Source of the DNA: Piromyces finnis finn
Lineage: Eukaryota; Fungi; Neocallimastigomycota
Length of the DNA: 64,000 bases
Direction: 5' to 3'
Assembly (NCBI GenBank): GCA_002104945.1
Contig: MCFH01000057.1
Coordinates: forward strand, 62,001 to 126,000
This document shows, one piece after another, positions 1-64,000 of this stretch. The notes below the pieces were generated by a model, which was given only the letters and a program-made list of their open reading frames with translations, had not been told where the DNA came from and made no database searches. Position numbers and translations under genes: made by a program. Position 1 is the first letter of the stretch. Each line of letters opens with the position of its first letter.

Positions 1-381
1 CTATAACAACCATAAAGACGGATATTTAGTGAATGTCTACGACTGTTCCTTATGCTTAACCATAAACGCCAATCAAACAGCAGCACTAAATATTGAATTG
101 TGTAAGGATAGTAATAAATTTAATAATATAAACTCAAATTTATTACAATATAATAATAAATGTATAGAAATTATTAACGAAGAAACCGGAACACTGAAAT
201 TAATAAACTGTACCGAAAATAAAAGTGTGTGGAAATTATCGTTTGATCTCGAAGATAATAACTACTTCCCAATTATAGATCCTAAATCACAAATAATAAA
301 GTTTTATAATACTTATTTCGATAAATGTTTACAAGTTTTAGAAAGTAAAGGAATCGATAGTAAGATTATTTATGGAAGTTG

Positions 382-985
382 TGTAATGTTGAACACTGAA
401 AGAATAGATTAGGATATCTATTCTATTACAATAACACTAAATTTAAAATAAAAATAAAAATTGTTTTATTAAAAATATCTTTTATTATAATAGAATTTTA
501 ATAATAACAATTACATCGATAAAATGATGAAAAATATCTTCTATTTATATTTTTCCTAAATACATTTATATTATATTATAACTATTTATTTCTTATATAT
601 TATTATTTAAAATCTACACTAAAATCTTAATTATTAATAAATATTTAAACTATAACTATTTTTAGTAAAATACAATTGGCAATTCAAATTAAGTACTATT
701 TAATTTGAATATGTGCCCATGTATTATTGATATATTAATCATTTATTATTTATCTATTTCTATAAAAAAACAACACTAAAACTAGGGATTTAAATTGAGA
801 ATATTAATTTACTTGTTAAACATTAAAAATAAATTAATAATTTATTTTGTTTTAAACTTTAATTATTAATAAATAAATTATGTCTCATTTTCTTTTTCTG
901 AATATAATTTGTGTAACTTAAACAATAATACTTGTGGCTTAAGTTACATTAAAGATATCAAGTTGAGGCGTTTGATATCTTTACA
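382..985 (-). mobile_element. Solo LTR, family B
   Basis: TGTAATG...GATATCTTTACA; TSD AGTTG (377-381/986-990); homologous to the LTR of the 45901-52392 chromovirus. Confidence 0.92.
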
Positions 986-1102
986 AGTTGCAATAATGAT
1001 AATGATAATTCATTATGGATTTTACTAAATAACCGAAAAGGATAAATTAAATCAAAAATCAATCATTTATCATGTTTAAGAATTAATGATTTAGCAGATG
1101 GT

Positions 1103-1800
1103 TGTAAAATATTGTATTAATAAAATAATGTATTTAATACGTATTTAAAATAATGTATAATATATTAAATTAATGTACCGTAAATTTTACAAACATTTAA
1201 TATCACAATACATTTACATAAATTTATGTAAAATTTAATTTTATGATAAGATAAAGTTTTCGATGATAAAATAAAATTTTAAATTAAATAAATTTTAACC
1301 AATAAATATTTTAAATAATAAAAAAATTTTTTTTATAAACTAAGCCTCAAAATTAGAAATAAATAAATTAAATATATGTTTGAAATATAATCAACCATAT
1401 AGTAAATAAATCAAAACTTTATTTTAAATTTAGAAAATTCTTTATTAAATAATTTGAATTTAAATAGTTTAATACAAATAATCAATTTATTTAAAAAGTA
1501 TAAATAAAGAAAATTTATCAACTATTGAAACGATAGTTGGAAAATCGTATAGGTTAATTTTGTTTAGATAAATTAACATTAGTTATAATTAGTTTTGTTT
1601 TAAATAATAAAAATATATATTGATTACCTAGTGAGGGCCCTGGTAAAATAACCTTCACGGTAAAGTAATCAACGGTTGTTTAGTTAGTATAGTTTTAAAA
1701 TAAATAAATAAATAAAATATTATTAAAATTAATTAGTCTAATTGTGTTAATTTAGTTTAGTGTACGTATACAAACCTGAACTAGTTTAGAATATTTTACA
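1103..1800. mobile_element. Solo LTR, family J
   Basis: Perfect 10-bp terminal IR TGTAAAATAT/ATATTTTACA; TSD ATGGT; copy at 55014-55825. Confidence 0.9.
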
Positions 1801-1818
1801 ATGGTCAAGTTGGTATTG

Positions 1819-2481
1819 TGTAAGAAGTTACTTATAAATAAATTATAAATAACTTCTTCTACAAATTAATAATAATTAAATAATTAACTATTACTAATTT
1901 GAGAAAGAAAATAAAAACATTAATTTCGAGTTTATTATATAAAAATACTAATAAACAAAAATATTACCAATTTGAGAAAGAAAATAAAAACATTAATTTC
2001 GAGTTTATTATATAAAAATACTAATAAACAAAAATAATAAATATTAACACTTAAATATAAAAACACACGTTAGATAAACATTACTTTTAAAATAATAATA
2101 AACAAAAATAATAAATATTAACACTTAAATATAAAAACACACGTTAGATAAACATTACTTTTAAAATAATTAATACTTTATTTATTAATAAATTTATATA
2201 ATAATAACTCTTGATTTTTCAAAAGAGAATCAAGATTATCCTTTTATAGTAATTTAATACATTATACATGGATTGGTTAAAATGATACAACTAAATTAAT
2301 GTAATAAAACAATGTATTTAATCAATGTATTTAATTAATTTATTTAATTAATGTATCAAATTATGTATTAAATAATGTATTAAATTAATGTATTAAACAA
2401 TAAATAATAATAAATATTATAATAAATATTAATTAATAAGAAAATAGATAAATTATATAGAATTTATCTATGTTTCTTACA
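1819..2481. mobile_element. Solo LTR, family K, with two internal ~70-bp tandem duplications
   Basis: TGTAAGAA...TTCTTACA; TSD TATTG; inverted copy at 42289-42814 lacks the duplications. Confidence 0.9.
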
Positions 2482-2487
2482 TATTGG

Positions 2488-3322
2488 TGTAATAATTATT
2501 ATTATTTATATTATATAATAATAATTATTATCTACAATTTAACAATAATTAGTATTATTAAACTGAGAAATTAAAATAAATAAAATTTTATACTTATCTT
2601 AAATAAGAGTTTATTATAAGGAAATATAATAAACAACACAAAACTTTAATGTTATTTAATTTAAAATGTTTTATTAATATTGTTTTTTAATAAAGGTTAT
2701 TTATTATAATAGTTCTTATAATAATAACTCTGGATTCTTTAGTGGAATTCCAGATTTCTTTTATTTATAATGTTATTTAATAATTTAAAGTTTAATAAAG
2801 AATATCTAATCTTAACAAATAATCTTTTTAGGAAAAGACTAGAAGAAAAACCTAAAAAGATATTCGATTGATAACTAATATATCAATCATCGTAATATTA
2901 AGTAAAACCGAAATATATTTCGAAAAAACCTTAATATCCAATTTTTCCTAATATTTATTTATATCTTCTAATTGTTTCTATAAGTTATTTCAAGATACGA
3001 TACATAAACATAAAATACAAATGTAAAATAAAATACATAATGTTTCTTATAAAATGTAATACAAAAATTATTAATTAATAAAATAAATGAATGTTTACTA
3101 TTATTTTAAATAATTTACTAAATTAAATAAATAATTAATTAATATAATAATTAAATAAATTTTAAATTAAGTAAATGAATAATTAATATTAATATAAATA
3201 AATGTTTATAGTAATTTAAATGAATGTATGCTAATAATTTAAATAATTAATTAATTTAATAGTTAAAAAAATAATTAAATAAGAATTAATAATTATTCAA
3301 TAAATAATTATTAATTCTTACA
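2488..3322. mobile_element. Solo LTR, family L
   Basis: TGTAATAATT...AATTCTTACA; TSD ATTGG (2483-2487/3323-3327); related sequence around 55835-57222. Confidence 0.85.
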
Positions 3323-3759
3323 ATTGGGTGATACAGATTTTTTATATATAAATAAATCAAGTATCAATATATTAAATAGGATAAGCAAGTTGGGAATTAT
3401 AAAATAATATATTAATAACACAATAATAAGGAAAACTCAGATTAAAATATAAAGTTAATAAATAAGTTTTGAATTTTGTTTTATTATTTTAAATTCTTAC
3501 TTTTTGTGTGTTATAATAATTTAATTTATTATAACTTTACAATTAGAATAGCAGAAAAAAACCTAATGTATTAATCCACTATATAAAATTATTTAAACCT
3601 ATTAAATAATTATTATACTAATTTACAGTGTTATGATATAAATTCCTTTTTTATTTCTTCTTTTCCAAAAAAAACACTCTCTACTATTTTTTTTTAAACT
3701 TTTTTTCTTTAAAATAATAGAATATCACATTAAAGTAATTTTATATGCAACGAATCTAT

Positions 3760-4255
3760 TGTAAGAAATATTTGTGGCCATAAGTTTGCCCACAAATATT
3801 TCAATTGAAACCATATATTCTGGTCACCATTTATTGGCCAGATATATGTATAACCATATATTAATGGTTATTAATTAAATAGGAAGTTTATTTGCTTTAC
3901 CCAATCAAGTGGTAAAGAAAATAAACTAATATAGTTAAATAGTATAGTTAAAACTAACGTAAAATACTTTAGCGTTAGTATTAAAGTAAATTAGTAACTA
4001 TAATAATAATTAATGTATTATAATTATACTAAATAAATAAAAGATATAATTAAAATTAATTATTTAAGTAAATTTATTTCATAATAATATTTATATATAC
4101 TTGTATTTATTCTTGTGTTATAATATTTATTTTCTTTCTTTTATTATTTTTTATAAAACTTTATTTAGTTATTAACTCGTATAGAGAGGTAATAACTAAC
4201 TTAATTAACTAAATTATATAACTTATTAACTAATATTATAAAAACACCTTTTACA
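3760..4255 (+). mobile_element. Solo LTR, family D
   Basis: TGTAAGAAAT...CCTTTTACA; TSD TCTAT; matches LTR 20279-20775. Confidence 0.93.
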
Positions 4256-4267
4256 TCTATTAGAAAA

Positions 4268-4335
4268 TTAATATTGTTTTAATGGTTAGTATTTAAGACA
4301 TTAATCTGGATCACTCGGGTTCGACTCACACCTTG
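4268..4335 (+). promoter_or_regulatory. tRNA-derived Pol III type-2 promoter cassette (A box 4275-4285, B box 4318-4327) within LTR G
   Basis: TGTTTTAATGG and GGTTCGACTC at tRNA-like spacing; alignable to the tRNA-Gln-like cassette in LTR O; no acceptor stem. Confidence 0.65.
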
Positions 4336-5944
4336 ATCCAAAATTTATTTTAAATTATTTATTTAACAAATTTAATTTATAACTCATAGAAACTTATAGA
4401 ACTTATTCGAAAAAGAATAAGTTCGAATATTCGAAAAATTAAATGTTTTATGTATTTTTATCACGAGATTCATTTTATGTAATTTTTAATTAATTTAAAG
4501 AATAATTTAGAAAGAAAATTTAATTTTTAATTTAGCCACATCAGATTTAGAAAAAGTATAAATAGAAGTGATGTGAATCAAAAATTAAATAGTTGTGTTT
4601 TTATTAACTTTTAAATTTAAATTTTTATTTTTAAAAAATTTAATAATAATAAAAATTAAATTTAAATCTTTATTTTTAAAAAATTTAATAATAATAAAAA
4701 AATTATTTTCAATAAATAAATTTATTGACTTATAGGGAATACAAAATTTATTTTTCTATATAAATATTATTAATTCCTACATTAATAAATTCTTTATATA
4801 GAAACTCGTTACATTATATTAACTATTTGATTGGAAATATTATACTAAATTAATAGTTTAATAATTATTTAATTATAACCATTTTTGTATATAATTAATT
4901 ATATTATCCTAACCTATTGCTTTATGAATATAATATTTCATTGTAAAAATACTAAATTATTATAATTTTTATAGTAGTAACGTATCAAAACGTCCCCGCT
5001 TAGTTTAGACTTCTTCCCTTGAAGTCTTTAATCTTCGTTGTATTTTGGAAGTAATTTTTAGCGTAACCATAAATTTATGATTGGGAAAAATTTCAAAGAA
5101 ATTTTTTTTTTTTTTTTTTTTCTTTAGGTAAGTTGCTGGTTTGTTTGTGTTTATATGTTTATATTGTTTATATTATAAAAATTTTTAAATATAATAATTT
5201 ATGTTATTTAATTTTGATAATATTATTAACTATCACTCTTACTAATTATTATTATTATCATACTTTTATAATTATTATATATTATTAACCAGCTAGTGTT
5301 ACGGTACTCGAGAGTTATTACACAAATGTATATGTTTATTATATATTTTTTATTATAAAGTCTTCTATTTTTAAATAAAAATTTTCATTACATTTATATC
5401 ATACATATAACAAATACATTACGTTATTATGCTACATTATTCTATTACATTATTTCAAATACATATTATTACATTATAAATTATAATGTATTACATGATT
5501 TTGTATTATGTTAACATATATTAAATATATTATTATTATTATATTTATATATATATATTTTTTTTTAAATCCTAATTTCGAAATTTAAATTTCATTTCAT
5601 TATTCTCATCTCATTTAAAATTTTATTATTACTAATATTATACTAATATTATTATTTATTATTTACTAACATTTTATTTATTTATTTATTATTATTTCTT
5701 ATTTCTTATCATTATTCATTATTCATTATTATTATTATTTTTTTATTATTTTATTTTATTTTATTTAACCCCCCTTTTTTTGTAGAAAGATAGTATGTAT
5801 GTATGTATTATTATTTATATATATATATTTATATACTTACATACTTACTTTATGATAAGTAATTTTCATTCTGATTTGGTTTGTGTATATTTTTTATTTT
5901 ATTTTGTTTTATTATTATTATTATTATTTATTATTATTACTTTT

Positions 5945-8900
5945 ATTCATTACTTTCATCGAGGTTAATCTCTGTAAAGTAAGGAATAATATTCTTTAAA
6001 TGTATGTTCCTATCAGCTATTTCACCAGTTATAGGATCATATACAGTTACTGTATTAAATTCTTTTTTTATAATTTTCAATGATCCAGTGAAAAAGGGGT
6101 CCAATTTACGTCTATTAAACACCTTAATTAAGATAAGATCACCAAGTTTTTATTCTTTCCTCATTCTTCCAATTTGTTTTCTTCGATCTTCCCATAGTCT
6201 ATTAGTTGTTTCGATATTACGAATAGCTTCCTTAATCCATTTGTCATGTGTAATGAATTTTCTTAACCAATATTCCTCTTCTGTTTCCATTTCATTTCTC
6301 TTTTCGATATTTAAGGATAATTCAAACGGTTGTAAATCACGTCGGCCGTATAATAATTCGAAACTACTATACTTAGTGGTTTCGTTTTTACAAGTACGTA
6401 ATGCCCAAAGCGCACTATCCAAGGTTTCGTCCCATTTTTCTGAATTTTCACCTAGTAAACGGAGATATTTACCTATTTCCCTATTTCTATTCTCTACCTC
6501 TCCATTTGACGCTGGATGGTAGGTACTCACATATTGTACATATACATCGTGTAGATCCAGGAAAGTTTTTGTTTTGTCGGAGGTAAATTGAGAACCATTG
6601 TCCGTAACTAGAATCTTAGGTATTCCGTGTCTTGCAAATATTTTCTTTAGGAGCTTTATCACATCATCCGATTCTGCTGTAACTAATGGTTCAGCTTCAA
6701 CCCATTTAGTTAGATAGTCAACTAATACTATAATATATTTAGTATTGTTTCTTGTAATAGAAAGTGGGCCAATTAAATCTAAACCAACTCTTGAGAACGG
6801 ATATCCAGGAACAATAGCTATACACTCTGAGAATTTGTTTAATGCTTGTGGTCGGCAGGTTTGGCAACGATGACAACATCTAATAAAATTTTGAATATCC
6901 TGTTTCACATTTTTCCAATAATAACGTTTTTTTAATCTATTGTAAGTTTTATACATCCCTTCATGTCCTATTAAGTGAGCTTTTGAAATTAATTCAAGTT
7001 GTACATTAGGGTCCTCAATAATTTTTCTTAATATATCATCCTGTTTAAAGTATTTAACACCATCGATAGAAACTATTTTTTTCTTTATAAAGTCACTAAT
7101 AAAAATTTTAATATTTATTATTATTTTCGATTAAATTATTATTATCCCTTAAAGCAATGTTATTATAAGTTACATTAACTATTTCACTTGTTTTATCATA
7201 AATAATATTTGTGTCTAATCTAGATAAAGACATTCTTCCTCCCCTCTTCATATTGAACTTTTACATTCAAGATGCTTAATTCCGTTATCCATTTCAAATG
7301 CCTGCTATTAGTTGGTTCTCTTTTACTGAAAATTCCAACCAAAGGCTTGTGATCTGTAATCACAATTGTCGTGAAAGAGTTACCGATAATAAAAGGTTTA
7401 AATTTACGAACGCAATGGTATACAGCTTTTCCTTCCAAATCAGTGATACTGTAATTGTATTCGGCTGAGGTAAGTGTTCTACATTCATAATAAATAGGTA
7501 CCTCAAAATTAACATTATTTAATTGAATTAACACACCTCCTAAACCATCTCTAGAAGCATCTGTCCTAATGATAAAAGGTTTAGAATAGTCCGGAGGAGA
7601 TAGTATAGGTGCAGTGGTAATCCGGGATTTAATTCACCAAATACAGAGTCACACGAATCAGTCCAATTAAAGGTAACGTCTTTCTTCGGAAGTTCAAAGA
7701 GCGGTTTAGCAATCTGGGCAAAATTTTTTATAAATTTACGATAATATCCAATAGCTCCGAGAAACAATTTTAGTTGAGTAACATTCTTAGGTGGTAGCAA
7801 GTTAACGATAACCTTAATTTTATCTGGGATAGGAGAAATACCCTGAGTGGAAAGTATATGTCCTAATAGTTTTACTTCTGTTTTAAAAAAAGTACATTTT
7901 TCAATATTAATTTTTAAATTATTATTATTTAAAATTTGAAAAACTCTAGATAAATGTTCGAGATGTGATTCATAGGAATCCGAAAATATAATTAGGTCAT
8001 CAATATATACGAACATGCATTCGCCAATCAATTCAAAAAAAAATCGGTTCATCTCCCTTTGAAATGTCGGGTGCGTTACATAGTCCAAAAGGCATAACGC
8101 GAAAGTTATAATTACCGAACATAGTAGTAAAAGCTGTTTTGTCTTTGTCTTACGGAATCTGGTGATAGCCTGAAAAGAGATCTAAAGTAGTAAGTATTTT
8201 AGCATTTTTACTTATAAAATGAAAAATATCATCAATTAAAGGTAAAGCGTATGAATCTTTAATAGTAACATTATTTAACTTCCTATAATCTACACACATT
8301 CGCCACTTATTATTTTTTTTAGAACTAAAACAACAGGTGATGACCATGCGGAACTTGACGGTTCAATAAGATTATTATCGATAAGCTTGGTTAGTTCTGT
8401 CTTTAAAGCCTCCGTTTGGGATTTTGATAATCTGTACGCTCTTTGTTTAATCGGAAGTACATCAGGTTGAAGTTCAATTTTGTGTTGTAATAATTTAGAT
8501 TGTCCTAGATCATCTGTACTAATATCAATTGAATATATAATTAGAAAATAGTGTAGCAGCAGACTGCCTCAATTCTTCTGGAATAGTAAGTATGATATTA
8601 TTAATTATTTCTTGTTTATCAACACTGTCCATTTGTGTATCATTCTGATTAATTGTAATAGTTAGAAGTATAGGGTTACTCTGATTCCAATCCTTGTTTA
8701 ATTCTGTAGATTCCTTGTGTATTTGTTTAATATCATATGATAGATCAGCTAACTTCAGATAATTATTTTCATTATCAATATAATATAAGTTATCAGTAAC
8801 TAAATTAATATCAAATCTATTTCTTTTTAGAGAATCTACCCCTATGAGAATGTCAAATAAGTCGTCTTTTTCAATCACCCTGAAAAAGTCGGTAAATATT

Positions 8901-9250
8901 TTGTCTCCCATAGAAACTTCAAGCTCATAGATTTCTGTAGTAATAGAAGAGTTGGAGTAAGCTTGAAATATAGTTTCCTATATCCTCCCTACGGCAGGTT
9001 TTTCAATCTTATACTTATTTAGAGAAGACCGAGTGATAATATTGACACTCGCACAAGTATCTAAAAATATTTCACAAGGTATGTTTTCAATCTTACCTTC
9101 TACCTTTTTAATTTTATTTTTATTAATAGCTGTTATTACATTAGTAATGGTATTTTTAGGCGTTAGTTTAAGCGCTTTAATGAATTCTGTCCTGAAATTA
9201 GGGAATAAGTCCAACAGTATAAGTTTGGTAATGACATCGGTTGAAGCCAC
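5945..9250 (-). pseudogene. pol: Frameshifted gypsy pol (protease FLDTCAS, RT YIDD, RNase H, integrase)
   Basis: ORFs 8978-9250, 8525-8911, 8150-8347, 7540-8088, 7220-7534, 6150-6956; close paralog of the pol at 14436-18792. Confidence 0.93.
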
Positions 9251-9335
9251 CTATATATTCTAATATGAATAACACAATAATAAGGATAACTCAGATTAAA
9301 ATATAAAGTAAATAAATAAGTTTTGAATTTTGTTA

Positions 9336-9736
9336 TATAATTTTTTTAATGCTAAAACTCAGAATGTTTGGATATATAATCCAAAATTAAATAAATGCTT
9401 GCATTCAGGTAATGCAATTACCTATAGACATCAAATTAAACCTTGCAGTGATTCAAATTACGCAAAGAAGAAAATCCCTATTTCTGGTGATGGCTTTTTC
9501 CAATCTTTATATAACGGTTGGTGTTTAAGAGTCGATGATATAACTTCTGGTACGATTGCTATAAGTGAAATGTGTTCATCAAATTCAATCATTAAGGACA
9601 TTTAATTATTAAATGTCTTGGAATCCTACCATCCAATAACAAAAACGAAACTCGTCTTAATCTTAATTTATGTAGTAAATATATCAATGATCAATATTGG
9701 GAAATACGTACCACAAAATCAAATACTTCAAATTAA
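9336..9736 (+). pseudogene. Ricin-B lectin repeat C-terminal fragment
   Basis: ORF 9330-9605 (KCLHSG, WCLRVDD) and, after a frameshift, KCLGILPSNNKNETRLNLNLCSKYINDQYWEI...* with a QxW motif. Confidence 0.75.
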
Positions 9737-9879
9737 TGTTAAATTTAAAATATGAAGTAATTTAAATTAGTTTACTTTGATATAAAATAAAAATAATAAG
9801 ATATATATATATATCAAATAGTTAATAATAAGTTAAAGTAGAGTAGTATTTAATAAGATCTTACCTTTTTCTTTTTGTA

Positions 9880-10225
9880 AGTCGAAAAATTAATTAAATA
9901 ATAATTATTAAATAATAATTTTGATATTTTAATGAAAATTTATTTATAAAATTTATTATATAAATTTTATGGAATAATTAAATAAAGATTAATTTTAAAA
10001 TAAATTAATATATAGGTAATACATGGACTGTATTTAATTTGAGTAAACTAAATTAAATTAGTTTTGTTTATTTTGTATTGAATATATGTATAATTAAATA
10101 GAATAGTATGTTAAAATATATTATACAAAAAATATAAATACATGTAAAATTTCGTAATTAAAATGATGTAATTGTTATTGACTATAATTTAGTTAATAAC
10201 TAAATAAGCTTAATAAAAGAAGAAT
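9880..10225 (+). repeat. Fragment of a C-family LTR
   Basis: Shares CATGGACTGTATTTAATTTGAGTAAAC and GTAATTGTTATTGACTA blocks with the reverse complement of 62865-63588; no termini. Confidence 0.7.
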
Positions 10226-10229
10226 TAGT

Positions 10230-10890
10230 ATCGCCTTAAAGTCTTGAAATGATATAAACGATTTTGTTTTATCTTCGGCGTAGCGCTCTGGGTAGACCAT
10301 AAATATTGTTTGTACTTTTTCTAACTTTAGTCCTTGAGAAAGATGTATTTTTATTATTAGACATACATTAAATAACTGCCCATAAGTAATATCACATTTG
10401 GCTCTGTTTAAATCTTCAAAAATATCAATCAATGTTATCACCTCTCATTTGTATATTTCTAGTAACTTTCTATTCTTTGGTTTTATTCTTTATCCTTAGT
10501 TATCTTTAACAATGTAGGTAATATTTCTGAGCTTTTTTTTTTATATTTCTTTCTCTATTTTATCTTCCATATCACTATGTAAACAAACCTCCATATCTTC
10601 TCCATTTGTAGTAGTAGGTGATTTACTTCTTTGTTCCTTTCTGAATCTTTTACTTTTCTTCTTCTCTTTTCTAATATTGACTTAGTATAGACGTGTCAAG
10701 TTCGTTCTTAGGTTCTGAAAGAGAACCTTCTCTAAACTCTCCTTTCCTATTTCCATTTCTTGCTGTTTCCTAATATCAGGTTTAACTTTCGGTCGTGGGT
10801 GAGTCTTCTTTTAATAATTTTTGTACTCTTTTCTTAGAAGAATCTTCTTCATCACTTGTTTTTCGTTTAGCAGCCGTTATAACGTTATCT
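10230..10890 (-). pseudogene. Gypsy gag-protease linker fragment
   Basis: EDLNRAKCDITYGQLFNVC...LSQGLKL resembles the linker at ~44050-44160 (NAGISFAxL...AKGLKL). Confidence 0.5.
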
Positions 10891-10949
10891 CTAATAGATA
10901 ATAGGTGATGCATCTTCGTATTCTGAAAAATCATAATACTCTGAATATT

Positions 10950-11190
10950 CATGGATCAGCGTATAACCTGATCCGAATTAAAATGGGTGATGCATATAAA
11001 ACAGCCTTTACCTGCAAATTTAGTCACTTTGAATACCTAGTCTTTACCATTCGGAGTGAAAAATGTCCAATAGTTTTTCAGATTTTATCAATGATGTATG
11101 AAAATATTCTAGGGATTTTGTTTATTCATATATTGACGATTTAATTATTTTTCTGAAAGCTTTAAATACCATATTAATCATGTTATCGAA
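10950..11190 (+). pseudogene. Chromovirus-type RT fragment
   Basis: SAYNLIRIKMGDAYKTAF...HFEYLV and, frameshifted, FVYSYIDDLII. Confidence 0.85.
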
Positions 11191-12009
11191 GTATTAGATA
11201 TTAATATTTTTCTTCTTTTTGATGTTAAATTAAATATTCAATAATTTCTCTGGTAAATTGCACTTTTATTAAAATATAAAGTAATTACTACTTTAATTAA
11301 TTATGAAATAAACAACTTTTTATTTTCTTTTATTTTAACTATTTCTTTTATTGTTTGTAATTACTTTTATTATTTTTATTTTAAATAGTTTATTATTTTA
11401 ATGTAAATAGTTTATTAATAATTTAAGTTATAAAAAGTCCACTTTTAAATAAAAAACAATTTTTAATAAGTCAAAAAATAAAAAGGTTTTATAAAAAATT
11501 GAAAATAATTCTTAATTGAAGATTAACTAATTATTTTTTCTTTAACTATTTATACTAAAGCTTCAATTGAGGCTTATATTAATAATAATTACTAACTACT
11601 AATTAAAAAAAAATAATTAATAATAAAAAATATAAAATTAATATTACTTCGAGAAAGTGTTATATTATGCACGATACTTGATATCGTTACAAAACTGATA
11701 TTTATGTAAAAATATATTTGTCAAAATCCCAATTCATGAAATTAAACATTTCATGATATTTCATAAGTTTGAAATTATTAAATTAATTAAAATATCAATT
11801 TAATAATATTTTATTAATAATGGTTTATTTAATATAAATATTAATTGTAAAACTATTTATTATTCAGAGATAAATAGTATTAATAATTAATTAATATTAA
11901 ACATACCAATTAGTAAAATAAGATTCATTTAAATAATTATTAATATTATTTTTAACAACTTATTAATATCGATATTTACTTTAATTTTATTATTATTATC
12001 TGATGATAA

Positions 12010-12453
12010 TTTGGAACTACCTGTGAATTTAGTGGTTATGGTTCATATGAGTTTAAGATAAAAGACAAAAATTACAAGTTAGAAAAAGTTTTGTATTCCG
12101 ATAAAGTTAGCAAGAATTTAATTAGTGGTGTAGGACTTGCTAAATTTGGTTTAAGAAGCATTATAGATATTACTGACGATGGGAAAGTCAGAATTATTTT
12201 CAAGGACTCTGAAAATAAAAATATAATGCTAACATATTCAAATGAATTAAAACAATTCAAAATTAAACTCATAAACATTAATAAAAAGAAAAATGAACCA
12301 TTCATTGCAAACTTTGAAGATGATTTAGGTATATGGCATAAGAGATTTGGCTATTTCTATCAAAAGGATTTGAAGAAATATCTAAATCAACATAAAATTA
12401 AAGTAACAACTTGCTTAGGCTGCAAAATATACAAAAAAGAAACAAAAAAATAA
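12010..12453 (+). pseudogene. Ty1/copia protease-end and GAG-pre-integrase fragment
   Basis: LEKVLYSDKVSKNLISG and IWHKRFGY...CLGC motifs. Confidence 0.7.
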
Positions 12454-12454
12454 A

Positions 12455-13150
12455 TTATTTAAAAAATATCTCTTTTATTAATTTCATTTAGTTATTAACT
12501 AAATAATAGTCAATAACAATTACATTGTTTTAATCAAGAAATTTTAAATGTATTTATATTTTTTATAAATTATATTTTAATATACTATTCTATTTAATTA
12601 CACATATATTCAATATAAAATAAACAAAACTAATTTAATACTAATTTAATTAAATAATAAAATAATAAAACTAAACTAAAACTAATTAAATACTCTTTTT
12701 ATTCAATTTGAGTAAACTACAAATTAAATACAGTCCATGTATTACCTAAATATTAATTAAATATTAAGTTATTAAACTAATTTTAATTAAATAAAAACTT
12801 TTTAAGATTTAATTTGAATATTAAAAATATTTTAAAATATTTAAATTTAATTATCCATTAATTTAAATATTTATCCAAATTTCATTTCTAACTTTGATAT
12901 TTTAAAATTAATCTTTATTTAATTATTCCATAAAATTTATATAATAAATTTTACAAATAAATTTTTATAAAAATATCAAAATTATTATTCAATAATTATT
13001 AATTAATTATTAAATAATTTAAAGATATATTTTTATAATCTGTTTTTATATATAAAACCTTTTACACCAATATAATAACTAAATAAAATTAATAAAAGAG
13101 ATATTTTTTAAATAATTTATTTTTTTGTTTCTTTTTTGTATATTTTGTGT
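12455..13150. repeat. Rearranged C-family LTR pieces in both orientations
   Basis: 12455-13030 is colinear with 62865-63588; 13031-13066 and ~13073-13150 match its reverse complement. Confidence 0.65.
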
Positions 13151-13419
13151 TTAATTATCTTTATATATATTTTAACACTTGCTTTATAAATTCTCTTAAG
13201 TAATCTTTTTATAAATAATTATAAATTTTTATCTATTTAATTCTTATAAAATAAAAAAAAACATTCATAATAATAACAAATATAAAAATAATATAAAAAG
13301 ATTTAAATAAGAATATATTTAAAAAATTTTTTTATCATTTTAAGAATGTTTGATGCTATCAAATTACAGAGAGCTTTGCCTCTTCTTATAAACTATGGAT
13401 ATCTGATTTTAAAAGAATC

Positions 13420-14439
13420 ATGAATCTTCATGATATTGTGGAACCAAGGAGAATATTTACTTGGTCCAAGGAAGAAGATATTCAGGGAATGTTGGATACT
13501 TTAGTTAAAGATGATAATAATGGAATTTTAATATATCCAACTTTAAGTGAAATAAAAAAGGCTATTGTGGAACACCTAAAAATAACCGACTCAGACAAAT
13601 GTTCTATATTAAAAACATTAAGAATTAATAATGAAGAAACCATTAAAAAGTTTAATTTTAAATATAAGAAGTTATATGAAAACTTAAATGAAGATTATAA
13701 AAAATTAATTGTTGTTAAAGACTACACTAACTCAATTAATACTCGTGTTGTCCCGTGCTCAAGAGTTATGACAGCCCAATGCCAAACTTTGAAAGATGCA
13801 TTTAAAGTGGCTGAAATTGCCGAAGAAACTGAAAAAGAAATAATGAATGGAACTATGCAAGTAAATATGAATTCAGGTCATAATGTAATATTCACACAAT
13901 TCGCTATTAATAATTATAATAACCCATTATTGAATAATCCGATTTATGGAAACTTTCAAGTAGCCCAAACATATACTGGTGGTAATTCAATGAGTTATAA
14001 TCCAAATCCATATAATACTCCGAATCAAAACAGTTACGGTTATAATTATAAAAGATATGGAAATAATGGAAATTATGGAAATAATTATTGTTAAAAAAAT
14101 AATAATCTAATTCACAATACTAGATATGGACAATCTAATGTTATGATGGTTGGAAATAATTCATCATATAATAATTCAACTAATCCATATATTAATAATA
14201 ACGAAACAGGAAACTCAAACTTTAATAATAGAAATACCAATAAATTCAATAATTACCAAAATGGAAATAATCAATCTAATAATATCAACAATAATAATAA
14301 TTCTTTCTCTAGAGGAAACAAAGATATAACTTGCTTTAAGTGTAATCAATTAGGTCATAAGTCGCATAATTGCCCTTATAGTTATGAACAATTGTTTGAA
14401 ATGGAAAAGAAAGGAATGTTAAAGAAGCCTTTAAACTAA
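13420..14439 (+). pseudogene. gag: Gag with CCHC zinc knuckle, one in-frame stop at 14092
   Basis: ORFs 13420-14094 and 14143-14439 are in the same frame; CFKCNQLGHKSHNC. Confidence 0.85.
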
Positions 14440-14468
14440 TTAGTGGAAGAAGGACAACTTCCATTAAT
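14430..14468 (+). promoter_or_regulatory. Putative programmed -1 ribosomal frameshift signal
   Basis: T TTA AAC in gag frame immediately before the stop; 11-bp stem 14439-14449/14458-14468 with one GU; -1 frame is open into ORF 14523. Confidence 0.7.
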
Positions 14469-14586
14469 CAAACCAATTTAAATAATAATAAACAAAATAT
14501 AAATAATAATAATAATAACTTAATGACCCTTGTTAATAATAACAATTATAATAACGTTTGTAATAAAATAAACACTAATAGAAATT

Positions 14587-14632
<46 letters not shown>

Positions 14633-17600
14633 TAATAATAGTAATAGTAATGGTAATAATAACAATACTAACAATAACAATGATAATGATAATAATGATA
14701 ATAATTTCAATGTGGATGATTCTTTATTAAGTAATAATAAGGATGTGTACATACCAAAGGTGAATTCAATAAAGGATAAAATTTCTTATAATATAAATCA
14801 AGATAATGATGATCCTTCTAATTTAATGGTAGCTGTACGTAAAGGAAAAGAAAAAAATAAAAATAAAAATTTGCCTTATACTGATGCCACTCATAAACCA
14901 AAGTTAAAGGATAATCCAAAGCCAATTATAACAGATGCCATGTTACATAATAGTAAGTTACCTGAGTTGAAGTTTCCTAATATGAATGAAAATGAACAAG
15001 TAACTGGTAATTCTAATACTACCGATAATAATAACTTTAATAAAATAAATATCCAAAATGATAAAAATAATAAAAATGATGAAGATTTATACCTGAAAAT
15101 GACCCTACAGATGAAGAAATGTTGATGGAAGAAAACATGGGATCTATATCTGAATCATCGGAGTCGAATATACCAAATGAAAAGGATAAGAAAAAGAAAG
15201 ATGTTATTCCGAATAAGGATATAAAAATATTAAAGAATAATAAGAAAAAGAATAAAACAGAAAAATTAAATTACCTGGATCCATCTTTTATTACCGAAAA
15301 GAATATAAGTAATGCTAAGAAACAAAATAAAAGAGAAAAATTAAAAGAAATAAATGAGAAAATTAAGAATATAAATTCTTTACCTAAAGAACCAGAAAAA
15401 TCTACTGAACAAGATACATCTAAAGAGCGGCATATAAATCTTGTGGAAGACTTCGAAAAATATTATATTCAAGACTTAGTCAAAGAGGTAGCATCCACCG
15501 AGGTTATGACTAAATTAGCCTATCTTCTTGATCTATTCCCTAAGTATAGGACGGAATTTTTAAAAGCGCTTAAACTAACTCCTAAAAAGACCATTACCAA
15601 TGTAATGACTGTAATTAGTAGAAACAAAATAATAAAAGTTCAAGGTAAAGTAGAAAATATTAATTGTGAAATCTTTCTGGACACTTGTGCTAGTGTGAAT
15701 ATAATTACACGCTCGGCTTTAAACAAATATAATATTAACAAACCTGCTATCTGCTATCGGAAGAATTTCTGAAACCATTTTTCAAGCCTATTCTAATTCA
15801 ACAATTGATACGGATATTTACGAGTTGGAAATATCTATCGGAAACAAAACTTTTACCGATTTCTTTAGGGTTATTGATAAGGATGATTTATTTGATATTT
15901 TTATTGGTGTTGATTCATTGAAAAGAAATAGATTTGATATAAATTTAGTGACTGATTCATTATTTTATATTGATAATAATAATAATTACCTTAAATTGGC
16001 TGATTTATTATATGATATTAAACCCACAGTAGTTACTCAGAATATGGGCCAACCTGTTGAAGATTCGAATCCTATTTTGCTAACTATGACTGTCAATAAT
16101 GATAACGATAAAGCAAACAATACTTTAGTTATGAAAAGGAATTATATTAATGAAATTATAAATACTATACCAAAAGAAAATAAAAGGTTAGTTCTTGATT
16201 TGTTTACAGAATTTGAAAATGTTATTGCTACCAGTACTGATGATTTAGGTCAATCCCTATTGCTACCTCATAAAATTGAATTGAAGCCGGATGTACTTCC
16301 AATTAAACAGAGGGCTTATAGGTTATCAAAGTCTCAAACGGAAGCCTTGAAGAGTGAATTAACTAAGCTTATTAATAATAAGCTTATAGAACCGTCTAGT
16401 TCTACTTGGTCGTCGCCAGTGGTATTAGTTCCTAAGAAGAATAATAAATGGCGCATGTGTGTAGACTATCGCCGTTTAAATAATGTTACCATTAAAGATT
16501 CCTACGCGTTACCATTGATAGATGATATTTTTTATTTTATTAATAGAAATTCTAAAATACTTACTACATTGGATCTTTTTTCTGGATATCACCAAATCCC
16601 AATGCATCCGAATGATAGAGAAAAAACTGCGTTTACTACCATGTTTGGTAATTACAATTTTAAGGTGATGCCCTTTGGATTATGCAATGCCCCTGCTACA
16701 TTTCAAAGGGAAATGAACAGGATTTTTTTTGATTTAATTGGCACTTGCATGTTTATCTATATTGATGATCTTATTTTATTTTCTGAATCAATGGAATCCC
16801 ATGTTGAAGATTTATCCAAAGTATTTAAAATATTAAAAGATAACAATTTAAGAATTAATATTGAGAAGTGTTCATTTTTTAAAACTGAAGTAGAATTATT
16901 AGGTCATATACTTATCATAAATGGTATTTCTCCAATTCCTAGTAAAATTAGTGTGATTTCTAACTGGATACCACCAAAGAATGTAACTCAAGTTAAATCT
17001 TTCCTGGGAGCCATAGGTTACTATAGGAAATTTATTAAAAACTTTGCTCAAATAGCAAAACCTTTATTTAACCTTATGAAGAATGACGTTCTTTTTGTTT
17101 GGACTGAAGAATGTAATTCGGCATTTGAAGATCTTAAAGGTAGATTAATCTCGGCTCCTATTTTATCCACTCCGGATTATTCTAAGCCATTTATCATTAG
17201 AACCGATGCTTCCCGAGATGGTTTAGGTGGTGTCTTATTACAATGTATAGATGGTAAGACCGAAGTTCCAATTTATTTTGAAAGTAGATCTTTATCTTCT
17301 GCGGAAAATAATTACAGCATAACGGACTTAGAGGGTAAAGCCGTGTTTCATTGCGTGAAGAAATTCAAACCATTTATTACTGGAAATTCAATGGTTACCA
17401 CAGTCATCACGGACCATAAGCCTCTTGTTGGTATCTTCGGAAATAGGGAACCTACCAATAGTCGCCACCTCAAGTGGGTTATGGAACTGTCTATTCTTAA
17501 CATGGAAGTTCGATTTGAAGAGGGGAAGAGAAATGTTATTGCGGATGCTTTGTCTAGATTAAAGTCAAAGTCACAGTTGGAACATACAGAAGATAATGTG

Positions 17601-18792
17601 GATTGTAATGAAGTGGTTAATATTATATGCAATAATAATAGAAATAATAATCAAAATATTAATAATTTTATGGAGGAATATATCAATAAAAAAATAATTA
17701 ACATTGATGGTATTAAATATTACAAGCAAGGTGAAAATCTCAGGAAAATCATTGAGGATATAGAGTCCCAAGTTCTGTTGATAGAGAAGGCGCATAGTAT
17801 TGGTCACGAAGGTACTTTCAAAACCTATAACAGGTTAAAAAGAGATTATTATTAGAAGCATATGAAAGAAGATGTAATAAATTATATTAAATGTTGTTAC
17901 CGTTGTCAAACACGTCGACCACAAACATTAAATAAAAATTCAGAAGATATAGCTACTCCTCCTGGATATCCTTTTTCCAGAGTTGGTTTAGATTTGATCG
18001 GGCCTCTTCCTAGAACAAAAAATAATAATAAATATATAATTGTATTAGTAGACTATTTAACAAAGTGGGTAGAAGCTGAACCATTAACTTCTACAGAGTC
18101 GGAAGATGTAATAAATTTCTTAAAAAGGGTATTTGCTAGACATGGAGTTCCGGAAATTCTAGTGACGGATAATGGACCTCAATTTACTTCGGACAAAACA
18201 AAGGCTTTTTTGGATCTTCATGATGTTTACGTGCAATACATTACTACTTACCACCCAGCTTCTAACGGTGAGGTTGAAAATAGAAATAGAGAAATTGGGA
18301 AATATCTACGTCTATTAGGAGAAAATACGGACGACTGGGATGAAACACTTTATAGTGCTCTTTGGGCTTTAAGAACATGCAAGAATGAAGTTACTAAATA
18401 TAGTAGTTTTGAACTACTTTATGGTAGAAGAGACTTACAACCTTTTGAATTATCAATCAGATGAAGAATATTGGCTTCGCAAGTTTATCACACACAATAA
18501 ATGGATTCGTGAAGCCATAAATAATATAGAAACAGCGAATAAATTATGGGAAGATCGCCGCAAACAAATTAAAAGAATGAAAAGTAATTACAAACCTGGG
18601 GACTTAGTTTTAATAAAGTTATTCAATAGGAGAAAGTTAGATCCATACTTTACCGGACCATTACGTGTTGTTAAGAAAGAGTTGAATACGGTAACTGTAT
18701 GTGATCCTGTTACAGGTGAGATAGCAGAAAGAAACATTCACCTAAAGAATGGTATTCCTTATATCACCGAGATTAACTTAGACAATGAATAA
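14436..18792 (+). pseudogene. pol: Gypsy pol: Asn-rich spacer, protease, RT, RNase H, integrase; several frameshifts
   Basis: ORFs 14523-15125, 15119-15772, 15825-17855, 17862-18464, 18385-18792; FLDTCAS, YIDD, TDAS, SNGEVENRN; 7-nt duplication CTGCTAT near 15745 explains one shift. Confidence 0.95.
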
Positions 18793-19406
18793 ATGTTCAG
18801 GTGGAACTAATAAAATAATAATATATAAAAAAAAAAAAAAACATAATAATAATATATATAATATATATAATAACAATAATAATATAATAATAATAATTAA
18901 AAATAAGTTTATAAATATAAATGTAAATAAATGAGTATAGTAAATGAATAATAATAATAATAATAATACAATCTAAGTAGAACTTCAATATGAGTATATA
19001 AAAGGAGCATATTAATATACATACATAAAGTAGAAATAATGAGAATTAAATAGTACCAATAATATATATATAATTGATATATATAGAATAAAATATAATA
19101 TATAATATATATTATAAATCAAAATGAAATCATCAAATTTCCAATTAGAAAATATAAATGTAAATTGTGAAATCCATTTAGCAAAATTCTAATTAATAAT
19201 TATAATATTAATCATAATGATAATAATATATAATAGGAAATAGGAAAATAATAATGATAATAATACAAATAATATATAAATTAATAATTAATTATGTTTA
19301 TTCATTAAATAAGAAAAATATATGAAGACTAGATGAAATCATAATATCTAATTTCAACATTCTTTATATATAAAGTATATAAAAAAAAATAAGATTTTAA
19401 ACTTAC

Positions 19407-19443
<37 letters not shown>

Positions 19444-19606
19444 ATATAATATTTAATTCTTATAAAAAAAAAAAAATTAAATTTTCTTTCATTTTTTAGG
19501 ACATTATTTTATTACAACATCAATAATTATAGTCTAAGAAATATAATTTACTTTATAATGAATAAATTTTAAATAAATTTTAAGTCTAGACTAAGTGAGG
19601 GCGTTT

Positions 19607-20277
19607 TGATACGTTACCTCTATAAAAATAGGAAATTAGCATAAATTCTAGGAAAAAAATAATTTAGGTTAGAAAATAATAATAATACAATATTGTAGAA
19701 TAAATCATTAATGTACATTAATGTACATAGTTAATAATAGTAATAATTACAATATAATAATATAGCGGAGTTATAGGAAAGAGGATAAAAAAATAGTATA
19801 AAAAATAAGAGAAAAGGAATGATTTTGAGGAGAGAGTTAGTTTAAGAATTTTTTGGAAGAGAATTATTTAAAGGGTTTAAATAATTCTATCAGGTTATAT
19901 TATTTGTTATTAAATATAAATTATTCTTATTCTTTTAATTGTAAACCTTTTAACTTTTAATAAATAAAATTGAAAGAAAGAGACATATAATTTATATAAT
20001 ATCTTTGTTTTATCTTTAATCTTTATTTATAATTAATGTATTGAAATTGTTATTATTAACTTCTTTATTAGAATATATTATTTTAAATTTCCCTATTTGC
20101 TTTGTCCTAAAATAAATAAATTATTTTGTGGTACTTTATGAAAATATATTTATAATTAATGTATTGAAATTGTTATTATTAACTTCTTTATTAGAATATA
20201 TTATTTTAAATTTCCCTATTTGCTTTGTCCTAAAATAAATAAATTATTTTGTGGTACTTTATGAAAATATTGTATCA
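19607..20277 (+). repeat. 3' LTR of element M with a 123-bp tandem duplication
   Basis: TGATACG...TGTATCA; duplicated block about 20028-20270. Confidence 0.75.
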
Positions 20278-20278
20278 T

Positions 20279-20775
20279 TGTAAAAGGTGTTTTTTTATAT
20301 TATTAGTTAATAAGTTATTAATTAGTCAATTAAGTTAATTATTACCTCTCTATACGAGTTAATAACTAAATAAAGTTTTATAAAAAATAATAAAAGAAAG
20401 AAAATAAATATTATAACACAAAAGTAAATATAAGTATATATAAATATTATTATGAAATAAATTTACTTAAATAATTGTTTTTTAATTATATCTTTTATTT
20501 ATTTATTATAATTATAATACATTAATTATTATTATAGCTATTAATTTACTTTAATACTAACGCTAAAGTATTCAACGTTAGTTTTAACTATACTATTTAA
20601 CTATATTAGTTTATTTTCTTTACCACTTGATTGGGTAAAGCAAATAAACTTCCTATTTAATTAATAACCATTAATATATGGTTATGCATATATCTGGCCA
20701 ATAAATGGTGACCAGAATATATGGTTTCAATTGAAATATTTGTAGGCAAACTTATAGCCACAAATATTTCTTACA
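20279..20775 (-). repeat. 3' LTR, family D
   Basis: Reverse complement of 3760-4255; follows the purine tract. Confidence 0.93.
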
Positions 20776-20796
20776 ATGCCCCCCTAAGGAGAAAAC

Positions 20797-23700
20797 CTAG
20801 GCAGGGTTTTGGACAATAACCATGAATTCCTGGTAGCATTTATCTTGAAATTCCTTGAGTAGCTTATCATAGTGGGAGTTCTTGTCGATGATATCAGCAT
20901 CAACCCACTCTTGCCTAAAGTCACTAAAGGTAGCTAAATATTGGTAGTTATCCTTCTTTCTTCGGGCATTCATGATTTTGATGATTTTCTGGTAGCCCAC
21001 TGGTGCAGGTGTTAGTTCTTCAGGTTTGTTATGGTAGGGTTCAAGTTCACTGATATGAAACACTGGGTAGACGTTGGGGAAAGGTGACTTGCTGATATCC
21101 AACCGGTAGTTAAGCTTGCTCTCATCAATCCCAATAACCTTGAATGCTCCGTACTTCCTTGCTTGTAGCTTGTAGAAAGGGAGAGGGTTGTAATTTTCTG
21201 GTTTTCTTAACCACACCAAGTCCAATAGCCTAATTTTTGGATAGTTAAGTTCTCTTTTACTATCTAAGTGGTCCAAGAACCGTGTTCTTGATATATCCAG
21301 CATGTGCTTTAAGTTACCTAAGTTGCGGGCAAAGCTATCTAATACAGGAGCTTCACCAAGTGAGTGAACAAGCTCTGAGTCTTGAGGGTTCATATGTACC
21401 TGGTAGTTATACAAGGCTAAGAATGGTGACTGCTTGGTAGAACTGTGTACTGCATTATAATAGCAGAACTCAGCCAAGTACAAGTACTTCAACCATTCAT
21501 CATCATCAAAGGTTTTCACAAAGCATCTAAGGTACATACTTACGTAGGAGTTGTTACGTTCTACCTGACCAACCGTTTCGTGATGGCTAGTGGTAGCAAG
21601 GTTTACTTCTACACCAAAGAACCTCATAATGTCCTTCCACAACTTACTAGTGAACTGGACACCACGATCCGTAGTAACCGATTTAGGACAACCATGCAAC
21701 TTGAATACATGTTGTAAGTACGCTAATGCTGTTTCTTTGGCAGTAGGCATACTCCTAAATCCTACTAAGTGTATCATCTTGGTTAACTTATCACTGCAAA
21801 CCATGATACAACCCCTTCTAGTGACTTCCGGTGGTTCTGAAGGATCACTATCTGCTTTTTGTAAAAGTATAAAATTTAAAACAGATTTTATACTTAAAAC
21901 AAAACAATTATTATTAACACAAAAATAAAAAATAAAACATTAAATTTTTATTTTTAAAAAAAACATTTTTATTTAAACTCTTAAAAATATTATTAACTAT
22001 ATAATAGTTAATAATTAAAAAATTGAAAATAACAATTACATCGATTTAATAAACAAAAATTACATGTATTTATATTTTTTCATAATTATATTCTAATATA
22101 TTATTCTATTTAAATAAACATATATTTAATATAAAATAAATAAAACTAATTTAATTAAATAATAAAATAACAGAACTAAACTAAACTAATTCATTACACT
22201 TTTAATTCAATTTGAGTAAACTCAAAATTGAATAAAGCCCATGTATTTTCTATAAATTAATTTAATATTATCAATACTATTCTTAATATATTTCCTATTG
22301 AAATATAAATAAATCTATTTTTAAAACTAAGTTAAAATTATTAAACTATTCTAAATTTAAATAAAAAAGTATAATCTATTCTAAAATTAAATAAAAAGTA
22401 TTTAAAAAAATATTTTAATTATTTAAAATATTTGAAATATTTAAATTTATTTAAAATATTTGAAATATTTAAATTTATTTAAAATTCTTTTATTCCTTAA
22501 ACTTAAATATTTATCTTAATTTAAATTTAACGGAATTATTATAAAATAATTTATTATTAAATTATTCCATAAAATTTATTCAAAAATTTTATAATCAGTT
22601 TTACTAAATATTAATTTATTATTTAATAATTAATAATTAATTATTAAATAATCTAAAGATATATATTATATCTTTACACTTTTCTTCGTTCCCTGATAGG
22701 TAAATCCGTCAGGAAGTCAATTTCTACTTCTTGCCAAGGCAAATCTGCAACATTTACCCTAGCAACGCTACCGTACGGCTTGTGCTTATTGTCCTTTTGG
22801 GTACAACATATGGTGCAAGCTTTTATGTAACCCGCAACGTCATCCCTCATTTTTGGCCAGTAGTAGTTTCTGGCTATCAGGTCATAAGTTTTATCTTTTC
22901 CCAGATGACCTGCTGTTTCACTATCGTGGTTAAGTTTTATGATTGTTTCTCTTAATACCTTTGGTACGTATGTACGTTCTGGTGCATCCTTTCTAACAAT
23001 CAACCCATTAACCATCAACAACTTCTTTTTGATGAGCTTGTGGCCTCTCTTTGCATCAAGACCTTCTTTTATTTCCCTCGCAAGCTCATCCGTATTGTAA
23101 GCTTGTTTTAATTCCCCTACAAAGCTTACCTCTAACATCGCATAGAACTCTTCTTCCATGGGTGGAAATTCTTTGACCTGTTCAGGTCGAAGGAGGCTAG
23201 CTTTTTCCATCTCCAATTGTACCTGTTCTGGAGATACCATTCTTGATAGGATATCGGCTCTACCATTCATTTTCCCTGGCCGATATATTATCTCGAAGTT
23301 GTATGCAGCAAACAGCTCTTGCCATCTTGCCTGTCTTGCTGTCAACAACTGTGGTTTTGTGGCGAACAGGAGATTCCTGTGGTCACTATATACTAGGACC
23401 TTATGTTTCACACCCATTAACAGGTGTCGCCACTCAATGAAAGCATTCCTAATAGCCAACAACTCCTTTTCTGTGATGGAGTAGTTGATTTCTGCTTTCG
23501 TAAGCTTCTTGGAGTAGTAATACACAGGGTGTAGTTCGTTGTCATCACCGAGTTGTGACAATACACCACCAACTGCGTAATTACTAGCGTCACACTCCAC
23601 TATAAACTGACGGTCGTGGTCAGGATATGCTAATACTGGTGGAGCTAGTAGCATTTCTTTTAATTTTTCAAACGCCTGAATACGTTCTTCATTCCACAGG

Positions 23701-25421
23701 AACTGTACCTTTTTGGACGTCATAGCATATAACGGTCTTGCTATCTTAGAGAAGTCCTTTATAAACTTCCTATAATAGTTACAGAACCCAAGGAACGACT
23801 GTAGTTCTTTGATGTTGGTTGGTCGTGGCCAACTAGCTACAGCTTTTAACTTCTCTGGGTCAGTTTTAATACCATATTTTCCAACTACGTGACCCAGGAA
23901 TGCAAGTTCTTCTTTGTGGAACTCACACTTCGCTAACTTAGCTACTAGACGATTGTCTATTAGCTTTTGTAGGACTCTTTTTACATGCCCTTCATGCTCT
24001 TCAAGTGACTTGGAGTAGATGATGATATCATCCAAGTACACCTGACAGCAGTCATTGATTTCCTCTGCCAACACCGTATTGATGAACCCTTGGAACGTGG
24101 CAGGAGCATTAGTCAACCCGAATGGCATCACTAGATATTCGTAATGCCCAAACTTGGTTGAGAAGGCCGTCTTGTATTCGTCGCCTTCACGAATACGCAC
24201 GAGGTTATAGGCAGACTTCAAGTCCAACTTGGAGAAGATAGTCGCACCTTTCATAGCCTCAAAGACTTGACTGATAAGTGGTAAGGGGAAGGAGTTACGC
24301 ACTGTCACCTTGTTAAGACGCCTGTAGTCGGTACATAATCGCCTTTCACCACTCTTTTTGGGCACGAATAACACAGGATAACCTGCAGGACTCTCTGACT
24401 TTCTGATGAAGCCCTTTGCCAGGTTTTCATCTATATATTCCTTCAGTGCTTTTTCTTCTTCTGGATTGAAGGGATATATAGACCCTTTATGAAGACTAGC
24501 ATCCGGCTCCAGGTCGATCTTACAGTCGTAAGGACGATGTTCTGGTAGCTGGTTTGCTATTTCTTCATTAAATGCTTCTTTGAAATTGTGGTAGTACTTC
24601 TCCACAATTTCTTCAGGCGTAGATTGGTTTTTGTTTAAGTTTTCTTCCTGTACCAACCCTACGTAAATGTGATTTTTCTCTAAGTTGGATTCAAATGCCA
24701 ACCCTCCGGAATCACATTTTTTCTCTAAGTCAACACTCTGTACCAACCCTACTGAAACGGGATTTTTCTCTAAGTCGGAACTTTGTGTCAACCCTCCGGA
24801 AACGCGAATTTTCTCTAAGTTAGCACTTCGTACCAACCCTACTGAAATCACCGATTTCTCAAAGTTGGAACTCGATGCCAACCTTCCGGAACTTCCGTCC
24901 CTGGGTTTTCTTGCAGCCTTGTGGCTAAAATTACCCACGATTTCGGCTTCTATGTTTTCCGCAGTTACAGTTACCAGAGGCCTTCTTGCTTTTGCATTAG
25001 TAACTGTAGTTATTGGACTTAATTGAGTATAGTAGTAGATATCACCATCATTTATACCGTAACTGTTGGTATGTCCCTTTTCTTTATCATTATCCACTAC
25101 GAAGTACCTCACTTGTGCATCTTTATCATAACCTCTGTAGATAAAGTGCTCATCCATGAAGCCCAGTCCCACGATGATCATCTCCGGCATGTTGTCGGAC
25201 AGGTGACAACTTGTGTTGAAACAGTATGGTTTAGCTTCCTGTTCACCAGATGGAGTTAACCACAACTTCAATTGCAAGTCGTCTGAGAACTGTTTTAACT
25301 CGATATCTCCATTAACAGTTCTAAATATGGCTGGTTTATCCACTACCTTCAACCCGAGTTTCTTTGCTAAGTTTGGGTGAATGAGGTTTGTAGTGGAACC
25401 AGTATCATACAAGACTTCCAC
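20797..25421 (-). CDS. pol: Pol (PR LYDTGS, RT YLDD, RNase H, integrase, GPY/F, chromodomain-like C-terminus) interrupted only by solo LTR A
   Basis: ORFs 22674-25421 and 20797-21804 join in frame (IRERRKADSDPSEPP...) when A plus one TSD is removed. Confidence 0.93.
21860..22678 (-). mobile_element. Solo LTR, family A
   Basis: TGTAAAAG...TATCTTTACA; TSD CTTTT; copies at 38612 and 56222. Confidence 0.93.
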
Positions 25422-26837
25422 CCGTTTTGTATCCCGAGGGGTTGCTTCTTGCGTTTATTTCAACTACTAGTTGATTCTGACAGTAGTAGCTATTATTCAC
25501 CGTTGGCTGACTAGCCATGGCTTTAAGTAAGGGATTATTTCCCATACTAGAAGGTCCTTGCTTTGGTTGGAAGCTAGAACTTCTTCTAAAACCCGGTTTG
25601 TTGAACGACTCACGACGTTCTTTGTTATTACCATTTTTTACATAAGCCTGAGTGTTGGTCTGCTCAACTTTAGGCTTGTTATTTGGCTTGTTGTTCTTCT
25701 GCTTTAACTCGGCCCATTTAGAAGGTCTGCATGGGTCTGTAATATCCAATAAGGCCATGATAGTGGTCTGGCGATCTCTCTTATCGTACTTTTCTATGGT
25801 TTCATTACGGAAGACTGCTTGGTGATCATCGCACTTTAACAAGACTTCACTTAATGTTTCCAGCGTACGTTCTTGTTCAGGGATATCATAGAACGCTTCC
25901 CGGACAGAAGGCCTGACCTGTTGTATTAACACTTGTCTCCTAACATTATTTGGAAGCCCAAGTGTTTCCGTCAATTCATTGAACTCTTCCAAGTAGTCGT
26001 ACGCTTTTCCCCACTCATGTGTGAGCTTAAGCAATTTTGACTTGCAGAGTTCATGGAGAGACTCTGGTGGGAACTTATTTTGAAGGTGGAGGAATAGTCT
26101 TTCAGCATCAGGATTCCTACGCTGTAACATCCTCTCCCTAAGCCTATACCATCTCAATACTTTCCCACCTAGATGATCTTCAATGAAGCTAACCTTTGCC
26201 TTTTCGTCGTTACCATAGTCATATGGGTAACGTTTGAAATGATGAAATGATGTAAGCACTTCTCCTGAAAACCCTCTAAGTCTATCCCGTTATTATCAAA
26301 CATAGGCACTTTTTCTTCATACCTATGTACTCGCCAGTCGAACATCTTCACGTCCCCGTCCTCGGAATATTCCGTAGGGTTGGTGCTGCTACTAGTTCCA
26401 GCACCATGAGGATTACCCGTACCACCGGTTTGGTAGGATGTTCTTTCATGAGCTCTGACTTCAGCTCTTCTGTTCATGGCTTCGACTTTAGCCTCGAACA
26501 GTTTTTCTCTTTCTTCTAGAGCGTTTCGTTGTTCCCTCAATCTGGTCATCTCTTCTTCAAGCTCTTTTTTATAAGAGACAAAGGCACTAGATTGACGGTA
26601 CAACGTTTCTTGGTTGTTTAGCACTTGCTGGTGGTCTTGTAACCTTTCCTCGTGTTCTGCAGTAAAGGCATTTTCCACAGCATGCAGCTCTTCTAAGCTA
26701 ACTTGGCTAGCTGACTCATTTGCTTCCAACCTTTGATCCACTTCAACAAATTTTTGCTGAAGAGCATCGTTTATCTCGCTCTTGTAAACCTCAATACCCC
26801 GAAGTTGTTCTTCCATAGCACCCAGACGGTTTCCCAT
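25405..26837 (-). pseudogene. gag: Gag with N-terminal coiled coil, broken by small indels
   Basis: ORFs 26169-26837 and 25405-26259; a 7-nt duplication near 26240 explains the shift; paralog at 37522. Confidence 0.85.
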
Positions 26838-26933
26838 ACTAGCAAACTGGCTAGATATTTCCGAAACCCCCTAACCCCTTATATTGTTCTTCATTATCAT
26901 AATTTATATTTAAATTTGAATGATTATTTTCTA

Positions 26934-27542
26934 TGTAAAGATATCAAACACCTCTGTTTGATATCTTTAATGTAACTTAAGCCACAAGTATTATTGTTTA
27001 AGTTACACAAATTATATTACAGAAAAAGAAAATGGGTCATAATTTATTTATTAATAATTAAAGTTTAAAACAAAATAAATTATTAATTTATTTTTAATGT
27101 TTTACAAATAAATTAAATTGAGAAATTTAATTTCTTAGTTTTAGTATTGTTTTTGATAGAAATAGATAAATAGTATATAAATAATAAATGATTAATATAT
27201 CAATAATACATGGGCACATATTCAAATTAAATAGTACTTAATTTGAATTGCCAATTGTATTTTACTAAAAATAGTTATAGTTTAAATATTTATTAATAAT
27301 TAAGATTTTAGTGTAGATTTTAAATAATAATATATAAGAAATAAATAGTTATAATATAATATAAATGAATTTAGGAAAAATATAAATAGAAGATATTTTT
27401 CATCATTTTATCGATGTAATTGTTATTAACAATTTTATTACAATAAATTAATAAAAAACTATTTTTTGATAAAACATATTTTATATTGTTATTGTAATAG
27501 ATTAGATATCCTAATCTATTCGGTTTAGTGTCTGTCTTTACA
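26934..27542 (+). mobile_element. Solo LTR, family B variant, no 5-bp TSD
   Basis: TGTAAAGATATC...TGTCTTTACA; flanked by a 43-bp direct duplication (26891-26933/27552-27594). Confidence 0.85.
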
Positions 27543-28844
27543 ATATCATAATCATTATCATAATTTATATTTAAATTTGAATGATTATTTTCTATTTCTT
27601 TGGTATTATTTTCATTTATTTTATTTTTGATATTATCAATGTTTTCGAAATTAATTTTCTTTCGAATTTCTAAATCAATGTCAGGACTCAGGATATTTAA
27701 AAAGTCATTATTTTTAATTTCTCTAATTAGATTATTTATCTTCATTTCTGTTGATGTTTCCAATACTTCTTCAATAAATTCATTTTTGTTTACATTGTCT
27801 GAATTTTCTTTTATAAATTGAGCATTTCCATTGGATTCTGGTATTTATTATTCTTTTTACTTTCTTTTAATATATTTGTTTTGTCTTTATTATTTATATC
27901 TTTATTGTCCTTGTTTTTCTTTATATTTAAATTTACTTCTTCAATTTCACAATTTTCAATTTCATCAACATTATTATAATTTGAATTATTTCCTTTCAAG
28001 GTAGATTTATATTTCTTTTTATTATTACTTATATTATCATTGTTGCTTTCTGGAATATCGTTATTGTTTTCTTCTTCTTCAATGGTTTCACTTATAGATT
28101 CCATTGAAATACTTGTTTCCGTTTCTTTATTTTCTACTATCTCTTCACTTTCCTGGTACTTATTTTTGTTTAAGTATCCTTTTTGCTTTTCTTTTAATTT
28201 AATATAATCTAAGGGATTAAAGTCTTCCTCAGAGTCACTATTTTTATTATTCGTAATATTGTCTTCTTCTAAACTCATGTTACTATCATTGGTATCTTCG
28301 TAAACTTGTATAAAGTTTTCAGAATTATTGTTTTTTTCTTTATTTAATAATGTAAGTTTATCTAACTTTTCTTCAATATTTTTAAATTTTTCTTCATAAT
28401 TAACTTCTTTTAAGTCTTCTTTATTACTGGTTTTATCATTAAGTGTTTTCAAGTTTTCATTCATTGAATTGTCGTTTACATTTAAAATATCTTTTTCTTT
28501 CTTATTTTTATTTTCATTCTTTCTCTTATATATAATTAAAATTCCTTTCTTGAAATGTTCCTGTATCTTGACTATATATTTCATTATTATTATTTTCCTT
28601 TTCTAAATCATAACTGTAGTCACCAGGTTCTTCTTCTATAAAACCTACGACTCTTATCACTTTAATTTTTCTTGATTTTATGTCGAATATTCTGTATCCT
28701 ACTGAGGATCCCTCCTTAGTTTTGTCTTGAAATTTCGGAATATTACTGTCATCTAAATAATATACTTTACATCTTTACATCCAAATACTCTTAAATTTCC
28801 ATAATCAACTTTTCTGTTGTACATTAATTCAAATGGTATTTCAC

Positions 28845-29464
28845 TGTAATGTTGAACACTGGAAGAATAGATTAGGATATCTATTCTATTACAATAACAC
28901 TAAAATTTAAATAAAAAAAAAGAAAAATTGTTTTTATAAAAATATCTTTTATTATAATAGAAATTTTATTAATAACAATTACATCGATAAAATGATGAAA
29001 AATATCTTCTATTTATATTTTTCCTAATTACATTTATATTATATTATAACTATTTATTTCTTATATATTATTATTTAAAATCTACACTAAAATCTTAATT
29101 ATTAATAAATATTTAAACTATAACTATTTTTAGTAAAATACAATTGGCAATTCAAATTAAGTACTATTTAATTTGAATATGTGCCCATGTATTATTGATA
29201 TATTAATCATTTATTATTTATATATTATTTATCTATTTCTATCAAAAACAATACTAAAACTAAGAAATTAAATTTCTCAATTTAATTTATTTGTAAAACA
29301 TTAAAAATAAATTAATAATTTATTTTGTTTTAAACTTTAATTATTAATAAATAAATTATGACCCATTTTCTTTTTCTGTAATATAATTTGTGTAACTTAA
29401 ATAATAATACTTGTGGCTTAAGTTACATTAAAGATATCAAACAGAGGTGTTTGATATCTTTACA
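28845..29464 (-). mobile_element. Solo LTR, family B, inside copia integrase
   Basis: TG...CA ends; TSD TTCAC; removal restores GINGE-IPFELMY. Confidence 0.93.
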
Positions 29465-31615
29465 TTCACCATTAATTCCACTGTGCGGAACTCAATTATG
29501 GACATAATCTGCTGTTTTCACAGCATCTTCCCAAAAGCGACAGTACAATTTTGCATCCATTAACATTGCGGTAGCAGTTTTTATTAACTTTCCATTAAAT
29601 CTTTCTGCTCTTCCATTCTGTTCCGGATTTCCATGGATTGTGAATTGCTGAGTTATTCCATATTTATTACATAACTCCTTAAAGTTGTTTGAAGTGAATT
29701 CAGTTCCATTATCACTTCTAAGATATTTTACTTTGGATAATAGTTCATTAATTGTTTTGTTCAGCCAATTTCCAAATTCTTTGAATACATCACTTTTATT
29801 CTTGACAAAGATTACCCATCCATATCGACTGTAATCATCTAAAATACTTAAAAAAGTATGCATTGTCATGAATTGATGGTGTAATTGGACCTACCAAATC
29901 GATATGTACTAGTTCCAAGACACTTGATGCTCTACTATATAACCTTTTATGAAGGATTTCTTTCATTTTGCTTCTCATGCATATTGTACAATTGTGAACG
30001 TTGTTCTTTTCATCATTATTATTGAAATTCAGATGCCCAATTCTTCTATGTCAGTATTCTCCATTGTTTCGTACATTATTACACATTGAATAATTATTAA
30101 CTGCATTACTTTCTTTGATGTACAAATTGAATACATCATATTCATTTGCTTTGACTTCGTATACATTTTCTGTTTTCTTATCTATTATGTATGCAAATAC
30201 ATTATTGTTCTTTTCATCAAAGATTATTTGGTAGCCACTCAACTAATTTGGCAACAGAAATTAAATTTCGTTTTACATCTGGAATGTATATTACATCTTC
30301 TAATTTTATTGGTTCTTCATTAACAGATCCATTTACTTCACCCATATGTGTTGACTTTGTAGTCACTCCATTTGCGTAATTGATTGGTTCTACATGTTCA
30401 AAAACACTTTTGAGAATTCTTATGTCTTTGGTAATATGATTAGAAGCACAAAATACATAATTGCATGATTTATTGTTACATTCATCATTATTATTGTCAA
30501 AAAATGTATTGTAATCAACTGTAAACAAATCTTGATATCCAACTTCTGGTTCAAAATTTTCAGTAGTTTGTTTATTTACCTTTTCGCCTGTTGCTAAAGA
30601 TGCTTCCTTGCCTTTAGTTTTCTCTTTTCTTAACCTTCTTGTAACTTCTTCTGGAAGTTCTTTTTGAATACCGCATTGTTTTACAGTGTGTCCTTTTTTG
30701 ATGACAAAAATAACATGTAACGTTTTGTTTATTTTTGTTTTTCCAATTTCTTTCATCGTTGGTTTCTTTTCCTTTACTTGTATTTTTATTATGGTTTTTA
30801 CTTTGTTTATTGCGGTAAAATTTTGAATTTTCCTTTCTTTTATCATTTTTATAACTGCTTTCTACATTAAAAATATGTCTAATTTCGAAAGTTTCGAATT
30901 TTTCTTTTGGATCAAATTTATTCATCTTGTCTATCATTTTAGCAGAGTCCTTTTTACATTCCTCCCAGTCTTCATGCTTAAGGACTGTGACCTTCCTATA
31001 TTTCTCTGGTAAAGCCCGGTATAATAGACCTACTTTTTCTTCATCATCTATTTTCACATTTAGTTGTTCTAACTTATTAAAGTTAGAGTTTAACTTTTTT
31101 ACAAATCTTGAAAAACTTTCTTTTGAGTCATATTTAATGAGTTAGTTTCCTTAATGAGCCTATTCTTTCTTTCTATTTTGTCCCCTAAATAAATGTCTTC
31201 TAACAATTTCCACATTTCGTAACTTGTTAAAGACCTATCTTGGATATCTTGTTGGCAGTTTGGACCTAAGTTATATCTAATTAAGAATTATATTTCTGTC
31301 CGTCTTCAAATCATTTTCTGTTACTAATTTATCATAGTATGTATTTGCTTCAAAAGGAGCTTTTAGGTATTCCTCTCCATCGATATCCATTTCTTCATCA
31401 TATTTAATTTTTGGGGTTTTGTTTTCGTCGACCCAATCTTCAATACCATAATAGTTTAAAATGTTCCTCATTAACATTTGCCAAGTTATGAAATTTTTAT
31501 TGTTTAATTCATAAGTGATCTTTCCTAACATAACGGTAGGATCAATCATAGGAATTGATCCAGTATCTCCGTTAGATTTTCCTTCAGATATATTAAAAAA
31601 ACTTACTTAAATATA

Positions 31616-31637
31616 AGAGCAATTGAGACTCTTAATC
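31616..31637 (-). promoter_or_regulatory. Copia primer-binding site complementary to the tRNA-Lys(CUU) anticodon arm
   Basis: GATTAAGAGTCTC directly follows LTR end ...CTGACA; its complement GAGACTCTTAATC is a Lys(CUU) anticodon arm. Confidence 0.7.
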
Positions 31638-32164
31638 TGTCAGGGATAAATTTAGTTTACACTTAAATTTATTAATAAAACTATTTGGGCTTTTATAATC
31701 TTTTATTTATTTATATTTGTAACGAAATATTATAATAAACACACTCAAATATGTAATTAATTTTTTTTCTAATAATTTTATTTATTAAATTTATTATTAT
31801 AATACAACTAACTCGCTAGGTCAGTGTATTATCAAACTAAAGACAAAACAAAAAAACTAATTTTATTAATTGTTAATAAAAACACTAAAGAGCTATCTTA
31901 TCTTTCATATTCTCTTTTATACATGAAAAAATATTTTTTAATACAATTTGATAAGTAAACTAATTACTTAATGATTGGTTATAAAAAATATAATAATCCT
32001 TTTTTTCATTAATCTAACCTTAATGATTTTCTAATCTAACCCTTATCACTAGATTTACTTTGTTACAAGCTCCTCCTCTAAATTCAGATTCCAGACGAAT
32101 TTATAATGGTTAATTTTTTTTCAAATGTTTTTAACAGGCAGTTGATTTTATATGGGAAATAAAA

Positions 32165-32225
32165 GGTGTGGTATAATGGTCGAGTAGTTGGCAATAACTA
32201 GAAGGTTGTGGGTTCGAAATTGGGT
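32165..32225 (+). promoter_or_regulatory. tRNA-like A/B box cassette antisense in the 3' UTR of element E
   Basis: TGGTATAATGG (32169-32179) and GGTTCGAAAT (32211-32220); AAGGTTGTGGGTTCGA is typical of tRNA variable loop/T arm. Confidence 0.55.
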
Positions 32226-34381
32226 TGGTAGAGTAACTTTGATGTAAGGCGGTTTGGCGCCAAGACTAAAGTATGTCCAACAAGTACTAGAGGTTTCATA
32301 GGCAAGGTTCCAATATGGCCGTTTGATAGTACTTGTTCTTGGTACGCTTGTAAGTCCAGTAAATACCTATGGGAGCTTCGCCAAAACGGTATCGGTTAAG
32401 TTTATCCTATAGAGTTAACATTCCCTCATTTATATGTTTAAAAAATTAATGAAAATTAGTTAATTTTATTATTATTAGTTTTTTTTTTTTTTAAATGGGT
32501 CTTGTAAAATTCTCTTAGTTTTGCTGGACAGTTCAGATTTTCTTCGGGTTCCCATGAAGCTTCTGAGATAGGATATCCTTTCCATTTGATCAAGTACTGG
32601 ATTTTGTTATATCGTCTTATTTTGTCAAGAATTCCTTCTACTTCATATTCCTCTTCTTCGTTTATAATGACAGGTGGTAGGGGTTGAATTTTTCGGTTTG
32701 CAATTTCTCCTTCGAAGTAAGGCTCGAGAGACGATTTATGGAATACCGGATCAATCTTCATGTTACCTGGGAGTTTCAATTTTAATGAGACTTCTGATAT
32801 CTGTTGTTCAATTTCGTAGGGACCGAGTTTCCGAGGGTTGAATTTATTATTTCCCTTAACTAAATTATTATTGATTAACCATACCTTTTCTCCTGGTTTG
32901 AATGAAGGGCCTGATTGTCTATGTTTGGCGAAATGTTCTTGTTTCTTTTGAGCTTCTGAAAGGTTTTTCTTGAGGGTGCTGATTATATCCTTTAGTTCTT
33001 TTGTGTATTCTTCAGCTCTTGGTACTTCACTTGTTGTTGGAATTGTTGGATTAAAATTAGGATAGAACAAATAGTTCAAGAAGAATGGTGTTTGTTTTGC
33101 GGATTCTTGAACTGAATTATTGTAACTAAATTCGGCTAGGCTTAAGTATTCGATCCAGTTAGTGCCTTTGTAGTTTGAGAAGCAACGTAGATATTGTTTT
33201 ACAACGGAGTTCACTCTCTCCGTCTGGCCATTAGATTGGTGATGATAAGCGGAAGAGTATCTCAAATCAATCTTGAGGGTAGCAAAGAATTTCTTCCAAA
33301 ACTTTGAAGTGAACTGAGTACCTTGGTCGAGGACAATGTCGGAGGGTCATCCATGAAGTTTGAAGACATTGTTAATAAATGCTTCAGCAGCACGTTCAGC
33401 AGTCGGAACTTTTTCAAGAGGGATAAAGTAAGCCATTTTTGTCAAACGATCAATGACAACAAAGATACAGGTAAATACACGAGAAGAGGGGAGGTCAGTG
33501 ATAAAATTCATAGCAATGGAAGACCAGGGACGTTCACCTAAAGCTTTTCCTAGATGATCCAACATATCTTGGATCAATGGGAGATGGTACGAGTTCCTAA
33601 TAGTGATCTCGTTTAAGCGGCGGTAGTCGATACACATACGAAGTTCTCCACTCTTCTTTGGGACAAACAGAACGGGAGCACCAGTGGGCGATTTGGATTT
33701 GCAGATAAACCTCTTTTTTAAATTTTCATTAATGGTTTCTTCTAACACCTTTGATTCTTTCTCGATAAGTCGGTAAATTGGACTGTAAAACAAGTTACTA
33801 TTTGGCTTCAGGTTGATTTCACAGTCATACGGGCGATGAGGAGGAAGTTCTTCAGCGAGCTTTTCCTCGAACACTTTGGAGTGCTGAGAGTAGTGAATTG
33901 AAATCTGGGGTGACTCAACTTCAGGTTCTTCTAAGCAAGTGAATACATTAAAAGGGTATTCAGGTGTATTTTCAGTTGGCATTTCACCCTTCGATTGGTC
34001 TTCAGGTTCAGAAGAGGTAGAATTAACAGATTCTTTCTTCAAGCAATTTTCTTTACAGTATTCGGAGTGATAAGAAACGTCTTTACTAGAAAAATTAATT
34101 GTCGGATTGTGAATGACTAACCAGTCAGAACCAATAATACAACAGTAAGAAGGCAAGTCTACGACGTAAAATTGTAACTGGCATGAGTGATTCATGTGTT
34201 CCACAGTTATAGGCCAAGTCTGGCCGATAATCTTTTGGTGACCTCCGATACCTATAATTTATGGACATTTTACTTTGGTAATTATAGGGATCTCATGGAC
34301 CTCAACAAAGGCGTGGTCGATCAAACAGAACTGTGAACCACTATCTAAGAGAACTTTAGCTACGACGGATTTGTATGGAAG

Positions 34382-34798
34382 TGTAAAGAAATGTGTCTTT
34401 AACAATAAAACAAATTATAATATTTACTAAATAACTTAGTAATATTAACACTTTAAAATATTCTGTAAATTATTAATTTATAAAAATATTATTAAAAACA
34501 CATAGAATTTAACTTAATAAGTTAGTGTTTAATAATATAATTATTTATTAATAAAATCTCGATTCTTTAAAATATTTGGGAAAATTCACTCGTATTTATA
34601 CTAAAAATTTTTTAAATTAATTTATAAAATTTTTTCAACTTAAAATTCTTAACCAATCAATAATCTTCATATAAAATAAAATTTAAAAATAAAATTATAA
34701 TTTTTAAAATAGTATCTGTCTCGAACTAGTGTCATTCAGACTCAAAGTCTTAGCTACTAACCACTAAGACAATTTAGTTGTTTCTAGTATTCATTACA
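34382..34798 (-). mobile_element. Solo LTR, family O (G-related, tRNA-Gln-derived head)
   Basis: TGTAAAG...CATTACA; TSD GGAAG; removal restores VVLP-YKSVVAKVLLDSG. Confidence 0.92.
34712..34778 (-). ncRNA. tRNA-Gln(UUG)-derived pseudo-tRNA / Pol III cassette in LTR O
   Basis: A box TGTCTTAGTGG, C32 T33 TTG A37 at canonical numbering with 4/5 anticodon-stem pairs, G53 TTCGA C61; acceptor stem absent. Confidence 0.7.
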
Positions 34799-36351
34799 GG
34801 AAGAACAACATCAACATTAATAACTATTTGAGGTAGAGAGAAATTATCCGAAAGTCGAGTGGACTTTTCTTGATCATTCAAAATATGGACCCCAGCATTA
34901 TTAGTATGGTTTTCCTTTTTGATTCTAATAGGGCATTCAGATAATCGGTGACCAGGTTTACCACAGTAAAAGCAGAGATTATCTTTCATTCGACAGTTAC
35001 ATTCTTCATTTGAGATGGGACCGAAAGAATTTGTTCTTTTCGACTGTGTGGATTTACTTGAAGAACTTTCTGAGGAACAAGGTTGGAAGCTTGGTTTAGG
35101 GCGGAAACTTTTATTAGATCTCTTACTTATCTCTTCTTGGTGACATGCCAATCTACCCCCTATACGACTTGCTATTGTTTGTAGGTTTATTAAGGTAAAA
35201 GGGCCAGGGAACATCTGGAGAATATGGGTAGCGATCCTATCGTCCAATCCATCAACAAAGGCATCCATTTTGGCTTGTTCGTTCCAAGTGGATTCGTCAA
35301 CGTAATTGTTGAATTCCTTGATGTACTCCTGAGTATTGGATAGGCCATGTTGTTTGACCTTCTTAAGTTTTTGATTAGCAATGTAGGCCATATCCTGGAA
35401 CCCAAGAACAGCTTTCATTTTCCCTACGAAGGCACCATAGTTCTGCAAACAGGGGTCATGGTTGTTAATCAAAGTAGCAGGCCAGTTCATTGCGTCCCCA
35501 TAGAGGCGGCTAACAACACAGAAAACTTTTTCTCCGTCGTCTCTTCCTAATTCTAGATGGATCATAAAGAACATTTCCATTTTGGCTAAGAATCCCTTTA
35601 GGTAGCGGTGGTTTCCGTCAAAACCATTCTTCAAGTCGGCAGAGTTATCCATAAGGAGAAAATTAAGGTAGACAATAAACGAAGTACTGAGGTAGATTTT
35701 TTTTCTTAGAGTGTTTTTATTGTAATGAAATATTATAATAATGAACACACTCATGTAATTAATTTTTTTTCTAATAATTTTATTTATTAAATTTATTATT
35801 ATAATACAACTAACTCGCTAGGTCAGTGTATTATCAAACTAAAGACAAAACAAAAAAACTAATTTTATTAATTGTTAATAAAAACACTAAAGAGCTATCT
35901 TATCTTTCATATTCTCTTTTATACATGAAAAAATATTTTTTAATACAATTTGATAAGTAAACTAATTACTTAATAATTGGTTATAAAAATATAATAATAA
36001 ATTTTTTTTCATTAATCTAACCTTAATGATTTTCTAATCTAACCCTTATCACTAGATATACTTCGTTACAATATTTATTTTATAATATAAATATTGTAAC
36101 TTTCTTAAATCTTTTTTTAAAAATAACCAAAGAATAAAAAATGTAGTACAATATAAATTAATAAAATACAAATACATAAAAAATACATAAAATATTATTT
36201 TGGAATGTATTTTATTTTCACATATGAAAATAATTTTTAATACAATGTGATAAGTGGACTAATTATCTAATGATTGGTTATAAAAAATATTATTTATTTC
36301 TTTTTTGCTAAACCTAATCTAATCATAATGAATATAATTCATTACATTACG

Positions 36352-36870
36352 TATTCAGTTATAACATATAATAAAATAAAATTATTCAATTAATTATACC
36401 CTTATTTAGACATAAGTAATAATTTTTCTGTCGAGGTATCTTCTGCTTTGTGTGTAACAGTTGCTTCTTTTAGTAAAAATTATAATTAAATTCTATGTCA
36501 TTTTAAATTATAAAATATTATATAATAAAGTTAATAAAATAAACCTTTATTATATAATATTTTATAATTTAAAATTATGACATAGAATTTAATTAATAAA
36601 ATAAACCTTAAATAATAATAAAATACTAATAACTATTTTAATAATAAAATATTATAAGTAATTAATCTAATGCTAATAATAAATATTATAATTAACTATA
36701 TACAAATAATATAGCTATATAATAAAAATATGAATAATTAATAGAAAAATGTATAAAAATTATAATATATAATTTTTATATTTTAAAAATAGAGTTAAAC
36801 AATAATAAGGAATATAAATAGTTGAAGGTTCAATTCTAGAACTCTAGCTAATTCAACTATTTATGTTCTA
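36352..36870 (+). repeat. Dispersed repeat block (copy at about 53522-53942), probably LTR-derived
   Basis: Near-identical direct copy; this copy carries an extra 95-bp foldback. Confidence 0.8.
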
Positions 36871-37324
36871 ATTTTATACAAAAACATAAAAGAGTTCTGT
36901 ACTTTATCTTTAAAATTATTATTATTGTTCTATTTCCAGGTTTTAAGTTTATCACTTTTAGTAATAATTACTCAATTATTTAATTATTAGTTTGTAAATA
37001 TATATAATTTTAAAGGAATTTTTAAAGAACACTTATATAAAACACAAATTTGATTACATCATTTATTTGAGTTTATTTATTCATTTTTATTTATTATTTT
37101 ATTATTTTAATACATTAATACATTGTTTGATTAAATCGTTTTTTAATAATTTACTTTATACTTGTTTCTTATTAATTAAGTCATTTATTCAAAATTTATT
37201 ATTATTTAATACAGAAAATATTATATATTTAAAAAGAGTTATATTTTTATAGAATTATTATTCATTTATTTTAAAGGGTTATTTTTATTTGTTCTCATTA
37301 AAAGTCACTATGGGTTAAGTCGTG

Positions 37325-37450
37325 TTTATTTAATTTATAAAATTAAATATTTTATAGTTAAACAATAATTAATTGAAATTAAAAATATAATAATTAAAAT
37401 TGTTCATGTATAAAAAGAACAAGAATTGACAGAAAATTATGAAGCTTTAG
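37325..37450 (+). repeat. Fragment related to LTR N
   Basis: Reverse complement of about 59797-59915. Confidence 0.65.
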
Positions 37451-37521
37451 TGTAATCCCTATTTTTGAGTGAGTAGCGTATCACTAACGTCGGGGGCGGG
37501 ATTTGTCCCAGCACGGCCGGC

Positions 37522-40304
37522 ATGGATGGTGTAAAGGGAATGTCACGGGTTCCAACTCCTGTACTTCTCGAAAGTACCGAGGTCGAATCTAATCAAAATT
37601 CTCAGGTTCAACAAGGGGATTCTATGCCCGATCCTGTTGATCCTTTTTTCTTTTTTACTAATAATAGTGAGGTAAACCCAATGGAGCACATTGAAAGTCT
37701 TCTTAATAGATGGTTTTCTGAAATATCTAGCCAATTTGCTAGTATGGGAAACCGTCTGAGTGCTATGGAAGAAAAGCTATGGTATTGAGGTTTATAAGAG
37801 AGAAATAAACAAGGCTCTTCAGCTAAAATTTGTTGAAGTTGACCAAAGGTTGGAAGCAAATGAATATGCTAGCCAAGTTAGCTTGGAGGAGCTTCATTTG
37901 GTGGAAAATGCCTTTACCGCAGAACATGAGGAAAGGTTACAAGACTATCAACAAGTACTAAACAACCAAGAAACGTTGCATCTCCAGTCTAGTGCCTTCG
38001 TTTCATATAAAAAAGAGCTTGAAGAGGAGATAGCCAGAATGAGAGAACAACGCCTCGCTCTAAAAGAAAGAGAAAAATTGTTCGAAGCCAGAGTTGAGGC
38101 TATGAACAGACGAGCTGAAGCCAGAACTCATGATAGGACATCCTTTCAGACTGGTGGTACGGGAAATCCTCATGGTCCTACTAGAACAACTAGTAGTAAC
38201 ACTACGGAATATTCCGAAGATGGGGGATGTTAAGGTGTTCGACTGGCGAGTACACAGATATGAAGAAAAAGTACCTATGCTTGATAATAATCAGGAGAAG
38301 TGCTTACTTTATTTCAAACGTTACCCATACTACTATGGTAATGATGAAAAGGCAAAAGTTAACTTCATTGAAAATCATCTAGGTGGAAAAGTTTTGAGAT
38401 GGTATCGACTAAGGGAGAGGACACAACAGCTTAGGAATCCTAATGCTGATGAATTATTCCTCCACCTTCATGATAAATTTCCACCAGAGTCTCCATATGA
38501 ACTCTGTAAGTCCAAGTTGCTTAAGCTAAACCACGAGTGGAGAAAAGCTTACTACTACTTAGAAGAGTTTAATAAGTTGACAGAAACACTTGAGCTTCCT
38601 GAAAATGTTAGTGTAAAGATATAAGATATATCTTTAGATTATTTAATAATTAATTATTAATTATTAAATAATAAATTAATATTTAGTAAAACTGATTATA
38701 AAATTTTTGAGTAAATTTTATGGAATAATTTAATAATAAATTATTTTATAATAATTCCGTTAAATTTAAATTAAGATAAATATTTAAGTTTAAGGAATAA
38801 AAGAATTTTAATTAAATTTAAATATTTCAAATATTTAAAATAATTAAAATATTTTTTAAATACTTTTTATTTAATTTTAGAATAGATTATACTTTTTTAT
38901 TTAAATTTAGAATAGTTTAATAATTTTAACTTAGTTTTAAAAATAGATTTATTTATATTTCAATAGGAAATATATTAAGAATAGTATTGATAATATTAAA
39001 TTAATTTATAGAAAATACATGGGCTTTATTCAATTTTGAGTTTACTCAAATTGAATTAAAAGTATAATGAATTAGTTTAGTTTAGTTCTGTTATTTTATT
39101 ATTTAATTAAATTAGTTTTGTTTATTTTATATTAAATATATGTTTATTTAAATAGAATAATATATTAGAATATAATTATGAAAAAATATAAATACATGTA
39201 ATTTTTATTTGTTAAATCGATGTAATTGTTATTTTCAATTTTTTAATTATTAACTATTATATAGCTAATAATATTTTTAAGAGTTTAAATAAAATGTTTT
39301 CTTAAAATAAAAATTTAATGTTTTATTTTTTTATTTTTGTGTTAATAAAAATTGTTTTGTTAAGTATGAAATCTGTTTTAAATTTTATACTTTTACAGTT
39401 AGGAGACAGGTGTTAATACAACAGGTCAGGCCTTCTGTCAGGGAAGCGTTTTATGATATCCCTGAACAGGAACTTACTCTAGAGGTATTAAGTGATGTAC
39501 TGTTGAAGTGGGATTATCAACAAGCAGTATTTCGTAATGATATCATATAAAAGTACGATAAACTAGATTGCTAGAACACAATAATGACCTTGTTGGATAT
39601 TACTGGCCTATATAGACCTTCTAAATGGACAGAAATGAAGCAAAAGAATAACAAGCCATCGAATAAGCCTAAGGATGAACAAACTGACCAACAGGCTTAT
39701 GTGAAAAGTAATGGTGGTGCTAACAAGGAAGTCGGGATTCAATGAACCAGACTTTAGAAAAAGTTCTAGTTTCCAACCAAAACAAGAATCTTTTAGCGCT
39801 GGAAATAATCTCCTTCCTAAAGCCATGGCTAGTCAGCCAGCGGTTAATAATAGCTACTATACACAAAATCAACTAGTAGCTGAGGGAAACGCAAGAAACA
39901 ACCAAAAGGGTTCAAAAAAGGTTGAAGTATTGTATGATACAAGATAATCAACCAACCTCATTCATCCAAATTTGGCAGAAGAACTTGGATAAAGAGTGGT
40001 TGATAAACATACAGTATTCCGGATAGTAAATGGTAATGCGGAGTTGCGACAGTATTCGAAAGACTTGCAGTTAACGTTATGGTTGACGCCCTCAGGAGAA
40101 AATGAAGCTAAATCATACTGTTTCAATAATATTTGTCACCTTTCAAATAAGATACTTGAAATGATAATAGTTGGGCTAAACTTCATGGATAAGAATCTTA
40201 TCTACCGAGGTTATGGTAAAGATACTCAGGTGAAGTATTTCGTAGTAAATAGTGGTAAAGAAAAGAGATACACTACCAGATCATCAGAATTAATTCAAGA
40301 ATAG
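37522..40304 (+). pseudogene. gag: Gag-protease of a second D-type GC-richer gypsy copy, truncated after protease
   Basis: High similarity to 25000-26837 (ISSQFASMGNRL, KVLRWYRLRER, VEVLYDT); frameshifts; solo A inserted. Confidence 0.9.
38612..39397 (+). mobile_element. Solo LTR, family A
   Basis: TGTAAAGATAT...TTTTACA; TSD GTTAG. Confidence 0.93.
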
Positions 40305-43300
40305 GTCGAAGTTATTTATAATTAAGGTTTTTTAATATAAGTTTTATTTATTGATTTTAATAGAGGTTTATTATTAACAATAATTTCTACTGAAGTACAA
40401 CTTTATTGAAATTATTGATTCATATATAATAATGTGATTTAGTATAAAAATATGTTAACATGTTTGTGGTCATATGTATTAATTTATTTAGATTGAACCA
40501 CAATTATAAAAATTTAACGCCACACTAATTTTACTAAATCATAAATTTATGTGACTCAGTAAATAATTAATAAAAAGTAAAATTATAGTAATTAAGGTTA
40601 AGAACACTAAATTATCATATTACATTTGATAACGCCCTTCTTCAAGATGGATTCCAGACGTAAGAAAAAAGGAACAAAAAAAGGAAGAAAAAAAAATTTT
40701 TTTTGTTTTTTAATAATATTTTTCTAGTCGTTCGATGTGCACAATTAGTGATTGTCTCGAATTTGGAGGAAATTCAAGTTTAAATGTAACCGGAGAAATT
40801 TTCTCTATAATGCGAAAAGGTCCTGTTCTACGAGCTGTAAATTTTCCAAGCTTCTTGGATGTGGGAATGTTATTAAGTCAAACAAGGTCGTTAACTTCTA
40901 ACTTCGGTCCTTGAGATTTATTTTGATCGGCGGTCAATTTATTTTCAATTTTAGACTTTTCAATACAATTTTTTATAGAGATAAAATAGTTTTTCCAATC
41001 GATAGCAGTAAACTCTGAATAGTTTTGAGGGTGAAAACTACTAATGATGAGATCAAAATTTAGATTATATCTGTAAATGACTTCAAATGGTGTTTTCATA
41101 GTTGAAGAGTTGAGTTATTTATAGCAAACACAACTAGTGGAAGGTAGTATGTCCATAAGGATGGTTCTTTGGAGGTAACACAGCGCAGTGATTGCATTAA
41201 TATACCATTAATTCTCTCTACTTGACCATTGCTTGCATGATGGTGGACAGTGGAATAATTATATTTGATACCGAGATAGCCCAACAGTTTTCTCCAAAAA
41301 GAAGAGGTAAACTGAGATCCTCTATCGGATATTACTACAGAAGGTAATCCATGAATATGAAAATATTTGAAAGGAAAATATTCGCTGTATCTTCGGCATT
41401 TAGTAGTCCCGAATAGGGAATTAGATGTACCATTTTACTAAAGATGTCAACGATTGAAATTACGGTTGTAAAGTCTGAGGAATTCGGAAGGTCAGTTATA
41501 AAGTCTACACTTATTATATCCCAGGGTTTATCTGGCGTAGTGGATAGTTGTACAAGTCCATATGGCGAGTGAGTAGCGTTTTTCATGGTAACACATATGG
41601 TACATTTCTTTATCCATTTGAAAATGTCCTCCCTCATTCGTGGCCAAAAAAATATCTTCCTATGCATTCCTTAGTTTTTTCAAAGCCAAAATGTCCTGTT
41701 ACCGGGTTGTTGTGGTATTTCTCTAAAATTCCATTTCTCAGTTTTGGGAATAAATAATCTATCATTATAATAAATAAGGTTATTAGTAAGGGAATAATTG
41801 CTATGATTAAGATTATTACCATTTTTAATTTTATCAATAATATTTTTTGATTCTTCATCCTCTAAATAAAGTTTTGAGTTAACAAGATTTCTGAATTGTC
41901 AATAAAAGTAGTAATGGAATTAATTTTATGATCTGGTCTTCTAGATAAAATATCGGCCTTTGTATTTTTGATTTTTGTGTCCTTGTTTATACCTGATTTC
42001 AAAATTGAATTTAGACAGGAATTTTTGCCAGAGGATTTGTCTTTCAGACAATTTTTGAGGTTTCCTGGGGAATCGTAAATTGTTGTGGTCTGTAAAGATA
42101 ACGAATGGAATGTCGGCACCCATGAAATAATTTCGCCATTCTTTTAAGGCGGAAACAATTGACAAGAGTTCGCGGTCATATACGGTATATCTTGATTGAG
42201 TATTACTAAGGGCTTTCGACATAAAAGTGCATGGATGCAGAATGTTGTTTTCGTCACATTGAGATAAAACTGGAACGACTAAATGTTGTGTAAGAAACAT
42301 AGATAAATTCTATATAATTTATCTATTTTCTTATTAATTAATGTTTATTATAATATTTAAATATTTATTATTATTTATTGTTTAATACATTAATTTAATA
42401 CATTATTTAATACACTATTTAATACATAATTTGATACATTAATTAAATACATTGATTAAATACATTGTTTTATTACATTAATTTAGTTGTATCATTTTAA
42501 CCAATCCATGTATAATGTATTAAGTTATTATAAAAGAATAATCTTGATTCTCTTTTGAGAAATCAAGAGTTATTATTATATAAATTTATTAATAAATAAA
42601 GTATTAATTATTTTAAAAGTAATGTTTATCTAACGTGTGTTTTTATATTTAAGTGTTAATATTTAATATTTTTTTTGTTTATTAGTATTTTTATATAATA
42701 AACTCGAAATTAATGTTTTTATTTTCTTTCTCAAATTAGTAATAGTTAATTATTTAATTATTATTAATTTGTAGAAGAAGTTATTTATAATTTATTTATA
42801 AGTAACTTCTTACATGTTGTTTAAAGTTAGGAGAATAAACTAAAATATCATCCATATAAACAAATAGGCAAGTAACAATAAGAGACATAAGAATACGATT
42901 CATTTCACGTTGAAAGGAAGAAGGCGGATTAGATAAACCAAATGACATGACCTTGAAATTAAGGTTACTAAACTTATGAATGCAGTATCTTCGATATCTT
43001 TACTATTCATTGAAATTTGATGGAAACCAGAAAATAGATCAATAGCAGAGAAATATTTAATACCATGAATGGATTCTAGTAGTTCGTCAATAAATTCAAT
43101 AAATGGTAAAGCGTATGCGTCTTTAATAGTAATTTGATTCAAATTTCTATAATAAGCACACATACGCCACTTATCATTTTTCTTTTTCACCATTACAACA
43201 GGGAATAACCATGGCGAATGAGAAGGTTCAATGAGACTATGTTTTAATAATTTTGAAATCTCCTCTTTTAGTGCTTGAGATTGAGCAAGGGATATCTTAT

Positions 43301-44355
43301 AAGGTCTCAGTTTAATAGGCTTGGTGAATGTTAATTCAATAGAATGAGGTTCAGCATTAGTAACCGAAACATCATCAATAAAGTCGATTAAAACATCCTT
43401 ATAATTTTTTATCAGAGAATGAGTTGAATTTGTTCATCCTTTGAAATAATATTATTAAGGAATTAATATTATCGGCATCATAAATTTCCATTAAGGAATT
43501 AATATTATTCATAATAGTAGTATGTTATAATTTATTTCCTTGTGACATGGAACCTGATAGTTAAGCTACTATAATAAAGGATCCATCTGTTTTTATATAT
43601 AAAGCTTCGCCATCAGGATCTATATATAATCTATGATCCTTTTGTGATTGACGCCCAAGTATGATATCATAGCAGGAGTCTTCGTCTTCTAGGATCCAGA
43701 TGGTAGTACTTATTTTAAGTTTATCAAAACGGAGGACGAGACTTACTGCATGATTAGTGAAAATGAACTGTTGATTATATAACTTAAAGAAGGTTCCTTT
43801 AAAGTATTTGATATTATTTTCTTTGATATAATATCAAAGAAAGGCTTAGTAATCACGTTGACATCAGAGCTTATATCAACTAGTACTTTTACAATATTGT
43901 CAACAGAACCTATAACAGAATTTATTAATTACGTTAATCACATTATTAACATCATTATTATCATCATTGCTATCGTTGTTATTGTCATCATCATCGTCAA
44001 TATCATATTTGTTGATAATATTAATAAACGAATTAATATCATCATTTGGATCAAGTTTTAAGCCTTTTGCGCAAAGACTTCTAATGATGAGGCTGACAGC
44101 AAAGAGTTATGCAAAGGAAATCCCAGCGTTAGTATTATTAAGAGCATTATATAAATTATACTCTTTATTTTTGCCAAGCATAATAATAGAACGTAGAAAG
44201 TCGTAATAATTTCCTTTAGGTGACTTCTTATTCCCAATTACTTCTTCTTCTATATCATCTTGTTTGCTAGAGATATCTGGACCAGTTCTCCTTTTATTCT
44301 TGGTTTCTTTATTTCTCTTCTTAGCAGATGAAATATTCTTGCCTTCAATAACCAA
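40305..44355 (-). mobile_element. Degraded gypsy (linker, PR, RT, RNase H, IN, purine tract, partial 3' LTR), internally deleted, possibly chimeric
   Basis: LVDISSD, YMDD, YDRELLSIV, SNGQVERING; purine tract GAAGAAGGG near 40635. Confidence 0.8.
42289..42814. mobile_element. Solo LTR, family K (inverted relative to 1819)
   Basis: TGTAAGAA...TTCTTACA; TSD TGTTG. Confidence 0.92.
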
Positions 44356-44357
44356 AG

Positions 44358-44465
44358 TGTAAAATATTATGTTAACTGAATAATGTATTGAATTAATGTA
44401 TCGTAATTTTTTTCAAAATTTATTTATATTACAATTAACATAAATTTATGTAAAATTTAATTTTA
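44358..44465. repeat. Terminal fragment of a J-family LTR
   Basis: TGTAAAATATT start and ACATAAATTTATGTAAAATT block. Confidence 0.65.
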
Positions 44466-45046
44466 TGTAAAGTCGACACAGAAAGAATAGATTAGGATAT
44501 CTATTTTATTATAATAACACCAATAAAAAAATAAAATAAAAATTGTTTTATTAAAAAATATCTTTTATTATAATAGAAATTTATTAATAACAATTACATC
44601 GATCAAAATGATGAAAAATATCTTCTATTTATATTTTTCCTAAATACATTTATATTATATTATAACTATTTATTTCTTATATATTATTATTTAAAATCTA
44701 CACTAAAATCTTAATTATTAATAAATATTTAAACTATAACTATTTTTAGTAAAATACAATTAGCAATTCAAATTAAGTACTATTCAATTTGAATATGTGC
44801 CCATGTATTATTTATATATTAATCATATACTATTTATCTATTTCTATTAAAAAACTACGGTTTAGCTTGATAAATTTAATTTATTTGTTAAATACTAAAA
44901 ATAAATTAATAATTTATTTTGTTTTAAACTTTAATTATTAATAAATAAATTATGTCTCACTTAATATAATTTATGTAACTTAAATGATAATATTTATGGC
45001 TTAAGTTACATTAAAGATATCAAGCTGTGGCGTTTGATATCTTTAC
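44466..45046 (-). mobile_element. Family B LTR with non-matching flanks
   Basis: Full TG...CA copy, flanks TTTTA / GAATC. Confidence 0.85.
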
Positions 45047-45518
45047 AGAATCATTGTCGCTGGTACATGGTGTTTTGCGAGATCTGCAGTTATTAAGATT
45101 ATATTGTTCTAAAATATTTTCAATTATATGTTTTTGTGAAATGGAATAAGAAGAATTGCTGTTTTCAATTTTGATACCTAATAAATAATGATTAGGTTGA
45201 CAGTTAGAAATTTTTAATTTAGATTTAATTTATGTAATTATACTTATAAGTTCAAGATTTATTCCACAAATAATCATATCATTAATGTAAAGTCCAATAA
45301 TGCAAGAAATTTGGTTATCAAAGGTTTTAAAGAAAATACAGTAGTCTGAAGTACACTGTGAAAAACCATGAGCGATAAGAAAAGTGGAAATATATTCATT
45401 TCATTGTCGTCTACTTCGTTTGAGTTCATAAAGAGCTTTATTCAGTTTCAAAAAGCCTTTACCATAGTTTTTATCACCTTCAGGAATAGTAGATTTGCAT
45501 GAAGATAGACAGATTTAA
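45047..45518 (-). pseudogene. Ty1/copia reverse transcriptase fragment (not in the ORF track)
   Basis: Manual translation: FLKLNKALYELKRSRRQ*N...SDYCIF...GLYINDMII...YLLGIKIE (decayed RVT_2 motifs). Confidence 0.85.
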
Positions 45519-45800
45519 TGTAAAATATGCTAACTAAAGTTCAGGTTTGTATACACTTTATTAACTAAACTCAAACTATAACTAAAGAATTTTTAAACTT
45601 AAAATAAAGTTTTGATTTATTTACTATATGGTTGATTATATTTCAAACATATATTTAATTTATATATTTCTAATTTTGAGGCTTAGTTTATAAAAAAATT
45701 TTTATTATCTAAAATATTTATTGGTTAAAAAATATTTAATTTAAAAATTTTATTTTATCATATAAAACTTAATCTTATCGTAAAATTAAACATAAATTTA
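45519..45800. repeat. Internally deleted J-family LTR fragment, inverted
   Basis: TGTAAAATAT start; reverse complement of blocks in 1103-1800. Confidence 0.7.
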
Positions 45801-46220
45801 AGATTATTTATTCATAATACTTAAAGTATTGCTTGTTAATATCAATATTAATAAAAATATATAATATATAATAATCTTTTCAAAGAATTAAATTTATAAA
45901 TGTAAAGATATCAAAGCCTCTGTTTGATATCTTTAATGTAACTTAAGCCACAAGTATTATTGTTTAAGTTACACAAATTATATTCAGAAAAAGAAAATGA
46001 GACATAATTTATTTATTAATAATTAAAGTTTAAAACAAAATAAATTATTAATTTATTTTTAATGTTTAACAAGTAAATTAATATTCTCAATTTAAATCCC
46101 TAGTTTTAGTATTGTTTTTTTATAGAAATAGATAAATAATAAATGATTAATATATCAGTAATACATGGGCAAATATTCAAATTGAATAGTACTTAATTTG
46201 AATTGCCAATTGTATTTTAC

Positions 46221-46823
46221 TGTAATGCTGACACAGAAAGAATAGATTAGGATATCTATTCTATTACAATAACACAAAATTTAAAATAAAATAAAAATTG
46301 TTTTATTAAAAATATCTTTTATTATAATAGAAATTTTATTAATAACAATTACATCGATAAAATGATGAAAAATATCTTCTATTTATATTTTTCCTAAATA
46401 CATTTATATTATATTATAACTATTTATTTCTTATATATTATTATTTAAAATCTACACTAAAATCTTAATTATTAATAAATATTTAAACTATAACTATTTT
46501 TAGTAAAATACAATTGGCAATTCAAATTAAGTACCATTTAATTTGAATATTTGCCCATGTATTACTGATATATTAATCATTTATTATTTATCTATTTCTA
46601 TAAAAAAACAATACTAAAACTAGGGATTTAAATTGAGAATATTAATTTACTTGTTAAACATTAAAAATAAATTAATAATTTATTTTGTTTTAAACTTTAA
46701 TTATTAATAAATAAATTATGTCTCATTTTCTTTTTCTGAATATAATTTGTGTAACTTAAACAATAATACTTGTGGCTTAAGTTACATTAAAGATATCAAA
46801 CAGAGGCGTTTGATATCTTTACA
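46221..46823 (-). mobile_element. Solo LTR B nested in the 5' LTR of its own family, opposite orientation
   Basis: TSD TTTAC. Confidence 0.93.
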
Positions 46824-47139
46824 TTTACTAAAAATAGTTATAGTTTAAATATTTATTAATAATTAAGATTTTAGTGTAGATTTTAAATAATAATATATAA
46901 GAAATAAATAGTTATAATATAATATAAATGTATTTAAGAAAAATATAAATAGAAGATATTTTTCATCACTTTATCGATGTAATTGTTATTAATAAAATTC
47001 TATTATAATAAAGATATTTTTAAAAACAATTTTTATTTTTATTTTTTTATTGGTGTTATTATAATAAAATAGATATCCTAATCTATTCTGTGTCAGCATT
47101 ACAATAACAATTACCTAACGAAAACCAAGAATACGTTAG

Positions 47140-47275
47140 GGTATCTACCGCCGAGTAAAAGAAGAAAAAGAAGGAATAACTACTGGGTTGAAATTGAATC
47201 TACTGCCGAGTAAAAGAAGAAAAAAAAGAAGGAATAACTACTGGGTTGAAATTGAATCTACCGCCGCCGAGTGGG
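47140..47275 (+). repeat. About 58-bp tandem repeat (2+ copies) in the 5' leader
   Basis: TCTACCGCCGAGTAAAAGAAGAAAAAGAAGGAATAACTACTGGGTTGAAATTGAA unit. Confidence 0.85.
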
Positions 47276-47466
47276 AAGAAAGGACCAAGAATAACCATTA
47301 AGGATTGATTAGTAGTACAAAACTTGTTCGACACTGCTTTTGCAGAACGCGTCTGAATAACTTTTGTATTGTTTGATATACTAAAATTATCTTTTGTAAA
47401 TAATTAAAAAAAAAAAATTACTTACTTGAAATAGTAGTAAGAAAACATTTTATTTATTTTAATAAG

Positions 47467-48814
47467 TTGGAGGGTTTAATTAGTGAATTTGAAAATTTGA
47501 ATTTAGAAATGGGTGATAGGACTGTGGGTGTTTCCGGGAACTCGGGGAACATTATTAATGCTCCACCGATATTCTTTGGTAAACAACGTGAATTGGATGG
47601 ATTTTTAACTAGAGTGGAGTTGGTATTTCGTACTCGACCGACACTGTATAATACAGATCGAGTCAAGGTCGACTTTGTTATATCATACTTCTCTGGTAAA
47701 CCTTTGGAATGGGCTTCAGTGTTGATGAAGAATAATAGTGGGGTTTTAAACCATTATGATGAATTTGTAGATAGGTTGAAGGCTAATTTTGGCAGTTATA
47801 GATACGATACCGTTGTAGCTAACGGAAAATTAGATAATCTTCGCCAAAGGAAACTTGGTCAGGTATTAGATTACATTAACGAGTTTCAACGTATTAGCCA
47901 AAATTCAAGCTTTAATGATAGCGCAAAAATCTACATGTTTCTGAAAGGTTTATTACCACCACTTAGGGAGAAGTTGGCTTTCATTGAATCAAACCCAACT
48001 TCAATTGAACAATTGATTTCTTCAACTATTTTAGTTGAAGATATGATGTAAAGGAATTCTCTAAGTGAATTTTATTTTAATGGTAGAAGGGCTAACGATC
48101 CTATGGATGTGGATGTATTTAGAATTAGTAGAGAAAATAAACGCAAAAGGTATGTGAATATCCAAGGATCAAGTAAAAATTACAATGAAAACATAGACAA
48201 CTTTGAAGAAGAAAAGAAAAAGGGGTTATGTTTTCTTTGTAAACAGCCAGGACATTTAAAATTTAATTGTCCTAATAGAGTAAAGCCCAGAAAAGTGTTA
48301 AGAATTGTGAAAGAAAGGACTCCAAAAATTGTTAATCCAAAAATTTACAAAGTTGGAGTCAAGGGAGTGAAAAGTGATTTAAACCTTGTGGACTTTTACT
48401 TGAGTACCAATGAAGTCTCGGAAGTTAAAATTAAGGTTTTAATTGATTCGGGTTCTGAATTAAATTTCATTAATCCAAGTCTTGCTGAAGAACTTGGTAT
48501 TAATTTGGAAAAAGTAGAACCATTCCGTGTATCTGGTATTAGTGATGGAGTTGTTAGTGTTTGGGAAAGGACTGAGAAGTGCATGCTCCGTTGCAAAAAT
48601 CACTTCGAAGTAATTCAACTTTATGGATTACAAGTCCCCGGTGTTGATGTTATTCTTGGTTTGCCGTGGATAAAGAAATGCTTTCTACGACTCTAAGAAA
48701 ATCGCTTTTAGTTCTAGTTATTGTGCCAGACATTGTAATTAAGGCAAAAGAAAGAGAAAACCAAGAAAGAAGTCAAAGAATTATCAGTTAGATCATGATG
48801 TTCTCGACCGAAGC
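47467..48814 (+). pseudogene. gag: Gag and protease with stops and one frameshift
   Basis: PPIFFGKQRELDGFL, PMDVD, CFLCKQPGHLKFNC, LIDSGS; in-frame TAA at 48049. Confidence 0.9.
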
Positions 48815-51800
48815 TTGACCAAAAAGCCGAAAATAGATCCCTCTGTCCCAAACAATGAAGAAAAAGAATATGTTAAAGGCCGCCTTGTTAGAACCATCAA
48901 TGATGAAGATGATAGCGATGATGAATATATTAGTTTTAATAAAAAAGATAAATGTATTGTAACAAAAATTAATGAAACATGTAATAATGATAATGAATCA
49001 TGTAGTAATAATAATAATAATGGAAAAGATATTAATAAAGATAAATTGGTCGCCGTACCAACCCAATATTTAGAATTTAGTGAAGTGTTTAATGAAAAAA
49101 ATTGTGAAGTGTTACCTCCTCATGGACCTTATGATTGTGAAATCAAACTTAAAGATGATTCGACTTTATTTTATGGACCTTTGTATCCATTAACTGAAGT
49201 TGAAAGAGAGGAACTTAAAAAATATATTGATGATAATTTAAATAAAGGTTTTATTAGGAAATCATCGTCTCCTGCTGGTGCCCCAATTTTATTTGTTAAA
49301 AAGAAGGATGGCTCCCTAAGACTTTGTATCGATTATAGAAAGTTGAATGATATTACAATTCGTAATTCATATCCTTTACCTTTAATTAGTGACCTTTTGG
49401 ATAGGGTGAAAAATGCTAAGATTTTTACTAAATTAGACCTTAAATCCACTTATAATCTTGTTCGTATTAAAGAAGGTGATGAATACAAAACGGCTTTTCG
49501 TACTAAATATGGACATTTTGAATATCTGGTTATGCCTTTTGGATTAAAGAATGCACCTGCAACCTTCCAACACTTCATTAACGATGTTCTTAGTGACTAT
49601 TTAGACGATTTTGTTATCTCATATATTGATGATATTCTTATTTATTCTAATAATATCGAAGAACATCATGAGCATGTTAAAAAGGTACTTAAGAAACTAC
49701 TTGAAAATAATCTTTATGTTAAATTAGAAAAATGTGAGTTTGATGCTGAGAAAACCACTTTTCTTGGTTATGTCATTTCAAAGGATGGATTGCAAATGGA
49801 TGAAAATAAAGTTAAAGCAATTCTCGATTGGTCTGTTCCCAAGAATGTTAAAGAGGTTCAGTCTTTTATTGGTTTATGCAACTATTACAGAATTTTTATT
49901 AAAGACTTTGCTAAAATTGCAAACCCTCTTCACAAACTCACTAGAAAGAATGTTGCTTTTAACTGGGTGAAAGAAGATCAGGACGCTTTTATTTTATTAA
50001 AATCTCTGTTCATGTCAGCTCCTATACTGAAACATGCGGATAGTAATAATCAATTTATTGTTGAAACTGATGCTAGTAATTATGCTGTCGGTGCTATTCT
50101 CTCTCAAGAATTTGATGGCAAATTACATCCTATTGCATTTCTTTCTAAAAGTTTGACGAGTTGTCAAAGAAACTATCCTATATATGACAAGGAACTTTTA
50201 GCTATTGTAGTTGCTCTTGAAGAATGGCGTCATTATTTAGAAGGTGCACGCCATCCGTTCATAATTTATACTGATCACAAGAATTTAACATTTCCTAGAA
50301 AACCTGAAATGTTATCTCAGAGACAAATTAGATGGAATTTGTTCTTATCCAGATTTGATTTTAAACTCATTTATAGAGCTGGAAAGAAATCCGGTAAGCC
50401 TGATATCCTGTCTCGTAGAAGTGACCATTTAGTGAATAATATTAATTCTGATGTTTCTTGTCTTACTATTTCGCTTCATCATAGCGATAACAAACCGTTA
50501 ATCGATTCTATTTTATTAGAACTTAAAAATGACGATTTGTATAATTCTATTGTCCAATTTAAAATGAATGGTTCTGCATGTAATGCACCTATTAAAAATA
50601 TTGATAAAGTTATTATTGATAATGAAGGATTTTTGCTATATAATAATCTTATTTATGTTCCTAAATCTCTTAGGACAAGAGTTTTGGAACTTCATCATGA
50701 TTCTGTTGCTGCTGGTCATTTCGGTATTAAGAAAACCACTGAACTGATTTCCAGAAACTTTTGGTGGCCAAGATTTCATTCAGACGTTAAATCTTTTATC
50801 AAATCTTGCGTGACTTGTTGCAAATTCAAAGTCCCCAGACATAAGCCTTATGGATTGTTATCCCCTTTGGACACTCCCAGTAGGCCCTGGTCTGATATTT
50901 CTATTGATTTTATTGTTGATCTTCCTAAGTCCAGAGATATGACAACTCTCATGGTTGTTGTCGATAGATTTACTAAATTTGCTCACGCTATTCCTTTACG
51001 TTGTCTTCCTACTGCTTCGATTGCTGCTGATGCTTTTATTGCTAATGTCTTCCGTTTGCATGGTCTTCCTGATTCCATCATTTCTGATAGAGGCTCGCAA
51101 TTTACTTCTGACTTTTGGTCAAGACTTTGTGACCTTCTTAATATCAATCATTCATTATCAACTGCCAACCATCCGCAGACAGATGGTCAAACGGAGAGGG
51201 TGAATGGCATATTAGAACAATATTTCCGTTGTTTTATAAATAAAAAGCAAAATAACTGGGTTGATCTTATCCCATTTGCTGAATTTGCATATAATAATAC
51301 TTTACAACAATCTATAAATCAATCCCCATTCTTTGCTAATTATGGTTTTCATCCAAAGTTCAGCTTAGAAATTCCAGCTAATGATAGACCTAGTAGAGCT
51401 GAACAAAGAGTAATTGATATGAATGAAAACTTTAAATTATTAAAAGAAAATTTAGAAAAAGCAAAAGAAACATATAAGAAATATGCCGATATGAAAAGAA
51501 TGATTCCCCCGGAGTTCGAAGTGGGAAAGAAGGTATGGTTATTGAAAGATTCTCCTGGAACTAACTTAAAGAAAAAATTAGCACCTCAAATGCTTGGCCC
51601 ATTTGAGATAATTGAAAAAGTTAGTTCTCTCGCTTTCAAATTGAAACTTCCAAAGACAATGAGATGTCATCCAGTCTTTCATGTCTCATTGTTAGAACCA
51701 TACTTTGAAAACGAGTTTAACGATAGGTCTAATCGTAGGAAGAGGAACATTCACCTTAACACAGATTTGATTGAAAAAATTCCAGAGAAAATTGAGAAGA

Positions 51801-52018
51801 TGAAATCTGTTAATGGTGAAACATTTTATAAATTATCGTGGAAAGGATTTGACAAATCCACTTGGATTTCGGAAGATCAGATTCCAGATAAACAATTAAT
51901 ACAAGAGTTTGAAAGAAACTCTAAAAAGTCAAAACATAAGTCGAGCGACTCCTCCATGAAAATTAGAAAGAATAAAGTTGGTAATCTATATTGTTTTTTC
52001 ATAGAAATAGATAAATAA
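48815..52018 (+). CDS. pol: Uninterrupted RT-RNase H-integrase-chromodomain ORF; last ~10 codons run into the 3' LTR
   Basis: YIDD, ETDAS, GHFG, QTDGQTERVN, GPF, YKLSWKGF...TW. Confidence 0.95.
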   Translation: MTKKPKIDPSVPNNEEKEYVKGRLVRTINDEDDSDDEYISFNKKDKCIVTKINETCNNDNESCSNNNNNGKDINKDKLVAVPTQYLEFSEVFNEKNCEVLPPHGPYDCEIKLKDDSTLFYGPLYPLTEVEREELKKYIDDNLNKGFIRKSSSPAGAPILFVKKKDGSLRLCIDYRKLNDITIRNSYPLPLISDLLDRVKNAKIFTKLDLKSTYNLVRIKEGDEYKTAFRTKYGHFEYLVMPFGLKNAPATFQHFINDVLSDYLDDFVISYIDDILIYSNNIEEHHEHVKKVLKKLLENNLYVKLEKCEFDAEKTTFLGYVISKDGLQMDENKVKAILDWSVPKNVKEVQSFIGLCNYYRIFIKDFAKIANPLHKLTRKNVAFNWVKEDQDAFILLKSLFMSAPILKHADSNNQFIVETDASNYAVGAILSQEFDGKLHPIAFLSKSLTSCQRNYPIYDKELLAIVVALEEWRHYLEGARHPFIIYTDHKNLTFPRKPEMLSQRQIRWNLFLSRFDFKLIYRAGKKSGKPDILSRRSDHLVNNINSDVSCLTISLHHSDNKPLIDSILLELKNDDLYNSIVQFKMNGSACNAPIKNIDKVIIDNEGFLLYNNLIYVPKSLRTRVLELHHDSVAAGHFGIKKTTELISRNFWWPRFHSDVKSFIKSCVTCCKFKVPRHKPYGLLSPLDTPSRPWSDISIDFIVDLPKSRDMTTLMVVVDRFTKFAHAIPLRCLPTASIAADAFIANVFRLHGLPDSIISDRGSQFTSDFWSRLCDLLNINHSLSTANHPQTDGQTERVNGILEQYFRCFINKKQNNWVDLIPFAEFAYNNTLQQSINQSPFFANYGFHPKFSLEIPANDRPSRAEQRVIDMNENFKLLKENLEKAKETYKKYADMKRMIPPEFEVGKKVWLLKDSPGTNLKKKLAPQMLGPFEIIEKVSSLAFKLKLPKTMRCHPVFHVSLLEPYFENEFNDRSNRRKRNIHLNTDLIEKIPEKIEKMKSVNGETFYKLSWKGFDKSTWISEDQIPDKQLIQEFERNSKKSKHKSSDSSMKIRKNKVGNLYCFFIEIDK

Positions 52019-53521
52019 TATATAAATAATAAATGATTAATATATCAGTAATACATGGGCACATATTCAAATTGAATAGTACTTAATTTGAATTGCCAAT
52101 TGTATTTTACTAAAAATAGTTATAGTTTAAATATTTATTAATAATTAAGATTTTAGTGTAGATTTTAAATAATAATATATAAGAAATAAATAGTTATAAT
52201 ATAATATAAATGTATTTAGGAAAAATATAAATAGAAGATATTTTTCATCATTTTATCGATGTAATTGTTATTAATAAATTTCTATTATAATAAAAGATAT
52301 TTTTTAATAAAACAATTTTTATTTTATTTTAAATTTAGTGTTATTGTAATAGAATAGATATCCTAATCTATTCTTTCTGTGTCAGCATTACAATAAAATA
52401 TTCTAAACTATTTATACTATTTTTAAAATTACATTTAATAATTAAATAACTTTTCAATACATGATTATATTTATAATATAATTTATAATACTAAAACTTA
52501 AACTTAAGTCTTAATCATAATTATTAAGAATAACTATTGTTTATACTAGTAATAATATTAATTATAATAGTCTTATTGAAATAATTGTTATAATATAAAG
52601 TTATTATCTTCCGGAGGATTATTTTAATTTAATTTAATTTACTTTAATTAATTGGGAAAGATAATTTAGTTTTACAGAATGATTTATGATTAATACATCA
52701 GGGGTGATCATTCTCTGAATTTCCATTAATCATTTGTCCATAATTATCTTTAAACCTTAATATCTCGTGAACCAGTAGAGATATCATGCCCGTATTAACA
52801 TATATTGTGGTTCTCGAGCGTGGCTTTCTAGCAAATGTAGTTTCAGCCAAAAATATTTCTATTCAAAAATCGCAATTGGTTATGGAATTACGATTGTTTT
52901 TTGATATTAAATCATGGCCTTAAGGGTTAAAGGGGTTTATAATAATATATGAAAGGGTTAAGGTCTTGTTACTTGAGTTTTTAATATTTCTGATATTCTT
53001 CAATATCGTTTTTTAAAAAATTTGATAATAATTAATTTTTTGTTATTTTAAAATTAATTTCACAATTTCAAGTGATCTTGAAATTGTAGATTCCACTAGT
53101 ATCCGTGACATTTAAATAAATTATTCTGTTAATACAATATTTTACATTTAATGTCCATATGTAACGATGCTATGGTTCAAATAAGATATCACAATACAAT
53201 TGAATAGTTATAAAAATGAAAATTTAATTATTTTTAATTTTTATTCATTTAATTTATTTTTGTTTTTCAAATTTTATTAAATTTTTCTAAAAACTTCGTA
53301 CTTTTTCCAACTATCCATCATTTGAAATTTAATGATTTTGGATAGCTAACAAGTTAAATTAATTCTATTCGTAATATATGGATCATTCATTGTAACATAT
53401 ATTAAATCATTAACATATATTATGAATTATCTCTTAATATTTGAATAGAAAAATTCTTAATTAATAATTAATAAATTTTTAATTTATGATATGTGTAACA
53501 TTTTACATATCATATATTATA

Positions 53522-53942
53522 TATTCAATTATAACATATAATAAAATAATATTATTCAATTAATTATGCCCTTATTTAGACATAAGTAATAATTTTTCTA
53601 TCGAGGTATCTTCTGCTTTGTGTGTAACAGTTTCCTCTTTTAGTAAAAATTATGACATAGAATTTAATTAATAAAATAAACCTTAAATAATAATAAAATA
53701 CTAATAACTATTTTAATAATAAAATATTATAAGTAATTATACTAATGCTAATAATAAAGGTTATAATTAACTATATACAAATAATATAGCTATATAATAA
53801 AAATATGAATAATTAATAGAAAAATGTATAAAAATTATAATATATAATTTTTATATTTTAAAAATAGAGTTAAACAATAATAAGGAATATAAATAGTTGA
53901 AGGTTCAATTCTAGAACTCTAGCTAATTCAACTATTTATGTT
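53522..53942 (+). repeat. Dispersed repeat block (copy of 36352-36870 without the foldback)
   Basis: Direct alignment by eye. Confidence 0.8.
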
Positions 53943-54172
53943 CATTCCTTAACAACGATGATAAATAATAATTATAAATATATTATAAATTTGATATTAG
54001 TAGAGAATTTTATTATAAAATAATTATTAAATAATTTTATATAGTTTATTATAAAAATATAATTTACATAAAATCAAATATTTTATAAATATATATATTT
54101 GATTGGATTAAATTATAAAATAATTTTTAATATAAAGAATAATAATAATCGAAAGAAGACTTAGAATATTAA

Positions 54173-54679
54173 TGTAAGAAATACTTGTGGCCATAAATTT
54201 GCCCACAAATATTTCAATTGAAGCCATATATTCTGGTTAGCATTTATTGACTAGAAATTATTCATAACCATATATTAATGGTTATTTAAATAAAAAGTTT
54301 ATTCACTTTACCCAATCAAGTGGTAAAGAAAATAAACTAGTATAATTAAATAGTTAATGTAAACAAACGCTAAAATACTTTAACGTTAGTATTAAAGTAA
54401 ATTAATAACTATAATAATAATAATTAATGTAGAATAATTATAACTAATAAATAAAAGATATAATTAAAATAATTATTTAAGTAAATTTATTTCATAATAT
54501 TTATATATTTATTTATTTATATTTATTTTTGTGCTATAATATTTATTTTAGTCCTTTTATAATTTTTTATAAAACTTTATTTAGTTATTAACTCGTATAA
54601 AGAGGTAATAACTAACTTAATTAACTTTATTAATAACTTATAAACTAATTTATAATAAACCTTTTATAATACTAACGCT
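54173..54679 (+). mobile_element. Family D 5' LTR (54173-54668) followed by self-priming PBS
   Basis: D homology; ATACTAACGCT follows the LTR end and complements AGCGTTAGTAT in D; terminal CA mutated to TA. Confidence 0.8.
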
Positions 54680-55013
54680 TTATAGTTAGTTTTTACGTTA
54701 GTTTAGTTTTAATTAGGTTAGTATTATTAAAAGTTCTTAAAAAACATATTGTATTTTATTAAAATTATTGTTTAATAATAATTATTTACAATATTTTATA
54801 TAATATTTTAATATTATAATTAAAAGAAGTAAATTTATTATTAAAAATAATTATTTTATAGTAGTTTCATAACAAAAAGTTACTTATTTTTTAATTTTAA
54901 AATTCATAACCATATTATTTTATATAATAAATTCTCTAATTTACTGAAAGAATTTATTTTAGAAATAGAAATGCGCAAATCAGGTAAATCTCCTAACCTT
55001 CGAGGTGTCAATA

Positions 55014-55825
55014 TGTAAAATATTGTATTAATAGAATAATGTATTTAATACGTATTTAAAATAATGTATTAAATTAATGTACCGTAAATTTTACAAACAT
55101 TTACATCACAATATATTAACATAAATTTATGTGAAATTTTAATTTATTATAAGATAATGTATTACAATACATTAACATAAATTTATGTAAAATTTATTTT
55201 TTGATAAGATAAAGTTTTTGATGATAAAATAAAATTTTAAATTAAATATTTTTTAACCAATAAATATTTTAGATAATAAAAATTTTTTTATAAACTAAGC
55301 CTCAAAATTAGAAATATATAAATTAAATATATGTTTGAAATATAATCAACCATATAGTAAATAAATCAAAACTTTATTTTAAGTTTAAAAATCCTTTAGT
55401 AAATAAATTGAATTTAAATAGTTTAATACAAATAATTTCTTTTAATAAATGTATAAATGTAAATAAATGTAAACAATGTAAAATTATAATATTAAAACAT
55501 GTATATTAGAATTAATTCAATTTATTTAAAAAGTATAAATAAAGAAAATTTTTCAACTATTGAAACAATAGTTGGAAAATCGTATAAATTAATTTTGTTT
55601 AGATAAATTAACATTAGTTATAATTAGTTTAATTTTAAATAATAAAAATATATTGATTACCTAGTGAGGGCTCTGGTGAAATAACCTTCACGGTAAAGTA
55701 ATCAACGGTTGTTTTAGTTAGAATAATTTAATAAATAAATAAAGTATAATAATTAAAAATAATTTAGTTTAATTTAGTCGTTAATAAAGTGTATACAAAC
55801 CTGAACTATGATAGTTTATTTTACA
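55014..55825. mobile_element. Solo LTR, family J
   Basis: TGTAAAAT...ATTTTACA; TSD CAATA/CCATA (1 mismatch). Confidence 0.85.
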
Positions 55826-55834
55826 CCATAAATT

Positions 55835-57222
55835 TGTAATTGTAATAATTTTATTACATGTATTAATATTTCACATAATAAAATTATTAGCTACATTTTA
55901 ACACTAATTGTTAAAATGAGATAGTTATAAGGAAACTATTTATTAAAATAAAGAAAAATATACCTATCGAGTTTATTATAAGAGCCTACAATAAATAACA
56001 CTCGAATTAGGTTTTAATATATTTTTTATTATAAAGGTGATTTATTAATGTTAAAGGTGTATCAATTTATTTATGTTATTTATTATAATTTCTTATAATA
56101 ATAACTCTTGATTTTCAAATGAAACTCAAGTGGTCTTTTTATATAAAAATTTAAAGAATAAAAGAAAGTTCCAATCTTAATAAATTTCTTTTCTAAAAAA
56201 AGATTAGAAGAAAAACCTAGATGGAAAATATTAATCTTAAAACAGATTATATATTTAACAATAAAACAATTAAACACACGATAAAATAAAAATAAGAGTT
56301 TCTTTTTTAAAAATTATCTTCTTTATTAATGGTTAGAAATAAAATAACAATTACATCGATTCAATTGATAAAATTTACATGTATTTATATTTTTTCATAA
56401 TTATATTCTAATATATTATTCTATTTAAATAAACATATAATTAATATAAAATAAACAAAACTAATCTAATTAAATAATAAAATAATAAAACTAAACTAAA
56501 ACTAATTCATTATACTTTTAATTCAATTTGAGTAAACTCAAAATTGAATAAAGCTCATGTATTATCTATAAATTAATTTAATATTATCAATACTATTCTT
56601 AATATATTTCCTATTGAAATATAAACACATCTATTTTTAAAACTAAGTTAAAATTATTAAACTATTCTAAATTTAAATAAGAAAGTATATTATTATTAAA
56701 CTATTCTAAAATTAAATAAAAAGTATTTAAAGTTATTATGAATATTTAAAATATTTGAAATATTTAAATTTAATTAAGATTCTTTTGTTCCTTAAATTTA
56801 AATATTTATCTTTATTTAATTTTGACGGAATTATTATAAAATAATTTATTATTAAATTATTCCATTGAATATTAAAAATTTCATAGTTAATTATAATAAA
56901 TATTAATTTATTATTTAATAATTAATAGTTAATTATTAAATAATCTAAAGATATATATTATATCTTTACACTAGAAAAGTTTCGATTGATAATCCATTCA
57001 TATCAATCATCGTATTATTAGATAAAACCGAATGGATTCGGGAAAATTCTAATAATCTTTTTTTATAAATACAATAATTTACGTTATATTTAAAATACAT
57101 TATGTATTATAATAAAATTTAATAAAATTTAATAAAATATTAAAAGTTAAATAAAAATATAATAAATTAATTTTAATAAGAAATATAGATTATTTATTAT
57201 AAAATAAATCTAATTTCTTACA
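55835..57222. repeat. L-related LTR with nested solo A; left end uncertain
   Basis: Shared AGAAGAAAAACCTA and ATATCAATCATCGTA blocks with 2488-3322; ends TTCTTACA; no TSD. Confidence 0.55.
56222..56970 (-). mobile_element. Solo LTR, family A
   Basis: TGGAAAAT...TATCTTTACA; TSD CTAGA. Confidence 0.88.
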
Positions 57223-57224
57223 TT

Positions 57225-57850
57225 AACCCTTCTATATTTGTTTCTTCCTCTAATTCTGGGTTTCTTTTAGTATAAGGCTCCAACTGAGAGATATGAAATA
57301 CCGGATGAATGTGAAGGTTTTTCTGGTAATTCTAATCGGTAGTTCATTCTGCCCTTCTCTTCAATGACTTTGACAGGTCCGAAGTATTGATTAGAAAGTT
57401 TACGAGCTGGTTCATTGGAGAAATAGAATCTTTTGAGCCACACTAGATCATTTACTTTTAATTTTGGCCCAGTAGATTTTTTAAAATCGCCGAATTTTTT
57501 AAATGATGCTTTAGCTTTTTCTAGATGTGTCTTAATAGCATTAAAGTGTGCAGACCAGTCCTTAGTTAAAGCTTAAGCATTGTCCTTAAGTAAGATTGGT
57601 GGGGAATCAATATTGCATACTGGATTAAATCCATAATTTGCATAGAATGGTGATACTCCAATCTTACTTATGTATGGTGTTATTATATGCAAGTTCACAG
57701 AGAGGGAGGAAAAAACACCACTCGTTTTGTGCTGAGGAACAATAACACCAACACCTAAGGTATTGTTCAATTACTGAATTAACAGGTTCCACTTAGCCAT
57801 TGGATTGCTGGTGATGAGGTGTTTAGAATATAGCCATGACCTCAAAATAT
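57225..57850 (-). pseudogene. Chromovirus-type integrase fragment
   Basis: HQQSNG*VEPVNSVIEQYLRC, SPFYANYGFNP, YFGPVKVIE. Confidence 0.85.
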
Positions 57851-57854
57851 AAAT

Positions 57855-58180
57855 GAATTAAGATCTTTTTAGGTTTAATCAGTTATTACAGAAAATTTAT
57901 TAAAAATTCTTCAATTCGTGCAAATCCATTATTTAATTTAAGGAAAAATATAAAATTTGAGTGGAGCGAAAAGTGTAATAACTCATTTGAAGATCTACGA
58001 CAATGCTTATTATCAGATCCTATATTAGTATTTCCTGATTTCGAAAAACCATTTATTATACTTACAGATTCATCAACAACTTGTATCGGTGCTGTTCTTT
58101 TACAGGTGGAAGAAGATAAATTGGAACACCCAATTTATTGTGTTAGCAGATCACTAAAGCCAACTGAGAAAAACTATTAG
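57855..58180 (+). pseudogene. Gypsy RT-connection/RNase H fragment
   Basis: FLGLISYYRKFIKN...PDFEKPFIILTDSS...IGAVLLQ...SRSLKPTEKNY. Confidence 0.85.
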
Positions 58181-59027
58181 TGTTGTAACGTATAAAGGTT
58201 TTGTACCTTTTCACCAAAATTGTATTTCGGGGTTTCCTAAGCTGGCTTCGCCGTCAGGTTGTTGGACGCTGACCTACTTGTCATGTGTTCGACTCCGGGT
58301 TCTCTATATTATGGATTAAATATAGCGATTGCTATATTTAATCCATAATATTTGTCTATTTCTATTTCTTCTTTTTTATTTAAATAATTGAAGTTACCAA
58401 TCTATGAATAATGTTTATTCATAATTATTAAATAAGAATATTTATAAATAGTAAATATAAATAATTTATAAAATTCATGTAAATTTAGTCTTTAGAATTA
58501 GTATTAAGGTTAATTTGTATTAATAATATTAAATAATCAAATTATTAATAAAATATACTATTAATACAAAAAATAGTTAATTAGTATTGTGTTAACCTGA
58601 GTCTCTCGCGTTGTTACAAGTGTAAAGATTATTATATAATCAATATTTAAATGATTTATTTAATAATCTTCAAGAGAAAAACTAATCTCAATCACAAAAA
58701 TTTTTATTGTGTTACGTAAAGTTATTCATCACTTAGTGTAACACAAAAATTTATAATAAATAAAGTTCAAAAAATTAATAAAAATCTCTTAAAGGATTTT
58801 CATAAAGATTTACATTAAAATTTTTGTAATTTAATATTGTGAAATTAAATTATTATATTTTAAGATTCTTAAGGATAGTTTTATATTGAATAGCAATATA
58901 AATAAAATAGTTACATATATTATAATGTAATCGCAAAAAATATAAATAGTCCAAAATTTCATGTAAATTTAAGTAGTTGTAATTGTTGTTGACTATTAAG
59001 TAGTTAATAACATTTTAATAAAATAAT
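58181..59027 (+). repeat. C-related LTR (family I), hosting H at its terminus and G internally; right end not found
   Basis: TGTAAAGAT start after removing H; TGTAATTGTTGTTGACTATT block resembles C. Confidence 0.5.
58184..58618. mobile_element. Solo LTR, family H
   Basis: TGTAACG...TTGTTACA; TSD AGTGT; contains a perfect 21-bp hairpin. Confidence 0.9.
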
Positions 59028-59459
59028 TGTAACGAGTTTCTATATAAAGAATTTATTAATGTAGGAATTAATAATATTTATATAGAAAAATAAATTTTGT
59101 ATTCCCTATAAGTCAATAAATTTATTTATTTAAAATAATTTTTTTATTATTATTAAGTTTTTTAAAAATAAAGATTTAAATTTAAAAGTCAATAAAAACA
59201 CAACTATTTAATTTTTGATTCACATCACTTCTATTTATACTTTTTCTAAATCTGATGTGGCTAAATTAAAAATTAAATTTTCTTTCTAAATTATTCTTTA
59301 AATTAATTAAAAATTACATAAAATGAATCTCGTGATAAAAATACATAAAATATTTAATTTTTCGAATATTCGAACTTATTCTTTTTCGAATAAGTTCTAT
59401 AAGTTTCTATGAATCATAAATTAAATTGTTAAATAAATAATTTAAAATAAATTTTGGAT

Positions 59460-59527
59460 CAAGGTGTAAGTCGAACCCGAGTGATCTAGATTAATGTCTT
59501 AAATACTAACCATTAAGACAATATTAA
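59460..59527 (-). promoter_or_regulatory. tRNA-derived A/B box cassette in second G copy
   Basis: A box TGTCTTAATGG (59510-59520), B box GGTTCGACTT (59468-59477). Confidence 0.65.
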
Positions 59528-59538
59528 TTTTCTAATAG

Positions 59539-60155
59539 TGTCAAAAAGCGATTTTTTATTAAAGAAAAGTGTGGTAAGCACACTAGTTATATTAATTAAT
59601 AAATATAATACGCTTTCCTATTGAAGGCGTAAAGCTAATAATATTTATATAAAGAAATTTAAATAATATTTTTATTTTAGCAATAACTTAATATCAGCAT
59701 ATATTAAGTTATTAAAAATATTAAAATTTTTAAAGTTTTAGGTTTTATAGGAGTTTATAAATTTTATTAACTTTAAGTTAAAAAATTACTAACGCTAAAG
59801 CTTCGTAATTTTTGTCAATTTTTGTTCTTTTTATACATGAACAATTTTAATTATTACATTTTTTAATTTTAATTAATTATTGTCTAATTATAAAATATTT
59901 AATTTTTATAAATTAATAATTAATATAATTATTGTAAATAGTTAATAAATTTAAAATAAAATTTTTAATAATAAAATTTTAATAATTTTAAAAATTTAAT
60001 AATTTCAAATATTAGAAATTTTATACTTTGAAATTTTTTAATAAAAATTTAAAAAATAAATTTTTTCAAATTTTCAAATTTTCAAATTTTAAAAAAATTT
60101 TTAATTTTTTCCATGTGTCCAAATTTTTTAAATTTTTATATATGTTATTGTGACA
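59539..60155 (-). mobile_element. Solo LTR, family N
   Basis: TGTCA...TGACA; TSD AATAG; carries AGCGTTAGTAA, like the D self-priming motif. Confidence 0.9.
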
Positions 60156-60840
60156 AATAGATTCGTTACAATAATAAAACTAAAACTTAAAAAAGTGTAT
60201 TGCAAAAAATTTAGTTGTGAAGATATTAACTGGATTTAAAACAAATTCAGATAATATCTATAATTAATTAAACATAATAATTAGAATTAAATAATCCCAA
60301 TAATTATTTTAAAACACCTTTAAAAGTCACCTTTTAAATTTTGGTTCAGTGAAAGGGTTATGATTTCAAAAAATTTAATATCAATACACTATAACCCTTA
60401 ACCAAAAATAAACAACCACGAAACAAGGTGTAACTCGCCAAAAACGATCGCTACGGCTGTAAGTGCTACGGCTATGAAACCAGGTTTATTAGAAAGCTTA
60501 AGGAAAAAGCTACATTTTGGTACAATCGCGGTCCTTCTAACAGGTCATTTAAGGAAGATATGATCATTCGAAGATTTTAATAAGTAAATTAAAATTAATA
60601 TGATATCAAGTATGGATCATAGACATTTCTTATGACTTGACGAAAATTAAAAAGATATCAATAGAAATTTTAATTATATTAATTTAATTAATGATAGTGA
60701 CTGTTACTAAAAATAGAACTAAACCATTTAGGTGTAACGGTTAACATTTATAAATTAAATAATTTTAATTATTATAAAATAGGTTAATGGATCAAGTGTT
60801 TAAATGATTAATCATATGTTTATTTTATTTTATGTCATGA

Positions 60841-60867
60841 CAAAACAAACAAACAAACAAACAAACA
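60841..60867. repeat. (CAAA)n microsatellite
   Basis: Direct reading. Confidence 0.9.
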
Positions 60868-61289
60868 ATCTTATTATATTATTAACATATTACATGTAAT
60901 ACTTTATTTTTATCAATTTAATAATCTGAACAAAGAATATAAAATAGAATGAATTGAATTCGATTTTAATTCTTTGTAAAGATTATAGTTATAATCTTAA
61001 TTATATAGTTATTAAATATATTATCATTTATATTATTATTAATAAATAAATAAAATTTTATAAAAAAGTTATTCTAAAGAATAAATATTAATTTCTCATT
61101 TGGAAGTTTAAAGGGTTATTTTATATTTAAATTTAATTTCTTAAAAAACATATTTACTATATAATTGATAACATTCTGACCTGGCCGCATAACCAAATCC
61201 AAAAACTTAACATTAATGTTATTGGAGTTTTGTTTAATCTAGTGTTTTACAAAACTTTACATCAATATAAAAATTGCAAGAAATATTAG

Positions 61290-61823
61290 TGATCATTTCA
61301 ATCATATTAAAGATGTTCTAACCAGATCAATTGAATTATATAAATGTGCTGCCGATAAGAAAAGAATGGTTGCACCTGTTTTCAAAGTAGGTGATCTTGT
61401 ATGAATACAAGCTCCTCCATCTTTTAGTACTGAAGAAAGAACGAAACTTGCGCCATGTAAATATGGACCTTATAAAATCAAGAAGTTTTGAAATTTAATA
61501 ATTATAAAATAAATATAAAAAATTCACCATTTCAAAAACATCATCCAATATTTCATATATCAGAATTGGAACCATTTATTCCAACCCCAAAAAATTTTAT
61601 TAAAAGAAATTCACATCAAGAGTCTATTAAAGATATAATAGAAATTTCAGGATTTAGAACAAATTATAAATTAAAACAATATGAATATAAAATCAGATAT
61701 AAATATAGTTCTAAATATCACTGGGTTCCTTCTAGCGAAGTAGAAGACAATCCCAGAAATCAAAAGATTTATTTATTATATTTAGAAAATGAAAGAAAAC
61801 CGGTTTCTATTGCGTATAACTAA
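61290..61823 (+). pseudogene. Integrase C-terminus (GPY/F) with chromodomain-like tail
   Basis: FKVGDLV*I, KYGPYKI, HPIFHISELEPF, YEYKIRY...HWVP. Confidence 0.8.
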
Positions 61824-61911
61824 AAATTTATAAATAATATAATTTATTTAAAATAATAATTTTTCTTATTATGATATATTTTTAAATATTAATATTTAAC
61901 ATTTCCCATCA

Positions 61912-62690
61912 TTTAAAGTCAGACACTAAACCGAATAGATTAGGATATCTAACCTATTACAATAACAATACAAAATAAATATATTTTATAAAAAATAGTT
62001 TTTTATTAATTTATTGTAATAAAATTGTTAATAACAATTATATTGATAAAATGATGAAAAATATCTTCTATTTATATTTTTCCTAAATACATTTATATTA
62101 TATTATAACTATTTATTTCTTATATATTATTATTTAAAATCTACACTAAAATCTTAATTATTAATAAATATTTAAGATATAACTATTTTTAGTAAAATAC
62201 AATTGGCAATTCAAATTAAGTACTATTCAATTTGAATATGTGCCCATGTATTATTGATATATTAATCATTTATTATTTATCTATTTCTATAAAAAAACAA
62301 CACTAAAACTAGGGGTTTGAATTGAGAAATTTAATTTATTTGCTATACATTAAAAATATATTAATAATTTATTTTGTTTTAAACTTTATAATTATTAATA
62401 AATATAATATTTAATTAATATATAGGTAATAAATGGACTGTATTCAATTTGCAGTTTACTCAAGTGTATTTAATTAGTTTTAGTTTTGTTTTATTCTCTT
62501 ATTTAATTAAATTAGTATTAAATTAGTTTTGTTTATTTTATATTGAATATATGTATAATTAAATAGGATAGTATATTAAATGTAATTTACAAAAAATTTA
62601 AATACATATAAAATTTCGTAATTAAAACGATGTAATTGTTATTGACTATTATTTAATTAATAACTAAATAAAATTAACAAAAAGAGATAT
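61912..62690. repeat. Truncated B-variant LTR (antisense, to ~62400) fused to a C-family fragment (sense)
   Basis: Homology to 26934-27542 and 62865-63588. Confidence 0.7.
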
Positions 62691-62786
62691 TTAAATACGA
62701 TATTATAAATAATTAAACAAGAAAAATAATAATATTGTTGATTTGCAAGAAAGCAATATACTTTAACAATTGCACTTAAACGAACA

Positions 62787-64000
62787 ATGGAGCGTCAAAG
62801 TGCAGCTTTGAGGATAGTAAATGATCCTCTAACTTTCTTTGGCCGCAGACAAGAACTAGACGGGTGTAAAAGGTTTTATATATCAAAACAGATTATAAAA
62901 TTTTTACAATAAAACAATAAACACAAAATAAATAAAAAAGAGACAAGAAAATAAATTATATTTAAAAAAAATATCTCTTTTATTGATTTTATTTAGTTAT
63001 TAACTAAATAATAGTCAATAACAATTACATCGTTTTAATCAAGAAATTTTATATGTATTTATATTTTTTGTAAATTGTATTTTAATATACTATTCTATTT
63101 AATTATACATATATTCAATATAAAATAAACAAAACTAATTTAATACTAATTTAATTAAATAAGAGAATAAAACTAAACTAAAACTAATTAAATACACTTT
63201 TGATTCAATTTGAGTAAACTACAAATTAAATACAGTCCATGTATTATCTATATATTAATTAAGTATTAATAATACTATTCATTATATATTTATTATTAAA
63301 AATGTTAATTTAAAATTACGCTAAAGTTATTAAACTAATTTTAATTAAATAAAAACTTTTTAAGATTTAATTTGAATATTTAAAATATTTAAATTTAATT
63401 ATCCATTAATTTAAACATTTATCCAAATTTCATTTGTAACTTTGATATTTTAAAATTAATTTTTATTTAATTATTCCATAAAATTTACTGAATAAATTTT
63501 ATATATAATTTCCATTAAAATATCAAAATTATTTAATAATTATTAATTAATTATTAAATAATTTAAAGATATACTTTATATCTTTACAACGGGTTCTTGA
63601 CAAGGATTGAACTAGCTATTGACCAACCCTGATCGGTTCGCCAATGATGAAGCGAGAGTACGCTTCTTAATCTCGTATTTCGTTAATAGACCCTTAGAAT
63701 GGGCCGCTCGTTTAAGATAAAATAACGACGCCATTCTAAGAAATTGTAATCAATTCGTTGCTGCTCTCCGCACTAATTTCGGAGATCCTAATAACGACAC
63801 AATTGTTGCAAATGGAAGATTTTGCAACATAAAAGAAAGAAAGTTTGGCAAAGTGTTTGAATATATTAATGAATTTCAATGCGTTAGCCAAAACTCTAAT
63901 TTCAATGAAGCAGCGAAGATATATATGTTCACAAAGGGTCTACATCTAAAAATGCGTGAACATTTGGCAATAGTCAACCCAAATCTTATTCAACTAGAGC
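62787..64000 (+). pseudogene. gag: Chromovirus gag fragment running off the window, interrupted by solo C
   Basis: PLTFFGRRQELDG-FLTRIEL, FLISYF..RPLEWA, FNEAAKIYMF; paralog of gag at 47467. Confidence 0.88.
62865..63588 (-). mobile_element. Solo LTR, family C (A-related)
   Basis: TGTAAAAGG...TATCTTTACA; TSD ACGGG. Confidence 0.93.

What the first reader, a model, noticed from the sequence alone, without database searches (positions are those of the whole stretch)
34382..34798. LTR families that start with a tRNA-Gln(UUG)-derived Pol III cassette
Seen: solo LTR O (TG...CA, TSD GGAAG) reads on the minus strand TGTCTTAGTGG TTAGTAGC TAAGA CT-TTG-AG TCTGA ATGAC ACTAG TTCGAGAC. Numbered as a tRNA this gives A14/G15/G18/G19, C32-T33-TTG-A37 and G53-T54-T55-C56-G57-A58-C61 at canonical positions, with no acceptor stem. 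The same cassette, more decayed, lies at the same place (A box at LTR nt 28-29) in both G LTRs (3746, 59028), whose first ~20 nt also resemble O. Established: A/B boxes are internal Pol III promoters; tRNA heads define SINEs, and plant Cassandra TRIMs carry 5S rDNA in their LTRs. Inference: an LTR lineage that captured a tRNA-Gln promoter in U3. I do not know of a described fungal example. It could make short RNAs, insulate via TFIIIC, or recruit Pol III-targeting integrases.
Basis: partly seen in the sequence, partly recalled or inferred. Interest (0 to 1): 0.85.

Follow-up and report, generated by a model that had tools for sequence, protein, structure and literature searches.

The report
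tRNA-promoter mimic inside chromovirus LTRs
A group of full-length jumping genes in an anaerobic gut fungus begins each terminal repeat with a decayed tRNA-like piece that keeps the two RNA polymerase III promoter boxes, and other jumping genes that normally land just upstream of real tRNA genes land at the matching spot in front of it, so the cell very probably treats it as a Pol III gene.

Summary
Window 34382-34798 (-) is a solo LTR with TSD CTTCC. LTR nt 28-82 carry an A box, a B box in tRNA register and a T run.

It is not a tRNA: Rfam and ARAGORN find nothing, and there is no cloverleaf. The "Gln(UUG)" label is unsupported. The triplet differs in every sister family, the best-matching host tRNA varies, and I found no host tRNA-Gln(UUG).

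The cassette belongs to the LTR of autonomous 6.5-kb Ty3/gypsy chromoviruses, in sense, in U3. Its core occurs 269 times in the genome. Across five LTR families (40-76% identical), the three best-conserved 11-nt blocks are the A box/hairpin arms and the B box.

Six Ty3-like LTR families end 11-18 nt upstream of real tRNA genes. The same families, with verified 5-bp TSDs, sit at the equivalent spot before the cassette. Both G LTRs in this window show this (X at 3760-4255, U at 59539-60155). I read that as in-genome evidence that TFIIIC/TFIIIB occupy the cassette.

tRNA-like LTRs are already described in fungi, but only in short non-autonomous TRIMs (Helenus, PMC10886601). No RNA evidence was obtainable. 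The scan had already noted this phenomenon on other pieces of this genome.

The parts
34382..34798 (-). Solo LTR of family O (417 bp, TG..CA). Its 5' end is intact in this copy. It sits inside the gag region of another Ty3/gypsy element.
   Evidence: The family has 40 near-full copies at 92-100% identity. Full-length elements are L031-L033.
34799..34803 (-). Target-site duplication CTTCC (GGAAG on +). The second copy is at 34377-34381.
   Evidence: Read directly.
34761..34771 (-). A-box-like TGTCTTAGTGG (consensus TRGCNNAGTGG, one mismatch), LTR nt 28-38.
   Evidence: It is the best-conserved 11-nt block of the whole LTR across five families (0.89 against 0.44 overall).
34747..34770 (-). 7-bp hairpin GTCTTAG-(10 nt)-CTAAGAC that overlaps the A box. 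It is not a tRNA D arm.
   Evidence: Family G has GTCTTAA..TTAAGAC, a change on both sides that keeps the pair.
34717..34727 (-). B-box-like AGTTCGAGACA (consensus GGTTCGANNCC). The family consensus reads AGTTCGAGACC.
   Evidence: It is the third best-conserved block across families (0.72).
34706..34709 (-). T4 run, a candidate Pol III terminator about 85 nt after the predicted start.
   Evidence: O2 has T7, O3 has T8 and G has T4 at the same place. This is weak evidence in an AT-rich genome.
34551..34600 (-). Pol II core of the LTR: TATAAATA at 34600-34593 and the presumed R start GAGATTTTAT at 34560-34551, which is complementary to the PBS of full-length copies.
   Evidence: The cassette therefore lies 170-220 nt upstream of the Pol II start, inside U3.
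3746..4813 (+). Solo LTR G copy 1 (TSD TTATA), split by an X solo LTR. Its cassette is at 4274-4328.
3760..4255 (-). X solo LTR inserted in G copy 1, TSD TCTAT (3755-3759 and 4256-4260). It ends 25 nt before cassette position A14.
   Evidence: 95% identical to the X LTR that lies 11-12 nt upstream of tRNA genes.
59028..60170 (-). Solo LTR G copy 2 (TSD ATAAT), split by a U solo LTR. Its cassette is at about 59467-59521.
59539..60155 (+). U solo LTR inserted in G copy 2, TSD AATAG (59534-59538 and 60156-60160). It ends 24 nt before cassette A14.
   Evidence: The same LTR end lies 12 nt upstream of a tRNA-Arg(TCT) gene in L081.
20279..26837 (-). Element X. The 3' LTR is at 20279-20775, preceded in the element's sense by the polypurine tract AGGGGGG. 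Ty3/gypsy pol lies at 20797-26837, and Pfam detects no chromodomain.

Best explanation
A clade of autonomous Ty3/gypsy chromoviruses (LTR families O, O2, O3, G and H) lives in a genome whose assembly figures match Piromyces finnis. Each keeps, at nt ~28-82 of every LTR, a decayed tRNA-like module: an A box, a B box 44 nt downstream and a T run.

The module no longer encodes a tRNA. It most likely still assembles TFIIIC and TFIIIB and so behaves as a type-2 Pol III promoter. The predicted start lies near LTR nt 12-16 and the predicted RNA is 85-100 nt long with a 5' hairpin.

Shown:
- The module is part of the LTR.
- Its boxes are the best-conserved parts of the LTR between families.
- Six families of Ty3-like elements integrate 11-18 nt upstream of real tRNA genes, and the same families integrate at the equivalent distance upstream of the module.

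Inferred:
- Occupancy by the Pol III factors. This rests on the established rule that Ty3 integrase is tethered by TFIIIB at Pol III start sites.
- What the carrier gains. Of the two uses I can name, I favour a TFIIIC-type chromatin boundary. It would keep the nearby Pol II promoter (CCAAT/TATA, 130-170 nt downstream) open in the heterochromatin that the chromodomain integrase targets. A small Pol III RNA with a function of its own is about equally possible. The 0.72 below is for occupancy by the Pol III factors and does not extend to either use.

A side effect is that every new copy spreads a landing pad for tRNA-targeting elements.
For: Part of the LTR, in sense:
- Both LTRs of the full-length elements L031-L033 carry the cassette.
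- The 1480-aa ORF (capsid, RT, RNase H, integrase, chromodomain) runs in the same direction.

Abundance:
- The 16-nt core occurs 269 times in the genome, against 0 in the control.

Selection between families:
- The LTRs are 40-76% identical overall, with a mean column identity of 0.44.
- The three top 11-nt windows are the A box/hairpin 5' arm (0.89), the hairpin 3' arm (0.83) and the B box (0.72).
- The boxes are also kept in two metagenome relatives, L107 and L108.

Targeting:
- The X LTR end lies 11-12 nt upstream of tRNA-Arg, Glu and Gly genes. That is 24-25 nt before A14.
- X ends lie 23-26 nt before the cassette's A14.
- The X end followed by a B box at 55-80 nt occurs 49 times, against 0 in the control. 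About half of these are real tRNAs of 8 isoacceptor types and about half are cassettes of O, O2, O3, G and H.
- TSDs were verified in L017 (ACTAG), L008 (ATACT) and the window (TCTAT, AATAG).
- Families Y, Y', W, an AT-rich ..TTATTACA family and U are each seen both at tRNA genes and at cassettes.
- 15 of 30 sampled O LTRs, and up to 56 of 269 cores, have such an end.

tRNA likeness:
- O, O3 and G align to host tRNAs better than all 300 shuffles.
Against: - There is no direct evidence of transcription or factor binding. The only public runs holding the sequence behave like DNA.
- Rfam's tRNA model gives no hit at E<=10 for any family, so a tRNA origin rests on the boxes, their register and modest alignment scores.
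- Within family O the cassette is not better kept than the rest: 2.0% against 0.7% substitutions, at G/C sites.
- G+C-containing motifs align more easily than AT-rich filler, which inflates their apparent conservation.
- The count of 56 includes at least one intact end that merely mutated CG to CA (L021).
- The top-40 BLAST sample favours LTRs broken near an end.
- In yeast, tRNA genes can also repress neighbouring Pol II promoters, so the boundary benefit is speculative.
Confidence: 0.72

Rival explanations
1. One reading: the cassette derives from tRNA-Gln(UUG) and that identity is still recognisable.
For: In family O the loop reads C-T-TTG-A in register. The stem TAAGA/TCTGA pairs at 4 of 5 positions.
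Against: - The triplet is not conserved in O2, G, H, L107 or L108.
- The best-aligning host tRNA is Met(CAT) for O, O2, O3 and H (for O2 no better than shuffles) and Arg(TCT) for G. The comparison used only the 10 host tRNA types I had recovered.
- The same stem TCAGA/TCTGA occurs in host tRNA-Arg(TCT) and tRNA-Ser(TGA).
- Four pattern searches found no canonical host tRNA-Gln(UUG) to compare with.
Confidence: 0.08
2. The spot is an integration hot spot for reasons unrelated to Pol III, such as a sequence or DNA-structure preference of these integrases for LTR ends or for the hairpin.
For: All the insertions lie within 15 nt of an LTR terminus and next to a 7-bp inverted repeat.
Against: - The same six families sit at the same distance from at least 8 isoacceptor types of real tRNA genes. 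These share with the cassette only the A/B boxes and their spacing.
- The distance tracks A14, not the LTR end: 21-30 nt in O, O2, O3 and G, although the upstream sequences differ.
Confidence: 0.08
3. The cassette is a neutral relic. An old capture of a tRNA or SINE fragment is still bound by TFIIIC by accident and gives the carrier no benefit.
For: There is no cloverleaf and no extra conservation within the family. The carrier pays a cost, because half of the copies are hit by other elements.
Against: The boxes and the hairpin are the best-kept parts of the LTR across five families and two metagenome relatives, while the 20 nt between them diverged freely. A costly neutral relic should have been lost in some lineage.
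Confidence: 0.1
4. An independent SINE or tRNA pseudogene inserted into some LTR copies.
For: None beyond the tRNA likeness.
Against: The cassette is present at the same nt in every copy, in both LTRs of full-length elements and in all five families. It has no TSD or A-rich tail of its own.
Confidence: 0.02

Closest known systems
Helenus TRIMs (TRIMp3; Kojima 2024, PMC10886601), with Cassandra and Ajax as their 5S counterparts
   Same: [quoted passage not shown]
- Most do not encode a functional tRNA.
- They make 5-bp TSDs in fungi.
- Many families can share one genome.
   Different: - Helenus elements are 311-1263 bp and non-autonomous, and are thought to be transcribed as a whole by Pol III.
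- They are reported from Pucciniales and a few Agaricomycetes, and the fungal ones are linked to Copia helpers.
- Here the carriers are 6.5-kb autonomous chromoviruses with their own Pol II promoter downstream, in an early-diverging fungus.
- That paper argues that autonomous partners must use a Pol II promoter. It reports no targeting of the module by other elements.
Ty3 of S. cerevisiae and other tRNA-gene-targeting LTR elements (review PMC5911963; Ty3 intasome-TFIIIB structure, bioRxiv 10.1101/2021.07.27.453949)
   Same: Elements X, Y, Y', W, U and others are Ty3/gypsy-type (shown for X). They make 5-bp TSDs and end 11-18 nt upstream of mature tRNA 5' ends, which is about the Pol III start site.
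   Different: Here the targets include a retrotransposon-borne promoter mimic. I know of no described case in which Ty3-like elements use another element's LTR as a surrogate Pol III gene.
Retrotransposon insertion used as a reporter of Pol III complexes (Dictyostelium TRE5-A on the rDNA element, PMC5391098)
   Same: Insertion positions of a Pol III-targeting element are read as evidence for TFIIIC/TFIIIB binding sites outside tRNA genes.
   Different: That is a non-LTR element about 50 bp upstream, tested experimentally. Here the inference comes from fixed genomic insertions alone.
tRNA genes and B-box (ETC/COC) sites as heterochromatin barriers in yeasts, and SINE B2/MIR insulators in mammals (general knowledge, not checked in a paper here)
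   Same: A TFIIIC-bound module placed between flanking chromatin and a Pol II promoter.
   Different: Barrier activity of this cassette is purely inferred.
Tf1/sushi-type self-priming chromoviruses (general knowledge)
   Same: The carriers have a chromodomain integrase. Their PBS is complementary to the presumed first 10 nt of their own transcript and covaries with it across families.
   Different: No Pol III module has been described in Tf1 LTRs, to my knowledge.

Membership tests
tRNA gene or tRNA pseudogene | Cloverleaf with acceptor, D, anticodon and T stems, detectable by covariance model | tested here: not met
   ARAGORN finds 0 genes in the window. Rfam RF00005 gives no hit at E<=10 for O, O2, O3, G or H. 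Folding gives a 7-bp hairpin that is not a D arm.
Type-2 Pol III promoter | A box and B box in tRNA register, 30-60 nt apart, followed by a T run | tested here: met
   The A box has 1 mismatch and the consensus B box has 1 mismatch, 44 nt apart, with T4-T8 runs 15-25 nt after the B box in O, O2, O3 and G.
Type-2 Pol III promoter | Bound by TFIIIC/TFIIIB and transcribed by Pol III | not testable with these tools
   The support is indirect only: Ty3-like insertions at the predicted start site. The public runs were uninformative.
Helenus / TRIMp3 | tRNA-derived sequence with conserved A/B boxes inside the LTR | tested here: met
Helenus / TRIMp3 | Short non-autonomous element (TRIM, no ORFs, under about 1.3 kb) | tested here: not met
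   Full-length O is about 6.5 kb with an intact 1480-aa gag-pol ORF.
SINE insertion inside an LTR | Its own TSD and tail, and present in only some copies | tested here: not met
   It is present in all 30 aligned O LTRs and in all families at the same position, with no flanking repeat.
Chromovirus (Ty3/gypsy with chromodomain integrase) | Order capsid-PR-RT-RNase H-IN with a C-terminal chromodomain | tested here: met
   Pfam on L031 gives Ty3_capsid, RVT_1, RT_RNaseH, rve, SH3_Tf2-1 and Chromo (7e-16).
tRNA-Gln(UUG) derivative | Closer to host tRNA-Gln(UUG) than to other host tRNAs, with the anticodon kept among relatives | tested here: not met
   The triplet varies between families. The best matches are Met and Arg. 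No host Gln(UUG) gene was found, so that direct comparison was not possible.
Ty3-like Pol III start-site targeting (elements X, Y, W, U) | LTR end at a fixed short distance upstream of tRNA genes of many types, with a 5-bp TSD | tested here: met
   The distance is 11-18 nt at Arg, Glu, Gly, Trp, Cys, Ser, Met and Thr-linked genes.

The most novel reading that the evidence does not exclude
Heterochromatin-seeking chromoviruses carry their own TFIIIC boundary, a portable tRNA-gene mimic, to keep their LTR promoter active. As a by-product they seed the genome with hundreds of surrogate Pol III start sites. A second guild of Ty3-like elements exploits these, so one transposon lineage shapes the niche of another and may draw insertions away from real tRNA genes.
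Probability: 0.3. Interest if true: 0.8.

Novelty: new variant of a known kind. Interest (0 to 1): 0.66.

Why it matters
LTRs with small-RNA-derived Pol III promoters were known only in miniature, non-autonomous elements, where Pol III is thought to make the whole transposon RNA. Here the module sits in autonomous, Pol II-driven chromoviruses, so it must serve another purpose.

The genome also records an experiment of its own. Integrases that read Pol III start sites have marked the module again and again. That turns a sequence resemblance into a testable claim of factor occupancy. It offers a compact element for studying Pol III boundaries and targeted integration in fungi that are hard to manipulate. 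It also warns annotators that tRNA-like hits and stacks of nested LTRs in such genomes may be transposon-borne.

Tried and rejected
- tRNA detectors. ARAGORN and Rfam (gathering, and E<=10 on 601 nt and on five family loci) gave no tRNA hit. The SNORD56 and mir-15 rows are chance-level.
- Host tRNA-Gln(UUG). Four IUPAC patterns found only chance hits or O3 cassettes. They covered the anticodon loop plus B box at canonical spacing, with Y60 or R60, with a 2-31-nt intron, and the D loop plus anticodon. Three candidates fetched were not tRNAs. Its absence from the assembly is not shown.
- Expression. They say nothing about expression.
- Within-family conservation of the boxes. There is none; substitutions concentrate at G/C sites. 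I judge this test uninformative about function.
The host tRNA set used for comparison therefore has only 10 isoacceptor types.
- My first naming of the X LTR orientation was wrong. The end that faces the tRNA genes is the 5' end of the LTR in the element's sense.

Full report
**1. What is at the coordinates.**
On the minus strand, 34798..34382 is a 417-bp LTR that starts TG and ends CA, flanked by CTTCC on both sides. It interrupts the gag region of another Ty3/gypsy element (Retrotrans_gag, zf-CCHC).

The quoted text is there. TGTCTTAGTGG starts at LTR nt 28, a loop reads CTTTGAG, AGTTCGAGAC lies 44 nt after the A box, and a T4 run follows.

ARAGORN finds no tRNA in the window, and Rfam gives no tRNA hit even at E<=10. 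In 200 simulated windows, an A box and a B box (up to 2 mismatches each) at tRNA spacing arose 0.15 times per window. In the real window the scan picks out O and G copy 2.

**2. The carrier.**
The LTR has at least 40 near-full copies at 92-100% identity, out of 263 BLAST candidates. Some pairs lie 6.1 kb apart.

Three such pairs (L031-L033) enclose a 1480-aa ORF on the same strand as the cassette. It carries Ty3 capsid, RT, RNase H, integrase and a C-terminal chromodomain. The elements are therefore autonomous chromoviruses, and the cassette is in sense orientation.

A CCAAT-like box and TATAAATA lie 130-170 nt downstream of it. The 10 nt about 30 nt after the TATA box (GAGATTTTAT) are complementary to the sequence just after the 5' LTR (ATAAAATCTC). 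This pair covaries in O2/O3 (GAGTTTTTAT / ATAAAAACTC) and in G (GTGTTTTTAT / ATAAAAACAC). That indicates Tf1-like self-priming and marks the Pol II start. The cassette is thus deep in U3 and is not needed as a primer.

**3. Sister families and conservation.**
A genome census turned up related LTR families (O2, O3, G, H) with the homologous module. The 16-nt core GTCTTARTGGTTAGTA occurs 269 times in the genome, against 0 in the control.

In an alignment of one LTR per family, pairwise identity is 0.40-0.76 and mean column identity is 0.44. The three best 11-nt windows of the whole LTR are:
- the A box/5' hairpin arm (0.89);
- the 3' hairpin arm (0.83);
- the B box (0.72).

The 20 nt between them score 0.52.

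The 7-bp hairpin GTCTTAG..CTAAGAC becomes GTCTTAA..TTAAGAC in G, a change on both sides that keeps the pair. Two metagenome contigs carry further relatives with the same boxes and yet other 'anticodons'.

Within family O the cassette is not better preserved (2.0% against 0.7% substitutions, almost all at G/C sites). That is expected for neutral decay of inserted copies.

**4. Which tRNA?**
The loop triplet differs in every family, so 'Gln(UUG)' is read from one family only. O, O3 and G align to the 10 host tRNA types I could recover better than any of 300 shuffles; O2 does not, and H only marginally (P=0.04). The best partner is Met(CAT) for O, O2, O3 and H (for O2 no better than shuffles), and Arg(TCT) for G.

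Four pattern searches found no canonical host tRNA-Gln(UUG) gene. The module is tRNA-like beyond chance, but its parent cannot be named.

**5. The natural experiment.**
Half of the aligned O LTRs (15 of 30) lack their first 3-15 nt and abut the end of another LTR instead.

One of these, X (a 495-bp LTR), also ends 11-12 nt upstream of tRNA-Arg(TCT), tRNA-Glu(TTC) and tRNA-Gly(TCC) genes. That is 24-25 nt before tRNA position A14. At cassettes the X end lies 23-26 nt before the corresponding A.

Target-site duplications prove insertion into the LTR:
- L017: TGTAACGAAT[ACTAG]-X-[ACTAG]AAATAAC;
- L008: [ATACT]-X-[ATACT].

Genome-wide, the X end followed by a B box 55-80 nt away occurs 49 times, against 0 in the control. 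About half are tRNA genes of eight isoacceptor types and about half are cassettes of O, O2, O3, G and H.

Five more LTR families are each seen, with long identical flanks, both 11-18 nt upstream of tRNA genes and at the cassette spot. They are Y, Y', W, an AT-rich ..TTATTACA family and U. Nearly every sampled tRNA gene has such an end upstream.

Up to 56 of the 269 cores have an ..ACA end 16-28 nt upstream of the core, which is 21-33 nt before A14. At least one of these is only a CG-to-CA mutated intact end.

X is a Ty3/gypsy element with no detectable chromodomain (window 20279-26837).

**6. In this window.**
The O copy has an intact 5' end. Both G solo LTRs are hit:
- G1 (3746-4813, TSD TTATA) holds an X solo LTR at 3760-4255 with TSD TCTAT, 25 nt before A14.
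- G2 (59028-60170, TSD ATAAT) holds a U solo LTR at 59539-60155 with TSD AATAG, 24 nt before A14.

The same U end lies 12 nt upstream of a tRNA-Arg gene in L081.

**7. Mechanism.**
It is established for yeast Ty3 that the intasome is tethered by TFIIIB at Pol III start sites, and that TFIIIB is placed by TFIIIC bound to the A and B boxes (PMC5911963; bioRxiv 10.1101/2021.07.27.453949). The simplest reading is that the cassette assembles these factors in vivo.

Whether it is transcribed, and what the carrier gains, is inferred. I favour a chromatin boundary for heterochromatin-targeted elements, or a small hairpin RNA. The conserved 3' hairpin arm is not explained by the boxes alone and hints at a structural role.

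**8. Prior knowledge and novelty.**
Helenus TRIMs have tRNA-like LTRs in rust fungi, animals and a plant, with conserved A/B boxes and mostly no functional tRNA (PMC10886601).

These features differ from Helenus, and I found them in none of the papers I searched:
- an autonomous chromovirus as the carrier;
- placement upstream of a Pol II promoter;
- the host lineage;
- repeated capture of Ty3-like insertions.

The assembly figures (56,455,805 bases, 232 contigs) equal those published for Piromyces finnis (PMC12341934, Table 1).

**9. Earlier notes of this scan.**
I looked at the scan's notes only after reaching this reading. They report the same phenomenon on other pieces of this genome and on the G LTRs of this window. 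They agree with my reading but are not independent evidence.

**10. Limits.**
- There are no RNA or ChIP data; the public runs behave like DNA.
- The host tRNA set is incomplete.
- The counts come from pattern matches, and the BLAST sample is biased toward near-complete LTRs.

Noticed in passing
window 34551-34560 (-); L031 6572-6582 (-): The chromoviruses O, O2, O3 and G seem to self-prime like Tf1. The 10 nt about 30 nt after the TATA box are complementary to the PBS right after the 5' LTR, and the two sides covary between families. There is no tRNA-type TGG PBS.
   Followed up: partly
L036, L038, L040, L044, L057, L063 (about 1419-1574): tRNA-Glu(TTC) and tRNA-Arg(TCT) lie head to tail only 9-10 nt apart, and this pair recurs at many loci. 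At least 34 Arg(TCT) genes have identical model scores. L041-L043 carry a Glu copy with an internal deletion. The pair may be a dicistronic or amplified unit.
   Followed up: no
whole genome G000: No canonical tRNA-Gln(UUG) gene was found by four anticodon-loop/B-box patterns, although CAA should be the main Gln codon in so AT-rich a genome. The genes may have an unusual intron or T loop, or may lie in unassembled sequence.
   Followed up: partly
window 3765-3802 (+); all X LTRs: The end of the X LTR that faces tRNA genes carries a 13-bp inverted repeat (GAAATATTTGTGG..CCACAAATATTTC) 5 nt from the terminus. Rfam scores it as a chance-level mir-15-like hairpin.
   Followed up: no
O family LTR alignment (L001-L033): Substitutions among O copies fall almost only on G/C positions: 4.4% against 0.4% in the cassette, and 1.9% against 0.5% elsewhere. 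Examples are TTCGAG to TTCAAG and TGTAACG to TGTAACA. This suggests CpG deamination or a RIP-like process.
   Followed up: no
window 32169-32221 (+): A further A-box/B-box-like pair (TGGTATAATGG .. GGGTTCGAAAT, 42 nt apart) lies antisense in the 3' internal region of the element that hosts the O solo LTR. It may be chance.
   Followed up: no
L031 7040-7100; L095 and L096 after the G LTR: A minisatellite of GAGTCCAAGAG-like units follows the PBS of G elements. Its reverse complement flanks the O element in L031, so that O copy probably sits inside a G element.
   Followed up: no
L104, L105, L106 (C6:20010-20150, C166:391410-391550, C198:222460-222605): X ends also precede other AT-rich tRNA-like pieces that ARAGORN does not call as tRNAs. 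These may be further mimic families or degenerate tRNA genes.
   Followed up: no
L107, L108 (JAEEGL010195063.1, JAEEGK010359767.1): Two metagenome contigs hold related chromovirus LTRs with the same hairpin/A box and B box. In L108 the gag ORF starts only about 190 nt after the LTR start, so that LTR is much shorter or carries a deletion.
   Followed up: partly
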